A DNA stretch of 64,000 nt from Escherichia phage vB-Eco-KMB39: the sequence record OR539219.1. One strand, written 5' to 3'. The translations under genes were made by a program, and so were the position numbers. This document shows positions 1-64,000 of this stretch, piece by piece. Position 1 is the stretch's first letter. Each line of letters begins with the position of its first letter. The notes under the pieces were generated by a model that ran no database searches, was not told where the DNA came from, and saw only the letters and a list, made by a program, of their open reading frames with translations.

Positions 1-1030
1 AGGTGGTTCAGAATATATTTTTGCAACTGCACAAAACTGGCCAGAAGGCTTCTCTGGAATTTTAACTCTGTCTGGTGGATTATCATCAAATGCTGAAGTA
101 ACAGCAGGAGATTTGATGGAAGCCTGGGACTTCTTTGCTGACCGTGAATCTGTTGACGTTCAACTGTTTATTGCGGGTTCTTGTGCTGGTGAATCTTTAG
201 AAACAGCATCTACTGTCCAAAAACACGTCGTTTCAATTGGTGATGCTCGCCAGGATTGCTTAGTATTGTGCTCACCACCGCGTGAAACTGTAGTTGGAAT
301 TCCTGTAACCCGTGCTGTTGATAACTTAGTCAATTGGAGAACTGCAGCAGGTTCATACACTGATAATAACTTTAATATCAGTTCAACCTACGCAGCAATT
401 GATGGCAACTACAAATATCAGTATGACAAATATAATGATGTGAATCGTTGGGTCCCATTAGCAGCTGATATTGCTGGATTGTGTGCAAGAACTGATAACG
501 TATCTCAGACTTGGATGTCTCCAGCTGGTTATAATCGTGGCCAGATTCTTAACGTTATTAAACTTGCTATTGAAACTCGCCAGGCTCAGCGCGACCGTTT
601 ATACCAAGAAGCTATCAACCCGGTAACTGGTACAGGTGGTGATGGTTACGTATTGTATGGTGATAAAACAGCTACTTCTGTTCCTTCTCCATTTGATCGT
701 ATTAACGTTCGTCGTCTGTTTAATATGTTGAAAACGAATATCGGACGTAGTTCAAAATATCGTTTGTTCGAATTAAACAATGCGTTTACTCGTTCATCAT
801 TCCGCACAGAAACTGCCCAGTACTTACAGGGAATTAAAGCTCTCGGTGGAATTTATGAATATCGTGTAGTTTGCGATACAACAAATAACACTCCGTCAGT
901 AATTGATAGAAATGAGTTTGTTGCAACATTCTACATCCAACCGGCTCGTAGTATAAATTATATCCAACTTAATTTCGTCGCAACTGCTACTGGTGCAGAT
1001 TTCGATGAGTTAACTGGTCTTGCAGGTTAA
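1..1030 (+). CDS. 18: tail sheath protein gp18, C-terminal part (5' end lies outside window)
   Basis: Frame open from window edge (first full codon at nt 2) to TAA 1028-1030; C-terminal sequence ...FVATATGADFDELTGLAG; followed by GC hairpin; synteny with 19/20. Confidence 0.85.
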   Translation, partial: GGSEYIFATAQNWPEGFSGILTLSGGLSSNAEVTAGDLMEAWDFFADRESVDVQLFIAGSCAGESLETASTVQKHVVSIGDARQDCLVLCSPPRETVVGIPVTRAVDNLVNWRTAAGSYTDNNFNISSTYAAIDGNYKYQYDKYNDVNRWVPLAADIAGLCARTDNVSQTWMSPAGYNRGQILNVIKLAIETRQAQRDRLYQEAINPVTGTGGDGYVLYGDKTATSVPSPFDRINVRRLFNMLKTNIGRSSKYRLFELNNAFTRSSFRTETAQYLQGIKALGGIYEYRVVCDTTNNTPSVIDRNEFVATFYIQPARSINYIQLNFVATATGADFDELTGLAG

Positions 1031-1038
1031 TTGATTGT

Positions 1039-1052
1039 GGGGCTTCGGCCCC
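1039..1052 (+). terminator. GC stem with UUCG tetraloop after gene 18
   Basis: GGGGC-TTCG-GCCCC 9 bp after stop. Confidence 0.5.
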
Positions 1053-1117
1053 TATTCTCGAGGAAACAAGTGATTATTTCTAAGTTTGTTACAATAAAAC
1101 CAAGAAATCATTCAAAA

Positions 1118-1675
1118 ATGTGGTCGGCAATTCTAGGATATGAAGTATCATATCATGATACAGTATCTGTTCCAATAGAATTAATGCCAAAGAATAGTAA
1201 TAAAATAGTTGACGCTAAATGTGATTTGTGCGGTATTAAATTTAGTAGAAGCATTCAGCTTTTAAATAGAACACCCACACATGCGTGTAGAAAATGCAGT
1301 ATTAAACAAGTTGCTATTAAAAATTCGGAAGTTCAATCCGGAATAAGCAGACCATGGCAAAGAGGCGATAAACATCCTCGATGGACTGGTAAAAGAAAAG
1401 AGTTTGCATTATATGCTAGTAGAGTTCATTCTATAACTAAGTCAGCTAAAATAAGAAAAATTTGGTCAAAATGGCCGAATGCTGATAAAATAGGAGTGTG
1501 CGGTGTAGAAGGTGCTTATCAACTCGATCATAAAGTATCTATCAAATATGGATTTGATAATTTAATTCCGCCGGAAATTATAGCAAGCGTAAAAAATTTA
1601 GAAATAATCACTTGGGAATCTAACCGAGAAAAGTCAAAAAGAAATAGCGTAGATCTTTGGGATTTACTAGAATGA
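1118..1675 (+). CDS. HNH-like nuclease (putative free-standing homing endonuclease) inserted between genes 18 and 19
   Basis: ORF track frame 1031-1675; first ATG at 1118 (MWSAILG...); two CxxC pairs (CDLCG, CRKCS) and C-terminal DH..N..N motif (QLDHKVSIKYGFDNL...NLEIITWESNREK); flanked by hairpins. Confidence 0.5.
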   Translation: MWSAILGYEVSYHDTVSVPIELMPKNSNKIVDAKCDLCGIKFSRSIQLLNRTPTHACRKCSIKQVAIKNSEVQSGISRPWQRGDKHPRWTGKRKEFALYASRVHSITKSAKIRKIWSKWPNADKIGVCGVEGAYQLDHKVSIKYGFDNLIPPEIIASVKNLEIITWESNREKSKRNSVDLWDLLE

Positions 1676-1682
1676 TTCTAAA

Positions 1683-1700
1683 GGCCTGTTTCGGCAGGCC
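1683..1700 (+). terminator. hairpin after HNH-like ORF
   Basis: GGCCTG-TTTCGG-CAGGCC. Confidence 0.45.
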
Positions 1701-1701
1701 A

Positions 1702-1709
1702 TATAAATA
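1702..1709 (+). promoter_or_regulatory. late promoter core TATAAATA (gene 19, distal)
   Basis: Exact TATAAATA in 18-19 intergenic region. Confidence 0.6.
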
Positions 1710-1760
1710 CACTATATCCTTAATTCTTTAATTCTATATGCCCTAGGTTAAACATAGGGA

Positions 1761-1768
1761 TATAAATA
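1761..1768 (+). promoter_or_regulatory. late promoter core TATAAATA (gene 19, proximal)
   Basis: Exact TATAAATA 15 bp upstream of gene 19 ATG. Confidence 0.7.
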
Positions 1769-1782
1769 CTACAGAGGCTAAT

Positions 1783-2274
1783 ATGTTTGTAGATGATGTA
1801 ACACGAGCGTTTGAATCTGGTGATTTTGCTCGACCTAACTTATTCCAAGTAGAAATTTCTTATCTTGGACAAAATTTTACGTTCCAATGTAAAGCCACTG
1901 CTTTACCAGCTGGTATTGTAGAAAAAATTCCAGTCGGATTTATGAACCGTAAAATTAACGTGGCAGGCGATCGTACATTCGATGACTGGACTGTTACAGT
2001 AATGAACGATGAAGCTCATGATGCTCGCCAGAAGTTTGTTGATTGGCAAAGCATTGCTGCTGGTCAAGGAAACGAAATTACTGGTGGAAAACCTGCAGAG
2101 TATAAAAAGAGCGCTATTGTTCGTCAATATGCTCGTGATGCTAAAACAGTAACAAAAGAAATTGAAATTAAAGGTCTGTGGCCTACTAACGTGGGTGAAC
2201 TTCAATTAGATTGGGATTCAAACAATGAAATCCAAACCTTTGAAGTAACTCTTGCTCTCGATTATTGGGAATAA
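1783..2274 (+). CDS. 19: tail tube protein gp19
   Basis: 163 aa, MFVDDVTRAFESGDFARPNLFQVEISYLG...; two TATAAATA late promoters upstream. Confidence 0.9.
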   Translation: MFVDDVTRAFESGDFARPNLFQVEISYLGQNFTFQCKATALPAGIVEKIPVGFMNRKINVAGDRTFDDWTVTVMNDEAHDARQKFVDWQSIAAGQGNEITGGKPAEYKKSAIVRQYARDAKTVTKEIEIKGLWPTNVGELQLDWDSNNEIQTFEVTLALDYWE

Positions 2275-2281
2275 AATGAAT

Positions 2282-2295
2282 GGGGAGAAATCCCC
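2282..2295 (+). terminator. GNRA-loop hairpin after gene 19
   Basis: GGGGA-GAAA-TCCCC. Confidence 0.45.
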
Positions 2296-2306
2296 ATCCT
2301 GCTTAA

Positions 2307-3931
<1,625 letters not shown>

Positions 3932-3932
<1 letters not shown>

Positions 3933-4177
3933 TGGAAGGTTTAATTGAAGCTATTAAATCAAACGACCTCGTAGCCGCTCGTAAATTATTTGCTGAAGCC
4001 ATGGCTGCAAGAACGATTGATTTAATTAAAGAAGAAAAAATCGCTATCGCTCGTAATTTCTTAATCGAAGGTGAAGAACCTGAAGACGAGGATGATGAAG
4101 ACGAAGATAGTGATGATAAAGAAGACAAAAAAGACAAAGACTCTGATGAAGATGACGAAGACGAGGATGATGAATAA
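3932..4177 (+). CDS. 67: prohead core protein gp67 (acidic C-terminus)
   Basis: 81 aa, ATGA overlap with gene 20 stop; poly-acidic tail [30 protein letters not shown]; position between 20 and 68. Confidence 0.75.
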
Positions 4178-4602
4178 TGCTTCTGATCCCTGAAACTCAT
4201 GAATTAGTTCTCGAGAATGTCGAAGCACTTATTCCTGAAGCACAGGGTCGCTTTGACGAATTGTCTTCTGCTTTAAATAAAGACGATATAAATACAATTA
4301 TCGAGAATATGCTTGATGATGAAACTGATTTAGCAGTTGCATTAGCTTCTATTAATGAAAATATGCCGTTAAATGAATTCATTGTTAAGCATGTTTCAGC
4401 TCGTGGTGAAATTACACGTACTAAAGACCGCAAAACACGCGAACGTAATGCATTTCAAACCACTGGGCTGTCTAAAGCAAAACGTAGACAAATTGCTCGC
4501 AAAGCTACCAAAACGAAGATTGCCAATCCAGCAGGTCAATCTCGTGCTCAGCGTAAGCGTAAAAAAGCTCTTAAACGCCGTAAAGCATTAGGATTAAGCT
4601 AA
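4177..4602 (+). CDS. 68: prohead core protein gp68
   Basis: 141 aa; basic C-terminus; translationally coupled between 67 and 21. Confidence 0.7.
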
Positions 4603-5240
4603 TGAATGAACCCCAATTACTAATTGAAACTTGGGGTCAACCTGGCGAAATTATTGATGGTGTGCCAATGCTTGAATCCCACGATGGAAAAGACTTAGGT
4701 TTAAAACCTGGTTTATACATCGAAGGAATATTCATGCAAGCAGAAGTCGTCAATAGAAATAAACGTCTTTATCCAAAACGCATATTAGAAAAAGCGGTAA
4801 AAGACTATATTAATGAGCAAGTTTTAACTAAACAAGCTCTCGGAGAATTAAATCATCCTCCACGCGCTAATGTTGACCCGATGCAAGCCGCTATCATTAT
4901 AGAAGATATGTGGTGGAAAGGAAATGACGTATACGGACGAGCTCGTGTTATTGAAGGTGACCATGGTCCTGGAGATAAATTAGCAGCTAATATTCGTGCC
5001 GGATGGATTCCAGGAGTTTCTTCTCGTGGATTAGGTTCATTGACTGACACAAATAAAGGTTATCGTATCGTAAACGAAGGATTCAAATTAACTGTAGGTG
5101 TTGATGCAGTATGGGGTCCAAGTGCTCCAGATGCATGGGTAACTCCTAAGGAAATTACCGAATCACAGACGGCGGAAGCCGATACAAGTGCCGATGACGC
5201 CTATATGGCTCTCGCAGAGGCCATGAAAAAAGCGTTATAA
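4602..5240 (+). CDS. 21: prohead core scaffold/protease gp21
   Basis: 212 aa, [34 protein letters not shown]...; synteny. Confidence 0.9.
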   Translation: MNEPQLLIETWGQPGEIIDGVPMLESHDGKDLGLKPGLYIEGIFMQAEVVNRNKRLYPKRILEKAVKDYINEQVLTKQALGELNHPPRANVDPMQAAIIIEDMWWKGNDVYGRARVIEGDHGPGDKLAANIRAGWIPGVSSRGLGSLTDTNKGYRIVNEGFKLTVGVDAVWGPSAPDAWVTPKEITESQTAEADTSADDAYMALAEAMKKAL

Positions 5241-5243
5241 ATA
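5236..5243 (+). promoter_or_regulatory. late promoter core TATAAATA (gene 22)
   Basis: Overlaps gene 21 stop codon, 27 bp upstream of gene 22 ATG. Confidence 0.7.
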
Positions 5244-5270
5244 TTATTATCTAAACAACAGGACTACAAA

Positions 5271-6080
5271 ATGCTTAAAGAACAACTGATTGCCGAAGCG
5301 CAGAAAATTGATGCTTCCGTTGCTCTTGATAGTATTTTCGAATCAGTTAATATTTCTCCGGAAGCAAAAGAAACTTTCGGCACTGTATTCGAAGCTACCG
5401 TCAAGCAGCACGCCGTTAAATTAGCTGAATCTCATATCGCTAAAATTGCTGAAAAAGCAGAAGAAGAAGTAGAAAAAAATAAAGAAGAAGCCGAAGAAAA
5501 AGCTGAGAAGAAAATCGCTGAGCAAGCTTCTAAATTCATTGACCATCTTGCAAAAGAATGGCTCGCTGAAAATAAATTAGCAGTTGATAAAGGCATCAAA
5601 GCCGAACTGTTTGAATCCATGCTTGGTGGATTAAAAGAGCTCTTTGTTGAACACAACGTTGTTGTTCCAGAAGAATCAGTTGATGTTGTAGCTGAAATGG
5701 AAGAAGAGCTGCAAGAACATAAAGAAGAATCAGCTCGTCTGTTCGAAGAACTCAATATGCGCGACGCATATATCAATTATGTGCAGCGTGAAGTGGCATT
5801 GAGCGAAAGTACTAAAGATCTGACTGAGTCTCAAAAAGAAAAAGTCTCTGCTCTGGTCGAAGGTATGGATTATTCAGATGAATTCTCAAATAAATTGAGT
5901 GCCATCGTAGAAATGGTGAAGAAGTCTAATAAAGATGAAAGCACTATTACTGAGGGTATAAATACTCCTGATACTGAAGCAGCCGGACTGAATTTCGTCA
6001 CTGAAGCTGTAGAAGATAAAGCTGCACAGGGTGCAGAAGATATTGTAAGTGTATATGCGAAAGTCGCATCTCGTTTCTAA
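5271..6080 (+). CDS. 22: prohead scaffolding core protein gp22
   Basis: 269 aa, highly charged coiled-coil-like (E/K rich); late promoter TATAAATA at 5236. Confidence 0.9.
   Translation: MLKEQLIAEAQKIDASVALDSIFESVNISPEAKETFGTVFEATVKQHAVKLAESHIAKIAEKAEEEVEKNKEEAEEKAEKKIAEQASKFIDHLAKEWLAENKLAVDKGIKAELFESMLGGLKELFVEHNVVVPEESVDVVAEMEEELQEHKEESARLFEELNMRDAYINYVQREVALSESTKDLTESQKEKVSALVEGMDYSDEFSNKLSAIVEMVKKSNKDESTITEGINTPDTEAAGLNFVTEAVEDKAAQGAEDIVSVYAKVASRF
5957..5964 (+). promoter_or_regulatory. late promoter core TATAAATA inside gene 22 (gene 23 promoter)
   Basis: Exact match about 135 bp upstream of gene 23; a P23 promoter inside gene 22 is known for T4. Confidence 0.65.
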
Positions 6081-6098
6081 TTTTAAAGGTTAACACAA

Positions 6099-7664
6099 AT
6101 GACTATCAAAACTAAAGCTGAACTTTTGAACAAATGGAAGCCATTACTGGAAGGTGAAGGTTTACCGGAAATTGCTAATAGCAAACAAGCGATTATCGCT
6201 AAAATCTTTGAAAACCAGGAAAAAGATTTCCAGACAGCTCCGGAATATAAAGACGAAAAAATTGCTCAGGCATTCGGTTCTTTCTTAACAGAAGCTGAAA
6301 TCGGTGGTGACCACGGTTACAATGCTACCAACATCGCTGCAGGTCAGACTTCTGGCGCAGTAACTCAGATTGGCCCAGCTGTTATGGGTATGGTACGTCG
6401 TGCTATTCCTAACCTGATTGCTTTCGATATTTGCGGTGTTCAGCCGATGAACAGCCCAACTGGTCAGGTATTCGCACTGCGCGCAGTATATGGTAAAGAC
6501 CCAATCGCTGCCGGCGCTAAAGAAGCATTCCACCCAATGTATGGTCCAGATGCAATGTTCTCTGGTCAGGGTGCTGCTAAGAAATTCCCAGCTCTGGCTG
6601 CTAGCACACAAACCGTTGTAGGTGATATCTATACTCACTTCTTCCAGGAAACTGGTACTGTGTATCTGCAGGCTTCTGCTGTAGTAACAATCGATGCTGG
6701 TGCATCTGACGCAGCTAAATTAGATGCAGAAATTAAGAAACAAATGGAAGCTGGTGTACTGGTAGAAATCGCTGAAGGTATGGCTACTTCTATCGCTGAA
6801 CTCCAGGAAGGTTTCAACGGTTCTACCGATAACCCATGGAATGAAATGGGCTTCCGTATCGATAAACAAGTTATCGAAGCTAAATCTCGCCAGCTGAAAG
6901 CTGCTTACTCTATCGAATTAGCACAAGACCTCCGCGCTGTTCACGGTATGGATGCTGATGCTGAACTGTCTGGTATTCTGGCTACCGAAATCATGCTGGA
7001 AATCAACCGTGAAGTTGTTGATTGGATTAACTACTCAGCTCAGGTTGGTAAATCTGGTATGACCCTGACTCCAGGTTCTAAAGCTGGTGTATTTGACTTC
7101 CAGGATCCGATTGATATTCGTGGTGCTCGCTGGGCGGGTGAATCCTTTAAAGCTCTGTTGTTCCAGATTGACAAAGAAGCAGTTGAAATTGCTCGTCAGA
7201 CCGGTCGTGGTGAAGGTAACTTCATTATCGCTTCCCGTAACGTAGTTAACGTTCTGGCTTCAGTTGATACCGGCATTTCTTATGCTGCACAGGGTCTGGC
7301 TACCGGCTTTAACACTGATACTACCAAGTCAGTATTTGCTGGTGTTCTGGGTGGTAAATACCGTGTATATATCGACCAGTATGCTAAACAGGATTATTTC
7401 ACTGTAGGTTATAAAGGTCCGAACGAAATGGATGCTGGTATTTACTATGCTCCATATGTAGCTCTGACTCCGCTGCGTGGTTCCGATCCGAAGAACTTCC
7501 AACCAGTAATGGGATTCAAAACTCGTTACGGTATCGGTATCAACCCATTTGCAGAATCCGCTGCTCAGGCTCCGGCTTCTCGCATCCAGAGCGGTATGCC
7601 TTCTATTCTGAATAGCCTTGGTAAAAACGCTTACTTCCGCCGTGTATATGTTAAAGGTATCTAA
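6099..7664 (+). CDS. 23: major capsid protein gp23
   Basis: 521 aa, MTIKTKAELLNKWKPLLEGEGLPEIANSKQAII...; late promoter inside gene 22; strong terminator after stop. Confidence 0.95.
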   Translation: MTIKTKAELLNKWKPLLEGEGLPEIANSKQAIIAKIFENQEKDFQTAPEYKDEKIAQAFGSFLTEAEIGGDHGYNATNIAAGQTSGAVTQIGPAVMGMVRRAIPNLIAFDICGVQPMNSPTGQVFALRAVYGKDPIAAGAKEAFHPMYGPDAMFSGQGAAKKFPALAASTQTVVGDIYTHFFQETGTVYLQASAVVTIDAGASDAAKLDAEIKKQMEAGVLVEIAEGMATSIAELQEGFNGSTDNPWNEMGFRIDKQVIEAKSRQLKAAYSIELAQDLRAVHGMDADAELSGILATEIMLEINREVVDWINYSAQVGKSGMTLTPGSKAGVFDFQDPIDIRGARWAGESFKALLFQIDKEAVEIARQTGRGEGNFIIASRNVVNVLASVDTGISYAAQGLATGFNTDTTKSVFAGVLGGKYRVYIDQYAKQDYFTVGYKGPNEMDAGIYYAPYVALTPLRGSDPKNFQPVMGFKTRYGIGINPFAESAAQAPASRIQSGMPSILNSLGKNAYFRRVYVKGI

Positions 7665-7679
7665 TCTTTGACGATTTAA

Positions 7680-7708
7680 GGGACCTTCGGGTCCCTTTAG
7701 TTGTTTTT
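7680..7708 (+). terminator. rho-independent terminator after gene 23
   Basis: GGGACC-TTCG-GGTCCC followed by TTTAGTTGTTTTT. Confidence 0.75.
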
Positions 7709-7712
7709 ATGG

Positions 7713-7720
7713 TATAAATA
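7713..7720 (+). promoter_or_regulatory. late promoter core TATAAATA (gene 24)
   Basis: Exact match 27 bp upstream of gene 24 ATG, downstream of gene 23 terminator. Confidence 0.7.
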
Positions 7721-7747
7721 AATCATATAAACCAAAAGGAAAGCGCA

Positions 7748-9031
7748 ATGGCTAAAATCAACGAACTTCTGCGCGAATCAACCACAACGAATAGCAACTC
7801 AATCGGTCGCCCAAATCTCGTTGCTTTGACTCGCGCTACCACTAAATTAATATATTCTGACATTGTAGCAACGCAAAGAACTAATCAACCTGTTGCTGCT
7901 TTTTATGGTATTAAATACCTTAACCCAGATAACGAATTTACATTTAAAACTGGTGCTACTTACGCTGGCGAAGCTGGGTATGTAGACCGAGAACAAATCA
8001 CAGAATTAACAGAAGAGTCTAAATTAACTCTCAATAAAGGCGATTTATTCAAATATAATAATATCGTTTATAAAGTATTAGAAGATACACCATTTGATAC
8101 CATTGAAGAAAGCGATTTAGAATTAGCTCTTCAGATTGCAATTGTTCTTTTAAAGGTTCGTCTATTTTCTGACGCAGCGTCAACGAGCAAATTTGAAAGC
8201 TCTGATAGTGAAATTGCGGATGCTAGATTCCAGATTAATAAATGGCAAACTGCAGTTAAATCTCGTAAACTTAAAACTGGCATCACAGTTGAATTAGCAC
8301 AAGATTTAGAAGCAAATGGATTCGATGCTCCTAATTTCCTGGAAGATTTGCTTGCAACTGAAATGGCGGATGAAATCAATAAAGATATTTTACAGTCTTT
8401 GATTACAGTATCAAAACGCTATAAAGTTACAGGAATTACTGATACTGGATTCATTGATTTGAGTTATGCATCTGCACCTGAAGCTGGTCGTTCATTATAC
8501 CGAATGGTATGTGAAATGGTTTCACATATCCAAAAAGAATCAACTTATACAGCAACGTTCTGCGTTGCTTCAGCTCGTGCCGCTGCGATTCTTGCTGCAT
8601 CAGGTTGGTTAAAACATAAACCAGAAGATGACAAATATCTTTCACAAAATGCCTACGGGTTCTTAGCTAATGGTTTACCACTTTATTGTGATACTAACAG
8701 CCCATTAGATTATGTAATCGTTGGTGTGGTAGAAAATATTGGCGAAAAAGAAATTGTTGGATCAATTTTCTATGCTCCGTATACAGAAGGTCTTGATTTA
8801 GATGACCCTGAACATGTAGGTGCATTTAAAGTTGTAGTTGATCCAGAAAGTTTGCAGCCATCTATCGGTTTATTGGTTAGATATGCTTTATCTGCAAATC
8901 CTTACACTGTAGCAAAAGATGAAAAAGAAGCAAGAATAATTGATGGTGGAGACATGGATAAAATGGCGGGTCGTTCAGATTTGTCTGTTTTATTAGGTGT
9001 TAAGCTACCAAAAATTATCGTTGATGAATAA
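7748..9031 (+). CDS. 24: capsid vertex protein gp24 (gp23 paralog)
   Basis: 427 aa; own late promoter at 7713; gp23-like fold motifs (ELAQDL...). Confidence 0.9.
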   Translation: MAKINELLRESTTTNSNSIGRPNLVALTRATTKLIYSDIVATQRTNQPVAAFYGIKYLNPDNEFTFKTGATYAGEAGYVDREQITELTEESKLTLNKGDLFKYNNIVYKVLEDTPFDTIEESDLELALQIAIVLLKVRLFSDAASTSKFESSDSEIADARFQINKWQTAVKSRKLKTGITVELAQDLEANGFDAPNFLEDLLATEMADEINKDILQSLITVSKRYKVTGITDTGFIDLSYASAPEAGRSLYRMVCEMVSHIQKESTYTATFCVASARAAAILAASGWLKHKPEDDKYLSQNAYGFLANGLPLYCDTNSPLDYVIVGVVENIGEKEIVGSIFYAPYTEGLDLDDPEHVGAFKVVVDPESLQPSIGLLVRYALSANPYTVAKDEKEARIIDGGDMDKMAGRSDLSVLLGVKLPKIIVDE

Positions 9032-9037
9032 AACAAA

Positions 9038-9058
9038 GGGACCGAAAGGTCCCTTTTT
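9038..9058. terminator. bidirectional terminator between gene 24 and rnlB
   Basis: GGGACC-GAAA-GGTCCC then TTTTT; convergent genes. Confidence 0.7.
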
Positions 9059-9060
9059 AT

Positions 9061-10065
9061 TTAGCTTACCAATTCAATCCAAGCCGGACGAAGTACATCT
9101 TGTACCATTTTAACTAATTCCTTTTTAATCAAAGAAGGATTATCCGCTTGAGTTAGAGTAATACCTTCACGAGAAGTTTCTTCCAAAATATCTTGAACAG
9201 TTAGTCCCATCACTTTTCCAAAATCCTTCGGACCAATTTCGCCAATTTTAGAAATAACGTTATTTACTCGGTTCAGTGTAACGTAACAAGCTAAAATTCC
9301 CAGCAATTTATTATCAGCTTCTGACAGTTCAACTTTAGCTTTAATAGGCTTATCAGACTTTTTCTTTTCACTAAATTTAGAGTTCTTGCATTTAATCGCT
9401 ACGCGATTGCCATTAGGCATCCAAGAAGGATAACAAGGTTTCAATACATATCCTTCAGCAGTAAATACTTCGCCTTTTGCTTCGGCATTCCAAACGCATT
9501 TATTTGCATCAACTAATCCAGCATGGTCTACTGTAAAATTATAATCTTGAACGACAGAATCTAAATCGTTTGGCAATTTAATAAGCTCTTCAAATTTACC
9601 GCGACCCAAAAGTGGAGCCATTTTAAATTTAAATGTATTACAGAATGATTCCATCATATAATCATCGACATAAGTCACATCACCACTTTCGGTAGTAACA
9701 ATAATGTCAAATACATAAAAATCTTTATCACCATAATCGACATTCTTCTGAATGCCAGGTCCAGCAAATTCGCCAAAGACTTGATAAGATACAACTGCCG
9801 AAGTTTCCATAATATCTTGTACTGCTTTAATGGAATCAGCGTAATTTTTTAGAATAATTTCATACCCAAAGAAATCTTCAGCAGGAAGAATAGGACCAGT
9901 ACGTTTAGCACAAGTTGCTTTATCGCGTTCAATAATCAGTGAGAAATTTGTGCCATGAATCTTTTCACGAGCTACCCATTCGCCGCCAGTCAATCCTAAA
10001 CTGTAAAGTTTTTCAATGAATTTAGAATTGTAATGATTTTCAAGACTGCTATACTTTTTAAACAT
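9061..10065 (-). CDS. rnlB: RNA ligase 2
   Basis: 334 aa; nucleotidyltransferase lysine motif KIHGTN ([11 protein letters not shown]); convergent with gene 24 across bidirectional terminator. Confidence 0.85.
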
Positions 10066-10074
10066 AATTAATCC

Positions 10075-10353
10075 TCAAAATGTAATTTCTAACCAATCAC
10101 CATCACGCTGGTCACTATTGACTTTAAAGCTAAATCCTTCTTTTCTCAGCCAATCACCAATTTCTTCAGTAATCAATTTATCGCGAGCAGTGCAATAATA
10201 ACTAAAATATGTTTTACCTTGTTCAGCTGCTTTATTAGCAAGTTCCGAAAAATCTTTAATAAAACACTCTAGCTTAAACTGTTTGCTTTTAAGTGCTTTT
10301 TCGCGTAATTGATTAGCAAAAGATTCATTTTCATAAAGATCATACTGTTCCAT
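10075..10353 (-). CDS. hypothetical protein (24.2-like)
   Basis: 92-aa ORF translationally coupled upstream of rnlB. Confidence 0.55.
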   Translation of the reverse strand: MEQYDLYENESFANQLREKALKSKQFKLECFIKDFSELANKAAEQGKTYFSYYCTARDKLITEEIGDWLRKEGFSFKVNSDQRDGDWLEITF

Positions 10354-10555
10354 TTTTCACCTTCTTATTAATATGTCTTTTTCTATAGACAACTTTTTCT
10401 CGAGTCTCAAATTTATTCTTAGCAGTCATAGCTCGAGCCCATAATACAGCCACTTCCTTTGCCTGTAAGTTCAATTCACGAGCAATTTCAATGAATGACT
10501 TTCCAGACTCATGGAGTGTAAACACCACAACCTCAGTTCTCATAATCAATCTCAT
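10340..10555 (-). CDS. hypothetical small protein with helix-turn-helix-like segment (24.3-like)
   Basis: 71-aa ORF; SFIEIARELNLQAKEV resembles an HTH; TATAAT-like -10 upstream. Confidence 0.5.
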   Translation of the reverse strand: MRLIMRTEVVVFTLHESGKSFIEIARELNLQAKEVAVLWARAMTAKNKFETREKVVYRKRHINKKVKNGTV

Positions 10556-10624
10556 GTTATCGAGTTGGTGCCATTATATACATCGTTTTCTGATTGTGTT
10601 TTGTGTGCTTTCAAAATGAAGAAA

Positions 10625-10638
10625 GGGGCCGAAGCCCC
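10625..10638 (-). terminator. UUCG hairpin after hoc
   Basis: - strand GGGGC-TTCG-GCCCC 5 bp after hoc stop. Confidence 0.55.
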
Positions 10639-10643
10639 TGAGA

Positions 10644-12062
10644 TTATGGATAGGTATAGATGATACCAGTTTCTAAAGCAGTTTTATGAATGATGTATCC
10701 ATTACGCGATTCTTGAACATCAACTTCTGGATAGTCTTTCATCATCTTCTGAAGAGTGTAACGATGCAAGTAGTACTTACTATCTGGATCGTCAGTTTTC
10801 CAATCTTTACCTTCTTCAGTCATTTTTTGGATTTCATCCATAACCCACCAACCGCACCAGATATAAGCTGAAGTACGATGTGGAAGAGGATGAACATAAG
10901 GCAATTCACCTTCTGGTTCCGGAGCAACTTTATCAGTTACCTGAACTTGACCAGTCGCTTTAACTGTTTTACTATCATAGTCAGTTGCTGTAACGACAGC
11001 AGTAACTTCAATAGTTTGGCTTCCAATAGATGAGGTATCAACAGTATATACGTTAGTTGACCCTTCTACAGGAGAAGAATCTTTCTTCCATGAATACGTA
11101 ATTTGTGCTTCTTCCGGAGCATCCGTAACATTAGCGGTAAATGTAGCCGAAGCATCTTGCTGAACATTAATAGAAGGAGGAGTCAATGTAACCTGTGGAT
11201 TCATTGTCTTCTTATTAACCGTTAATGATACTTCATTAGAAGTAACTGTTTTTGCGTCGTAATCCGTTGCTGTTACTTGGGCTATGCATTTAATTTTTTT
11301 AACTCCAGCCACAGTTGGAGTATAGTTAAATGTAGAGTTAGTTTCTCCATCAACTTGTGAATCATCTACATACCACTGATACGTGGCAGACGCTCCATCA
11401 GGTTGAGAAGCTAAGGCAGCAGTAAATTGAACCGGGGTTCCAATTACTCCAGCAGCAGGACTATCAGGAGTTACTGCCAAGGTAGTTGTCTGCGTCTTTT
11501 TATTAACAGTCAGTGACACTTCATTAGAAGTAACTTCCTTTGTATCATAATCTGCCGCGGTTACTTGAGCTACACACTTAATTGTTTTAACTCCGCTTGT
11601 GGAAGGAGTGTAATTAAATGTAGCAGAAGTTGCTTCGCCCACAGGAGAACCGTCAACGTACCATTGATATGTAGCAGTTGCGCCCGATGGCTGCGAAGCT
11701 AAAGCAGCAGTAAATTCAACAGCTGTTCCAATTACTCCTTCTGGAGGACTATTAGGAGTTACAGCTAAAGTAGTTGTCTGTGTCTTATTTTGAACTGTGA
11801 TAGTTGTAGTAGCTTCTGCTGTTTCAGCATCAGTATCTGGAACTGGGTTTGTTGCAACTACTTTAATAGTTTTTTGACCGGCAGGTCCTTTTAATACATA
11901 ACTAAAAGTTGCAGATGTTTCTTCCTGTGGAACATCATCTACAGTCCAAGCATATGTAATAGGTCCATCTCCAGTTTGACCACTGGGTGTAGCAGTAAAC
12001 TGCTGAGTCTGATCTATAACTCCAGTAGGTGTTTTAGGAGTTATATCAACTGTAAAAGCCAT
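10644..12062 (-). CDS. hoc: highly immunogenic outer capsid protein Hoc with four Ig-like domains
   Basis: 472 aa; N-terminal tandem Ig-like domains and conserved C-terminal capsid-binding region (...WCGWWVMDEIQKM...); terminator hairpin after stop. Confidence 0.85.
   Translation of the reverse strand: MAFTVDITPKTPTGVIDQTQQFTATPSGQTGDGPITYAWTVDDVPQEETSATFSYVLKGPAGQKTIKVVATNPVPDTDAETAEATTTITVQNKTQTTTLAVTPNSPPEGVIGTAVEFTAALASQPSGATATYQWYVDGSPVGEATSATFNYTPSTSGVKTIKCVAQVTAADYDTKEVTSNEVSLTVNKKTQTTTLAVTPDSPAAGVIGTPVQFTAALASQPDGASATYQWYVDDSQVDGETNSTFNYTPTVAGVKKIKCIAQVTATDYDAKTVTSNEVSLTVNKKTMNPQVTLTPPSINVQQDASATFTANVTDAPEEAQITYSWKKDSSPVEGSTNVYTVDTSSIGSQTIEVTAVVTATDYDSKTVKATGQVQVTDKVAPEPEGELPYVHPLPHRTSAYIWCGWWVMDEIQKMTEEGKDWKTDDPDSKYYLHRYTLQKMMKDYPEVDVQESRNGYIIHKTALETGIIYTYP
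11211..11786 (-). repeat. tandem duplication (2 x 288 bp) encoding two near-identical Ig-like domains within hoc
   Basis: Protein residues 93-188 and 189-284 are about 80% identical (KTQTTTLAVTP...SLTVNK twice); DNA copies visibly similar. Confidence 0.8.
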
Positions 12063-12071
12063 AAGTTATCC

Positions 12072-12752
12072 TTATTTTAATGTTACGAAAGAAGAGTTGC
12101 GTGTTTCACGAATTAAAACTGATCCGTCACGGTTAATGTAGTAAATTAAGCTAAATAAAGTTTGGTGTGCCGACGCGTGTTCAAAACTAGTTGGGTGAGA
12201 TTTCCAATCCGGAGTTTCAGCGATCCATTGATAAATCCACCAAGGAACCGTGCAAAATCCTGGATTTTTTCCAATCAGCTGAAGATTCGGACTAAAGTTT
12301 TCCGGAAGAGTAAATACAGACGGCTTTTCAGATTCAATAATCTCAGCTACAGCCTGTTCGAATTTTTCTTCAACAAAAGGAGTATCTTCAATCAAAACGT
12401 CAGTATTTTCGGGAATTTTATCCGTTTCTACTACTTCAATTTTAATGTCAGATTTAACCGGAGAATCAATCAGAAGTGCTGCTTCTGGATTGACTTCTTC
12501 ATCGTCATATTTTAACCCCTCTGCGGCATCAGCAGCATTGATTAAGTCTTTAATAGATAACCCATCAGTCTCTGGCATAGGTTCACTAGCGAGCTTCTGG
12601 AGGGCTTCTTCAATATCAATAACGATATTATCAAAAGATTTATTCTTTTTGACCTTTATACCAAACTGTTCAGCATATTCAGCTAATTTAGCTTTAGCTT
12701 CTTTATTATCATCAAGAGCCTTCAGCTCTGCAATATAATCTTTATCTATCAT
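12072..12752 (-). CDS. inh: inhibitor of prohead protease Inh
   Basis: 226 aa ORF immediately upstream of hoc; synteny with T4 inh. Confidence 0.65.
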   Translation of the reverse strand: MIDKDYIAELKALDDNKEAKAKLAEYAEQFGIKVKKNKSFDNIVIDIEEALQKLASEPMPETDGLSIKDLINAADAAEGLKYDDEEVNPEAALLIDSPVKSDIKIEVVETDKIPENTDVLIEDTPFVEEKFEQAVAEIIESEKPSVFTLPENFSPNLQLIGKNPGFCTVPWWIYQWIAETPDWKSHPTSFEHASAHQTLFSLIYYINRDGSVLIRETRNSSFVTLK

Positions 12753-12765
12753 AATATTTCCTCAG

Positions 12766-12773
12766 TATAAATA
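12766..12773 (+). promoter_or_regulatory. late promoter core TATAAATA (seg-like gene / uvsW)
   Basis: Exact match 28 bp upstream of ATG 12802. Confidence 0.55.
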
Positions 12774-12801
12774 TAGATATATTTATTACTCGGAAAATAG
12801 T

Positions 12802-13419
12802 ATGTACCACTTTGTATATGAAACAACAAATCTAATAAACGGTAAAAAGTATATAGGAAAACACTCTACTGATGACTTGAATGATGGTTACCTTGGTTCC
12901 GGTAAGGCAATTCAGCAGGCTATAAAGAAATATGGTGAAAACAATTTCTCTAGAACAATACTAAAAGAGTTTAAAACTTCCGAAGAAGCGTACATGTATG
13001 AAGAAGAAATTATAACTCCTGAAATAATAAAAAGCAAAAATTATTATAATATGAAACCTGGTGGAATTGGTGGAATTGTTATGACTACAGAGGTTATAGC
13101 AAAGATGAAAGAATCTTCCGCTAAGAGATTTGAAAACTCACCGGGCACGGTATTAGGTACAACTTGTTACACCAATGGAACTAAAAATATTTTTATTAAA
13201 CCTGGAGAACTTGTTCCAGAAGGATTTGTAAAAGGGATGGTTCATCCTAATAGAAAGTCCAGAAAAGGATGTAAAGTCAAACCGACTACCACAGGAACTT
13301 TTTGGGTCAATAATGGCGCAATAAATAAATTAATACAACCAGACGGTATTATTCCCGACGGATTTATTAAAGGTCGTCTCATGAAAAGAGATTCTAAAGG
13401 CAAATTTAGTAAGGCATAA
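12802..13419 (+). CDS. segE: GIY-YIG homing endonuclease (SegE-like)
   Basis: 205 aa; N-terminal GIY-YIG module YHFVYETTNLINGKKYIGKHS; sits between hoc/inh block and uvsW as segE does in T4. Confidence 0.65.
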   Translation: MYHFVYETTNLINGKKYIGKHSTDDLNDGYLGSGKAIQQAIKKYGENNFSRTILKEFKTSEEAYMYEEEIITPEIIKSKNYYNMKPGGIGGIVMTTEVIAKMKESSAKRFENSPGTVLGTTCYTNGTKNIFIKPGELVPEGFVKGMVHPNRKSRKGCKVKPTTTGTFWVNNGAINKLIQPDGIIPDGFIKGRLMKRDSKGKFSKA

Positions 13420-13421
13420 TT

Positions 13422-14930
13422 ATGGATATTAAAGTACATTTTCACGACTTCAGTCATGTACGCATCGATTGTGAAGAGAGCACGTTCCACGAATTAAGAG
13501 ATTTCTTTTCGTTTGAGGCAGATGGATATAGGTTTAATCCTCGCTTCAGATATGGCAACTGGGATGGACGAATCCGTCTTTTAGATTATAATCGTCTTCT
13601 TCCGTTCGGCTTAGTCGGGCAAATTAAAAAGTTCTGCGATAACTTTGGCTATAAAGCCTGGATTGACCCTCAAATTAATGAAAAAGAAGAATTATCAAGA
13701 AAAGATTTTGATGAATGGCTTTCTAAATTAGAAATCTATTCAGGAAATAAAAGAATTGAACCACACTGGTATCAAAAAGATGCAGTGTTCGAAGGATTAG
13801 TTAATCGTCGCAGAATTCTTAATCTTCCAACATCCGCAGGTAAATCTTTAATTCAAGCTTTGCTTGCACGTTATTATTTGGAAAATTATGAAGGTAAAAT
13901 TCTTATCATTGTTCCAACAACTGCTCTGACAACTCAGATGGCTGATGACTTTGTTGACTATCGTTTATTCAGTCATGCAATGATAAAGAAAATCGGCGGC
14001 GGAGCATCAAAAGATGATAAATATAAAAATGATGCACCAGTCGTCGTTGGTACATGGCAAACTGTAGTTAAACAACCGAAAGAATGGTTCTCACAGTTTG
14101 GAATGATGATGAATGATGAATGTCATCTTGCTACAGGAAAAAGTATTTCATCTATCATATCAGGATTAAATAACTGTATGTTTAAATTTGGTCTATCAGG
14201 TTCATTACGTGATGGCAAAGCCAATATCATGCAGTATGTTGGAATGTTTGGTGAAATATTTAAACCAGTAACGACTTCTAAATTAATGGAAGATGGACAA
14301 GTAACTGAGCTAAAAATTAATAGTATTTTTCTTCGCTATCCCGATGAGTTCACTACTAAATTAAAGGGAAAAACTTACCAAGAAGAAATAAAAATTATTA
14401 CTGGACTCAGTAAAAGAAATAAATGGATTGCTAAATTAGCTATTAAACTTGCACAAAAAGATGAAAACGCTTTTGTCATGTTTAAGCATGTATCACATGG
14501 TAAAGCTATTTTCGATTTAATTAAAAATGAATACGATAAAGTTTATTACGTATCAGGGGAAGTTGATACCGAAACACGCAACGTAATGAAAACCCTAGCT
14601 GAAAACGGTAAAGGAATAATTATAGTAGCTAGTTATGGTGTATTTTCTACTGGTATTTCAGTTAAAAATCTGCATCACGTTGTTTTAGCGCACGGTGTTA
14701 AATCAAAAATCATTGTATTACAAACAATCGGTCGTGTATTACGTAAGCATGGTTCTAAGACAATAGCAACAGTCTGGGATCTTATAGATGACGCGGGCGT
14801 AGTTTCTAAATCAAAAACATCTTCTAAAAAATACTCGCATTTAAACTATCTTTTAAAACATGGACTTGATCGTATTCAGCGTTATGCTGATGAAAAGTTT
14901 AATTATGTGATGAAAGAGGTTAAACTTTGA
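13422..14930 (+). CDS. uvsW: UvsW RNA-DNA / DNA helicase
   Basis: 502 aa; Walker A LPTSAGKS and helicase motifs; MDIKVHFHDFSHVRIDCEE... Confidence 0.9.
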   Translation: MDIKVHFHDFSHVRIDCEESTFHELRDFFSFEADGYRFNPRFRYGNWDGRIRLLDYNRLLPFGLVGQIKKFCDNFGYKAWIDPQINEKEELSRKDFDEWLSKLEIYSGNKRIEPHWYQKDAVFEGLVNRRRILNLPTSAGKSLIQALLARYYLENYEGKILIIVPTTALTTQMADDFVDYRLFSHAMIKKIGGGASKDDKYKNDAPVVVGTWQTVVKQPKEWFSQFGMMMNDECHLATGKSISSIISGLNNCMFKFGLSGSLRDGKANIMQYVGMFGEIFKPVTTSKLMEDGQVTELKINSIFLRYPDEFTTKLKGKTYQEEIKIITGLSKRNKWIAKLAIKLAQKDENAFVMFKHVSHGKAIFDLIKNEYDKVYYVSGEVDTETRNVMKTLAENGKGIIIVASYGVFSTGISVKNLHHVVLAHGVKSKIIVLQTIGRVLRKHGSKTIATVWDLIDDAGVVSKSKTSSKKYSHLNYLLKHGLDRIQRYADEKFNYVMKEVKL

Positions 14931-15619
14931 ATTATAAATTAATATATGATAATTTAATTAATAGAGCCCAGAATCGGGCTCGCCTTAATGGATACACTGA
15001 AACACATCATATAATTCCTAGATGTATGGGTGGTACAAATGATAAGTGTAATTTAGTAGAACTAACGGCTGAAGAACATTTTATAGCCCATAAACTTTTA
15101 GCTAAAATTCATCCAAACCATTACGGTATAATTAAAGCTGTTATATGTATGGGGATGAATTCAAATACTCATGAAAGACACGTCAATAAATCTTACGCAT
15201 GGGAACGTCGTAAAATGGCAGAACTTCAATCCGGCGAAGGTAATCCATTTTACGGAAAACACCATACGGAAGAACATAAACAATATATGTCAAAACTCAT
15301 GAAAAGTCGTCCAATTACATGGGGAAATAAAATTAGTAAAACTAAAAGAATGAACCCAACGAAATGGACTGAAGAAGCTAAAAGATTACATTCAATCAAT
15401 CAATCGGGTAAAAATAACGGCATGTATGGAAGGAAACATTCCGCTAAATCTATTCAGAAAATTAAAGATAACATGCCAGATAATTCAGGAGCTAATAACC
15501 CAGCTGCTAAACCTATAGAAGTAAATGGTGTTAAGTATAAATGTATGAAAGATGCTTCTAAAGCTACTGGATTATCAATGTACAAACTAAGAATACTTAG
15601 AAAAACAGTTAATTTATAA
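14927..15619 (+). CDS. HNH homing endonuclease (Mob-like), TTG-initiated
   Basis: 230 aa; N-terminus near-identical to the mobE product at 42495-43226 (MNY.IY.DLI.RAQ...ETHHI.P.CMGG); starts at TTG 14927 overlapping uvsW TGA; GAGG 7 nt upstream. Confidence 0.75.
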   Translation: MNYKLIYDNLINRAQNRARLNGYTETHHIIPRCMGGTNDKCNLVELTAEEHFIAHKLLAKIHPNHYGIIKAVICMGMNSNTHERHVNKSYAWERRKMAELQSGEGNPFYGKHHTEEHKQYMSKLMKSRPITWGNKISKTKRMNPTKWTEEAKRLHSINQSGKNNGMYGRKHSAKSIQKIKDNMPDNSGANNPAAKPIEVNGVKYKCMKDASKATGLSMYKLRILRKTVNL

Positions 15620-15631
15620 GGGCTTCGGCCC
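15620..15631 (+). terminator. UUCG hairpin between Mob-like gene and downstream small ORF
   Basis: GGGC-TTCG-GCCC immediately before GGAG RBS; may be RNA stabiliser rather than terminator. Confidence 0.4.
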
Positions 15632-15632
15632 T

Positions 15633-15875
15633 TTGGAGAAAAAGATGTTACTAGAATTTAAACAATTTCTTTATGAAGCTTCTATTGATGAATTTATGGG
15701 TAAAATTGCCTCTTGTCAAACATTAGAAGGTTTAGAAGAACTTGAAGCTTATTATAAGAAAAGAGTTAAAGAAACTGAATTAAAAGATACTGATGACATC
15801 TCTGTGAGAGATGCTTTGGCAGGAAAAAGAGCTGAATTAGAAGATTCAGATGATGAAGTAGAAGAAAGCTTTTAA
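15633..15875 (+). CDS. small acidic protein (UvsW.1-like)
   Basis: 80 aa ORF with GGAG RBS after UUCG hairpin; position downstream of uvsW. Confidence 0.55.
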   Translation: MEKKMLLEFKQFLYEASIDEFMGKIASCQTLEGLEELEAYYKKRVKETELKDTDDISVRDALAGKRAELEDSDDEVEESF

Positions 15876-15930
15876 ATTAAAAAAGGCCCAACCAAAAAGG
15901 AAGGGCCAAAACTATAGACTAAAGGTCACA

Positions 15931-16098
15931 CTATAGCAAAAGTTGTGTTTCATTTAATTGTTCTTCCGAACTTTCTGAAACTGGTAGTTCTTTAATGTAA
16001 TTATAACAAGGCCCAGGATGTACAGGACCTTTGTCTGTTTCAACAACCAATGCAGAATCGATTGGAGTTTTACAGACAACACAAATCTTATCTGACAT
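15931..16098 (-). CDS. hypothetical small protein (uvsY.-2-like), 55 aa
   Basis: Hand-translated: MSDKICVVCKTPIDSALVVETDKGPVHPGPCYNY...; GAGGAG RBS; not in ORF track because under 60 aa. Confidence 0.45.
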   Translation of the reverse strand: MSDKICVVCKTPIDSALVVETDKGPVHPGPCYNYIKELPVSESSEEQLNETQLLL

Positions 16099-16126
16099 GA
16101 TTGTCTCCTCTAAATTATATATCTAT

Positions 16127-16351
16127 TTATATAACTCTCATATGCATATCAATACCCATATCTTTAGAATAAAAATATTCATCAAGATATCCAGCAAATT
16201 TTCCTTTAATATAAAGGACATCTTCACCACACGGGTGGTCGGCCAGGATACGAATATCCTGACGCTTAAGATTATACTTTTTCATTAAGAATTGAATCTC
16301 AGTTTCAAATTCTTCTTCATAATTAAAAGCATCATCAATGCTATATCTCAT
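16127..16351 (-). CDS. hypothetical protein (uvsY.-1-like)
   Basis: 74 aa; start overlaps uvsY stop. Confidence 0.55.
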   Translation of the reverse strand: MRYSIDDAFNYEEEFETEIQFLMKKYNLKRQDIRILADHPCGEDVLYIKGKFAGYLDEYFYSKDMGIDMHMRVI

Positions 16352-16764
16352 TATTTTCCAGCCTCAAATGCTCGCATGTCTTGAATGTGCTTAATAGCAA
16401 ATCCACGTGATTTAATAGCATCAAGAGCTCCGCTACAGAAATCTAATAAAATCCCCCAATACTGTAACGAGGTATCAACCTTTAAAACATCCTTATCAGC
16501 TGATAGAACTGTCTTCATTTCTGATTTCTCGTAACGATCCATACTAAATTCATCACCATCTCCTCGTCCCGAGTAGTAGTCTAATTTAGCTTTAAGAGCA
16601 ACTTTCTTTTGCGCGTCAATTCTAAGCATTTCCTTTTTAATACTTGAATGCTTATTAAGCCATTTACTATATAACATCACATTATTAGCTGCTTCATACT
16701 GTAATTTAGTCGAATCTATAAACACATCTTTCTTCAATTCTTCTTGAAGATCTTCTAATCTCAT
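16351..16764 (-). CDS. uvsY: recombination mediator UvsY
   Basis: 137 aa, MRLEDLQEELKKDVFIDSTKLQYEAANNV...; MotA-box middle promoter upstream. Confidence 0.9.
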   Translation of the reverse strand: MRLEDLQEELKKDVFIDSTKLQYEAANNVMLYSKWLNKHSSIKKEMLRIDAQKKVALKAKLDYYSGRGDGDEFSMDRYEKSEMKTVLSADKDVLKVDTSLQYWGILLDFCSGALDAIKSRGFAIKHIQDMRAFEAGK

Positions 16765-16804
16765 ATTGTTCTCTATTCAATTGTTATTGGATGGACTTAG
16801 ATTC

Positions 16805-16830
16805 ATTATACCACGTTTTAACGTGAAGCA
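16805..16830 (-). promoter_or_regulatory. MotA-box middle promoter upstream of uvsY (candidate ori(uvsY) promoter)
   Basis: - strand TGCTTCA, 13-bp spacer, TATAAT; begins directly after gene 25 stop. Confidence 0.55.
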
Positions 16831-17229
16831 TTATACTCTATTACTAGAAGCCAGTTGCAGTTTTATCTGCTCAATATCATCAGGGTTATCGATGACCGAA
16901 AAACGTATTTCTACTATCAGAGTATAATCATCATAAACGGGTATCACATTAACTGCTAATTTATCAATACGTGGCTCATAGTTTCTTACTGCGCTTTCGA
17001 TATTACGCTCAACTGTGTCAGCAGTAAGAGGAGTCATATTTTCAAAAAGCTGGTCTGATAAATCACATCCAAATTCAGGGTCAAACGGTCTTGAACCTTT
17101 TCTTGTTGTAATAATTCCCAAAAGACTGTTTTTAATTGACCTTAATCCAAGTGATCTGGAAACGTCTTTGTTCCAATCCATTTTCATTTCCGGGTCAATG
17201 TCAGAATAAAGCTTATTAATATTTGACAT
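16831..17229 (-). CDS. 25: baseplate wedge protein gp25
   Basis: 132 aa; coupled to gene 26; synteny. Confidence 0.8.
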   Translation of the reverse strand: MSNINKLYSDIDPEMKMDWNKDVSRSLGLRSIKNSLLGIITTRKGSRPFDPEFGCDLSDQLFENMTPLTADTVERNIESAVRNYEPRIDKLAVNVIPVYDDYTLIVEIRFSVIDNPDDIEQIKLQLASSNRV

Positions 17230-17855
17230 TATAGTAACTCAAAGAACTCTTTGAGGCCTCTTATTACGTGAGCATGGGTTTTTCCACACTCTGGACACTT
17301 AATTGGAACAGCCAAATAAACAGTAGGCTTTAAAAGCATATCTTTTATAGCTACAATATCTGACTCTGTGATGATAGAATATAAATCTTCCAGTTCTTTT
17401 TCATTTAAGTCTTCAACTGGAATGCTTTCCCCGTTAGCATGAATCGTTTCTATACATGATACTATCATGTGGGCTATATTTTTATCATCAAAAATTTTAG
17501 GGTATCGGAATTTAATTTTAATGTCACCCAGTGTATACCAGAGGTCTTCTGGTGCATCTATTTGTGTATGTAATAGATTTATATGGGTTGGTATTTCAGT
17601 TCCACAGGTGCACTTCCAGGAGTTTTCGTGATTAACTTCACCGAGAGAATGTGCCCATAAATGAATCAACAATAGTTCTGATTCTTGGCGGTTTAAATCT
17701 TTTGCATTTGTGCAGTCTTTGATTAGCTTTTTAACAATTACTTCTACGGAACCATTATTTTTGGCAGTAATAAGTTCTAGATATTCTTTAAGCGTGAATG
17801 CGCGACAATTGATTATTTTAGAACCAACTCTCACATCAAATTTGTATTCATACAT
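17229..17855 (-). CDS. 26: baseplate hub protein gp26
   Basis: 208 aa; divergent from gene 51 across a bidirectional late promoter. Confidence 0.75.
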
Positions 17856-17876
17856 ATTTAGCTCCTTTATTTATCA

Positions 17877-17884
17877 TATTTATA
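17877..17884 (-). promoter_or_regulatory. late promoter core TATAAATA (gene 26), overlapping the gene 51 promoter
   Basis: Reverse complement of TATTTATA; palindrome TATTTATAAATA gives two divergent cores. Confidence 0.6.
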
Positions 17885-17888
17885 AATA
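17881..17888 (+). promoter_or_regulatory. late promoter core TATAAATA (gene 51)
   Basis: Exact match 17 bp upstream of gene 51 ATG. Confidence 0.7.
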
Positions 17889-17905
17889 GAATAAAAGGAG
17901 CATCT

Positions 17906-18655
17906 ATGGCAAACATTATTCGTTGTAAATTACCAGATGGTGTTCATCGTTTTAAACCATTTACGGTAGAAGATTATCGAGATTTTTTGTTAGTTCGAAA
18001 CGATATAGAACATCGGTCACCACAAGAACAGAAAGAAATAATTACTGATTTAATTGATGATTATTTTGGAGACTATCCGAAGACTTGGCAACCATTTATA
18101 TTTTTGCAGGTATTTGTAGGGTCAATAGGTAAAACAAAAGTACCGGTCACATTTGTATGTCCAAAATGTAAAAAAGAAAAGACAGTTCCATTTGAAATAT
18201 ATCAAAAAGAATTAAAGGAACCTGTTTTTGATGTAGCTAATGTTAAAATTAAATTAAAGTTTCCTTCTGAGTTTTATGAAAATAAAGCAAAGATGATTAC
18301 TGAAAATATTCATTCTGTTCAAGTAGATGAAATATGGTATGATTGGAAGGAAATTAGTGAATCCAGTCAAATAGAACTTGTTGATGCCATCGAGATAGAA
18401 ACATTAGAAAAAATTCTCGATGCAATGAATCCTATTAATTTAACTCTACATATGTCATGCTGTAATAAGTACATTAAAAAATACACTGATATAGTAGACG
18501 TGTTTAAGCTATTAGTTAACCCAGATGAGATATTTACTTTTTATCAAATTAATCACACACTCGTAAAAAGTAATTATAGCTTAAATTCAATAATGAAAAT
18601 GATTCCTGCCGAGCGCGGATTCGTATTAAAACTGATTGAGAAGGATAAACAATAA
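17906..18655 (+). CDS. 51: baseplate hub assembly protein gp51
   Basis: 249 aa; late promoter TATAAATA at 17881; CxxC pairs. Confidence 0.75.
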
Positions 18656-19827
18656 TGAGTATGTTGCAACGCCCCGGATATCCAAATCTCAGCGTTAAAT
18701 TATTTGATAGCTACGACGCTTGGAGTAATAATAGATTTGTTGAATTAGCTGCTACTATTACTACATTAACTATGCGGGATTCTCTTTATGGCCGAAATGA
18801 AGGAATGCTGCAGTTTTATGATTCTAAAAACATCCATACAAAAATGGATGGAAATGAAATAATTCAGATTTCTGTAGCTAATGCAAATGATATTAATAAT
18901 GTTAAAACACGAATTTATGGATGTAAGCATTTTTCCGTGTCAGTAGATTCAAAAGGTGATAACATCATTGCTATTGAATTGGGAACTATTCATTCTATAG
19001 AAAATCTTAAATTTGGTAGACCATTTTTCCCTGATGCGGGTGAATCAATAAAAGAAATGCTTGGTGTCATTTATCAAGACCGTACACTATTAACTCCAGC
19101 AATAAATGCTATAAATGCTTATGTTCCTGATATTCCATGGACTAGCACATTTGAAAACTATTTGTCATATGTAAGAGAAGTTGCTCTAGCTGTAGGAAGT
19201 GACAAATTTGTATTTGTGTGGCAAGACATCATGGGAGTTAACATGATGGACTATGATATGATGATAAACCAAGAACCATATCCAATGATTGTCGGCGAGC
19301 CATCTTTAATAGGTCAATTCATCCAAGAATTAAAATACCCATTAGCATATGATTTCGTTTGGTTGACTAAATCGAATCCTCACAAACGTGACCCAATGAA
19401 AAATGCTACTATCTATGCTCATTCATTTTTAGATTCTTCATTGCCAATGATTACTACGGGAAAGGGCGAAAACTCTATTGTAGTGTCAAGGTCAGGTGCT
19501 TATTCTGAAATGACTTATAGGAATGGTTATGAAGAAGCTATTCGTCTTCAAACTATGGCACAATATGACGGCTATGCTAAATGTTCTACTGTTGGTAATT
19601 TTAACTTGACTCCTGGTGTTAAAATTATTTTTAATGATAGTAAAAACCAATTTAAAACAGAATTTTACGTTGATGAAGTTATCCATGAATTATCCAATAA
19701 TAACTCAGTAACTCATCTATATATGTTCACTAATGCAACGAAACTGGAAACAATAGACCCAGTTAAGGTTAAAAATGAATTTAAATCTGATACTACCACT
19801 GAAGAAAGTAGTTCTTCCAATAAGTAA
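18655..19827 (+). CDS. 27: baseplate hub protein gp27
   Basis: 390 aa; ATGA coupling with gene 51. Confidence 0.8.
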
Positions 19828-20308
19828 TAAAGAAGTTTCTATTCCTAAAATGGGTCTTAAACATTATAACATTTTAAAAGATGTTAAAGGCCCTGATGAA
19901 AATTTAAAACTTCTTATTGATTCTATTTGTCCGAATTTGTCACCAGCAGAAGTTGATTTCGTTTCTATTCATTTATTGGAATTTAATGGAAAGATTAAAT
20001 CTCGTAAAGAAATAGATGGTTATACTTATGACATTAATGATGTTTATGTGTGCCAAAGATTAGAATTTCAATACCAAGGAAATACATTTTATTTTAGACC
20101 TCCTGGAAAATTTGAACAATTTTTAACGGTGAGCGATATGTTATCTAAATGCTTACTTAAGGTCAACGATGAAGTTAAAGAAATTAATTTTCTTGAGATG
20201 CCAGCATTCGTTTTAAAATGGGCAAATGATATTTTTACAACTTTAGCAATTCCTGGCCCTAATGGTCCAATAACTGGAATTGGCAATATTATTGGATTAT
20301 TTGAATGA
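19775..20308 (+). CDS. 28: baseplate hub distal protein gp28
   Basis: 177 aa; ATG 19775 with AAGG RBS; overlaps 3' end of gene 27. Confidence 0.7.
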
Positions 20309-22077
20309 AAAAGCCACAAGAAATGCAAACGATGCGTAGAAAAGTTATTTCAGATAATAAACCAACACAGGAAGCGGCTAAATCCGCTTCTAACACTTTA
20401 TCTGGACTTAATGATATATCTACGAAATTGGATGATGCTCAAGCTGCTTCTGAATTAATAGCTCAAACTGTCGAAGAAAAATCGAATGAAATAGTTGGAG
20501 CAATTGGTAACGTAGAAAGCGCAGTGAGTGATACTACTGCCGGTTCTGAGTTAATTGCTGAAACTGTCGAAATTGGCAACAATATTAATAAAGAAATCGG
20601 TGAATCACTCGGAAGCAAATTAGATAAATTAACAAGTTTACTGGAACAAAAAATTCAGACAGCTGGAATTCAGCAAACTGGAACGAGTTTAGCTACGGTT
20701 GAAAGCGCTATTCCCGTTAAAGTCGTTGAGGATGGTACTGCTGAATCTGTGGGTCCTTTATTACCAGCTCCTGAAGCAGTTAATAATGATCCTGACGCTG
20801 ATTTTTTCCCTACCCCTCAGCCAGTTGAGCCAAAGCAAGAATCACCAGAAGAAAAACAGAAAAAAGAAGCATTTAACTTAAAATTATCTCAAGCTTTAGA
20901 TAAATTAACAAAGACAGTTGATTTTGGATTTAAGAAATCCATTTCAATTACTGATAAAATATCAAGCATGCTATTTAAGTATACCGTCAGTGCTGCTATT
21001 GAAGCTGCTAAAATGACTGCAATGATATTGGCTGTTGTTGTTGGAATAGACCTGTTGATGGTTCATTTTAAATACTGGTCAGATAAATTTTCAAAAGCCT
21101 GGGATTTATTTAATACTGACTTTACTAAATTCTCTAGCGAAACCGGAACATGGGGTCCTTTATTACAGAGCATCTTTGATTCTATTGATAAAATTAAACA
21201 ACTTTGGGAAGCGGGAGATTGGGGTGGATTGACAGCAGCTATTGTTGAAGGACTCGGAAGTGTTCTTTTTAATTTAGGTGAACTTATTCAATTAGGTATG
21301 GCTAAATTATCTGCAGCAATTCTTCGAGTCATTCCTGGTATGAAGGATACTGCTGATGAAGTAGAAGGAAGAGCATTAGAAAATTTCCAAAATTCTACTG
21401 GAGCATCTCTCAATAAAGAAGACCAGGAAAAAGTTGCAAATTATCAAGATAAACGAATGAATGGAGACCTTGGTCCGATAGCAAAAGGATTAGATAAAAT
21501 TGCTAATTGGAAAACTCGTGCATCTAATTGGATTCGTGGGGTTGATAATAAAGAAGCACTAACTACCGACGAAGAACGCGCAGCAGAAGAAGAAAAATTA
21601 AAGCAACTTTCACCTGAAGAAAGAAAAAATGCTTTAATGAAGGCTAATGAAGCCCGTGCCGCAATGATTCGCTTTGAAAAATATGCTGATTCAGCTGATA
21701 TGAGTAAAGACTCAACGGTTAAATCAGTTGAAGCTGCCTATGAAGACCTTAAAAAACGGATGGATGACCCGGATTTAAATAATTCGCCGGCAGTTAAAAA
21801 AGAACTTGCTGCTAGATTTTCTAAAATTGATGCTACTTATCAAGAGCTCAAGAAAAATCAGCCTAATGCCAAACCTGAAACTTCTGCTAAATCGCCAGAA
21901 GCAAAACAAGTCCAGGTAATAGAAAAGAACAAAGCACAGCAAGCTCCTGTTCAACAAGCATCTCCTTCAATCAATAATACTAATAATGTTATTAAGAAAA
22001 ATACTGTCGTTCATAATATGACACCCGTAACGAGCACGACTGCTCCTGGTGTATTTGATGCGACTGGAGTTAATTAA
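20305..22077 (+). CDS. 29: baseplate hub / tail length determinator gp29
   Basis: 590 aa, extended alpha-helical low-complexity protein; synteny. Confidence 0.8.
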   Translation: MKKPQEMQTMRRKVISDNKPTQEAAKSASNTLSGLNDISTKLDDAQAASELIAQTVEEKSNEIVGAIGNVESAVSDTTAGSELIAETVEIGNNINKEIGESLGSKLDKLTSLLEQKIQTAGIQQTGTSLATVESAIPVKVVEDGTAESVGPLLPAPEAVNNDPDADFFPTPQPVEPKQESPEEKQKKEAFNLKLSQALDKLTKTVDFGFKKSISITDKISSMLFKYTVSAAIEAAKMTAMILAVVVGIDLLMVHFKYWSDKFSKAWDLFNTDFTKFSSETGTWGPLLQSIFDSIDKIKQLWEAGDWGGLTAAIVEGLGSVLFNLGELIQLGMAKLSAAILRVIPGMKDTADEVEGRALENFQNSTGASLNKEDQEKVANYQDKRMNGDLGPIAKGLDKIANWKTRASNWIRGVDNKEALTTDEERAAEEEKLKQLSPEERKNALMKANEARAAMIRFEKYADSADMSKDSTVKSVEAAYEDLKKRMDDPDLNNSPAVKKELAARFSKIDATYQELKKNQPNAKPETSAKSPEAKQVQVIEKNKAQQAPVQQASPSINNTNNVIKKNTVVHNMTPVTSTTAPGVFDATGVN

Positions 22078-22085
22078 GGAATAAT

Positions 22086-23180
22086 ATGGCAATTGTTAAA
22101 GAAATAACTGCTGATTTAATTAAAAAGTCCGGTGAGAAAATTTCAGCCGGACAGAGTACTAAATCAGAAGTAGGAACTAAAACATACACTGCCCAGTTTC
22201 CAACTGGGCGTGCTAGTGGTAATGACACTACAGGGGACTTCCAGGTAACAGATCTATATAAGAATGGATTATTATTTACTGCATACAATATGTCATCTAG
22301 GGATTCTGGAAGTCTTAGATCGATGAGATCTAACTACTCTTCTTCATCTTCGAGTATTTTACGTACAGCCAGAAACACTATTAGTAGTACAGTATCAAAA
22401 CTATCAAATGGATTAATATCAGATAATAATTCAGGAACAATAAGTAAAGCTCCTATCGCAAACATTCTTTTACCGAGATCTAAATCTGATGTTGATACAT
22501 CATCACACAGATTTAATGATGTTCAAGAAAGCCTTATCAGTAGAGGCGGAGGTACTGCTACTGGTGTGCTAAGTAATATTGCTTCAACCGCAGTATTTGG
22601 GGCGCTGGAAAGTATAACACAAGGTATAATGGCTGATAATAATGAACAGATTTATACGACAGCCAGAAGTATGTATGGTGGTGCTGAAAATAGAACTAAA
22701 GTGTTTACATGGGATTTGACTCCACGTTCAACAGAAGATTTAATGGCTATTATTAATATCTATCAATATTTTAACTATTTTTCTTATGGTGAAACGGGTA
22801 AATCTCAATATGCTGCTGAAATAAAGGGGTATTTAGATGATTGGTATCGTTCTACGTTAATTGAACCTTTATCTCCGGAAGACGCAGCTAAAAATAAAAC
22901 ACTATTTGAGAAAATGACATCGAGTTTAACTAACGTTCTAGTGGTTTCAAACCCGACAATTTGGATGGTGAAAAACTTTGGTGCAACATCTAAGTTTGAT
23001 GGAAAAACGGAAATATTTGGTCCATGTCAAATACAGAGTATCAGATTTGATAAAACACCTAATGGTAACTTTAACGGATTAGCTATTGCTCCAAACCTCC
23101 CTAGTACATTTACTCTTGAGATTACTATGAGAGAAATTATCACGTTAAACCGTGCTTCTTTATATGCGGGGACTTTTTAA
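22086..23180 (+). CDS. 48: baseplate tail tube cap gp48
   Basis: 364 aa; synteny. Confidence 0.8.
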   Translation: MAIVKEITADLIKKSGEKISAGQSTKSEVGTKTYTAQFPTGRASGNDTTGDFQVTDLYKNGLLFTAYNMSSRDSGSLRSMRSNYSSSSSSILRTARNTISSTVSKLSNGLISDNNSGTISKAPIANILLPRSKSDVDTSSHRFNDVQESLISRGGGTATGVLSNIASTAVFGALESITQGIMADNNEQIYTTARSMYGGAENRTKVFTWDLTPRSTEDLMAIINIYQYFNYFSYGETGKSQYAAEIKGYLDDWYRSTLIEPLSPEDAAKNKTLFEKMTSSLTNVLVVSNPTIWMVKNFGATSKFDGKTEIFGPCQIQSIRFDKTPNGNFNGLAIAPNLPSTFTLEITMREIITLNRASLYAGTF

Positions 23181-24145
23181 TGTATTCTTTAGAGGAATTT
23201 AATAATCAAGCAATAAACGCAGATTTCCAACGTAATAATATGTTTAGCTGCGTTTTTGCGACAACTCCATCAACTAAAAGCTCTTCGTTGATAAGTTCAA
23301 TTAGCAACTTTTCTTATAATAACTTGGGTCTAAATTCAGATTGGTTAGGATTGACTCAAGGCGATATTAATCAGGGAATTACCGCGCTAATTACAGCTGG
23401 CACACAAAAACTGATAAGAAAATCAGGAGTTAGTAAATATCTTATTGGTGCCATGAGTCAACGTACAGTTCAAAGTTTATTAGGCTCATTTACAGTTGGT
23501 ACATATTTAATTGACTTCTTTAACATGGCATATAACTCATCTGGATTGATGATATATTCTGTAAAAATGCCAGAGAATAGATTATCCTATGAAACTGACT
23601 GGAACTATAATTCTCCTAATATTCGTATAACTGGGAGAGAATTAGACCCTTTGGTTATTTCATTTAGAATGGATTCAGAAGCTTGTAACTATCGTGCAAT
23701 GCAAGACTGGGTTAACGCTGTTCAAGACCCAGTAACTGGACTGCGTGCTTTGCCACAAGATGTCGAGGCAGATATTCAGGTTAATCTTCATTCTCGCAAT
23801 GGATTACCTCATACTGCGGTAATGTTCACCGGATGCATTCCAATGTCAGTGAGCGCTCCTGAATTATCATATGATGGAGATAACCAAATAACTACATTTG
23901 ATGTTACTTTTGCGTATAGAGTCATGCAGGCTGGAGCAGTTGATAGGCAAGCTGCGCTTGAATGGCTTGAATCTGCTGCTATAAATGGTATTCAAAGCGT
24001 TCTCGGAAATAGTGGAGGTGTTACTGGACTATCTAATTCGCTTTCACGACTCAGTAGATTAGGTGGAACTGCAGGAAGCATTTCAAACATTAATACTATG
24101 ACAGGAATTGTCAATTCGCAAAGTAAAATATTAGGAGCAATATAA
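23180..24145 (+). CDS. 54: baseplate tail tube initiator gp54
   Basis: 321 aa; ATGA coupling with 48; bidirectional terminator after stop. Confidence 0.8.
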   Translation: MYSLEEFNNQAINADFQRNNMFSCVFATTPSTKSSSLISSISNFSYNNLGLNSDWLGLTQGDINQGITALITAGTQKLIRKSGVSKYLIGAMSQRTVQSLLGSFTVGTYLIDFFNMAYNSSGLMIYSVKMPENRLSYETDWNYNSPNIRITGRELDPLVISFRMDSEACNYRAMQDWVNAVQDPVTGLRALPQDVEADIQVNLHSRNGLPHTAVMFTGCIPMSVSAPELSYDGDNQITTFDVTFAYRVMQAGAVDRQAALEWLESAAINGIQSVLGNSGGVTGLSNSLSRLSRLGGTAGSISNINTMTGIVNSQSKILGAI

Positions 24146-24149
24146 CAAT

Positions 24150-24175
24150 GGGGACCTTTCGGTCCCCATATTTTT
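24150..24175. terminator. bidirectional terminator after gene 54 / 96-aa ORF
   Basis: GGGGACC-TTTC-GGTCCCC then TATTTTTATTT. Confidence 0.7.
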
Positions 24176-24464
24176 ATTTACGGAATGAAATGAAAGCAGC
24201 AACTGAAGCAACTAAACTGTCTTCAATATAAACTTCAATTTTTACCGGAGCTTCTGACTCAAATTTACCTGTTACTACACCCTGAAAAATACTTTCAGTC
24301 TGTTTTGGCTTTGAAAAATTTTCAGAAGGAAAAATTCCGAACTTTTTATCTGTTCCAAAAATTTTGATAAATTCATCGTAAACTGCTTCATTAAAAGCGT
24401 TATCAGCAGGAATAACGCCTTCAACTACAAGTTCTTGACCTAAAAAGCGCAAAGAAGATTTCAT
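24174..24464 (-). CDS. hypothetical protein downstream of alt
   Basis: 96 aa; own early-type promoter (GTTTAC / TATAGT) and GAGGAA RBS. Confidence 0.5.
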   Translation of the reverse strand: MKSSLRFLGQELVVEGVIPADNAFNEAVYDEFIKIFGTDKKFGIFPSENFSKPKQTESIFQGVVTGKFESEAPVKIEVYIEDSLVASVAAFISFRK

Positions 24465-24495
24465 TTTGTGTTCCTCATGTTATGTCAGTAAGACT

Positions 24496-24525
24496 ACTAT
24501 AACACAACATAAGGAACTTGTAAAC
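24496..24525 (-). promoter_or_regulatory. T4-type early promoter (GTTTAC -35, TATAGT -10)
   Basis: GTTTAC-N18-TATAGT on - strand, upstream of ORF 24174-24464. Confidence 0.55.
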
Positions 24526-26582
24526 TACATTTTGAACTTTTTAGACATTCCGTTGATGTTAACCAAAGAAGCCAAGATTTGAGAAACTTCGTTTTCCTCT
24601 TCTTTTGATTCTTCTACAAGAAATTGATTAAATCCAGCCATTGGACGAACTTCACCAGTTTCCATTAGATGGTCTCCATCATATACTGATTCTTCTAATT
24701 GTTCAGAAGGAGGAACGATTGTACCTTCAATTAGATACTTGTTATAAGCAGTTTCTTTCATAAAGTACGTACTTACTTTATTAATCTTCAGTAAAATTCC
24801 ACGCGGTAGAATAACTTCAGCTTCTGATGGAAATCCTGATAAATGACCTGGAACGATAACTTTGATTCGCTCAGCTCCTTTAATTACCATACCCACGCTA
24901 GTTTCAGCATCTTCATTAGCATATGTAGAATGACTACCCATATGCATCAAATCTTCTGCATCAACGGAATCTTCTCCTTCACCGGAAAATACTGCGCCGG
25001 AATCATCTAGAGCCATATAGTTTTTACCATGCTCACCGAAGATATTTGGTTTAAGCGATGTGGATACGAAGTTCTTGAAATAAAACATTTTATTTTCAAT
25101 GTTATGACGCAAAGTTTTAAAGGTAACTTCTTGTCCACGGTAAAGCGTAGTTCCTGGAGGAAGAACTGAACCTTTAGCGAATGCAGAATCCAACGTCTCG
25201 ATGTGCTTAATAGCACGTTCCATATATTCTTCACGGGTAGAATCTGGTTTACCCAAAAGGAACGAGTTCATTTCAACATATGAATCTGCACAATAATCTT
25301 CAATTACATCAGACTCAGCCTGAGTCAGTCCTTTTGGAGTTACTTCAGTGCTTGCGTATTCATATGCCTGAGCAGCAGATTCATTAATCAATTTATAAAT
25401 GCCATTCATGACAAATTGAATAATAGCTGTCTTTTCATCTGGCGTAGCTTTAGAACCTTTAACCAAATCATTGATAATTTTCTTAATAACATCAAAGCTA
25501 TTAGAAATATTAATGTCAGCAAGATCGCTTAAAATTTTATCGGTTTTATAATCAAAGAATTCTTTATTCTTTAAATATTCTTGAGAACCTTGATATGTTA
25601 TATCGCTCTGCAGCTTGATAGATGGATCACGTAAACGCGCATGGGCCAATGCGATATGATTTCGGAAGTTTTCTAGTTCATAATCGCTAGATTTAAAACG
25701 AGAAGCACTCCTCATACCACCAATAGCTCCTTTGCTGAAGTTTGAACCAATCTGGATAACGCCAGAGTTCATTGGTCCTTCTGCTTTATATACCGGAACT
25801 TTAGATTCAAACTCTTGATATTTCTTGGCAGCGAAGCTATCACCCTGAAGTGAAGCATCAACAGTAGAATATTGAGCTTGTGCTGCTAATCGACGACTGA
25901 TTTTAGTTTTCTGAATAACAGCTTGGTCCGTGCGTTTATCATTTTCTAAAGCAATAGAAGCAGCAACAGCGACAGCTTTAGGAACAGCATTTCCTGTTTT
26001 AACGTCTACATAAACATCACCGACCTTTGATTCAACTTTTGTGAATAACTCAGTTGAAATAGGAGGTACACCTGGAATGTCTTCTAAATTGGCATTTTTA
26101 CGGTAAACCATAATATATGCATACTTTTTATCATAGTCCCAGATTTCCTTTAAAAGAACATATCGACCTGCTCCTTTAGTACGTACTAAACGGTCAGCAA
26201 TAACTTGCATTTGACGAGCTGCGCCATTTGTTTTACTCTTTAGTACACGGAATAAGCACGCGTCAATTTTGTACTGCTTCATTGTTTGAAGAGCAGTATC
26301 AAAAACAGCATTAATGACGCCAATTGGATTTCCACCCAAGTTTCTAAGCTTAACCAGCGATAATTTCTCGTTGACACCTATCATTACGATATGCATCATT
26401 TTATCGCCTAGTTTAACGTTTTTATTTGTATCACCACCAGAGGTGTATGTACAAAATCTAAATCCAGGAAGCACGCTTTCTTCGCCGGCTTGGATAGCAA
26501 AAATTTGAGGTATTTTATGCTTAGGATTTAAGTTAACAACCGGCGCCGAAGCGCCGTCAAATAATTCTGTAATAAGTTCCAT
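24525..26582 (-). CDS. alt: Alt-family ADP-ribosyltransferase (copy 1, 685 aa)
   Basis: C-terminal ART signature: R (LYRGQ), S-T-S (FVSTSL), E-x-E (SEAEVILPRG); N-terminus MELITELFD... Confidence 0.8.
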   Translation of the reverse strand: MELITELFDGASAPVVNLNPKHKIPQIFAIQAGEESVLPGFRFCTYTSGGDTNKNVKLGDKMMHIVMIGVNEKLSLVKLRNLGGNPIGVINAVFDTALQTMKQYKIDACLFRVLKSKTNGAARQMQVIADRLVRTKGAGRYVLLKEIWDYDKKYAYIMVYRKNANLEDIPGVPPISTELFTKVESKVGDVYVDVKTGNAVPKAVAVAASIALENDKRTDQAVIQKTKISRRLAAQAQYSTVDASLQGDSFAAKKYQEFESKVPVYKAEGPMNSGVIQIGSNFSKGAIGGMRSASRFKSSDYELENFRNHIALAHARLRDPSIKLQSDITYQGSQEYLKNKEFFDYKTDKILSDLADINISNSFDVIKKIINDLVKGSKATPDEKTAIIQFVMNGIYKLINESAAQAYEYASTEVTPKGLTQAESDVIEDYCADSYVEMNSFLLGKPDSTREEYMERAIKHIETLDSAFAKGSVLPPGTTLYRGQEVTFKTLRHNIENKMFYFKNFVSTSLKPNIFGEHGKNYMALDDSGAVFSGEGEDSVDAEDLMHMGSHSTYANEDAETSVGMVIKGAERIKVIVPGHLSGFPSEAEVILPRGILLKINKVSTYFMKETAYNKYLIEGTIVPPSEQLEESVYDGDHLMETGEVRPMAGFNQFLVEESKEEENEVSQILASLVNINGMSKKFKM

Positions 26583-26585
26583 GAT

Positions 26586-28679
26586 TTATCCTTGAACGAA
26601 CTTGTAAGGCATGTTTGTAATATCTATGCAAGACGCAATAATTCCAAGAGATGATTCTACTTTCTGTTTAACATTTGATGAAACAAATGATGCAAAGTCA
26701 ACTTTGTCTTCTATTTCAATATCACCTGTCATTGCAACTACTTCGCCGGTTTCCATTAAACGGTCACCGTCATAAATTACCGATTCGGTGAGTTCTTCTG
26801 TGGTCATAACTTCAGCTTGAATGAGTTTTGTATTATTAGACGTGATTCCGTCATTATTAGAAGCATCAGTTATTTTATTAACTTTGACCATCAATCCACG
26901 CGGTAGAATAACTTCAGCTTCTGTTGCTATTCCGAGACTTCCTGGATATACAACATTAACTTTATGAGCTCCATCAATTGCCCATCCTATTTGAACTTTA
27001 ACGTATTCAGGATTTTCTTTATACGCTCTTATTTCGTTTGGATTAATAGTTATTCCTTCTTCATTTTTATCAACTGTTAATTCATTGCGAGCTTCTGGTT
27101 CTAAAAGACCAATACCAGCATGTGTAATTCCAAAACGTCCAAAAATGATAGGAGTTAAAGAAGTAGATACAAAATTTCTGAAATAGAACACTTTATTTTT
27201 AACTAGTGCTTCGTATATAGGAGCAGTCATACTTTGAGCACGATAAACTGTAATGCCTTCTGGTATACGGTCACCATTTTCAAAAGCTGAATCTAAATTA
27301 TTTATAGCAGATTCAATTTCTTTTTCACTCATTATATCATATCGTTCTGGATTGTAACGACCTAAAAGAAGATTATTGATGTCTGTATATCCTGAACCAC
27401 AATACTCTCTAATGCCGCGCTTTTGTGATGGAGTATATTTAGAACCATCACGGGCAATAGTAATATCAATCATTGGACCTGCACCAATTCCGGAAAAGCT
27501 ATAAATCATTCGTTTGAGGAATTTAGTTTTTGCTGCATTCCAGGCATTTTTAGTTATTTCTCCCCAGACTTCATCTGGCTGCCCTTTACGAGTTTTATTA
27601 TGTTTATCAAGCCAATTATCTTTATATTCTTCAAATAATTGATTAACAGCTGCTGCGTATTTCTCTAAACATTTTATTGAAGTAGTTGGTTCATTTTTAA
27701 TCGCATTAAGAATTACATCTTTAATTTTTTCTGAAACTTCACCGACTTGACTCATTGGAAAGAATTTATAATCATAGTGAAGTTCATCTGCCGTTCCTTC
27801 AGCAATAATTTTTGCTGCCTTAGTTTTAGAAGCTAATGAATTAATTCCAAGCTTCATTTCTTCTGCTTCGGGAATTAAAGGTGCAGTAGCAGGTTTATTG
27901 AAATTAGCTGCGGTAGATTCATACTTCTGGAATAATTCACTTTCAAATCTAGAAGATTCCAATGACTGACTTTGTGCAATTGCTCTACGGGAAATTTTAA
28001 CTTTAACGATTACGGCTTGGTCAGAACGTTTATCGTTTTCTTGTGCAATAGATGCAGCAATTGCCTCATTTTTGGTTACTTGAGCTCCAGTATCTTTATT
28101 AATATAAACATCACCGACCTTCGATTCAACTTTAGTAAAGAGCTCGGTACTAATTTCCGGAACTCCTGGAATGTCTTCTAGTGATACATTTTTGCGATGT
28201 ATAAGAATATATGCATACTTTTTATCATAATCCCAGAGTTCCTTAAGAAGGACGTATCTGCCACCTGAACGACTACGGATAAGTCTATCAGCAATAACTT
28301 GAATTTGTCGAGCTTGGCCAGCAGTTTTAGACTTAAGAATACGAAGCATACAAGCATCAATTTTATACTGACGCATTGTTTGCATTGCAACAGTAAAAAC
28401 TGAATTGATATAATTAATTGGGCTTGGACCAAGACCTTTTAATTTAGCAATTGAACCTTTAGCAGTTAATGTAAAAGGAACAATATGCATCATTTTGTCG
28501 CCCATTTTTAAATCGCGATTAGTATCACCTCCAGATGTATAGGTACATAAACGAAAGCCTGGTTGTTCAATTGCATCATCAACATGAACTGAAAAAATTT
28601 GTGGTATTTTCTTCTTTGGATTTAAGTTTGTAATCGGAAGAGTAGTATCTTCGTCAAATAATTCTGTAATAAGTTCCAT
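26586..28679 (-). CDS. alt: Alt-family ADP-ribosyltransferase (copy 2, 697 aa)
   Basis: Same N-terminus and ART motifs (VYRAQ, FVSTSL, TEAEVILPRG); central region diverged; late promoter TATAAATA upstream. Confidence 0.8.
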   Translation of the reverse strand: MELITELFDEDTTLPITNLNPKKKIPQIFSVHVDDAIEQPGFRLCTYTSGGDTNRDLKMGDKMMHIVPFTLTAKGSIAKLKGLGPSPINYINSVFTVAMQTMRQYKIDACMLRILKSKTAGQARQIQVIADRLIRSRSGGRYVLLKELWDYDKKYAYILIHRKNVSLEDIPGVPEISTELFTKVESKVGDVYINKDTGAQVTKNEAIAASIAQENDKRSDQAVIVKVKISRRAIAQSQSLESSRFESELFQKYESTAANFNKPATAPLIPEAEEMKLGINSLASKTKAAKIIAEGTADELHYDYKFFPMSQVGEVSEKIKDVILNAIKNEPTTSIKCLEKYAAAVNQLFEEYKDNWLDKHNKTRKGQPDEVWGEITKNAWNAAKTKFLKRMIYSFSGIGAGPMIDITIARDGSKYTPSQKRGIREYCGSGYTDINNLLLGRYNPERYDIMSEKEIESAINNLDSAFENGDRIPEGITVYRAQSMTAPIYEALVKNKVFYFRNFVSTSLTPIIFGRFGITHAGIGLLEPEARNELTVDKNEEGITINPNEIRAYKENPEYVKVQIGWAIDGAHKVNVVYPGSLGIATEAEVILPRGLMVKVNKITDASNNDGITSNNTKLIQAEVMTTEELTESVIYDGDRLMETGEVVAMTGDIEIEDKVDFASFVSSNVKQKVESSLGIIASCIDITNMPYKFVQG

Positions 28680-28702
28680 GTTATCCTCTCTAGTGTTTAT
28701 TC

Positions 28703-28710
28703 TATTTATA
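28703..28710 (-). promoter_or_regulatory. late promoter core TATAAATA (Alt copy 2)
   Basis: Reverse-strand exact match 23 bp upstream of ATG 28679. Confidence 0.65.
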
Positions 28711-28715
28711 AAATT

Positions 28716-28733
28716 AAAGGCCCGAAGGCCTTT
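28716..28733 (-). terminator. hairpin upstream of Alt copy 2 late promoter
   Basis: AAAGGCC-CGAA-GGCCTTT (UUCG loop on - strand). Confidence 0.5.
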
Positions 28734-28735
28734 AA

Positions 28736-28921
28736 TTAATAGAGAGCTAAAAGAGTACGATATACTTCAAACTTTGGACCTTTTTCATATGGATCAAATC
28801 TTTCCATGAATTCATCATATGCTAGTTTATCTGGGAATTCAAGAATAACCTGCGATACCGCAGTGGAAACATCTCCACCTTCTTTTTGAGCCACGACAAT
28901 TGTTTCTAAGTAAGCTTTCAT
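28736..28921 (-). CDS. hypothetical small protein
   Basis: 61 aa; ATGA-coupled to gene 30 stop; terminator hairpin downstream. Confidence 0.45.
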   Translation of the reverse strand: MKAYLETIVVAQKEGGDVSTAVSQVILEFPDKLAYDEFMERFDPYEKGPKFEVYRTLLALY

Positions 28922-30381
28922 AAACCAGTTACCTCATGAAAATCGCCAAATACATCTTCGAACGTATTAGCTTTAGTTTTATCTTCACGTAAACGAATTG
29001 CAATTGGAAGAAATAGCTTAACGTAATCAGTACGTCCATCTAATTTTACCCAGCCGTTGCATTCGCACTCTAGAATTTTTCCAATATAATAATTTTGGTT
29101 TTCCATAATGCGAGTACGATCAAGTTCATGCGATTTTATACCGGCTTTATCTTTTAAGCCTGAACCAGCATTTACTTTAATTTTTCCACACTCTGATTCA
29201 AGAATGAAACCACCTGCTTTAGTAGGGTCTTTACGGTGAGGATAAATTCCTACAATTTTTAAATCAACATCAATTACTTCTTTAAATTTATAAAGATTTT
29301 TTGAACGAGCATTTTCCCATAATCCATCGATATTTTTAAGAATAATACCTTCAAGACCTTGGTCAATATACTTTTTATAAATTACCTTAGCTTCATCTAG
29401 GTTATTTACTACTTGGTTTTCAATTAAAATTACTTTATCATAGCCTGATGTCATTTGTTCTAGTTTAGAAAAACGTACATCATATTTTAAACGAAATGCT
29501 GGAAGACCATATATTTCTACTAATGGAACATAGTCCCAGACCTGAAACTTCATGCATTGTGCTTCTTTTTCAGAAATGGTTCCCTTTAAAGATTTATTAG
29601 CGATTCCATTAGAAGTAGTACGTGATTCAGCTACTTCGGCGAATTCTTTAGCTTTACTAATTTCAGGATAAGCATCAAAAAGAAAATCTAGGCCTTCTGG
29701 TTCCTTTTTAACTTGCTCATGGTATACCAATTCGCCATCAATTAACACACCTTCTGGATGAATCTGGCGAGCTTCTGCAGTCATTTTGATTAACTCTTCC
29801 TTGAGAAGATCTAATCCTAGATATTCATTACCAGCTCGTGATAAAAGACGAACATCATCTAATTCATCACCTCTGACTTCAGCAAAACAGCGAGCTCCAT
29901 CAGCTTTTAGCTGTGCAAAGGCTGGAAATTTGATATTCTTATTAATGCCTTTTTCGTCATAAGAACTTGCTAGCATTTGAGGTTGTTCAGGAATTAAACC
30001 TGGCCAAACTTTGTTTGCAATAGATACTGATGCACCGCATTCAAGGTCTCGCATCATCACCCGACGCAAAACTTCAACATCATCTTTTTTACCGTCAGTA
30101 ATATATCCAGTTAATTCCTCAATTGCCGCATTTCCAGTCAATTTCCGAGTAGCTAACGTGAATTCAATGAAGTCAAGCATATCGGTAAGAGTCAACATTC
30201 CAAAACTCTGGGTAGTAATACCCGGTTTAGGCCATTTCTTGATATAATACTGTAACCCACGAGAATAAGTCAGACGATATACTCGTTTAAGCAATTCATT
30301 ATCTTTATTCTTTTCAAGAATTGCTTGCTTCTGCTTAGTTGAACCAATAGATGCTATTTCGTTCAGAATTTTAAGAATCAT
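28918..30381 (-). CDS. 30: ATP-dependent DNA ligase gp30
   Basis: 487 aa; adenylation lysine motif region (...KADGARC...); MILKILNEIASIGSTKQKQAILEKN... Confidence 0.95.
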   Translation of the reverse strand: MILKILNEIASIGSTKQKQAILEKNKDNELLKRVYRLTYSRGLQYYIKKWPKPGITTQSFGMLTLTDMLDFIEFTLATRKLTGNAAIEELTGYITDGKKDDVEVLRRVMMRDLECGASVSIANKVWPGLIPEQPQMLASSYDEKGINKNIKFPAFAQLKADGARCFAEVRGDELDDVRLLSRAGNEYLGLDLLKEELIKMTAEARQIHPEGVLIDGELVYHEQVKKEPEGLDFLFDAYPEISKAKEFAEVAESRTTSNGIANKSLKGTISEKEAQCMKFQVWDYVPLVEIYGLPAFRLKYDVRFSKLEQMTSGYDKVILIENQVVNNLDEAKVIYKKYIDQGLEGIILKNIDGLWENARSKNLYKFKEVIDVDLKIVGIYPHRKDPTKAGGFILESECGKIKVNAGSGLKDKAGIKSHELDRTRIMENQNYYIGKILECECNGWVKLDGRTDYVKLFLPIAIRLREDKTKANTFEDVFGDFHEVTGL

Positions 30382-30647
30382 TGTTCATCCTTTAGAGTTT
30401 GGTTTACAGCTCTATTATAAATCAATTCATCATTAAGCTCAGTCAAAGACCTGTGATACGTGGTTCTAACTTTATTTCCTTGCATCCAGTGCTTGACATA
30501 AATGAAACCTTGCTCTACACATTTTTTAAAAATTCGTTCGTCTTTTTGAGCTCGGAATTCTGGATTGCATCTAAAAAATTGATTTACGTGACCGTAATCA
30601 CGTGTAGTATTACCTTCATTTTCATAAATAGTGTGAACGACAAACAT
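30378..30647 (-). CDS. hypothetical protein (30.1-like)
   Basis: 89 aa, coupled in early operon. Confidence 0.5.
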   Translation of the reverse strand: MFVVHTIYENEGNTTRDYGHVNQFFRCNPEFRAQKDERIFKKCVEQGFIYVKHWMQGNKVRTTYHRSLTELNDELIYNRAVNQTLKDEQ

Positions 30648-31483
30648 TAGAATGCTCCTTGGAAAATATTATCACCACTAGTAGGTCTATTATACAAATA
30701 CTCTATGCCACCGGGTTTAATATAGTTCCATGTCTGAAACGGATGCGTCTGATATGGATGATATAGATTATAAGGATTAAATCCAGGAGTTCTCCAGGTA
30801 GTGTTCCAAGGAAAAGAATCGTTTTTAATCATCTTTTCAATTACATCTTTTATAGCTTTTTCACTATCAAAACTTTCTTTATTTTCATTCGATGGAAAAA
30901 GCTTATTCTCTACATCATTCCATGTATAAACTCGCTGTGCAGCTTTTGGAATATTGTCACGCTCTCCTCGAGCCATCCAATAAACAGGAACATTTAATAT
31001 TTCACTCGCATGATCGCAGTGGTGAGCGAGATCGTCAATATAACAAATTACGTTATATTTCTCTTTTGCCTTTTTGAACAACTCTTCTTTTGAAGAATCA
31101 TGACCACACATCAATACTTCTGAGAAGGCATCAGGAAAAAGAGCATTCAAATTAAATTGACGATTCAGCAGAGCGTCAATAGAATCACCCAGTGCTGTAA
31201 CAGCTACAAAATTATAATCTTCTTTTAATTTGTTAATTACACACAGGGCATCTTTATATGGAGACAAATAGCGAATAAAATCTGAACGATTATACTTTTC
31301 GATTAATTTAACACCAAGTTCTTCATCGCAATTAAAGAGCTTACCAGGAGAAATAAATTTTTCGTCCTGAATCATTTTTAAAATATGTTCCAACGGAAGA
31401 TTATATTTTTGGGCAAAATAAGGAAGGCCTGATTGCCAGCTTAAACATACTCCATCAATATCAGTTAAAATAGTAGGCTTCAT
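30647..31483 (-). CDS. hypothetical protein with HAD-like N-terminal motif (30.2-like)
   Basis: 278 aa; LTDIDGVC resembles HAD hydrolase motif I (DxDG[TV]). Confidence 0.55.
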   Translation of the reverse strand: MKPTILTDIDGVCLSWQSGLPYFAQKYNLPLEHILKMIQDEKFISPGKLFNCDEELGVKLIEKYNRSDFIRYLSPYKDALCVINKLKEDYNFVAVTALGDSIDALLNRQFNLNALFPDAFSEVLMCGHDSSKEELFKKAKEKYNVICYIDDLAHHCDHASEILNVPVYWMARGERDNIPKAAQRVYTWNDVENKLFPSNENKESFDSEKAIKDVIEKMIKNDSFPWNTTWRTPGFNPYNLYHPYQTHPFQTWNYIKPGGIEYLYNRPTSGDNIFQGAF

Positions 31484-31944
31484 AGAGAGTCTCTTAATAG
31501 GTTTAACACATCAATAAATTCAGCTTCGGTTAGTATTGTATCATCTTTTGTTAGACCACTAGCCATGCTATGCTTCAAAATTTTTCCTTTTGAGGCTTGT
31601 AAGGCATCACGAAACCCCTTGTTTTGGATCGCTGCTTCAAAATATGCATTTGTATACAATTCTTTCCACGCTGGAGAGTATCTTGAAAACGGAACTCCAA
31701 GCCAGAAGAGGGTCCCACGGTCTTGAGCTCTAGCATAAGACCTTCCAGCTTGTTGGGCGGCAAGCCCGGATAACCCAAATATACGACGTTGTTGTTCAGC
31801 ATTTTTCACCTTACATCCTTGAAGGAATCCTTCGAGACCTCCAAATTGGATACCATCCATAACGAAAGGCCATTGGGCGAAATTGCTTAATGCACATGAT
31901 GGCCATCTAAAATTGCTTCTTATTTCTAGCTCAGACATTTTCAA
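31480..31944 (-). CDS. NADAR / YbiA-like domain protein (30.3-like)
   Basis: 154 aa; ALSNFAQWPFVMDGIQFGGLEGFLQGCK resembles YbiA motif DFSNFAAWP..VDG...SEHYFQAQK. Confidence 0.6.
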   Translation of the reverse strand: MKMSELEIRSNFRWPSCALSNFAQWPFVMDGIQFGGLEGFLQGCKVKNAEQQRRIFGLSGLAAQQAGRSYARAQDRGTLFWLGVPFSRYSPAWKELYTNAYFEAAIQNKGFRDALQASKGKILKHSMASGLTKDDTILTEAEFIDVLNLLRDSL

Positions 31945-32137
31945 TACTTATAATTTCAACATCAGCCCAATGACCATAGCAAGGAAGACGAAATTCAACT
32001 GGCCAGTTAGGGTCCTTTTCTAATATAATAGACTTAACTTGTGGTTCTTCATGTTCATCGGTATACGGACCTTTATACGTTACTTTATATGTGACCTTAA
32101 TGTACTGAATTCCAAAAATCTTATTAATTATATTCAT
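31931..32137 (-). CDS. hypothetical protein
   Basis: 68 aa, overlapping coupled ORF. Confidence 0.45.
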   Translation of the reverse strand: MNIINKIFGIQYIKVTYKVTYKGPYTDEHEEPQVKSIILEKDPNWPVEFRLPCYGHWADVEIISIENV

Positions 32138-32331
32138 ACTAATTCCTTTAATCCATAGATAGGAGATAATTCATCACCCATACGAAGGTCTTCATTTCCA
32201 TCTACCCAGGAAACAATATAAGCCTCTTTTATTTGAATACCACTCCATTTAAATGGAGGTAGAACCTTAGAAATTAATCCAGGTATACCGACTCCCTTTA
32301 ATTCAACAGTTTGACCCAAAAAGAATTTCAT
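32134..32331 (-). CDS. hypothetical protein
   Basis: 65 aa, coupled ORF. Confidence 0.45.
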   Translation of the reverse strand: MKFFLGQTVELKGVGIPGLISKVLPPFKWSGIQIKEAYIVSWVDGNEDLRMGDELSPIYGLKELV

Positions 32332-32618
32332 TAGAACCTCATCTGAAAACCATGCGATTTAACATTACCGCCGTCAATATCAGAAATGTTAATTTCACGC
32401 GCAATTGAAGGGTCAATGTCAATTTCACGATTGAGTTTAGCGATAGCTAGAGTATCACGCCCATTTACAGTACGGAACTCTAAAGGGCAGACTGCATTAA
32501 CATAGTTTTTAATCGATTCACTGGTAGGCTGCAAATGAGCAGGAAGGTCTTTAGGCGCCTTAGAGAAAACTACTTCGCAAAAATTTTTACGAGTATCAAA
32601 ATAAGTAGTCATAAACAT
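32331..32618 (-). CDS. hypothetical protein
   Basis: 95 aa; GAGGAAAA RBS after UUCG hairpin. Confidence 0.5.
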   Translation of the reverse strand: MFMTTYFDTRKNFCEVVFSKAPKDLPAHLQPTSESIKNYVNAVCPLEFRTVNGRDTLAIAKLNREIDIDPSIAREINISDIDGGNVKSHGFQMRF

Positions 32619-32635
32619 AGTATTTTCCTCAGTAA

Positions 32636-32649
32636 GGGGCCGAAGCCCC
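32636..32649 (-). terminator. UUCG hairpin within early operon
   Basis: - strand GGGGC-TTCG-GCCCC between ORFs 32659-33024 and 32331-32618. Confidence 0.45.
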
Positions 32650-32658
32650 TATTTTATT

Positions 32659-33024
32659 TTAAATATCAAATTCATTAAGAACTACATCAAAGATTGCTTC
32701 AAGATGCTCAGGTTTAGCTCTGTTGCTCAGAATATGACGAATCCAAGTTTTAACCAGAAGCTTGCGATTAACGCCATTCCAACAAGGATGAGTACCTAAA
32801 TCACGTTGACGGAAATCATCATCTAATGCGATTTTAAAGGAAGAACCTTCTTTCGTGATTGAAACCGTGATGCCATTTTCAAATCGCATATAAACGTAGT
32901 TAGGAGTCATATACTGTTCAATTTCGCATACTGATCCATTTTGATGTTTCCAAAGGCAGATAGTATCAATAGAACCTGCAATACCATTAGAAACATATTT
33001 ACGTTCAAAGTTGATGTAGTTCAT
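32659..33024 (-). CDS. hypothetical protein
   Basis: 121 aa; early-type promoter upstream. Confidence 0.5.
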   Translation of the reverse strand: MNYINFERKYVSNGIAGSIDTICLWKHQNGSVCEIEQYMTPNYVYMRFENGITVSITKEGSSFKIALDDDFRQRDLGTHPCWNGVNRKLLVKTWIRHILSNRAKPEHLEAIFDVVLNEFDI

Positions 33025-33061
33025 TTTTATTCTCCGAGATGTTTAATTGCGGTACAGGTAT

Positions 33062-33090
33062 ATAATATCATATCCTGTACCAAAGTAAAC
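33062..33090 (-). promoter_or_regulatory. T4-type early promoter (GTTTAC, TGaTATTAT)
   Basis: GTTTAC-N17-TATTAT with TG extension; -10 sits between 8-bp inverted repeats GGTACAGG / CCTGTACC. Confidence 0.55.
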
Positions 33091-33092
33091 AA

Positions 33093-33425
33093 TTATTTTA
33101 CTACTTTCCAGTGCTGCATGTCAAGTTTGCCAACTTTTTTCATCTTCTCAATTAAGCGTTCGGCACGTTGGCGAGCTGTAACATAATACCATTCACCTAA
33201 TTCATTTTGTTCAATTTTTCCAACGATTACTGTATTCAACTCATAAATCCAACCGGTAAAGAAATTATGAACTTGAATTGTAAAGGTGAAATCTGTTCCC
33301 ATACCTTCTGTTGTTTCTACTTCAATAATATCACCTTCAACTGCCATTAAGAACCACATAGTTTCATCATATTTACCATTGAAGCATTTAGTTTTAACTG
33401 TAGCGTTCAGATTAATCGTTTTCAT
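33093..33425 (-). CDS. hypothetical protein
   Basis: 110 aa; early-type promoter and GGAG RBS upstream. Confidence 0.5.
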   Translation of the reverse strand: MKTINLNATVKTKCFNGKYDETMWFLMAVEGDIIEVETTEGMGTDFTFTIQVHNFFTGWIYELNTVIVGKIEQNELGEWYYVTARQRAERLIEKMKKVGKLDMQHWKVVK

Positions 33426-33452
33426 TTTATTCTCCTTTGTTTGTGTAAGATA

Positions 33453-33482
33453 ATACTATCACAAAGGAACTATACTGTAAAC
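33453..33482 (-). promoter_or_regulatory. T4-type early promoter (GTTTAC, TGaTAGTAT)
   Basis: Motif upstream of ORF 33093-33425, downstream of terminator. Confidence 0.55.
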
Positions 33483-33510
33483 AACTTTGTGCAATCTTTG
33501 GAAAATAAAA

Positions 33511-33532
33511 AAGGACTCCCGAAGGAGTCCTT
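33511..33532 (-). terminator. rho-independent terminator
   Basis: - strand AAGGACTCC-TTCG-GGAGTCCTT followed by T-run. Confidence 0.65.
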
Positions 33533-33535
33533 AAC

Positions 33536-33754
33536 TTATGCTTTCTGCTTACCAAAACGAGAAGCATCATCTCGAAGAACCGCACGTGCTCGGCGCATGA
33601 TCTTCTCAACAGTTTGATTAATACGAGAGTTCGACCCACGCTTGTAACCAGCGCGTTTAGAATCACCAACTTTCTTTTCAACTGCTTTCTTTGCTTTAGC
33701 TTGTTTTGCCATTATAAATTCTCTTTTAAATGAAAATGCAGGACTTATTGGCAT
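33536..33754 (-). CDS. small basic protein (start uncertain; ATG at 33712 gives 58 aa)
   Basis: Lys/Arg-rich ORF MAKQAKAKKAVEKK...; terminator after stop. Confidence 0.4.
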   Translation of the reverse strand: MPISPAFSFKREFIMAKQAKAKKAVEKKVGDSKRAGYKRGSNSRINQTVEKIMRRARAVLRDDASRFGKQKA

Positions 33755-33831
33755 TGCCTGCGCAAGCCCTCAAGGGGAACATAGGTTTTATATATTTACC
33801 GACAGGATAACCATAAACCTCGTCAACATAA

Positions 33832-34080
33832 TTACTTCAGTGTTACCACAAAGTGACGAACTGCTTTTCGTGCAGCAGAAGCCAGAGGCTTAGCATATTT
33901 AAGTTCATCTTTTTCCTGAAGCTCAGCAGCTAATGCAGTTTGAGCAGGATTCAGATGTTTGAAATAACGCAGGATTTCAAGAGCTTCGGCTTCAACATCA
34001 ATAGATGCGCCATAGTTTTCGTGACCATTATTCCATGCGTTTCGTTGCAGTTCAAGAGCGTGTTGTAATTGTTTAATCAT
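33832..34080 (-). CDS. rIII: lysis inhibition accessory protein rIII
   Basis: 82 aa ORF directly downstream of gene 31, matching T4 rIII size and position as I recall them; TATAAATA late promoter upstream. Confidence 0.6.
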   Translation of the reverse strand: MIKQLQHALELQRNAWNNGHENYGASIDVEAEALEILRYFKHLNPAQTALAAELQEKDELKYAKPLASAARKAVRHFVVTLK

Positions 34081-34219
34081 TTAAAAATTCTCGTTAGAGA
34101 TTAAAACTCGGTAGTCACGTTCTTCTGAATTTCATCTTCTTTCGACAGATCTCTCAGTTGTAGACTACCACGTAGAATTGTTCGGTTAACTTATTATTCC
34201 GACACCCAATTCATATTAT

Positions 34220-34227
34220 TATTTATA
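34220..34227 (-). promoter_or_regulatory. late promoter core TATAAATA (rIII)
   Basis: Reverse-strand exact match directly 3' of gene 31 stop. Confidence 0.5.
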
Positions 34228-34563
34228 TCACTTATAAAGACATGGAATAGCTTTATAATGACATGTTACGAATTTTTGTTTAATTTCTTTTGGCTGCTTA
34301 AGACCCAGAGCTACAAAAGGATGCGGAACATTTCGAATTTGACCAACTGGAAGAGAAGTCAAATCACCAACTTCGCAGAAACCTTCAGGAACATCAGGAC
34401 CAACAGAGTGAACTACACACAGTTCAGGAACTTCACCTTGAACACGTTTACCGATAATGAGTCCTGATTCTGTAACTTCTTCATCACCAGCTTGCGCAGG
34501 TTCAGAAACTAAAATAACAAATTCACCGACAGCACGAATTGGTAGCTGTTGTACTTCAGACAT
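34228..34563 (-). CDS. 31: co-chaperonin gp31 (GroES analogue)
   Basis: 111 aa, [30 protein letters not shown]...; MotA-box promoter upstream. Confidence 0.9.
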
Positions 34564-34593
34564 TGTTTTTCCTTTTTGTTAACAGATGAATTA

Positions 34594-34618
34594 ATAATAA
34601 CAAATAATTCTTAAAGCA
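34594..34618 (-). promoter_or_regulatory. MotA-box middle promoter upstream of gene 31
   Basis: - strand AAATGCTTTA, 12-bp spacer, TATTAT. Confidence 0.5.
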
Positions 34619-34619
34619 T

Positions 34620-34928
34620 TTATTTACCAATAAATTGAAGCAAATGCTCAACTTTCATACCATTAACAGAAATCAATTTGTCAATAGAAAAACCTCGCCA
34701 TGCACCGAGTTCAACATCAAATATCGGAATCATATCAGTAGATTCTTTCCGAGTAGATTCAGTCAATTTACCGGTTTGCATAGTTGGCATAAAGTCAGCA
34801 TCACGAGTGCCTTTCATAGTACGAATAGTACCATCAGACTTTTCAAAAACCACGTTTGAAATACCCATGGACAATTTAGTTTTCAAAATTTCACGAATTG
34901 CTACTTTCTGTTCAGTTGTCAATTTCAT
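34620..34928 (-). CDS. hypothetical protein (31.1-like)
   Basis: 102 aa ORF. Confidence 0.5.
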   Translation of the reverse strand: MKLTTEQKVAIREILKTKLSMGISNVVFEKSDGTIRTMKGTRDADFMPTMQTGKLTESTRKESTDMIPIFDVELGAWRGFSIDKLISVNGMKVEHLLQFIGK

Positions 34929-35165
34929 TTATTTACCTATTACAGTTTTAATATGGGTTGTTCCACGTTCTTTAAGAGTGGAAAGCAATTTTTGGCATTT
35001 TTCTAAATCAGATTTCCAACTATACGGTCTATCAATACAAACCCATTCTGACTTATAATACTGCTTCCATTTAGAGAAAAAATATTTCTTATACTCTACA
35101 GCAAATGAAATGTTCTCGTTAGAATAAGAACTAATTGCTGTGAGCTGTACCAAACGAAATTTCAT
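34929..35165 (-). CDS. hypothetical protein (31.2-like)
   Basis: 78 aa ORF coupled to cd. Confidence 0.45.
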   Translation of the reverse strand: MKFRLVQLTAISSYSNENISFAVEYKKYFFSKWKQYYKSEWVCIDRPYSWKSDLEKCQKLLSTLKERGTTHIKTVIGK

Positions 35166-35746
35166 TATTCACCACAGAATTCGTTGATATTTTCCCAATT
35201 TAACTTATTTAAGTTTTTCTTAGGAACATTAAACACTTCAATACCCGCATTTCGCAGAATATCATCCCAGCCAGGTTTATTTTTATCGTATGTTTCGCAA
35301 TAAACCAACTTTTTAATTCCAGATTGAGCTATCGCTTTTGCACAATCTGGGCAAGGAGAAAGTGTTACATACATAGTAGCACCTTCAATTGAAGAACCAT
35401 TTCGCGCAGCAAACAAAATCGCATTTAGTTCAGCATGAATTTCATTTTTAGACGACCATTCAGAGTGAGCGCTACGGTGTTCTTTCGCCAAGACAAAGCG
35501 ATCAGTTGAACCAAATGATACGCATTCAGGCTTATGGCCTTGAATGATAGTGTGTTTAGGCTTATTCAACAACCAACCTTGCTCAGCAGCATAATCACAA
35601 CAGTTCACACCTCCTGCGGGTGAACCATTATATCCGGTAGAAATAATACGTCCATTCTTTTCAATTACTGCTCCTACCTTCCAGGAGCAACATTTTGATT
35701 CTTGTGATACTAAATATGCAATTTGAAGTACTGTACTCGCTTTCAT
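35165..35746 (-). CDS. cd: dCMP deaminase
   Basis: 193 aa; zinc-binding deaminase motifs HAELNA...PCPDCAKAI. Confidence 0.9.
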   Translation of the reverse strand: MKASTVLQIAYLVSQESKCCSWKVGAVIEKNGRIISTGYNGSPAGGVNCCDYAAEQGWLLNKPKHTIIQGHKPECVSFGSTDRFVLAKEHRSAHSEWSSKNEIHAELNAILFAARNGSSIEGATMYVTLSPCPDCAKAIAQSGIKKLVYCETYDKNKPGWDDILRNAGIEVFNVPKKNLNKLNWENINEFCGE

Positions 35747-36081
35747 TTCATAATCACCAGATAAGCAGATTTAGCAGTTTCAACACGATAAATTTCGTGA
35801 CGAAGTTTAGTTATACTTTTAATAACAGAACTAATTATATTCTGCCCATCTTTAAAGCGGTTTTTCTTATCAATAAAAATTGCGCCAACCATCTTTTTGT
35901 GAAGCTCAACTGGATACTTCGTCACAATAATAGCATCATATACAGAAGGATGAATACTATTTACTAGAGTGTCATTCATTAAAGTTATTCTAATGAACTG
36001 TGCTGTTTCAGAGTCAAGCGCTCTATGATCGCCAGTATCATTTTCAAGACAATTATCAATTATATCAGTTAAATTCATCAT
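35743..36081 (-). CDS. hypothetical protein
   Basis: 112 aa coupled ORF. Confidence 0.45.
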   Translation of the reverse strand: MMNLTDIIDNCLENDTGDHRALDSETAQFIRITLMNDTLVNSIHPSVYDAIIVTKYPVELHKKMVGAIFIDKKNRFKDGQNIISSVIKSITKLRHEIYRVETAKSAYLVIMK

Positions 36082-36314
36082 AGTACGCCATACACCCTTT
36101 GTGCTTCAACTAATCCATCAAAATCCAATTTGAGATGTGTTATTTGATCACCATCACCTGGATTCACAATTACTAATACTGAACGAGGAGTTTCGGTAAT
36201 AACACGAACCGATGTTTCAGGAAATCGTTCAGAAACCTTATTTACCAATTCCTGAGCAAATAGTTTAACTTTTTCTTGGAATTCTTTAACAGTAATTGGT
36301 TTTTCACTTAGCAT
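36078..36314 (-). CDS. hypothetical protein
   Basis: 78 aa; early-type promoter upstream. Confidence 0.45.
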   Translation of the reverse strand: MLSEKPITVKEFQEKVKLFAQELVNKVSERFPETSVRVITETPRSVLVIVNPGDGDQITHLKLDFDGLVEAQRVYGVL

Positions 36315-36344
36315 TTCAATTTCCTCATTTGTTTTGGTAGAGCT

Positions 36345-36374
36345 ATAATATCACAACTCTACCAAAAAGTAAAC
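36345..36374 (-). promoter_or_regulatory. T4-type early promoter (GTTTAC, TGaTATTAT)
   Basis: Motif upstream of ORF 36078-36314; -10 flanked by GGTAGAG / CTCTACC. Confidence 0.55.
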
Positions 36375-36376
36375 TA

Positions 36377-36658
36377 TTAAATTGCCTTGAATTCTGATGT
36401 CTGTGATTCAAAGCGAATATCGCCTTTGATGACTAGCTCAGCATCAAGACCAAATACGACAATGATATGCGCGGAACCCGGATACAGCGTAATTGCAATA
36501 GAATCCACCTGGTCTGGAAGCAAAGTATTCAATACATGAGTCACTTGAGCATGAATTCGAAGCTCGGCTGCGTTATCAAGCTTTTCAAACATATTATTAG
36601 CGATAATTTGACTAAACACTACTTCTACGATTTTAGAATAAGTCGGAAACATATTCAC
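36377..36658 (-). CDS. hypothetical protein
   Basis: 93 aa ORF. Confidence 0.45.
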   Translation of the reverse strand: MNMFPTYSKIVEVVFSQIIANNMFEKLDNAAELRIHAQVTHVLNTLLPDQVDSIAITLYPGSAHIIVVFGLDAELVIKGDIRFESQTSEFKAI

Positions 36659-36847
36659 CTCACATAATTTTCTTCAAGCCAATTAATAACATCCAACGCA
36701 TTATCAAAAGTTGAACCATCTACTATTTCTTCTGTTTCATAATCAAGAATATCTAAGTCTACTCTTCCATCAACAATAGGCCATAAACAAAATAGATATT
36801 TCTTTTCTTTTTCAATTTTATCACAAAGTTGATAAATCTTTTCTATG

Positions 36848-36855
<8 letters not shown>
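36655..36855 (-). CDS. hypothetical protein
   Basis: 66 aa ORF. Confidence 0.4.
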
Positions 36856-38266
<1,411 letters not shown>

Positions 38267-38270
<4 letters not shown>

Positions 38271-38497
38271 TTATTTTTCTCAACTAATGATTGAATATAA
38301 TCATGCAGATCTTTAGACGCCTTAGCCCAATTATTTTGATATTCATTTTTAAGATTAGCACGTGATTGAGCTAATAAAACATCATTAGTTGGAGGTAAAG
38401 ATTCTAACCGCTGAATCTGGCGTCCGTAAATCATTGCAGCCATCTCGGATTCATAAATCAATCCTTTGAGATGTTCAAATTGATGCCATGAAATCAT
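38267..38497 (-). CDS. hypothetical protein
   Basis: 76 aa coupled ORF. Confidence 0.45.
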
Positions 38498-38793
38498 TTA
38501 CATTTATCCTCTTTTAACTCTTGACGATAATAACATATCATAGTTTTTTGATCATGTACATATCGTTTTACATCATTAAGCCAAATACGAAATTCCTGGG
38601 AATCTTCAAATGGCATACCGACCCAAGCTTTACCATCAATAACTTTAACTTGCCAAGATAGTTTAGCTTCGTCATATGACTTTATTTGTACAGGCCAATT
38701 AGGATGAACTGTTTCTTTCTTTACTTCTAGAGGCTTTGTCGAACAACCAACTAGAAGACCAATAGATAATATTACTGCTGATAGTTTAATCAT
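38494..38793 (-). CDS. outer-membrane spanin (lipoprotein, o-spanin)
   Basis: 99 aa; signal peptide plus lipobox LLVGC; overlaps end of the upstream i-spanin-like gene. Confidence 0.6.
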   Translation of the reverse strand: MIKLSAVILSIGLLVGCSTKPLEVKKETVHPNWPVQIKSYDEAKLSWQVKVIDGKAWVGMPFEDSQEFRIWLNDVKRYVHDQKTMICYYRQELKEDKCK

Positions 38794-39143
38794 TTAGAAA
38801 GGTCCTGGATGTCTTCTGCGAACTTGTTGAAGGAGCTGTTGATTTGTTTTTCAACCAATCCTGGCTTACGAGCCACCACATCCGCCTTCTTTGCGTCTTT
38901 GCGCAGCTTTTCATTTTCACGCTCAATAGCAGCAATTGCCTCACGATTTTTATTATTCATCGCGTCAATATAATTATACTGAATTCGCAAATTATTTAAT
39001 GCTAAGGCGTTTTCATTGGCCGTTTTTGTAATTTCAGTAACTGATGTTTCTAATCTTTCTACCTTATTTTTTAAAATAATAGATGTTCCGCCTAATGCTA
39101 TTACAATTAATAGCAAACCTGCTGTAGTATTACTTAATTGCAT
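38790..39143 (-). CDS. inner-membrane spanin (i-spanin)
   Basis: 117 aa; N-terminal TM helix (GLLLIVIALGGTSIIL) followed by coiled-coil-like periplasmic segment. Confidence 0.6.
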   Translation of the reverse strand: MQLSNTTAGLLLIVIALGGTSIILKNKVERLETSVTEITKTANENALALNNLRIQYNYIDAMNNKNREAIAAIERENEKLRKDAKKADVVARKPGLVEKQINSSFNKFAEDIQDLSK

Positions 39144-39637
39144 AAAGTTTTAATAACCTCTACAATATCATCTTGAGAAAGACCGTTAATTAAAATATGA
39201 TGTTCAGCCGGAGATTTAGAAATTTTAAAGCATGCCTCAACATCTTCTGCCATATCCGATGCACTACGATTTGGATTACTAATTCCAAGACGATGCTTTC
39301 CAGTCAAAGGATTAACGATGATATAGCATTTACAGCTATTGATATGAACATTGGGCTGAGTCTGATTAATGAACACTTCGCACTCATACTTAGCGAGTTG
39401 ATTTTCTAAAAAGACTTTCATCTCTTCAACCGCATCAGGAAGCATATCGCGGGCTTGCTCAAGACGACGATTTCGATATTCTTTAATGGCAGTTTTCCGC
39501 TTGACTTGCTTAGCTAAATCTTTCTTAAGATCGGTGATATATCCAACTCGACGATTTCCTTTGAATACAGAAATCCCATCTGTAGTATCACCGTATGCTT
39601 CAACGACCATCTCAGTAGTAATAAGCTGCAAATCCAT
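39134..39637 (-). CDS. alc: Alc, inhibitor of host transcription on dC-DNA
   Basis: 167 aa; position between rnlA and spanins; own early promoter. Confidence 0.7.
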   Translation of the reverse strand: MDLQLITTEMVVEAYGDTTDGISVFKGNRRVGYITDLKKDLAKQVKRKTAIKEYRNRRLEQARDMLPDAVEEMKVFLENQLAKYECEVFINQTQPNVHINSCKCYIIVNPLTGKHRLGISNPNRSASDMAEDVEACFKISKSPAEHHILINGLSQDDIVEVIKTLCN

Positions 39638-39668
39638 TATAAAGTCCTCATGTTATGTCAGTAAGATT

Positions 39669-39698
39669 ATTATAACACAACACGAGGGACTTGTAAAC
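39669..39698 (-). promoter_or_regulatory. T4-type early promoter (GTTTAC, TATAAT) for alc
   Basis: About 50-bp block nearly identical to the promoter at 24496-24525. Confidence 0.6.
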
Positions 39699-39701
39699 AG
39701 C

Positions 39702-41289
<1,588 letters not shown>

Positions 41290-41297
41290 AATAAAAT

Positions 41298-41311
41298 GGG
41301 CCTTGCGGCCC
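41298..41311 (-). terminator. hairpin between nrdB and denA
   Basis: - strand GGGCC-GCAA-GGCCC. Confidence 0.45.
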
Positions 41312-41316
41312 ACTCC

Positions 41317-42495
41317 TTAAAAGTATTTTTTAAAACTCATCATAACTTTATCATCAACATCATTATCAATCTGTGCAACAAGATAAGATGACAGTTCTAC
41401 TTCTTGCGGCGCGGATTGAACATTATCAGAATTAAGGTATTCACGAATCCAAGGATATGGATGTTTAACCGGAGCATCGGTAATTGGGCATGGAAGACCA
41501 CACTGTTTCATACGAGATACAGTTAAGTAATCAATAAAGCTCCACATGCTATTTGTATTTAATCCAGGAACATCGCCATCTTTAAATAAATGAACTGCCC
41601 AATCTTTTTCTTGGCGGTTAACTTCCATGAAAATATCAACTGCTTCTTGTTCACACTCTTTGGCAATTTTAACCCATTCATCACCATCAGTGCCAAGTTG
41701 AAGTTGACGAATAATATACTGGGTGCCTTTAAGGTGGAGTTGTTCGTCTCGAGCAATGAATTTCATAATCTTCGCATTACCTTCCATGATTTCCATATTT
41801 TTATGGAAGTTGAAAGTACATGCAAAGGATACATAAAAACGAATAGCTTCCAGGGCATTGATAACATGAAGGCAGAGATAAAGCGACTTCATCAATGCAT
41901 ATTTACATTCTTCCACATGCATAAGACTATTTGAATATGCATCTAAATCATATTCATTTTCGGAAAAACATTTAAAAATTTCTTTTGCATTTTCCCATTC
42001 GCGCGTCTTAACCAGAACATCATCATAATAACGACCAATAGATTCAGCACGTTTCATGATAGCTTTATCTAATACAATCTCATCAAATACCTTTGACGGA
42101 TCAGTATAAAGATTTCGCATAATATGAGTGTATGAACGACTGTGAATAGTTTCACTAAAAGTCCATGTAGCAACCCATGTATCAAGACTTGGGTCTGAAA
42201 TTAACGACATAAGTACAGCAGACGGTGCACGACCCTGAATGCTATCTAGAAGTGATTGATACTTCAGGTTATTAGTAAAAATATCTTGCTGATATTGAGG
42301 AAGCTTGTTAAATTGCGCAGCATCCATCATTAAGTTTACTTCTTCAGGACGCCAGAAAAATGACAACTGCTTTTCGGTTAAATCTTCAAAAACTTTATGA
42401 CGTTGAATATCGTAACGCGCAATACCAAGACCTGAACCGAAGAACATAGGTTCTTTTAAAACATCAACTGGATTTGTATTAAAAACTGTAGACAT
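41317..42495 (-). CDS. nrdB: ribonucleotide reductase small subunit, uninterrupted
   Basis: 392 aa from ATG 42495 (MSTVFNTNP...); continuous reading frame; start overlaps mobE stop (TAATG). Confidence 0.9.
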   Translation of the reverse strand: MSTVFNTNPVDVLKEPMFFGSGLGIARYDIQRHKVFEDLTEKQLSFFWRPEEVNLMMDAAQFNKLPQYQQDIFTNNLKYQSLLDSIQGRAPSAVLMSLISDPSLDTWVATWTFSETIHSRSYTHIMRNLYTDPSKVFDEIVLDKAIMKRAESIGRYYDDVLVKTREWENAKEIFKCFSENEYDLDAYSNSLMHVEECKYALMKSLYLCLHVINALEAIRFYVSFACTFNFHKNMEIMEGNAKIMKFIARDEQLHLKGTQYIIRQLQLGTDGDEWVKIAKECEQEAVDIFMEVNRQEKDWAVHLFKDGDVPGLNTNSMWSFIDYLTVSRMKQCGLPCPITDAPVKHPYPWIREYLNSDNVQSAPQEVELSSYLVAQIDNDVDDKVMMSFKKYF

Positions 42496-43226
42496 TAATT
42501 TTTCCTCTTTAAAATTCTGCCGCGTTTCCAACCTGGCGGTATAATATCATCTTTACCTATAAGCGTGCATTCACTTCCATTATTAATCCATTTCTTACCG
42601 CGGATTCCTTTATAATCTCTTGGTTGTATTTTGTCAAACTTTGCATCAAGTTGATATGCCCATCGAAATCCATAGGCATATTGAAATTTACCCTCAGCAC
42701 AATATTTGATATTTGACCCGTTTCCATTAACTGACCTGGACGCTGCGGCAATAGAGTGAAAGGTTTCTATGAAATCCCCATCTAATGAGAATTTATGTAT
42801 TTCGATAGATGGGCATGCATACCTATTCACGTTTGATACATGTTGTTTAGTTTCGTTTTTATGATGCTTGCCTAACATTCCTCTAGGATGAGGATTATTT
42901 TTCCAATATTTCTTAAAGAAATCAGAATTAGCTTTAGCAAATAATTTTCTGTGCAAGCTATACAATCTGTTATTAATTCTATTACCAGCTTTATCTGTTG
43001 CCATTAACGTTAACGCAGAGGCAAGACCAAAATGGCCTTCATTTATCTTGCATAGTAATAGATGCGCTATAAAATGTTCTCTAGCTGTTAATTCAACTAA
43101 ATTTTCTTTATCATCAGAACCTCCCATGCATTTAGGGACTATATGATGTGTCTCTTTATACTCGGATAAATGTTCCCGAGCCTGAGCTCGGGAAATTAGG
43201 TCATTATAGATTTTTTGATAATTCAT
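42495..43226 (-). CDS. mobE: HNH homing endonuclease MobE
   Basis: 243 aa; HNH core ETHHIVPKCMGGSDDKENLVELTAREH; located between nrdA and nrdB as T4 mobE. Confidence 0.75.
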   Translation of the reverse strand: MNYQKIYNDLISRAQAREHLSEYKETHHIVPKCMGGSDDKENLVELTAREHFIAHLLLCKINEGHFGLASALTLMATDKAGNRINNRLYSLHRKLFAKANSDFFKKYWKNNPHPRGMLGKHHKNETKQHVSNVNRYACPSIEIHKFSLDGDFIETFHSIAAASRSVNGNGSNIKYCAEGKFQYAYGFRWAYQLDAKFDKIQPRDYKGIRGKKWINNGSECTLIGKDDIIPPGWKRGRILKRKN

Positions 43227-45490
43227 TACAATTTACACGCTGCACAATCGTCGGCTTTAGGAGTTTCTATTTCATAATCATCAGTACCAGAACCATCACG
43301 GGTATTATGATAATAGAAATTTTTAATGCCATAATACCATCCGTATAACATGTCATCAATCATTATTGACATTGGAACCTTTCCTTTTGGAAAAATCTGC
43401 GGGTCATAGTATGTATTCGCTGAAGCTGATTGACATACCCATTTCAGCATAATAGCTACCTGCGTAAGATAAGGTTTATTACCTTTCTTAGCTAATTTCC
43501 ACGTATAATCATATAGGTCTATGTTATGCTCAATATTGGGCACGACTTGATTAAAGGAGCCCTCTTTTGATTCTTTAACAGAGACTGGTCCACGTGGAGG
43601 CTCGATACCGTTTGTACTGTTAGAAACTTGGGAAGATGACTCACATGGCATAAGTGCTGATAATGTGCTATTACGGATGCCAAAGAGCTTAAGGTCTTCC
43701 CGCAGCGCCGACCAGTCACAAACGTATTTTGGAGATGCGATTTGGTCAATCTTTTTATTGTACCAGTCGATAGGTAATTCGCCTCGAGACCAACGAGTGT
43801 CTGAATAATATTCGCAAGGTCCTTTTTCTTTGGCGAGCTTAATGGATGCTTTAATGAGTCCATACTGTAATCTCTCAAATAGTTCATGTGTTAAATCATT
43901 AGCATCTTCATAAGAAGCAAAGTTACTTGCCAGCCAAGCTGCATAGTTGGTAACACCTACGCCAAGATTTCGACGCTTTTTAGCTTTTTCTGCTTCAGGA
44001 ACCGGATATCCTTGGTAATCCAAAAGATTATCAAGAGCACGAACTTGAACTTCTGCCAATTCATTAATTTTATCTTGGTCTTGCCAGTCAAAATTATCTA
44101 ATACGAATGCAGAGAGAGTACACAATCCAATTTCAGCATCAGGACTATTCACATCATTTGTTGGAATAGCAATTTCACAGCACAAGTTACTCTGACGAAT
44201 AGGTGCCTTTTCACGAATAAACGGAGTATAGTTATTCGTATTATCAATGAACTGCACATAAATCCTTGCTGTTCCTGAGCGTTCAGTCATGAGTAATTCA
44301 AATAGTTCACGGGCTTTAATACGCTTTTTACGAATATTAGGGTCTTTTTCTGCGGCTTCGTACAATTCACGGAAACGGTCTTGGTCTTTAAAATAAGAAT
44401 AATAAAGCTCGCCACCCATTTCATGCGGACTGAACAAAGTAATGTAGTCGTTCTTTCCAAAACGTTCCATCATCAAATCATTCAGCTGGACGCCATAATC
44501 CATATGACGGATACGGTTTTCTTCTACACCCTTGTTATTTTTTAGAACGAGAAGATTTTCAACTTCCAAATGCCAAATAGGATAATAAGCAGTAGCAGCG
44601 CCGCCACGAATTCCACCCTGTGAGCATGATTTAACAGCAGTCTGAAAATGTTTCCAAAAAGGAATAACACCAGTATGGCGTACTTCACCCATGCCAATCT
44701 TAGAACCTTCGGCACGAATCATACCAACGTTAATACCAATTCCAGCACGTTTGGAGATATATTCAACAATTGAAGTGGAAGCCTTATTGATAGACTTTAA
44801 TGAATCACCTGCCTCAATAACAACACATGAACTAAACTGTCGAGTCGGAGTACGGCAACCAGCCATAATAGGAGTTGGTAATGAAATCTGTCGAGTAGAT
44901 ACTGCTTCATAAAAATGAATAACATGTTTTAATCTATCAATAGGTTCATCTTGATGCAATGCCATTCCAATAGTCATAAATGCAAACTGAGGAGTTTCAT
45001 AAATTTGACCAGTGGTTTTATCTTTAACTAGATATTTTTCTTTTAATTGCATCGCCCCGGAATAAGTAAATTCCATATCCCGCTCGTGCTTAATTTTTGA
45101 TTCTAAAAATGTAATTTCTTCTGCTGAATATTTTGACAATAATTCAGGGTCATATTTACCTTCATTTACACAGTAAGAAATATGGTCAATAAATGAACGT
45201 GGTTCATACTGCCCATAAACATGCTTACGAAGAGCAAACATTAAACAACGTGCAGCTACATATTGATAATCAGGCTCTTCAACTGAAATAGAATTCGCAG
45301 CAGCCTTAATTACAATGGTTTGAATGTCATCAGTGGTCATTCCATCACGGAGATATGATTTAATATTTTCATATAATTCATAAGGATCTACAGATGTTCC
45401 TTCAGCTGCCCAAGATAAAACTTTAATAATTTTTTGCGGGTCAAAGCTTTGAGAAACACCACTACTTTTGATAACATTAATTAATTGCAT
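43226..45490 (-). CDS. nrdA: ribonucleotide reductase large subunit
   Basis: 754 aa; ATP-cone N-terminus and catalytic core. Confidence 0.95.
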   Translation of the reverse strand: MQLINVIKSSGVSQSFDPQKIIKVLSWAAEGTSVDPYELYENIKSYLRDGMTTDDIQTIVIKAAANSISVEEPDYQYVAARCLMFALRKHVYGQYEPRSFIDHISYCVNEGKYDPELLSKYSAEEITFLESKIKHERDMEFTYSGAMQLKEKYLVKDKTTGQIYETPQFAFMTIGMALHQDEPIDRLKHVIHFYEAVSTRQISLPTPIMAGCRTPTRQFSSCVVIEAGDSLKSINKASTSIVEYISKRAGIGINVGMIRAEGSKIGMGEVRHTGVIPFWKHFQTAVKSCSQGGIRGGAATAYYPIWHLEVENLLVLKNNKGVEENRIRHMDYGVQLNDLMMERFGKNDYITLFSPHEMGGELYYSYFKDQDRFRELYEAAEKDPNIRKKRIKARELFELLMTERSGTARIYVQFIDNTNNYTPFIREKAPIRQSNLCCEIAIPTNDVNSPDAEIGLCTLSAFVLDNFDWQDQDKINELAEVQVRALDNLLDYQGYPVPEAEKAKKRRNLGVGVTNYAAWLASNFASYEDANDLTHELFERLQYGLIKASIKLAKEKGPCEYYSDTRWSRGELPIDWYNKKIDQIASPKYVCDWSALREDLKLFGIRNSTLSALMPCESSSQVSNSTNGIEPPRGPVSVKESKEGSFNQVVPNIEHNIDLYDYTWKLAKKGNKPYLTQVAIMLKWVCQSASANTYYDPQIFPKGKVPMSIMIDDMLYGWYYGIKNFYYHNTRDGSGTDDYEIETPKADDCAACKL

Positions 45491-45807
45491 AAGTCCTCAA
45501 CTTGAAAATCGTCTTTAAACAATCGGTTAACTATATGAGCTATTATATCACCATGACACGGCTTTGGTTTACATGTGCATCCTAGCCTCATTCCACGTAA
45601 AGGCTCTAAATGTGCTTTAGTTATTTCTCCGGATTTAATTCGACGTATAAAATCTTTTTTGAATAATTCAATGGCAGCCTCCCGGCTGCCAGCATCTTTA
45701 CCGACGTAATTTCCCCAAAATGTACCACGGTGAATATTAACATCAAAGTCGGATTTATATTTATTCACTACCTGGCATAGACGGCCCGCGCGGTGATAAT
45801 TCGTCAT
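45481..45807 (-). CDS. hypothetical Cys-rich protein
   Basis: 108 aa; [11 protein letters not shown] motif; overlaps upstream ORF by about 47 nt. Confidence 0.45.
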
Positions 45808-46024
45808 ATTGTTTTTCCGTTAAAACAGTAATATCATAGTAACAATCTGAAGAAGTTTTAACTGTAGAAATTTTATTATCAAAATACTCACGAGTCATTT
45901 TATGAGTATAATATTTTTTGCCATAAATGATAATAGGCTGATTTGGTCCTGGAACTTCTAACTCACTTGGGTTAGGAAGTGTAAAAAGAACTACACCAGA
46001 AGTATCTTTAAATCGTAAAATCAT
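45761..46024 (-). CDS. hypothetical protein
   Basis: 87 aa from ATG 46024 with GAGGA RBS. Confidence 0.4.
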
Positions 46025-46047
46025 ATATCCTCGCAATTAATAATTAA

Positions 46048-46359
46048 TTACACCGCCATTTTTCCTTTAATAGGAGGGTGTGATTCGTAACCTTTAAGAA
46101 CGAAATCTTTAGGCCTGAGTTTAAGAACATATTTTAATTGTTCTTTAGTAGAAAGATGACGGAATTTATAAGGCAATCCGCCTATTACCAGTTCACAAAG
46201 CTCTTTAGGTTCACGACGTAAAATTTCTTTACATTGTTCAACGTGATTCATATAGATATGAGTATTACCGCCAGAAAATATCAAATCTCCAGGAATAAGA
46301 TTACACATCTTAGCTACAATATGAATTAACGCAGCATATGATGCAATATTAAACGGTAG
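46048..46359 (-). CDS. td: thymidylate synthase, exon 2
   Basis: Frame begins directly after intron 3' AUG (CUACCGUUUAAU = LPFN...); C-terminal half of thymidylate synthase. Confidence 0.9.
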   Translation of the reverse strand, partial: LPFNIASYAALIHIVAKMCNLIPGDLIFSGGNTHIYMNHVEQCKEILRREPKELCELVIGGLPYKFRHLSTKEQLKYVLKLRPKDFVLKGYESHPPIKGKMAV

Positions 46360-47375
46360 CATTATGTTCAGATAAGGTCGTTAATCTTACCCCGGAATTA
46401 TATCCAGCTGCATGTCACCATGCAGAGCAGACTATATCTCCAACTTGTTAAAGCAAGTTGTCTATCGTTTCGAGTCACTTGACCCTACTCCCAAAAGGGA
46501 TAGTCGTTAGGCATTTATGTAGAACCAATTCCATTTATCAGATTTTACACGATAAGTAACTAATCCAGACGAAATTTTAAAATGTCTAGCTGCATCTGCT
46601 GCACAATCAAAAATAACCCCATCACATGAAATCTTTTTAATATTACTAGGCTTTTTACCTTTCATCTTTTCTGATATTTTAGATTTAGTTATGTCTGAAT
46701 GCTTATGATTAAAGAATGAATTATTTTCACCTGAACGATTTCTGCATTTACTACAAGTATAAGCAGAAGTTTGTATGCGAACACCGCACTTACAAAACTT
46801 ATGGGTTTCTGGATTCCAACGTCCGTTTTTACTTCCGGGTTTACTGTAAAGAGCTTTCCGACCATCAGATCCAAGTTTAAGCATCTTAGCTTTAACAGTT
46901 TCAGAACGTTTCTTAATAATTTCTTCTTTTAATGGATGCGTAGAACATGTATCACCAAACGTTGCATCAGCAATATTGTATCCATTAATTTTAGAATTAA
47001 GCTCTTTAATCCAAAAATTTTCTCGTTCAATAATCAAATCTTTCTCATATGGAATTTCTTCCAAAATAGAACATTCAAACACATTACCATGTTTGTTAAA
47101 AGACCTCTGAAGTTTTATAGAAGAATGGCATCCTTTTTCTAAATCTTTAAAATGCCTCTTCCATCTCTTTTCAAAATCTTTAGCACTTCCTACATATACT
47201 TTATTGTTTAAAGTATTTTTAATCTGATAAATTCCGCTTTTCATAAATACCTCTTTAAATATAGAAGTATTTATTAAAGGGCAGTCCTACAATTTAGCAC
47301 GGGATTGTCTACTAGAGAGGTTCCCCGTTTAGATAGATTACAAGTATAAGTCACCTTATACTCAGGCCTCAATTA
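46360..47375 (-). ncRNA. group I self-splicing intron in td (1016 nt)
   Basis: 5' splice site ...UUGGGU|UAAUUGAGGCCUGAGUAUAAGGUG; 3' end ...AUG|CUACCG; splicing restores a continuous thymidylate synthase frame; carries the I-TevI ORF. Confidence 0.9.
46507..47244 (-). CDS. intron-encoded GIY-YIG homing endonuclease I-TevI
   Basis: 245 aa; GIYQIKNTLNNKVYVGS GIY-YIG module, Zn finger and C-terminal DNA-binding domain; lies wholly inside the td intron. Confidence 0.9.
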   Translation of the reverse strand: MKSGIYQIKNTLNNKVYVGSAKDFEKRWKRHFKDLEKGCHSSIKLQRSFNKHGNVFECSILEEIPYEKDLIIERENFWIKELNSKINGYNIADATFGDTCSTHPLKEEIIKKRSETVKAKMLKLGSDGRKALYSKPGSKNGRWNPETHKFCKCGVRIQTSAYTCSKCRNRSGENNSFFNHKHSDITKSKISEKMKGKKPSNIKKISCDGVIFDCAADAARHFKISSGLVTYRVKSDKWNWFYINA

Positions 47376-47924
47376 ACCCAAGAAAACATCTACTGATCGT
47401 TGATACCACTGCAAATCCAAATAGCCATTACGCACATTAAACTGATAGAACATATGACAAGGCGGTAATGCCATTTGCTTGAGTTCAGCTGGATTCCATG
47501 CTGAAACAACTTGACGTCTATCATTTGGCAGTTTTTTAATACGATCAATAACTTCTACAATTTGGTCTACACCGCCAAAATCACGCCATTGTTTTCCATA
47601 AATTGGACCAAGTTCACCGCTATGGTATCCTAAATCTTTTGCTTGATTTTCGTAATTTTCATCCCAGACTGTTTTGCCTTGAATTAATGAATCATGCTGA
47701 ATTAATCGTAAATCATTTACGTTAGTACTTCCTGACAAAAACCATATTAGCTCAGCAATACAAGCTTTCCAGGCGAGCTTCTTAGTCGTTACTGCAGGAA
47801 AACCTTTAGTTAAATCCCAGCGTAATTTAGTACCGAACAAAGCAATTGTTCCTGTGCCTGTTCGGTCATCGGTTTCATAGCCATTTTCAAAAATGTCTTT
47901 AATTAAATCTTGGTATTGTTTCAT
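47376..47924 (-). CDS. td: thymidylate synthase, exon 1
   Basis: MKQYQDLIKDIFENGYETDDRTGTGT...; frame reaches intron-borne UAA directly after 5' splice site. Confidence 0.9.
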
Positions 47925-47969
47925 TTAGTACCTTATATAAATTATAATACATTTTATGAAGCTAAATAA

Positions 47970-48320
47970 TCAATACGGTTTAGCATCAAATTTTCTTTCA
48001 ATTTCAGGCGTGAAATACAATTCTTTACCGCGTTTGGAAAAGCGACCAATAATATGATAATTATTCTCATCAAACGTAATATTGCCAATATCCATAGCTT
48101 TCAACCAAATATCGATATTTCTATCCAGTTTTATATCAAAATTCCAATACGGAGAACTATTACCGAAAATACTGCAAGCGGATTCAGTGCAATAACTGCT
48201 GCTATAAATCTTGTCTTTGGGAACTACTAATTGATAGACGCCTTTGATAAACTGAGGACCCTGCCATTTTGGTTGTTTCGCGTCTTTTTCTAATAGAATA
48301 GGATAATAATTAAAGTTCAT
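47970..48320 (-). CDS. hypothetical protein inserted between frd and td
   Basis: 116 aa from ATG 48320 (GTG at 48332 gives 120 aa); no recognisable motif; T4 frd and td overlap in my recollection. Confidence 0.5.
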   Translation of the reverse strand: MNFNYYPILLEKDAKQPKWQGPQFIKGVYQLVVPKDKIYSSSYCTESACSIFGNSSPYWNFDIKLDRNIDIWLKAMDIGNITFDENNYHIIGRFSKRGKELYFTPEIERKFDAKPY

Positions 48321-48340
48321 ATTTTCCGCCACGCGTTATT

Positions 48341-48928
<588 letters not shown>

Positions 48929-49171
48929 TCAAAACCCCCTTTCAATAAACCATTCAGTGGCTTTATTAGCGTCAAAGAATAATTCTTCATATGTCTTTTC
49001 TTTGTTTTCAAAGACTGTCACACAAACACGTTGGCATTCTCCACAGTATTCTTCTGACATACGCAAAGCATCAGAAAACATTTCATTAAATTCATTTAAA
49101 TCAGGATTATACAATGCGTTAAAAATTGCATAATCGAATTCATCATTCATAAATTCAAATACAAAAATCAT
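48929..49171 (-). CDS. hypothetical protein
   Basis: 80 aa; CGEC pair. Confidence 0.45.
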   Translation of the reverse strand: MIFVFEFMNDEFDYAIFNALYNPDLNEFNEMFSDALRMSEEYCGECQRVCVTVFENKEKTYEELFFDANKATEWFIERGF

Positions 49172-49181
49172 ATTATTTTCC

Positions 49182-49424
49182 TTAAACAGACTTTTTCACA
49201 ATTTTCCAATCAGCTTTAAACTGTTCAACGTCAGAGTGGTAAATCCAGAATCCTGCGCTTTCTCCATCCTCATAAAGAGGGCATCCATCGCATTCATCTT
49301 CCCATCCCATGTCACGTAAAAGATGTTCAGCTTTTTCAACAAGTTCAGAATCTTTACCTATGATATTAAAATACCATTTACCTCTAACTTCTGAATCTTT
49401 AATGCTCTGGCGTTGTAATCTCAT
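49182..49424 (-). CDS. hypothetical protein
   Basis: 80 aa; early-type promoter upstream. Confidence 0.45.
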   Translation of the reverse strand: MRLQRQSIKDSEVRGKWYFNIIGKDSELVEKAEHLLRDMGWEDECDGCPLYEDGESAGFWIYHSDVEQFKADWKIVKKSV

Positions 49425-49449
49425 TTTATTCTCCTTAGTTGATAGGGTA

Positions 49450-49479
49450 ATAGTATCACACTACTACCCTACTGTAAAC
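49450..49479 (-). promoter_or_regulatory. T4-type early promoter (GTTTAC, TGaTACTAT)
   Basis: Motif upstream of ORF 49182-49424; -10 flanked by TAGGGTA / TACCCTA. Confidence 0.55.
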
Positions 49480-49859
49480 TACTTTTTGAAAGTTTTTCGC
49501 AAAAGTTCAATGATTTCATCTACATTGTTTTCGTCTACAATGCAGTGAATTTTTGTTACGCCAGAAATCTTGTCTTCGACTTCATCTTCTTCAGAAGTCG
49601 GTTCTTTATACTCACGAAAACAATGAAATTCGTCTTCACAAATTTCTAAAAGTCTATCTTTGAGGTAAAAATGCTTTCCATTTGCGCATTCAATGTGTTT
49701 TACTGCTTTATATCCATTAGCGACAGAAACTTCTTTAACTTCAAACCATCCGCCATTATCTCGAATAGCTTTAACTATTGATGAATTAGAACGTGGGCTA
49801 TAATTAATAAATGTATCAATAAGTCTTGGAACAAGTTCATACTTTCTACCAGTATACAT
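49479..49859 (-). CDS. hypothetical protein
   Basis: 126 aa ORF. Confidence 0.45.
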   Translation of the reverse strand: MYTGRKYELVPRLIDTFINYSPRSNSSIVKAIRDNGGWFEVKEVSVANGYKAVKHIECANGKHFYLKDRLLEICEDEFHCFREYKEPTSEEDEVEDKISGVTKIHCIVDENNVDEIIELLRKTFKK

Positions 49860-49878
49860 TGTGTTTTCCTCATTTTAA

Positions 49879-49895
49879 CGGGGCTGTAATAGCCC
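49879..49895 (-). terminator. hairpin after ORF 49904-50134
   Basis: GGGGCT-GTAAT-AGCCCC. Confidence 0.4.
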
Positions 49896-49903
49896 CTTGA
49901 TAA

Positions 49904-50134
49904 TTATTGTTCAATCAGTCCCATATAAAATTCTGCATCTTCAGAATCCATGCCATCACAATATTCATTAGCCATAAAGCGGGTGAGGTCTTCAAGAGGA
50001 CCTTCAATGACAATAGAAAAATTGCAATAATTGGGATCATCATGAATACTTGTGATACTAAGTTCAGGATAACGATTACGAATAATTTCTTCAATATATT
50101 CAAAATCAACGATGTCAATATCAACTTTAGCCAT
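49904..50134 (-). CDS. hypothetical protein
   Basis: 76 aa; early-type promoter upstream, hairpin after stop. Confidence 0.45.
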
Positions 50135-50178
50135 ATTATTTTCCTCTTTTAATCATCAGCAGTATTGCCGATAGTTGT

Positions 50179-50208
50179 ATAGTACCATGGAATGACAAGA
50201 ATGTAAAC
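50179..50208 (-). promoter_or_regulatory. T4-type early promoter (GTTTAC, TGgTACTAT)
   Basis: Motif upstream of ORF 49904-50134, downstream of gene 32 terminator. Confidence 0.55.
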
Positions 50209-50238
50209 TGTTTTGTGAAAAAATTTTAAAATAAAAAA

Positions 50239-50257
50239 GGGGACCTCTAGGGTCCCC
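50239..50257 (-). terminator. rho-independent terminator after gene 32
   Basis: - strand GGGGACC-CTAGA-GGTCCCC followed by TTTTTTATTTT. Confidence 0.7.
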
Positions 50258-50279
50258 AATTAATTAGTAATATAATCTA

Positions 50280-51185
50280 TTAAAGGTCATTCAAAAGGTC
50301 ATCCAGGTCCGTGTCATCAGCACCAGATGAACTGCCAGAGATTGAGCTCATAAAATCATCTTCAGTTTTTGGTTTGAAGTCATCAACATTGAATGCATCC
50401 AAATCATCAGCAACTTTATCAGCTTTCTTAGCAGCAGTTGCAGCGGCACCGCCCATCACAGCAGTTCCCATAACTTGACCGAATTTAGTGCTCAGTTCTT
50501 CAAATGATTTGAATTTATCTTTAGAAGTCATTTCAGAAAGGTCAACCATTTGTTCGAACAGTTCTTTCTGGAAAGATTCATCATCAATGTTTGGAATCGC
50601 AGATTGATTCAGGAATTTAGATTCGTCGTAGTTACTAAAACCAGAAACTTGTTTAACTTTCAGTACAAAGTTAGCACCTTCCCACGGACAAGTTACATCA
50701 ACCGGAGTTTCACCCATTTCAACATCAACTGCAATCATTGCATTGATTTTATCCCAGATTTTCTTACCGAAACGGTATTTAAATACTTTACCTTCATTTT
50801 CTGGAGCAGCTGGGTCTTTTACTACAAGAATGTTAGCCCAGTAAGAAGTTTTACGTTTAACAAGACCGTACTCTTTATTGTCAGTGTTATACAAATCATT
50901 TTTACTGATGTATTGACATACTGGGCAAGAATCGTAATCACCGTGGGTAGATGAACATGTTTCAATATACCATTTACCATTTTTCTTGAAACCGTGATTT
51001 ACAAGAATTGCGAATGGTGCTTGTTCATCATTTTTAGACGGAAGAAAACGAATTACTGCTTGACCGTTACCCGCATTATCGAGTTTCAGTTTCCACTCGC
51101 CTTTATCTTCAGAAGAAAAACCTTTATTGCCATTCAGTTTAGCCATTTGTGCAGCAAGTTCAGCAGTAGATTTACGTTTAAACAT
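50280..51185 (-). CDS. 32: single-stranded DNA-binding protein gp32
   Basis: 301 aa, [50 protein letters not shown]...; acidic C-terminus; classic UUAAA-repeat operator upstream. Confidence 0.95.
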
Positions 51186-51250
51186 TTTATTTCCTTTTTA
51201 ATTTAATTTAATTAACAGTTGGTGCTATGACACTTTACCTCATAGCTGGC
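51186..51250 (-). promoter_or_regulatory. gene 32 translational operator (UUAAA repeats plus upstream pseudoknot region)
   Basis: - strand ...GCCAGCUAUGAGGUAAAGUGUCAUAGCACCAACUGUUAAUUAAAUUAAAUUAAAAGGAAAUAAAAUG, matching the gp32 autoregulatory site as I recall it. Confidence 0.75.
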
Positions 51251-51872
51251 ATAATTCGCAATACTCTGGGTCTTCGAGAGGTATCCAACCTGAGTTGAAA
51301 TACTTTACCATCGATTTAGCAGTTGTATCAGTTATATTTATATTACCTTTAACTCTTCGCCATCCAGGAGTTTTACCGTACAGATTAGAGGATAATAATA
51401 ACACATAATTCTCGTAAGCAATATGAGATAATTTCCAAGACTCTATATTAGCTCGTGATGTTTTCCAAGGTCTAAAATCGTCACGGTTCATATAATTAGC
51501 CAATCTCATATGCTCTCTAACTTCCGGGTCTTTAGCTGGATGAGTTTCACCACTCACACCAAATCCACCACCAGCATATACCAGATTAAAATAGTCTGGA
51601 TTATCTCTGGCATTTACTTCAAGTTGGTATTTTCGTTCTGCTTCAATAACATCCAAGTCATCATCAATTTGAATTATTTTAACGCTCGGTTTTTGAAGCA
51701 TTACCGCATTCAAAAATCTTTTTTGTTTACATGAGCTCCAGTATTCCTTTCCGGAAGAGTCATATATTATTCCGTTCTCAAATGAGCAATTTAATTTACT
51801 ACCGATATAGTAGTATGGCGGAGTCTTATTTTTGACACGGTCTTCAAATGTAAACCAATATACTATATTCAT
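51240..51872 (-). CDS. segG: GIY-YIG homing endonuclease SegG-like
   Basis: 210 aa; N-terminal IVYWFTF...PPYYYIGSK; located between 59 and 32. Confidence 0.65.
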   Translation of the reverse strand: MNIVYWFTFEDRVKNKTPPYYYIGSKLNCSFENGIIYDSSGKEYWSSCKQKRFLNAVMLQKPSVKIIQIDDDLDVIEAERKYQLEVNARDNPDYFNLVYAGGGFGVSGETHPAKDPEVREHMRLANYMNRDDFRPWKTSRANIESWKLSHIAYENYVLLLSSNLYGKTPGWRRVKGNINITDTTAKSMVKYFNSGWIPLEDPEYCELCQL

Positions 51873-51873
51873 A

Positions 51874-52527
51874 TCAATACTTGCAAGATTTCACAGTTTC
51901 AATGAAAACATTTTTAGCTTTCTGTGAATCAATATTTAAAATTTTTCTATAAGCCTTTAACTTTATAGAATAATTATTCCAGACTAAATTATCAGTCTGT
52001 TCATCGTGTTTATCAATTATATTTAAAAACGAATCAAGCAAGATAAACGTCTCAAACGAAATTATGTTCGATTGCAGAAGTTTAAAAATATAACTTGACT
52101 GAACCTTTGGATTATATTCAAAGATTTCTTTAAAAGCAGAAACTTCAACTTTTTTACTAAAATAGTAAATATTGCGAATATCTTCTTCAAACTTAAACTT
52201 AATTTGCTTTAAGCGTCCGATATATTCACGATAAAACACAAGTGCATCAGCGTCAGAGATGTCGCCAATCCAAGCATCTTGGTTAGCAACCAAATTACTT
52301 ATAAAGATTAAAGCGAGTTCCTTTAATTTATATTTTTCTGATAACTTCTGGAAAAAATACTTATCCCTTCGCTTTTGATAAGCGGCATCAGACACCCGCA
52401 TGCACCAATTATACTTAATAACATCATACTTTCCATTCATATGTTGTTTTATCATTAAGTATAATTTATAAACTGATTTACCATCAATGTATCTTTCACC
52501 ACCAGCAGGCATGCGGAGTTTAATCAT
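51874..52527 (-). CDS. 59: helicase loader gp59
   Basis: 217 aa; synteny 33-59-32. Confidence 0.75.
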   Translation of the reverse strand: MIKLRMPAGGERYIDGKSVYKLYLMIKQHMNGKYDVIKYNWCMRVSDAAYQKRRDKYFFQKLSEKYKLKELALIFISNLVANQDAWIGDISDADALVFYREYIGRLKQIKFKFEEDIRNIYYFSKKVEVSAFKEIFEYNPKVQSSYIFKLLQSNIISFETFILLDSFLNIIDKHDEQTDNLVWNNYSIKLKAYRKILNIDSQKAKNVFIETVKSCKY

Positions 52528-52862
52528 AGCAGAAAATCTAATGTATTAGTTTTTTCACAACGAACAACAGAAGGACGTAAAAGATTTTCGTCAATAGCTT
52601 CCGACTGAATTTTTTCAATTATACCCGAAGGAATAAATTTAGCAAATTGAGTTTCAGGAATAGAGTTTTCTTCCAAGAATGCTGTCGTAGCTTCAAGATA
52701 ACTCATTCCAAACTCTTCTACCATTTTTTCAATAATAAATCCATTTTCTTGACGATCAAGAAGCTTTGCTATTTCATCCTTTTCTTTCTTGATTGAAAGT
52801 TCTTTTTCTGAAAGACCGGTCTCATCGACCGGACGAATATCATTTAGAGAAAACTGTGTCAT
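52524..52862 (-). CDS. 33: late transcription co-activator gp33
   Basis: 112 aa from ATG 52862; coupled to gene 59. Confidence 0.65.
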   Translation of the reverse strand: MTQFSLNDIRPVDETGLSEKELSIKKEKDEIAKLLDRQENGFIIEKMVEEFGMSYLEATTAFLEENSIPETQFAKFIPSGIIEKIQSEAIDENLLRPSVVRCEKTNTLDFLL

Positions 52863-53109
52863 AAAGTTCAACTACCTCTTCAGTTTCAGCTTCAAACACA
52901 TCACGGTTATCTTTATGATACAAAGCTAATAGACGATTAAACATCTTACCATCAACGCCAAGTTCATCTTTGGCACGAATTCGAATATCTTTAATCAGTT
53001 CATTATAACCGGAAATTTTCAGTTTATGATCAGATGCTTCTTTAATAAATTTAGCCAAGTCTTCGCCATGGATAGCTTCATCAAATTCAACCATTTCTTT
53101 TTTAGCCAT
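52840..53109 (-). CDS. dsbA: dsDNA-binding protein DsbA
   Basis: 89 aa; synteny between rnh and 33. Confidence 0.65.
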   Translation of the reverse strand: MAKKEMVEFDEAIHGEDLAKFIKEASDHKLKISGYNELIKDIRIRAKDELGVDGKMFNRLLALYHKDNRDVFEAETEEVVELYDTVFSK

Positions 53110-53117
53110 TATTCACC

Positions 53118-54035
53118 TCAAAATTCATTAATGCTGTTAGTTAATTTAGAAAGACCCGCTTTTACAAAATATGAATAAATTTTGCCACGCGGTGGTAATT
53201 TATATGAATTATAGTAATTCACAATGTTTGAAGCAATATTATCAGGAATATAATCAAAATCAATTAGAACTAAATTTTCTTTATAACGATTATATTCAGA
53301 TTCTGTGAGAAGCACCTTAGCTTGCTCACGGTCATTAGCAATAGCTTCAACGATTGAAGTTTTCATTGAAGGAGTTCGTTCACCTTCAACTCTGGTAAAC
53401 CAAAAGTCAGATCGTACTTTAACTGAAGCAACGTTATCCTTTTTGTCGCCTTTAAGGATTTTAGTCATACAGTCAATTTCAGCAGAACCGCTTTTAATTT
53501 TAACCCATTTCTTATGCATCGGTGACCATTGCTTAACATTTGGGTATTTGTGAAGCTGTGTAAAGTCACCATCCGACGAAATGATTAAAATTTTATGTCC
53601 TTCTAAAGAGAACTTTTTAACAAGAACAGCAATGTGGTCATCTGCTTCATACTTATCAATATCCATAACAATGTATGGCATATAAGCTTTCAATTCATCT
53701 ATAACTTTATGGCTGGATTCAAAATAACCTTCCCAGTCCCAAGTAGATTCTTCTCGTGCTTTTCCGCGGTTTTTCTTGTAATAGTAAGCAAAATCACGAC
53801 GCCAATATCCAGATTTCGCATTATCAATACACAGTACAATTTTAGTGTATCCAAGCGTTTTTGCTTTTTTGACATTAAACTTAATTGAGTTCAATATCAA
53901 ATGACGAACCATTGATAAATTAATTTTTTCTTTATCTGGGAAGTTTACCAAAGCAGTTGAAAGCGCAATTTGACTAAAGTCAATAAAGCAAATTCCTTCT
54001 TTGTAATCTTCATCCAACATCATTTCTAAATCCAT
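53118..54035 (-). CDS. rnh: RNase H (5'-3' exonuclease, FEN family)
   Basis: 305 aa from ATG 54035 (MDLEMMLDEDYKEG...) with GAGG RBS; ORF track frame extends to TTG at 54050. Confidence 0.85.
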   Translation of the reverse strand: MDLEMMLDEDYKEGICFIDFSQIALSTALVNFPDKEKINLSMVRHLILNSIKFNVKKAKTLGYTKIVLCIDNAKSGYWRRDFAYYYKKNRGKAREESTWDWEGYFESSHKVIDELKAYMPYIVMDIDKYEADDHIAVLVKKFSLEGHKILIISSDGDFTQLHKYPNVKQWSPMHKKWVKIKSGSAEIDCMTKILKGDKKDNVASVKVRSDFWFTRVEGERTPSMKTSIVEAIANDREQAKVLLTESEYNRYKENLVLIDFDYIPDNIASNIVNYYNSYKLPPRGKIYSYFVKAGLSKLTNSINEF

Positions 54036-54064
54036 ATGAACCTCGTTCAATTAGTGAGATTTAT

Positions 54065-54094
54065 ATTATATACCATCCAAATCTTAAAGTAAAC
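54065..54094 (-). promoter_or_regulatory. T4-type early promoter (GTTTAC, TATAAT) for rnh
   Basis: GTTTAC-N18-TATAAT in rnh / 34 divergent region. Confidence 0.5.
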
Positions 54095-54097
54095 AAG

Positions 54098-54105
54098 TAT
54101 AAATA
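54098..54105 (+). promoter_or_regulatory. late promoter core TATAAATA (gene 34)
   Basis: Exact match 34 bp upstream of gene 34 ATG. Confidence 0.7.
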
Positions 54106-54139
54106 CTTATTATTGAAAACACAATAGGAGCCCGGGAGA

Positions 54140-57100
54140 ATGGCCGAGATTAAAAGAAAGTTCAGAGCAGAAGATGGTCTGGACGCAGGTGGTGATAAAA
54201 TAATCAACGTAGCTTTAGCTGATCGTGCCGTAGGAACTGACGGCGTTAACGTTGATTACTTAATTCAAGAAAACACAGTTCAACAATATGATCCAACTCG
54301 TGGATATTTAAAAGATTTTGTAATCATTTATGATAACCGCTTTTGGGCTGCTATAAATGATATTCCAAAACCAGCAGGAGCTTTTAATAGCGTACGATGG
54401 AGAGCGTTACGTACTGATGCAAACTGGACAACTGTTTCATCAGGACCTTATCAATTAAAATCGGGCGAATCAATTTCAGTTGATACTGCAGCTGGTAATG
54501 ACATTACATTTACTTTACCATCTTCTCCAATTGATGGTGATACCATCGTTCTCCAAGATATTGGAGGAAAACCTGGAGTTAATCAAGTTTTAATTACAGC
54601 TCCGGTACAAAGCATTGTAAATTTTAGAGGTCAGCAAGTACGTTCAGTACTAATGACTCATCCAAAATCACAGATAGTTTTAATTTTTAGTAATCGTCTG
54701 TGGCAAATGTATGTTGCTGATTATAGTAGAGAAGCTGTAGTTGTAACTCCTGCGAGTCTCTATCAGGCACAATCAAACGATTTTATCGTACGTAGATTTA
54801 CTTCTGCTTCAGCAATTAATATTAAACTTCCAAGATTTGCCAATCATGGCGATATTATTAATTTCGTTGATTTGGATAAATTAAATCCTCTTTATCACAC
54901 AATTGTTACTACATATGATGAAACAACTTCAGTACAAGAAGTTGGAACTCATTCCATTGAAGGCCGTACATCGATTGACGGTTTCTTGATGTTTGATGAT
55001 AATGAGAAATTGTGGAGATTGTTTGACGGGGATAGTAAAGCACGTTTACGCATTATAACAACTAATTCTAATATTCGTCCAAACGAAGAAGTCATGGTAT
55101 TTGGCGCGAATAATGGAACAACCCAAACAATTGAACTTCAGCTTCCGACTGATATTTCTGTTGGTGATACTGTTAAAATTTCCATGAATTATATGAGAAA
55201 AGGACAAACAGTTAAAATCAAAGCTGCCGGTGAAGATAAAATTGCTTCTTCAGTTCAATTGCTGCAATTCCCAAAACGTTCAGAATATCCACCTGAAGCT
55301 GAATGGGTGACTGTTCAAGAATTAGTTTTTAACGGCGAAACTAATTATGTTCCAGTTTTACAGCTTGCTTATATAGAAGATTCTGATGGAAAATACTGGG
55401 TGGTACAACAAAACGTTCCAACAGTTGAAAGAGTTGATTCTTTAAATGATTCTACTAGAGCAAGATTAGGCGTAATTGCTTTAGCTACACAAGCTCAAGC
55501 AAATGCTGATTTAGAAAATTCTCCGCAAAAAGAATTAGCAATTACACCAGAAACATTAGCTAACCGTACTGCTACAGAAACTCGTAGAGGTATCGCAAGA
55601 ATAGCAACTACTGCCCAAGTGAACCAGGATACTACATTCTCTTTTGCAGATGACCTTATCATTACTCCTAAAAAGCTGAATGAAAGAACTGCTACAGAAA
55701 CTCGTAGAGGTGTCGCAGAAATTGCTACGCAGCAAGAAACTAATGCAGGAACCGATGATACTACAATCATCACTCCTAAAAAGCTTCAAGCTCGCCAAGG
55801 TTCTGAATCATTATCTGGTATTGTAACCTTTGTATCTACTGCAGGTGCTACTCCAGCTTCTAGCCGTGAATTAAATGGTACGAATGTTTATAATAAAAAC
55901 ACTAATAATTTAGTTGTTTCACCTAAAGCTTTGGATCAGTATAAAGCTACTCCAACACAACAAGGTGCGGTAATTTTAGCAGTTGAAAGTGAAGTAATTG
56001 CTGGACAAAGTCAGGAAGGATGGGCAAATGCTGTTGTAACGCCAGAAACGTTACATAAAAAGACATCAACTGATGGAAGAATTGGTTTAATTGAAATTGC
56101 TACGCAAAGTGAAGTTAATACAGGAACTGATTATACTCGTGCAGTCACTCCTAAAACTTTAAATGACCGTAGAGCAACTGAAAGTTTAAGTGGTATAGCT
56201 GAAATTGCTACACAGGTTGAATTCGACGCAGGCGTCGACGATACTCGTATCTCTACACCATTAAAAATTAAAACCAGATTTAATAGTACTGATCGTACTT
56301 CTGTTGTTGCTCTATCTGGATTAGTTGAATCAGGAACTCTCTGGGACCATTATACCCTTGATATTCTTGAAGCAAATGAGACACAGCGTGGTACACTTCG
56401 TGTAGCTACACAGGTCGAAGCTGCTGCAGGAACATTAGATAATGTTTTAATAACTCCTAAAAAGCTTTTAGGTACTAAATCTACTGAAGCACAAGAAGGT
56501 GTTATTAAAGTTGCAACTCAGTCTGAAACTGTGGCTGGAACGTCAGCAAATACTGCTGTATCTCCAAAAAATTTAAAATGGATTGTGCAGAGTGAACCTA
56601 CCTGGGCAGCTACTACTACAGTAAGAGGCTTTGTTAAAACTTCATCTGGTTCAATTACATTTGTCGGTAATGATACGGTAGGTTCAACACAGCCATTAGA
56701 ATCATATGAGAAAAATGGTTATGCAGTATCACCATATGAATTAAACCGTGTATTAGCAAATTATTTGCCATTAAAAGCAAAAGCTGTAGATAGTAATTTA
56801 TTGGATGGTCTAGATTCATCTCAGTTCATTCGTAGGGACATTGCGCAGACAGTTAATGGTTCACTAACCTTAACCCAACAAACGAATCTGAGTGCCCCTC
56901 TTGTATCATCTAGTACTGCTACGTTTGGTGGTTCAGTTTCGGCAAATAGTGTACTAACTATTTCTAATACTGGAACAGAAACTCATCTGATTTTTGAGAA
57001 AGGACCTCAAACTGGAACTAACCAAGCGCAGACGGTGACTATTAGAGTGTGGGGTAATCAATTTAGTGGGGAATCAGACACAACACGTTCTACTGTATTT

Positions 57101-58009
57101 GAAGTTGGTGATGAAACGTCTAATCATTTTTATTCTCAGCGCAATAAAGCCGGAAATATAACATTTAATATCAACGGTACAGTAACACCGATAAATGTTA
57201 ATGCTTCAGGAACATTGAATGCAAATGGCGTAGCAACATTTGGTAATTCAGTCACTGCAACTGGTGAAATTATTTCTCGAAGCGCAAATGCTTTCCGTGC
57301 TATTAGCGGAAATTATGGTTTCATTGTTCGCAATGACGGGTCAGTAACGAATTTTATGCTTACTGCATCGGGTGATCAGACTGGCGGATTTAATGGATTG
57401 CGTCCTTTAGCTATCAATAATGCATCTGGTCAAGTAACGATTGGCGAAAGCTTAATCATTGCCAAAGGTGCTACTATAAATTCAGGCGGTTTGACTGTTA
57501 ACTCGAGAATTCGTTCTCAGGGTACTAAAACATCTGATTTATATACCCGCGCACCAACAACTGATACTGTAGGATTCTGGTCAATTGATATTAACGATTC
57601 AGCCACTTATAATCAGTTCCCGGGTTATTTTAAAATGGTTGAAAAAACTAATGAAGTGACTGGACTTCCATACTTAGAACGTGGTGAAGAGGTTAAATCT
57701 CCTGGTACATTGACTCAGTTTGGTAACACACTTGATTCGCTTTACCAAGATTGGATTACTTATCCAACAACACCAGAAGCGCGTACCACTCGTTGGACAC
57801 GCACATGGCAGAAAACCAAAAACTCTTGGTCAAGTTTTGTTCAGGTATTTGACGGAGGTAACCCTCCTCAACCGTCTGATATTGGTGCTTTACCATCTGA
57901 TAATGCTATAATGGGTAATCTTACTATTCGTGATTTCTTACGAATTGGTAATGTTCGCATTGTTCCTGACCCAGTGAATAAAACGGTTAAATTTGAATGG
58001 GTTGAATAA
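54140..58009 (+). CDS. 34: long tail fibre proximal subunit gp34
   Basis: 1289 aa; repeated ATQxE.N.GT...TPK beta-repeat motifs; late promoter at 54098. Confidence 0.9.
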   Translation: MAEIKRKFRAEDGLDAGGDKIINVALADRAVGTDGVNVDYLIQENTVQQYDPTRGYLKDFVIIYDNRFWAAINDIPKPAGAFNSVRWRALRTDANWTTVSSGPYQLKSGESISVDTAAGNDITFTLPSSPIDGDTIVLQDIGGKPGVNQVLITAPVQSIVNFRGQQVRSVLMTHPKSQIVLIFSNRLWQMYVADYSREAVVVTPASLYQAQSNDFIVRRFTSASAINIKLPRFANHGDIINFVDLDKLNPLYHTIVTTYDETTSVQEVGTHSIEGRTSIDGFLMFDDNEKLWRLFDGDSKARLRIITTNSNIRPNEEVMVFGANNGTTQTIELQLPTDISVGDTVKISMNYMRKGQTVKIKAAGEDKIASSVQLLQFPKRSEYPPEAEWVTVQELVFNGETNYVPVLQLAYIEDSDGKYWVVQQNVPTVERVDSLNDSTRARLGVIALATQAQANADLENSPQKELAITPETLANRTATETRRGIARIATTAQVNQDTTFSFADDLIITPKKLNERTATETRRGVAEIATQQETNAGTDDTTIITPKKLQARQGSESLSGIVTFVSTAGATPASSRELNGTNVYNKNTNNLVVSPKALDQYKATPTQQGAVILAVESEVIAGQSQEGWANAVVTPETLHKKTSTDGRIGLIEIATQSEVNTGTDYTRAVTPKTLNDRRATESLSGIAEIATQVEFDAGVDDTRISTPLKIKTRFNSTDRTSVVALSGLVESGTLWDHYTLDILEANETQRGTLRVATQVEAAAGTLDNVLITPKKLLGTKSTEAQEGVIKVATQSETVAGTSANTAVSPKNLKWIVQSEPTWAATTTVRGFVKTSSGSITFVGNDTVGSTQPLESYEKNGYAVSPYELNRVLANYLPLKAKAVDSNLLDGLDSSQFIRRDIAQTVNGSLTLTQQTNLSAPLVSSSTATFGGSVSANSVLTISNTGTETHLIFEKGPQTGTNQAQTVTIRVWGNQFSGESDTTRSTVFEVGDETSNHFYSQRNKAGNITFNINGTVTPINVNASGTLNANGVATFGNSVTATGEIISRSANAFRAISGNYGFIVRNDGSVTNFMLTASGDQTGGFNGLRPLAINNASGQVTIGESLIIAKGATINSGGLTVNSRIRSQGTKTSDLYTRAPTTDTVGFWSIDINDSATYNQFPGYFKMVEKTNEVTGLPYLERGEEVKSPGTLTQFGNTLDSLYQDWITYPTTPEARTTRWTRTWQKTKNSWSSFVQVFDGGNPPQPSDIGALPSDNAIMGNLTIRDFLRIGNVRIVPDPVNKTVKFEWVE
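54805..54828 (+). promoter_or_regulatory. MotA-box middle-promoter-like element inside gene 34 (candidate ori(34))
   Basis: TGCTTCA, 11-bp spacer, TAAACT on + strand, 665 bp into gene 34. Confidence 0.35.
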
Positions 58010-58017
58010 GAGGTATT

Positions 58018-59133
58018 ATGGAAAAATTTATGGCAGAGTTTGGACAAGGATACGTCCAAACGCCATTTTTATCGGAAAGCAATTCAGTAAGATATAAAAT
58101 AAGTATAGCGGGTTCTTGCCCGCTTTCTACAGCAGGACCATACGTTAAATTTCAGGATAATCCTGTAGGAAATCAAACATTTAGCGCAGGTCTTCATTTA
58201 AGAGTTTTTGATCCTTCTACAGGAGCATTAGTTGATAGTAAGTCATATGCTTTTTCTACTTCAAATGATACTACATCAGCTGCTTTTGTTAGTTTCATGA
58301 ATTCTTTGACGAATAATAGAATTGTTGCTATATTAACTAGCGGAAAGGTTAATTTTCCTCCTGAAGTAGTATCTTGGTTAAGAACCGCCGGAACGTCTGC
58401 TTTTCCATCTGACTCTATATTGTCAAGATTTGATGTATCATATGCTGCTTTTTATACTTCTTCTAAAAGAGCTATTGCATTAGAGCATGTTAAATTAAGT
58501 AATAGAAAAAGCACAGATGATTATCAAACTATTTTAGATGTTGTATTTGACAGTTTAGAAGACGTTGGAGCTACCGGGTTTCCAAGAAGAACATATGAAA
58601 GCGTTGAGCAGTTTATGTCAGCGGTTGGTGGAACTAATAACGAAATTGCACGTCTACCAACTTCATCCGCGATAAGTAAACTTTCTGACTACAATTTAAT
58701 TCCTGGCGATGTTCTTTATCTTAAAGCACAACTATATGCTGATGCCGATTTACTTGCTCTTGGAACTACGAATATATCCATTAGATTTTATAATGAATCG
58801 GATGGATATATTTCTTCAACACATGCTGAGTTTACTGGTCAAGCTGGGTCATGGGAATTAAAGGAAGACTATGTAGTTGTTCCTGAAAATGCGGTAGGAT
58901 TTACGATATATGCACAAAGAACTGCCCAAGCAGGTCAAGGAGGCATGAGAAATTTAAGCTTTTCTGAAGTATCAAGAAATGGCGGCATTTCAAAACCTGC
59001 TGAATTCGGCGTCAATGGTATTCGTGTTAATTATATCTGTGAATCTGCTTCACCTCCGGATATAATGGTACTTCCTACACAAGCATCGTCTAAAACTGGT
59101 AAAGTGTTTGGGCAAGAATTTAGAGAAGTTTAA
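58018..59133 (+). CDS. 35: long tail fibre hinge protein gp35
   Basis: 371 aa; synteny. Confidence 0.8.
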   Translation: MEKFMAEFGQGYVQTPFLSESNSVRYKISIAGSCPLSTAGPYVKFQDNPVGNQTFSAGLHLRVFDPSTGALVDSKSYAFSTSNDTTSAAFVSFMNSLTNNRIVAILTSGKVNFPPEVVSWLRTAGTSAFPSDSILSRFDVSYAAFYTSSKRAIALEHVKLSNRKSTDDYQTILDVVFDSLEDVGATGFPRRTYESVEQFMSAVGGTNNEIARLPTSSAISKLSDYNLIPGDVLYLKAQLYADADLLALGTTNISIRFYNESDGYISSTHAEFTGQAGSWELKEDYVVVPENAVGFTIYAQRTAQAGQGGMRNLSFSEVSRNGGISKPAEFGVNGIRVNYICESASPPDIMVLPTQASSKTGKVFGQEFREV

Positions 59134-59138
59134 ATTGA

Positions 59139-59160
59139 GGGAGCCTTCGGGTTCCCTTTT
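59139..59160 (+). terminator. UUCG hairpin terminator after gene 35
   Basis: GGGAGCC-TTCG-GGTTCCC then TTTTTCTTT. Confidence 0.6.
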
Positions 59161-59164
59161 TCTT

Positions 59165-59172
59165 TATAAATA
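59165..59172 (+). promoter_or_regulatory. late promoter core TATAAATA (gene 36)
   Basis: Exact match 23 bp upstream of gene 36 ATG, after UUCG hairpin. Confidence 0.65.
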
Positions 59173-59195
59173 CTATTAAAATAAAGGGGCATACA

Positions 59196-59852
59196 ATGGC
59201 TGATTTAAAAGTAGGTTCAACAACCGGAGGCTCTGTCATTTGGCATCAAGGAAATTTTCCATTGAATCCAGCCGGTGACGATGTACTCTATAAATCATTT
59301 AAAATATATTCAGAATATAATAAACCACAAGCTGCTGATAACGATTTCGTTTCTAAAGCTAATGGCGGTACTTATTTAAATAAAGTAATTTTTAATAAAG
59401 GAATGACTGTTCCTGGCGCAGGGTCAGGTGATAATGGTATTTTTGCTGGTCCTGGTGATAGTGCCACGTATGATACTACAAATATGGATATTGTTTCATG
59501 GTATGGTATTGGTTTTAAATCATCACAAGGAACAGCAGGTAGAACTGTAGTAATTAACACACGAAATGGAGATATTAGCTCAAAGGGCGTAATTGAAGCA
59601 TCACAAATCCGTGTAACTTCGTTATCACCAGTAAATAATTATGACCTTACGCGGAAAGATTATGTTGATGGAGCAATAAATATTGTTACAGCAAACGCAA
59701 ACTCTAGGGTATTACGCTCTGGAGACACTATGACAGGAAATTTAACTGCGCCAAACCTTTTTTCACAGAATCCTGCATCTCAACCCTCGCATGTTCCACG
59801 ATTTGACCAAATTGTTATTAAGGATTCTGTTCAAGATTTCGGCTATTATTAA
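59196..59852 (+). CDS. 36: long tail fibre proximal part of distal half gp36
   Basis: 218 aa; late promoter at 59165. Confidence 0.8.
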   Translation: MADLKVGSTTGGSVIWHQGNFPLNPAGDDVLYKSFKIYSEYNKPQAADNDFVSKANGGTYLNKVIFNKGMTVPGAGSGDNGIFAGPGDSATYDTTNMDIVSWYGIGFKSSQGTAGRTVVINTRNGDISSKGVIEASQIRVTSLSPVNNYDLTRKDYVDGAINIVTANANSRVLRSGDTMTGNLTAPNLFSQNPASQPSHVPRFDQIVIKDSVQDFGYY

Positions 59853-59860
59853 GAGGACTT

Positions 59861-62800
59861 ATGGCTACTTTAAAACAAATACAATTTAAAAGAAGCAAAA
59901 CTGCAGGAGCACGTCCTGCCGCTTCAGTATTAGCCGAAGGTGAATTGGCTATAAACTTAAAAGACCGTGTACTTTTTACTAAAGATGACCAAGGAAATAT
60001 TATTGATCTGGGTTTTGCTAAAGGCGGTAGTATTGACGGGAATGTTATTCATACAGGCAATTATAACCAAACTGGCGATTATACTTTAAATGGCGTCTTC
60101 ACTCAGACTGGTAATTTTAATTTAACTGGTATTGCTCGAGTAACTCGCGATATTATTGCCGCTGGGCAGATTATGACTGAAGGCGGAGAACTTATTACAA
60201 AAAGTTCAGGTACAGCGCATGTTCGTTTTTTCGATAACAATAGTCGCGAACGCGGAATCATTTATGCCCCGGCTAATGATGGTTTAACTACACAAGTACT
60301 TAATATCAGGGTTCAAGACTACGCCGCTGGTAGCGAAAGCACTTATGCATTTTCAGGCAGTGGACTATTTACTTCACCTGAAGTATCAGCATGGAAATCT
60401 ATTTCGTCTCCACAAATTCTGACCAACAAAGTCATTACTAATAATAAATCTACGGGTGATTATGACATCTATTCGATGGCAGACAATGTTCCATTGTCTG
60501 AAAGCACTACTGCTATTAATCATCTTCGTGTCATGCGTAATGCCGTTGGTTCTGGTATTTTCCATGAAGTTAAAGATAATGATGGAATAACTTGGTATGC
60601 AGGTGATGGACTTGACACCTATCTTTGGTCATTTACTTGGAGCGGCGGAATTAAATCAAGTCACTCAATTTCTATTGGTTTAACACCTGGTAATAAAGAT
60701 TATTCAATATTAGGACCATCTAGTATTGCTTTAGGAGATAATGATACTGGATTTAAATGGCATCAAGATGGATATTATTTTAGCGTTAATAATGGAACAA
60801 AAACGTTTTTATTTAGTCCTAGCGAAACAACTAGCCTAAGAAAATTTGTAGCTGGATATTCTACTAACGGAACCGATTTAACTACTCCTCCAACTGAAAA
60901 TTATGCTCTTGCTACTGTCGTGACATACCACGATAATAACGCGTTTGGAGATGGTCAGACTCTTTTAGGATATTATCAAGGCGGTAACTATCATCACTAT
61001 TTCCGCGGCAAGGGTACTACAAACATTAATACTCACGGCGGTTTGTTAGTTACTCCTGGTAATATTGACGTTATTGGTGGTTCTGTTAATATCGATGGTA
61101 GAAATAATGCTTCTACACTGATGTTTAGAGGTAACACAACTGGTAGCAGTTCAGTTGATAATATGACAATTTCCGTGTGGGGTAATACCTTTACTAATCC
61201 TAGCGAAGGCACCCGTAAAAATGTCATGGAAATTTCTGACGCAACTAGTTGGATGAGCTATATTCAACGAACAACTGCAGGTAAAGTCGAATCGGTTATA
61301 AATGGCACCCAGATTGTTAATGAAAACTTGACAGTAGTAAAAAATGCTACATTTGACGGTACAATCAGCGCAGCCGGTGAAATCGCGACAAATGCTGTAA
61401 ATGGTCTTCGCATTTGGAACGCAGATTATGGAGCTATTTTTAGACGTTCAGAAGGAAGTCTTCATATTATTCCAACTGCTTACGGTGAAGGTAAATATGG
61501 CGATATCGGTCCACTTCGCCCGTTTAGTATGGCTTTAGATACTGGTAAAGTTACTATTCCAGATTTACAATCAAGTTACAATACGTTCGCTGCTAACGGT
61601 TATATTAAATTTGTTGGTCATGGAGCGGGTGCCGGCGGTTATGACATTCAATATGCTCAAGCGGCTCCTATTTTCCAGGAAATTGATGATGATGCTGTAA
61701 GCAAATATTATCCTATTGTTAAACAGAAGTTTTTAAATGGTAAAGCCGTTTGGTCTTTAGGTACTGAAATTAATTCGGGTACATTCGTTATTCATCATCT
61801 GAAAGAAGATGGTTCACAAGGCCATACGTCTCGTTTTAATCAAGACGGTACTGTTAACTTCCCAGATAACGTTTCTGTCGGCGGCGGTGAAGCTACTATT
61901 GCTCGTAATGGTAACATCTGGTCTGATATCTGGAAAACGTTTACTTCAGCAGGCGACGTAACTAATATTCACGATGCTATTGCTACTCGCGTTGCCAAAG
62001 AAGGCGACACGATGACCGGCACTCTTTGGATTAATAAAGATGCTGCTGGAATAGTTCTTAATCCTCCTTTGACCAGTGATTCATCATTTATTCGTTCTGA
62101 TACGGCCGGGGCCAATAATTGGTATATTGGTAAAGGCGGTGCCGACAATGGTCTAGGTTTTTACAGTTACATTACACAAGGCGGTGTATACATAACAAAT
62201 AACGGTGAAATATCGCTTTCTCCTCAAGGACAAGGAACATTTAATTTTAATAGAGACCGCCTTTATATAAATGCTAGTCAATGGGTTGCACATAAATCTG
62301 GCGCTTGGGGCGACCAATGGGGCTTAGAAGCTCCTGTATTTGTGGATTTTGGTAGCGTTGGTAATGATAGTTATTATCCTATTATCAAAGGAAAATCTGG
62401 TATTACTAACGAAGGATACGTATCCGGTGTAGATTTTGGTATGCGCCGCATCACTAATACATGGGCCCAAGGTATTATTCGTGTAGGTAACCAGGAAAAT
62501 GGCTCCGACCCGCAAGCTATCTATGAATTCCACTCTAATGGTACTTTTTATGCTCCGAGCTTACTTAAGAGCAACAGAGTATCGGCTGGTGGTGGAGACC
62601 CTGTATGGACTGGACCATGTATTGTTATCGGCGATAACGACACCGGATTGGTATGGGAAGCAGACGGTATTTTCAACGCATATGCAAACGGTCAAGGTGT
62701 GTTTAGTTTCCGCGCTGGTCTTGCTCAGACATTTGGCAACGTGTCCCTTAACGTTAACGCCGGTATGTACGTTCGTGATAACATTGATGTTAACGACGTT

Positions 62801-63130
62801 TATATTCGTTCTGATATTCGTTGTAAGTCAGAAATTAAGCTTATTAAGAACGCTCAAGAGAAATCTAAACTCTTAGGTGGTTATACTTATCTGCTTAAAA
62901 ACTCTGTCACAGACGAAGTTAAACCGTCTGCAGGTTTAATTGCTCAGGAAGTTCAAGAAGTATTGCCTGAACTTGTTTCTGAAGATAAAGAGACCGGCTT
63001 ACTTCGTTTAAACTATAACGGTATTATCGGTTTAAATACTGCTACTATCAACGAGCATACTGACGAAATCAAGGAATTGAAATCTGAAATTGCTGAATTG
63101 AAAGCATTAATTAAATCATTGATAAAATAA
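59861..63130 (+). CDS. 37: long tail fibre distal subunit gp37 with C-terminal intramolecular-chaperone-like domain
   Basis: 1089 aa; N-terminus MATLKQIQFKRSKTAGARPAAS...; C-terminal about 106 aa with SDIRCK and coiled coil. Confidence 0.9.
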   Translation: MATLKQIQFKRSKTAGARPAASVLAEGELAINLKDRVLFTKDDQGNIIDLGFAKGGSIDGNVIHTGNYNQTGDYTLNGVFTQTGNFNLTGIARVTRDIIAAGQIMTEGGELITKSSGTAHVRFFDNNSRERGIIYAPANDGLTTQVLNIRVQDYAAGSESTYAFSGSGLFTSPEVSAWKSISSPQILTNKVITNNKSTGDYDIYSMADNVPLSESTTAINHLRVMRNAVGSGIFHEVKDNDGITWYAGDGLDTYLWSFTWSGGIKSSHSISIGLTPGNKDYSILGPSSIALGDNDTGFKWHQDGYYFSVNNGTKTFLFSPSETTSLRKFVAGYSTNGTDLTTPPTENYALATVVTYHDNNAFGDGQTLLGYYQGGNYHHYFRGKGTTNINTHGGLLVTPGNIDVIGGSVNIDGRNNASTLMFRGNTTGSSSVDNMTISVWGNTFTNPSEGTRKNVMEISDATSWMSYIQRTTAGKVESVINGTQIVNENLTVVKNATFDGTISAAGEIATNAVNGLRIWNADYGAIFRRSEGSLHIIPTAYGEGKYGDIGPLRPFSMALDTGKVTIPDLQSSYNTFAANGYIKFVGHGAGAGGYDIQYAQAAPIFQEIDDDAVSKYYPIVKQKFLNGKAVWSLGTEINSGTFVIHHLKEDGSQGHTSRFNQDGTVNFPDNVSVGGGEATIARNGNIWSDIWKTFTSAGDVTNIHDAIATRVAKEGDTMTGTLWINKDAAGIVLNPPLTSDSSFIRSDTAGANNWYIGKGGADNGLGFYSYITQGGVYITNNGEISLSPQGQGTFNFNRDRLYINASQWVAHKSGAWGDQWGLEAPVFVDFGSVGNDSYYPIIKGKSGITNEGYVSGVDFGMRRITNTWAQGIIRVGNQENGSDPQAIYEFHSNGTFYAPSLLKSNRVSAGGGDPVWTGPCIVIGDNDTGLVWEADGIFNAYANGQGVFSFRAGLAQTFGNVSLNVNAGMYVRDNIDVNDVYIRSDIRCKSEIKLIKNAQEKSKLLGGYTYLLKNSVTDEVKPSAGLIAQEVQEVLPELVSEDKETGLLRLNYNGIIGLNTATINEHTDEIKELKSEIAELKALIKSLIK

Positions 63131-63133
63131 TAA

Positions 63134-63943
<810 letters not shown>

Positions 63944-63973
63944 TTTGAATAAATATCCTTAAAAGGAGGGTCT

Positions 63974-64000
63974 ATGGCAGCACCTAGAATATCATTTTCG
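63974..64000 (+). CDS. t: holin t, first 9 codons (3' end outside window)
   Basis: AAAAGGAGGG RBS then ATG; MAAPRISFS matches holin T N-terminus as I recall it. Confidence 0.6.

What the first reader, a model, noticed from the sequence alone, without database searches (positions are those of the whole stretch)
47970..48332. Unknown ORF inserted between frd and td
In T4 the dihydrofolate reductase and thymidylate synthase genes overlap directly, as I recall from the published frd/td overlap. Here frd ends at 48341 and td starts at 47924, with a same-strand ORF of 116 codons (ATG 48320; 120 from GTG 48332) wedged between them. Its product (MNFNYYPILLEKDAKQPKWQGPQFIKGVY...YCTESACSIFGNSSPYWNF...) carries no motif I recognise. 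Tight packing inside a nucleotide-metabolism operon suggests expressed cargo.
Basis: partly seen in the sequence, partly recalled or inferred. Interest (0 to 1): 0.6.

Follow-up and report, generated by a model that had tools for sequence, protein, structure and literature searches.

The report
Known T-even orphan gene after frd
This is a real, strongly conserved small gene that most T4-like phages, though not T4 itself, carry between their dihydrofolate reductase and thymidylate synthase genes; databases already list it as a hypothetical protein and its function is still unknown.

Summary
A 116-codon ORF (ATG 48320, stop 47970-47972, minus strand) lies between frd (48341-48925) and td (start 47924). 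T4 has no such ORF: its frd and td overlap by ATGA. The ORF is not new. It is RB32ORF229c, called "td.1" in a T2H record, and belongs to PHROG 1928. It occurs at 90% identity or more in about 360 phage records, including T2, T6, RB3, RB14 and RB51.

Distant homologs sit directly after frd in at least four other Tevenvirinae genera, often next to a tandem paralog and a 68-aa gene (PHROG 9550). Among close relatives the junction is polymorphic: empty (T4, RB69), this ORF, or the 68-aa gene. Three RB69-type phages acquired the ORF horizontally, so "inserted" is partly right.

dN/dS is 0.01-0.05, as low as in td, so it codes for a protein. No Pfam, NCBIfam, PADLOC or PDB match exists. AlphaFold gives a confident small beta-rich domain with OB-like topology, but no fold match is significant. 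The family signature is W…GxFxKxG.

My best guess is an accessory ligand-binding protein, possibly binding nucleic acid, made together with DHFR. Interest is low to moderate.

The parts
47970..48320 (-). Coding sequence of the 116-aa protein, stop codon included. It is the RB32ORF229c / T2H 'td.1' gene, PHROG 1928, short subfamily ('A').
   Evidence: ORF. PHROG 1928 at E=1.2e-33. 100% identical to phages SP1, 132 and FL33 and 97% to T2. dN/dS 0.01-0.05.
48325..48330 (-). GGCGGA, a Shine-Dalgarno-like sequence 4 nt upstream of the ATG.
   Evidence: Read from the sequence. The same TGGCGGAAAATATG is kept in T2, AdolfPortmann and JoYop. Function is inferred.
48339..48347 (-). Left copy of the 9-bp direct repeat TAAATGAAA. 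It contains the frd stop TGA and a vestigial td-like start, ATG AAA TAA.
   Evidence: Sequence. Identical to the T4 and RB69 frd/td junction TAAATGAAA. RB32 annotation note 'flanked by 9 bp repeat'.
47919..47927 (-). Right copy of the 9-bp direct repeat TAAATGAAA. It contains the td start codon, ATG at 47924.
   Evidence: Sequence. The copies are 420 bp apart. Removing one copy plus the DNA between them reproduces the T4 junction exactly.
47928..47969 (-). Spacer of 42 nt between the ORF and td, with promoter-like hexamers (TTGATT-18-TATTAT / TATAAT).
   Evidence: Consensus scan hit at 47973..47944. The central ~30 nt is missing from the JoYop and NHEP29 versions. No significant RNA structure, z -0.66. 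Promoter function is not shown.
48341..48925 (-). frd (dihydrofolate reductase), the upstream neighbour.
   Evidence: ORF. Annotated as DHFR in identical records.
47376..47924 (-). td exon 1 (thymidylate synthase), the downstream neighbour. The 3' boundary is approximate because a group I intron carrying I-TevI follows.
   Evidence: ORF, where the reading frame runs into the intron. The T4 and RB3 annotations show td split around I-TevI.

Best explanation
The ORF is a genuine protein-coding accessory gene of T4-like phages. It is the RB32ORF229c / td.1 family, PHROG 1928.

Shown: the family is old. It sits immediately downstream of frd across several Tevenvirinae genera, usually overlapping the frd stop. 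It is often followed by a tandem paralog that carries a 20-30 aa insert, and by a 68-aa gene (PHROG 9550), before td. In the T4/RB69/JS98 group the frd-td junction is a small cassette hotspot with three states: empty (T4, RB69; ATGA overlap), this ORF (the window, T2, T6; about 70% of Tequatrovirus), or the 68-aa gene (JS98, fFiEco06; about 25%). All cassettes are bounded by the same short sequence, TAAATGA(A), which is the frd-stop/next-start overlap.

Inferred: recombination at this microhomology, or in the flanking frd and td, both deletes and installs cassettes.

Shown for the product: it is a cytoplasmic single-domain protein of about 105-120 aa. Its confident predicted fold has the order beta1-beta2-(hairpin)-beta3-helix-beta4-beta5, which is OB-like.

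Inferred, with low confidence: the invariant residues W19 (in the beta1-beta2 loop) and G92-x-F94-x-K96-x-G98 (the beta4-beta5 hairpin) form one binding face. The protein is made together with DHFR from the prereplicative frd-td-nrd transcript. It acts by binding a conserved macromolecule, most likely single-stranded nucleic acid and otherwise a conserved phage or host protein. This gives a conditional benefit that T4 and RB69 do without.
For: The gene is real: PHROG 1928 at E=1.2e-33, and dN/dS of 0.01-0.05 against 0.02-0.12 for td and 0.18-0.28 for frd.

Synteny: JD18, S16, EcS1 and Entb_45, and metagenomic contigs L016, L019 and L020. The neighbouring ORFs are identified as PHROG 1928 and PHROG 9550.

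Divergence fits long residence at the locus. Against other genera, Frd is 45-52% identical, this protein 31-47% and Td 76-83%.

Junction states come from a spread sample of 60 of the 514 records that match the T4 junction. Five span 400 bp, 14 span about 606 bp and 38 span about 785-820 bp.

Horizontal gain: NHEP29 has flanks 97% and 94% identical to RB69, yet its ORF is 87% identical to the window's. Synonymous difference (pS) is 0.47-0.53 in the ORF against 0.67-0.78 in the flanks. Only NHEP29, NHEP36 and SF among RB69-type phages carry it.

Signature residues across 48 cluster representatives: W19, G92, K96 and G98 at 100%; G27 and F94 at 97%.

Against: pI across members ranges from 6.1 to 9.4, which is not uniformly basic.

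No expression data were found for any phage carrying the gene.

The direction of change in the window's own lineage is not resolved. It could be insertion with a 9-bp duplication, or ancestral presence with deletion in T4.

One family member (P0014) lies elsewhere in a T4-like contig, next to an RlaP gene near regB, so linkage to frd is not absolute.
Confidence: 0.6

Rival explanations
1. It is an anti-defence or host-takeover accessory protein. A small early protein binds and neutralises a host immunity or metabolic factor. It is kept where that factor is common and lost where it is not.
For: It is dispensable: absent from T4, RB69 and about 30% of Tequatrovirus. Copy number varies and tandem paralogs exist. 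It shows cassette-like gain and loss. It is small, has no known domain and is restricted to phages: only 45 hits among 1.84 billion cluster representatives.
Against: dN/dS of 0.01-0.05 is as low as in thymidylate synthase. That is not what an arms-race protein usually shows, although a conserved target would allow it. No similarity to any characterised inhibitor was found. No experimental link was found in the literature.
Confidence: 0.25
2. It is an accessory subunit or modulator of the phage thymidylate cycle, binding DHFR, thymidylate synthase or the dNTP-synthetase complex. This would explain its fixed place and translational coupling after frd.
For: It is always adjacent to frd and often overlaps the frd stop by 4-20 nt. 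It lies in the gene 32-frd-td-nrdA cluster.
Against: A nearly identical protein (91% aa) works beside very different Frd alleles. The RB69-type Frd is only about 58% identical to the window's. In contig L019, Frd is 47% identical but this protein is 62%. The protein is far more constrained than Frd. T4 and RB69 run the same pathway without it. One member lies away from frd.
Confidence: 0.15
3. It is a selfish mobile gene, a free-standing homing endonuclease, as one GenBank record (AdolfPortmann, bas44_0069) labels it.
For: It shows presence/absence polymorphism at one fixed intergenic site between conserved genes, in a region rich in homing endonucleases such as SegG, I-TevI and MobE. It was gained horizontally in three RB69-type phages.
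Against: No GIY-YIG, HNH, LAGLIDADG or any other Pfam domain appears even at E<=10. It has 116 aa in a single domain with no separate DNA-binding module. Synteny is deep, with tandem paralogs in other genera. No fold match to any nuclease was found.
Confidence: 0.04
4. It is a chance or decaying ORF with no function, a remnant of an insertion.
For: T4 lacks it and no function is known.
Against: The frame is intact in about 360 close records and 217 distant ones. dN/dS is 0.01-0.05 at dS up to about 0.9. Signature residues are invariant across 48 cluster representatives. The predicted fold is confident.
Confidence: 0.01

Closest known systems
RB32ORF229c (YP_803171, phage RB32) = 'td.1' of phage T2H (AY262132.2) = PHROG 1928
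   Same: It is the same gene at the same position, 97% identical in protein sequence to T2 and RB14. It has the same flanking 9-bp repeat that the RB32 annotators noted.
   Different: The window's allele has one extra codon and two substitutions in a low-confidence loop (SSSYCTES against SSCFTES). Here it sits next to an intron-containing td, unlike in T2 and RB32.
PeSL-bounded ORF cassettes of T4-type phages (Arbiol et al. 2010, PMC2839356; Comeau et al. 2014, PMC4122927)
   Same: Small ORFs of unknown function are gained, lost and swapped at fixed sites between closely related T4-type genomes, through short conserved flanking sequences.
   Different: A PeSL is an early promoter plus stem-loop. 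Here the flanks are a 7-9-nt stop/start overlap sequence, TAAATGA(A). Neither spacer folds better than shuffled controls. The site lies inside a conserved nucleotide-metabolism operon, not a hyperplastic region.
OB-fold single-stranded nucleic-acid-binding domains (SSB, RPA, Cdc13/Teb1, S1, cold-shock type)
   Same: The predicted strand and helix order is beta1-beta2-beta3-alpha-beta4-beta5. The conserved aromatic and basic residues (W19, F94, K96, often R93) lie in the beta1-beta2 loop and the beta4-beta5 hairpin, which flank the binding cleft in OB folds.
Free-standing homing endonuclease genes of T-even phages (seg, mob)
   Same: It lies in an intergenic position between conserved genes and is polymorphic among relatives. 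One GenBank record labels it a putative homing endonuclease.
   Different: It has no nuclease motif or domain, is half the usual size or less, and has deep synteny and paralogs.

Membership tests
PHROG 1928 / RB32ORF229c family | Significant full-length match to the family profile | tested here: met
   E=1.2e-33, residues 4-112 against profile positions 2-125 of 126.
PHROG 1928 / RB32ORF229c family | Signature residues W…G-x-F-x-K-x-G (defined here from the family alignment) | tested here: met
   W19, G92, F94, K96 and G98 are present. They are 97-100% conserved across 48 cluster representatives.
PHROG 1928 / RB32ORF229c family | Position immediately downstream of frd and upstream of td | tested here: met
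   One exception among relatives is P0014.
Homing endonucleases (GIY-YIG, HNH, LAGLIDADG and others) | Recognisable nuclease catalytic domain or motif | tested here: not met
   Pfam gives zero families at E<=10 and NCBIfam none. No nuclease appears among the fold matches.
Homing endonucleases (GIY-YIG, HNH, LAGLIDADG and others) | Cleavage of the ORF-less allele and biased inheritance | not testable with these tools
   This needs enzyme assays or phage crosses.
OB-fold nucleic-acid-binding proteins | Five-stranded closed beta-barrel with a helix between strands 3 and 4 | tested here: inconclusive
OB-fold nucleic-acid-binding proteins | Binding of ssDNA, RNA or oligosaccharide on the L12/L45 face | not testable with these tools
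   Only residue conservation at those loops is available.
PeSL mobile regulatory cassettes | Flanking early promoter plus stem-loop terminator motif | tested here: not met
   The spacers fold no better than shuffles, z -0.66 and +1.10. No terminator-like site lies within 47300-50200 apart from the one at 50257..50239.
Known anti-phage defence proteins (PADLOC) | Match to a defence-system protein model | tested here: not met
   No hit for the window protein or for three distant homologs.

The most novel reading that the evidence does not exclude
PHROG 1928 proteins could be a previously unrecognised OB-like family with a specific role tied to thymidylate and DNA-precursor supply. For example, they might tether the DHFR/TS machinery to single-stranded DNA or RNA, or protect that pathway from a host countermeasure. 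Separately, the conserved stop/start overlap TAAATGA at the frd-td junction could act as a dedicated cassette-exchange site, through which T-even phages swap this gene, its paralog and the 68-aa PHROG 9550 gene.
Probability: 0.15. Interest if true: 0.55.

Novelty: already known. Interest (0 to 1): 0.27.

Why it matters
The gene is an ordinary entry in T-even genome annotations, so finding it is not a discovery. The comparison does add three modest points.

1. The textbook frd/td overlap of T4 is the minority state. Most relatives carry one to three small genes there.
2. This orphan gene is under purifying selection as strong as thymidylate synthase, yet it is dispensable in T4 and RB69. That makes it a clean candidate for a conditional function.
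3. The junction behaves as a three-state cassette site bounded by a 7-9-nt microhomology. This gives a tractable natural example of how small ORFs move between diverged T4-like phages.

A deletion in T2 or T6 and a knock-in into T4 are simple experiments that could assign a function.

Tried and rejected
**Domain and sequence searches.** Pfam at E<=10, NCBIfam, PADLOC and a PDB profile search gave nothing meaningful.

**Wider homology.** A word-indexed search and a full HMMER profile search of 1.84 billion cluster representatives found only 45 small single-domain relatives and no informative fusion. P0015, an apparent fusion, lies in a rearranged 100-kb record and was set aside. Three long repeat proteins (P0042, P0049, P0052) match only in short repeated stretches, and I treated them as spurious.

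**Paralogs.** An HMM scan of all 519 window ORFs of at least 40 aa found no second copy.

**Spacers.** RNA structure and PeSL-like elements were not supported.

**Literature.** Searches by gene names, accessions, PHROG ids and 'frd-td' phrases found no functional study. Two T4 mobile-element and genome reviews do not mention the ORF.

**Start codon.** The GTG at 48332 was rejected because it is not conserved and lies inside frd in NHEP29.

**Other annotations.** The labels 'putative glucose-1-phosphate adenylyltransferase' and 'flagellar biosynthesis protein' that some records put on ORFs at this junction have no support in Pfam, NCBIfam or PHROGs for the two ORFs tested.

Full report
**1. The observation**

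The window carries a minus-strand ORF at 47970..48332, 120 aa from GTG. The ATG at 48320 gives 116 aa beginning MNFNYYPILLEKDAKQPKWQ. It lies between frd (48341..48925, 194 aa) and the first exon of td (start 47924). td is interrupted by a group I intron that carries I-TevI (46507..47244). In the T4 reference, frd (145109..145690) and td (ending at 145112) overlap by ATGA and nothing lies between them.

The true start is the ATG at 48320. All relatives begin MNFNYY. In phage NHEP29 this ATG overlaps the frd stop, which puts the GTG position inside frd. A GGCGGA sequence lies 4 nt upstream of the ATG.

**2. It is an already annotated gene**

Megablast of 47900-48400 finds 546 phage records, 358 of them covering at least 80% of the query. 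The region is 100% identical to Escherichia phages vB_EcoM_SP1 and 132. It is 97% identical to T2, RB27, RB32 and many others.
- In RB32 the gene is RB32ORF229c, with the annotators' note 'flanked by 9 bp repeat'.
- T2 records refer to that name.
- The T2H fragment AY262132.2 calls it td.1.
- It belongs to PHROG 1928, function unknown, at E=1.2e-33.
- Over 4 kb the window is closest to phages FL33 and FL34 at 98.7%.

No paper in the searchable library names the gene or the PHROG.

**3. It codes for a protein under strong constraint**

Among six Tequatrovirus or Tequatrovirus-like alleles, pairwise dN/dS is 0.01-0.10 and mostly 0.01-0.05, at dS up to 0.9. In the same genomes the first 381 nt of td give 0.02-0.12 and the last 399 nt of frd give 0.18-0.28. 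The orphan gene is thus as constrained as thymidylate synthase and much more constrained than DHFR.

**4. The family is old and sits at this place in many genera**

tblastn finds 579 records. About 362 are at 90% identity or more, and 217 are below 60%. The distant ones are phages of Klebsiella, Enterobacter, Salmonella, Citrobacter, Serratia, Erwinia and Proteus. In every distant genome examined the homolog lies directly after frd, overlapping its stop:
- JD18 (Jiaodavirus): followed at once by td.
- S16 (Gelderlandvirus) and EcS1 (Kagamiyamavirus): one more ORF before td.
- Entb_45 (Kanagawavirus): two more ORFs before td.

A PHROG scan shows what those extra ORFs are. The next ORF is itself PHROG 1928, at E=1e-33 to 5e-38. 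It is a tandem paralog with a 20-30-residue insert after the invariant Trp. The third ORF of Entb_45 is PHROG 9550, a 68-aa protein.

Metagenomic T4-like contigs repeat the pattern. L016 and L020 have frd-A-B, and L019 has frd-A-B-C-td. Here A is this family's short form, B the paralog and C the 68-aa gene.

Identity to the window fits long co-residence with frd. Frd is 45-52% identical, A 31-47% and Td 76-83%. One member, P0014, lies elsewhere, beside an RlaP gene near regB.

A full HMMER profile search of 1.84 billion cluster representatives finds only 45 relatives. Nearly all are 95-139 aa and single-domain. No second copy exists in the window.

**5. The frd-td junction among close relatives has three states**

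I searched with 400 nt spanning the T4 junction and read a spread sample of 60 of the 514 matching records:

| Span in the record | Count | State | Examples |
|---|---|---|---|
| 400 bp | 5 | Empty, T4-type | T4, G2133, FL18, ECO07P3 |
| about 606 bp | 14 | 68-aa PHROG 9550 gene | fFiEco06 |
| about 785-820 bp | 38 | This ORF | T2, T6 |
| Partial match only | 3 | Not scored | — |

- The 606-bp class carries the 68-aa gene with an ATGA overlap to frd and a TAATG overlap to td.
- That gene is 98.5% identical in JS98 (Dhakavirus). It also occurs in Klebsiella phages and even in Phapecoctavirus.
- RB69 (Mosigvirus) has the empty, overlapped junction.
- The paralog B is not found in Tequatrovirus at all.

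**6. Junction anatomy**

The junction sequences compare as follows:
- T4 and RB69 read …TATAAATGAAACAATACC….
- The window and T2 read …TATAAATGAAATAACGCGTGGCGGAAAATATGAAC…[ORF]…TGATTATTTAGCTTCATAAAATGTATTATAATTTATATAAGGTACTAAATGAAACAATACC….

The window therefore has TAAATGAAA twice, at 48347..48339 and 47927..47919, 420 bp apart. The left copy keeps a vestigial td start, ATG AAA, followed at once by TAA. Removing one repeat plus the intervening DNA gives the T4 sequence exactly.

Other variants exist:
- NHEP29 has the ORF's ATG overlapping the frd TGA (TATAAATGAATTTT) and a 15-nt spacer before td.
- JoYop has lost the frd stop, so frd runs on and overlaps the ORF. It also has the short spacer.
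- The window and T2 spacer holds about 30 extra nt with promoter-like hexamers. Its function is not shown.

Neither spacer folds better than shuffled controls. These are therefore not the promoter-plus-stem-loop PeSL cassettes described for T4-type phages (PMC2839356, PMC4122927).

**7. Insertion does happen**

NHEP29's frd 3' end is 97% identical to RB69's and its td 5' end is 94% identical. Those same flanks are only 64% and 81% identical to the window. Yet its copy of the ORF is 87% identical to the window's. Synonymous difference (pS) is 0.67-0.78 in the flanks, which is saturated, against 0.47-0.53 in the ORF. Only NHEP29, NHEP36 and SF among the RB69-type phages carry it. The many others end frd directly on td.

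The ORF was therefore acquired horizontally into an overlapped junction, with boundaries at TAAATGA(A). For the window's own lineage I cannot tell insertion from deletion. The 9-bp duplication fits insertion into a T4-type junction. The same repeats could equally have mediated the deletion that produced T4. The outgroup synteny shows only that the family as a whole is ancestral at this locus.

**8. What the protein may be**

Pfam, NCBIfam, PADLOC and a PDB profile search give nothing.

AlphaFold2 with a 14-sequence alignment gives pLDDT 82.8 and pTM 0.77 for the window protein. Its elements are strands 6-12, 27-34 and 63-65, helix 69-77, and strands 81-83, 87-97 and 100-105. A 31%-identical Klebsiella-phage homolog gives the same order at pLDDT 88.1 and pTM 0.81. 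This is the OB-fold order, beta1-beta2-beta3-alpha-beta4-beta5, with an added hairpin.

The fold searches do not confirm it:
- The Foldseek PDB list is led by SSB, OBody, CusF, Stn1-Ten1 and RPA, at E of 0.78 or more.
- BFVD returns only uncharacterised proteins of other T4-like phages: PM2, Muldoon, Cronus, phiAS5 and Ah1.

Across 48 cluster representatives, W19, G92, K96 and G98 are invariant, and G27 and F94 are 97% conserved. W19 lies in the beta1-beta2 loop. GRFxKxG forms the beta4-beta5 hairpin. In OB folds these are the two loops that flank the binding cleft. That last statement rests on general knowledge of OB folds and is an inference here.

**9. Mechanism, committed but weakly supported**

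I consider it most likely that this is an accessory binding protein made with DHFR in the prereplicative period. It would bind a conserved macromolecule through the Trp loop and the GRFxKxG hairpin, with single-stranded nucleic acid my first choice.
- The very low dN/dS argues for a conserved target rather than an arms race.
- The same protein beside Frd alleles only 47-58% identical argues against tight co-adaptation with Frd.
- Dispensability in T4 and RB69, paralog expansion and cassette behaviour keep an anti-defence or host-takeover role a serious rival.
- The 'putative homing endonuclease' label in one record has no support.

**10. Verdict**

The gene is already known as an annotated hypothetical ORF, and its function is still open. 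Interest is low to moderate.

Noticed in passing
window 48929..49171 (-): A second small ORF that T4 lacks. It is 80 aa (MIFVFEFMNDEF…), lies between frd.1 and frd, and is RB32ORF231c / PHROG 3183, function unknown. frd is therefore flanked on both sides by genes absent from T4.
   Followed up: partly
L010 499-705 (phage fFiEco06); also L009 2173-2379 and L019 3670-3879: In about a quarter of Tequatrovirus genomes a different 68-aa gene occupies the same frd-td junction. It is PHROG 9550 (MSNKLKVKDVPNAMALF…) and overlaps frd by ATGA and td by TAATG. It is 98.5% identical in JS98 (Dhakavirus). It is the third gene of the frd-A-B-C-td module in other genera, and a 43% relative occurs in Phapecoctavirus. 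Some records call it 'flagellar biosynthesis protein', which the library scans run here do not support.
   Followed up: partly
L007 1809-2159, L008 1814-2185, L009 1817-2176, L019 3332-3673: A tandem paralog of the ORF, also PHROG 1928, follows it in S16, EcS1, Entb_45 and metagenomic contigs. It carries an extra segment of about 20-30 aa (…PTIxEYKxNP…) after the invariant Trp. It is absent from Tequatrovirus.
   Followed up: partly
window 46507..47244 (-) and td 47376..47924 (-): td carries the group I intron with I-TevI. The phages most identical over the ORF (SP1, 132) and T2 and RB32 have an uninterrupted td, so intron and ORF assort independently. The empty-junction phages whose td annotation I read (T4, FL18, ECO07P3) have an intron-split td, and G2133's td annotation is uncertain about its exon boundaries. 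The ORF-less junction, about 550 bp from the I-TevI site, might therefore spread by co-conversion with the intron. PMC2790892 cites co-conversion tracts of up to 2 kb.
   Followed up: no
L012 (phage NHEP29, PQ511150), and NHEP36 and SF: These phages have RB69-type (Mosigvirus) frd and td but a Tequatrovirus-like copy of the ORF. This is a clear case of horizontal cassette transfer between genera. FL18 is filed under Mosigvirus but has a T4-like frd-td junction at 96.5%, another mosaic.
   Followed up: partly
L011 (phage JoYop) 471-560: The frd stop at the repeat is mutated (TATAAAAACGAAATAG…), so DHFR gains about 11 C-terminal residues and overlaps the ORF.
   Followed up: no
L018 3001-3588 (OR941409.1), protein P0015: A 195-aa predicted protein joins an unrelated N-terminal part to the last 36 residues of the Klebsiella-phage homolog. 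It sits in a 100-kb record with fragmented td and nrdA genes. This is probably a rearranged or misassembled genome.
   Followed up: no
L015 1248-1577 (metagenomic contig): One divergent family member is encoded away from frd and td. It lies between a TM2/zinc-ribbon gene and an RlaP (PF10127) gene, a few kb from regB and the ValRS-modifier gene.
   Followed up: no
window 50239..50257 (-): A strong terminator-like hairpin, GGGGACC…GGTCCCC followed by a T-run, lies upstream of the frd.3-frd-td block. It is the only terminator-like site in 47300-50300. This is consistent with one transcription unit running through frd, the ORF and td.
   Followed up: no

Follow-up and report, generated by a model that had tools for sequence, protein, structure and literature searches.

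Does the C-terminal end of gp37, the distal subunit of the long tail fibre of Escherichia phage vB-Eco-KMB39, carry a chaperone that cuts itself off and so leaves the fibre tip free for the gp38 adhesin? A first-pass annotation of the 64,000-nucleotide stretch analysed here (sequence record OR539219.1; hereafter the window) had proposed this reading, and the follow-up supports it, with the cleavage itself taken over from homologues. It is very probable that an S74-type intramolecular chaperone (IMC), which would cleave itself at Arg983/Ser984 before gp38 docks, explains this locus as a whole. We infer cleavage in this phage, its autocatalysis, the exact bond and the need for it in gp38 docking by homology.

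The fibre genes of the window follow the order 34-35-36-37-38-t (Table 1), which is also found in a related contig with Pfam-labelled genes. Megablast matches of gene 37 were T-even gp37 genes annotated as “long tail fiber distal subunit”, and the fibre genes fall among those of Escherichia and Shigella T-even phages, with a top match of 91% across genes 37-38. The backbone (window 30000-54000) shows about 96% identity to RB3-like Tequatrovirus genomes. Its top megablast match (95.8% identity) is a 142-kb record named “Pseudomonas phage vB_PSGBLB0006” with P. aeruginosa listed as host; standing among Escherichia RB3-like Tequatrovirus genomes, this record looks mislabelled or contaminated. Within gp37, residues 450-556 (window 61208-61528) match Pfam Gp34_trimer (PF21446; E 1.8e-8, 35 bits, cut-off 27), which indicates, at the level of sequence, a putative shaft or trimerisation module common to the half-fibres of gp34 (proximal) and gp37 (distal).

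The gene 37 stop codon (63128-63130) is followed by a second TAA (63131-63133) and then by a hairpin with a perfect 6-bp GC-rich stem and a TTCG tetraloop, which scores as terminator-like on the minus strand. Stable C(UUCG)G hairpins are known from intercistronic positions in T4 mRNAs, and the g37-g38 hairpin resembles these. T2 has a hairpin at the equivalent site which shares the TTCG loop but differs in its stem (AGAGGGC-TTCG-GCCCTCT), and in a related contig the hairpin occurs with a G-to-T variant. Scanned against Rfam at gathering thresholds, the whole window gave no match, so the hairpin belongs to no curated Rfam family. Scans for promoters and terminators near the domain stayed at background level, the hairpin being the sole notable site.

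Table 1. Features of the long-tail-fibre region in window coordinates; cleavage and release are predicted from homologues
Feature	Coordinates	Strand	Basis or remark
Gene 34	54140..58009		
Gene 37, long-tail-fibre distal subunit	59861..63130	+	ORF, 1089 aa plus stop
Distal tip of mature gp37 (predicted), about residues 920-983, homologous to the gp38-carrying S16 tip	62618..62809	+	phmmer against 6f45_A
Predicted scissile bond Arg983/Ser984, between nt 62809 and 62810	62807..62812	+	Homology: S16 (S^S), fPS phages (R^S), T5 (T1263-S1264)
Whole IMC domain, 106 aa, predicted release after trimer folding	62810..63127	+	
Peptidase_S74 core, residues 984-1039, with invariant G1025-LIAQE motif (62933-62950) and P1036	62810..62977	+	Pfam PF13884
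Putative catalytic loop S984-D-I-R-C-K989	62810..62827	+	Ser nucleophile codon 62810-62812, Lys general base codon 62825-62827
C-terminal long helix, residues 1052-1088, heptad repeat; presumed to be the IMC's trimeric coiled-coil stalk	63014..63124	+	DSSP helix 83-119 of the 120-aa query
g37-g38 hairpin AGGGCC-TTCG-GGCCCT	63135..63150	+	Between g37 stop and g38 Shine-Dalgarno GGAGG
Gene 38, adhesin predicted to cap the processed gp37 tip	63161..63943	+	Pfam GP38 3.9e-72, Gp38_N 1.7e-20
Holin gene t	start 63976		

Pfam family PF13884 (Peptidase_S74, “Chaperone of endosialidase”) covers gp37 residues 984-1039 with profile positions 1-57 of 58, and the match starts precisely at Ser984. The whole protein reaches 45.4 bits (E 9.9e-12) and its C-terminal 136 aa reach 50.4 bits (E 2.7e-13), the gathering cut-off being 22. 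The likeness to self-cleaving chaperone domains that had been noticed from the letters is thus backed by a profile match well above threshold and, as described below, by fold matches. The predicted active-site Ser had been placed at about nucleotide 62810, and the TCT codon at 62810-62812 does encode Ser984, the first residue of SDIRCK; the proposed length of 106 residues is exact (Ser984 to Lys1089), and both strings quoted for this region, SDIRCKSEIKLIKNAQEKSKLLGGYTYLL and LNYNGIIGLN, are found in gp37. Among the 1089 residues, the pattern SD.R.K is found at a single place, the start of the PF13884 match. The spacing suggested for a Ser-Lys dyad also holds, as S984 and K989 lie at +5, equal to S1264 and K1269 of T5.

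A homologue search with residues 970-1089 gave 115 proteins, all except two of which carry PF13884 as a precomputed match. In the 116 rows formed by these homologues and the query, S984, D985, and K989 are each kept in 108, the other rows being mostly gaps, while G1025, A1028, Q1029, and P1036 are invariant (116/116) and L1026, I1027, V1039, and Y1052 nearly so. The pattern is repeated in a 59-sequence alignment (A1), where S984, D985, and K989 are nearly invariant (90% or more). The domain sits at the extreme C-terminus of a phage fibre protein (984-1089 of 1089), and its identity as a Peptidase S74-family C-terminal intramolecular chaperone domain is confirmed.

Position 988 (62822-62824) of the SDIRCK loop is a Cys, as it is in phage OLB35; Leu is found here in 70/116 homologues, and Cys is outside the four commonest residues of this column in the 116 rows. 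No minus-strand ORF of at least 50 aa overlaps 62810-63130. On the plus strand, a 125-aa ATG-initiated ORF in the +2 frame (62499..62876) lies wholly inside gene 37 and spans the tip/IMC junction. Of related interest, a 166-kb phage contig in an E. coli assembly (ABZCBI010000006.1 in GCA_050537045.1) has a fibre region 89% identical to the window, for which (2102-5366) the gene table gives just a 121-aa IMC-only “tail fiber domain-containing protein” that begins at the internal Met969. The gene 37 frame is nonetheless open over about 1087 codons in this contig, and the 121-aa product is 100% identical to the window sequence; the entry probably reflects a fault of annotation or indexing and no separate gene.

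The fold of the domain was modelled with AlphaFold2, run on alignment A1 for residues 970-1089 as a monomer (120-aa query). The model (mean pLDDT 91.2, pTM 0.77) consists of a small alpha/beta lobe, with short strands only (residues 39-44, 51-56, 70-72, and 79-81 of the query), and then one helix of 37 residues. The coiled coil expected at this end of the protein is borne out by this continuous predicted helix, by the regular a/d heptad that its sequence contains (I1070, L1073, I1077, L1080, I1084, L1087), and by weak matches of the C-terminal profile positions to designed and GCN4 coiled-coil peptides. The modelled helix agrees with the central trimeric coiled coil of the T5 chaperone, a feature found in the IMCs of both K1F and T5 (PMC4690869).

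In a Foldseek comparison of the model with the PDB, the top rank went to the MyRF ICA domain (7dc3; E 4e-5, TM 0.63), and the K1F endosialidase chaperone came next (3gw6). An S74-like fold, on which the first-pass annotation had made its reading depend, is thus predicted by AlphaFold2 and has fold matches in the PDB. Sequence searches of the PDB with the single sequence and with the 59-sequence profile reached S16 gp37, MyRF, the 8jov tail fibre, and, weakly, the phage neck appendage 3GUD (E 0.03), whereas K1F endosialidase (3GW6) and T5 pb1 (4UW8) were not reached at E<0.01 in these searches and were matched by fold comparison only.

The nearest solved relative is gp37 of Salmonella phage S16 (6f45_A; E 2e-31 in the single-sequence phmmer search, 3e-36 in the profile search), and the alignment extends from CIVIGDNDTGLVW (residue 920) across the cut site as far as the last residues. 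According to PMC7917993, which summarises Dunne et al. 2018, the last 113 residues of this protein form an IMC that is autocleaved at DLNVS^SDRRIKK, which exposes the docking face for gp38. The S16 and T5 fibres are also listed among the proteins that lose C-terminal IMCs by autoproteolysis (PMC7289586). Both S16 gp37 and the window protein belong to T2-type gp38-adhesin fibres and have the domain at the same C-terminal position; both contain the S-D-x-R-x-K, GLIAQEV..LP.LV, and LNYNGI motifs and the terminal heptad helix, and both are followed by a gp38 adhesin gene with a conserved Trp-bearing N-terminal attachment domain. The window phage differs from S16 in the length of the IMC (106 aa versus about 112-113), in the P1 residue, which is Arg (DVYIR/S) instead of Ser (DLNVS/S), in a divergent tip segment from GDNDTG to the cut site, and in a gp38 receptor-binding domain that is PP01-type and not S16-type. 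As for gp37 itself, the differences, namely IMC length, P1 Arg, and Cys988, are of detail only.

Processing of the gp37 C-terminus followed by capping of the fibre with gp38 was described in T2, as cited in PMC3157838 from Drexler, Riede and Henning (1986, J Mol Biol 191:267). T2 gp37 (AP018813) reads NVYIR-SDIRLKS, and its C-terminal part, counted from the Ser, is 99 residues long. It shares the VYIR-SDIRxKS junction and a downstream gp38 adhesin with the window phage, but its 99-aa IMC is only about 28% identical beyond the junction and its tip about 32%. In Gp37 of the Yersinia phages fPS-2, fPS-65 as well as fPS-90, DVYIR^SDGRLKI was aligned to the S16 site and cleavage was predicted after DVYIR, with three DVYIR strands making up a flat tip that takes the conserved tryptophans of gp38 (PMC7917993). 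In a comparison confined to the junction, DVYIR followed by SD.R.K is identical between these Yersinia phages and the window, the loop being SDGRLK in the former and SDIRCK in the latter.

A mechanism is described for T5 pb1, in which Lys1269 activates Ser1264, cleavage falls between Thr1263 and Ser1264, and S1264A blocks the reaction; an Arg from the neighbouring chain makes cleavage depend on correct trimer folding (PMC4690869). In both K1F and T5, this Arg “folding sensor” and an Asp (oxyanion hole) come from the neighbouring chain or the preceding domain (PMC4690869). By sequence inspection, beside a model of the monomer only, R972, D973, D976, D979, and R983 upstream of the cut site are candidates for such neighbouring-chain elements in gp37. 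As judged from the model, the window IMC is shorter than that of T5 and is without an obvious counterpart of its 50-angstrom “tentacle” hairpins. In addition, no separate adhesin caps the tip after cleavage in K1F and T5, whereas gp38 caps the T2/S16-type tip. The MYRF ICA domain (7DC3) belongs to a eukaryotic membrane-bound transcription factor and is functionally unrelated to phage adsorption, as cleavage there frees a transcription factor and not a fibre chaperone.

The gp37 tip ends in the strand D979-V-Y-I-R983 (62795-62809), and the corresponding pre-cleavage strand is VYIR in T2 and VYVR in PP01. By analogy with the systems above, three nascent gp37 chains would associate via the IMC, comprising the alpha/beta lobe and the trimeric coiled coil, which would nucleate the folding of the trimeric fibre tip and set its register, starting at the C-terminus. 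After correct folding of the tip, Ser984 would be activated by Lys989 and attack the Arg983-Ser984 bond in each chain, and the 106-residue IMC trimer would dissociate after the cut. One gp38 may then dock onto the newly exposed flat tip of three DVYIR strands through its Trp-bearing N-terminal attachment domain, and this gp38 would supply receptor specificity. That cleavage frees the gp37 tip for gp38 is the published model, as given by the S16 and fPS literature, and all sequence-level prerequisites for docking according to this model are present in the window.

Against the PDB, the gp38 of the window matches S16 gp38 (6f45_D, 8e-52) and 9v85_A (7e-137). Over residues 39-260 it shares about 97% identity with the receptor-binding domain of PP01 gp38 (9V85), the crystallised domain which binds OmpC of E. 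coli O157 (PMC12892980). W9, W22, and W37 align with Trp in the gp38 N-terminus of S16, T2, OLB35, and PP01; the role assigned to these tryptophans, insertion into the gp37 tip, is taken from PMC7917993.

An S74-type chaperone might still be removed by a host or phage protease, or be cut at a bond other than Arg983/Ser984, for example after Ser984. The title of the original T2 work speaks of “proteolytic processing” only and gives no mechanism, but an external protease would have no need for Ser984 and Lys989, which are kept at catalytic spacing, and T5 cleavage is stopped by S1264A upon expression in E. coli (PMC4690869). Regarding the bond, the side of the cut varies in the literature, as the phi29 gp12 appendage was modelled with the catalytic Ser remaining on the mature protein as its last residue (PMC4690869), and the putative Arg/Asp active-site elements from neighbouring chains are represented in gp37 by candidate residues only; in S16 gp37, however, autocleavage is reported before the equivalent Ser (PMC7917993). 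We therefore consider such a route, by another protease or at another bond, to be improbable.

A degenerate S74 domain that stays in the virion, with gp38 attached elsewhere or to the uncleaved protein, would have only the unusual Cys988 of the catalytic loop to point to, and is very improbable given that the catalytic and core residues are all intact, that other isolated phages carry an IMC of 99% identity, and that both the tip and the N-terminal part of gp38 have their homologues in the S16 complex, where docking follows IMC removal. As for a compositional match from a coiled-coil-rich C-terminus, the terminal helix on its own does give weak generic coiled-coil matches, yet the PF13884 match falls in the non-helical N-terminal half at 23-28 bits over the gathering score, the fold matches are specific, and all but two of the 115 homologues carry the family. 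The likelihood of this explanation is negligible, and chance resemblance was ruled out by Pfam score, conservation, and fold matches. The self-cleaving IMC followed by gp38 docking thus remains the preferred reading.

The fibre-tip region of the window is a mosaic (Table 2). OLB35, a phage filed under Mosigvirus, matches the gp37 tip and IMC (window 62438-63130, residues 860-1089) and gp38 1-45 at 92-100%, and the crossover from OLB35-type to PP01-type lies within gp38 at about 46-110, where all three are alike. By this pattern of identity, the gp38 attachment domain has stayed with the fibre tip and the IMC as one unit, and it is the receptor-binding domain that was exchanged. Lock-and-key modularity of gp37 and gp38 has been described before by Trojet et al. 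(PMC3157838), and in a gp38-deleted T2, PP01 gp38 was unusable until its N-terminal 113 residues were swapped for those of T2 (PMC12892980).

Table 2. Identity (%) of gp37 and gp38 segments to the window
Segment	OLB35	PP01	T2
gp37 tip 860-978	92	44	32
Junction 979-991	100	69	77
IMC 992-1089	99	63	28
gp38 N-terminus 1-45	100	58	64
gp38 46-110	94	95	42
gp38 111-260	52	97	55

The junction is far better conserved than its flanks (69-100% identity versus 28-63% for tip and IMC), and mosaicism with a break inside the strand that precedes the IMC was noted earlier (PMC7917993). The junction (D/N)VY(I/V)R/SDIRxK might also serve as a recombination joint at which tip, IMC, and gp38-attachment modules are shuffled, or, in a variant of this idea, the released IMC trimer might have a second role such as handing over gp38; we hold either addition to be unlikely.

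The phenomenon of C-terminal processing (1986), its mechanism (2007-2018), and the exact junction (2021) are already known from the literature, and a 99%-identical IMC is already present in phage OLB35; the gp37 IMC opens no new biological question. For annotation, mature virion gp37 would be taken as residues 1-983, with the gp38 docking face made by removal of 984-1089. Recombinant fibre production requires that the IMC stays in the construct, and in host-range engineering by swaps of the gp37 tip or gp38, the N-terminal domain of gp38 must fit the type of gp37 tip.
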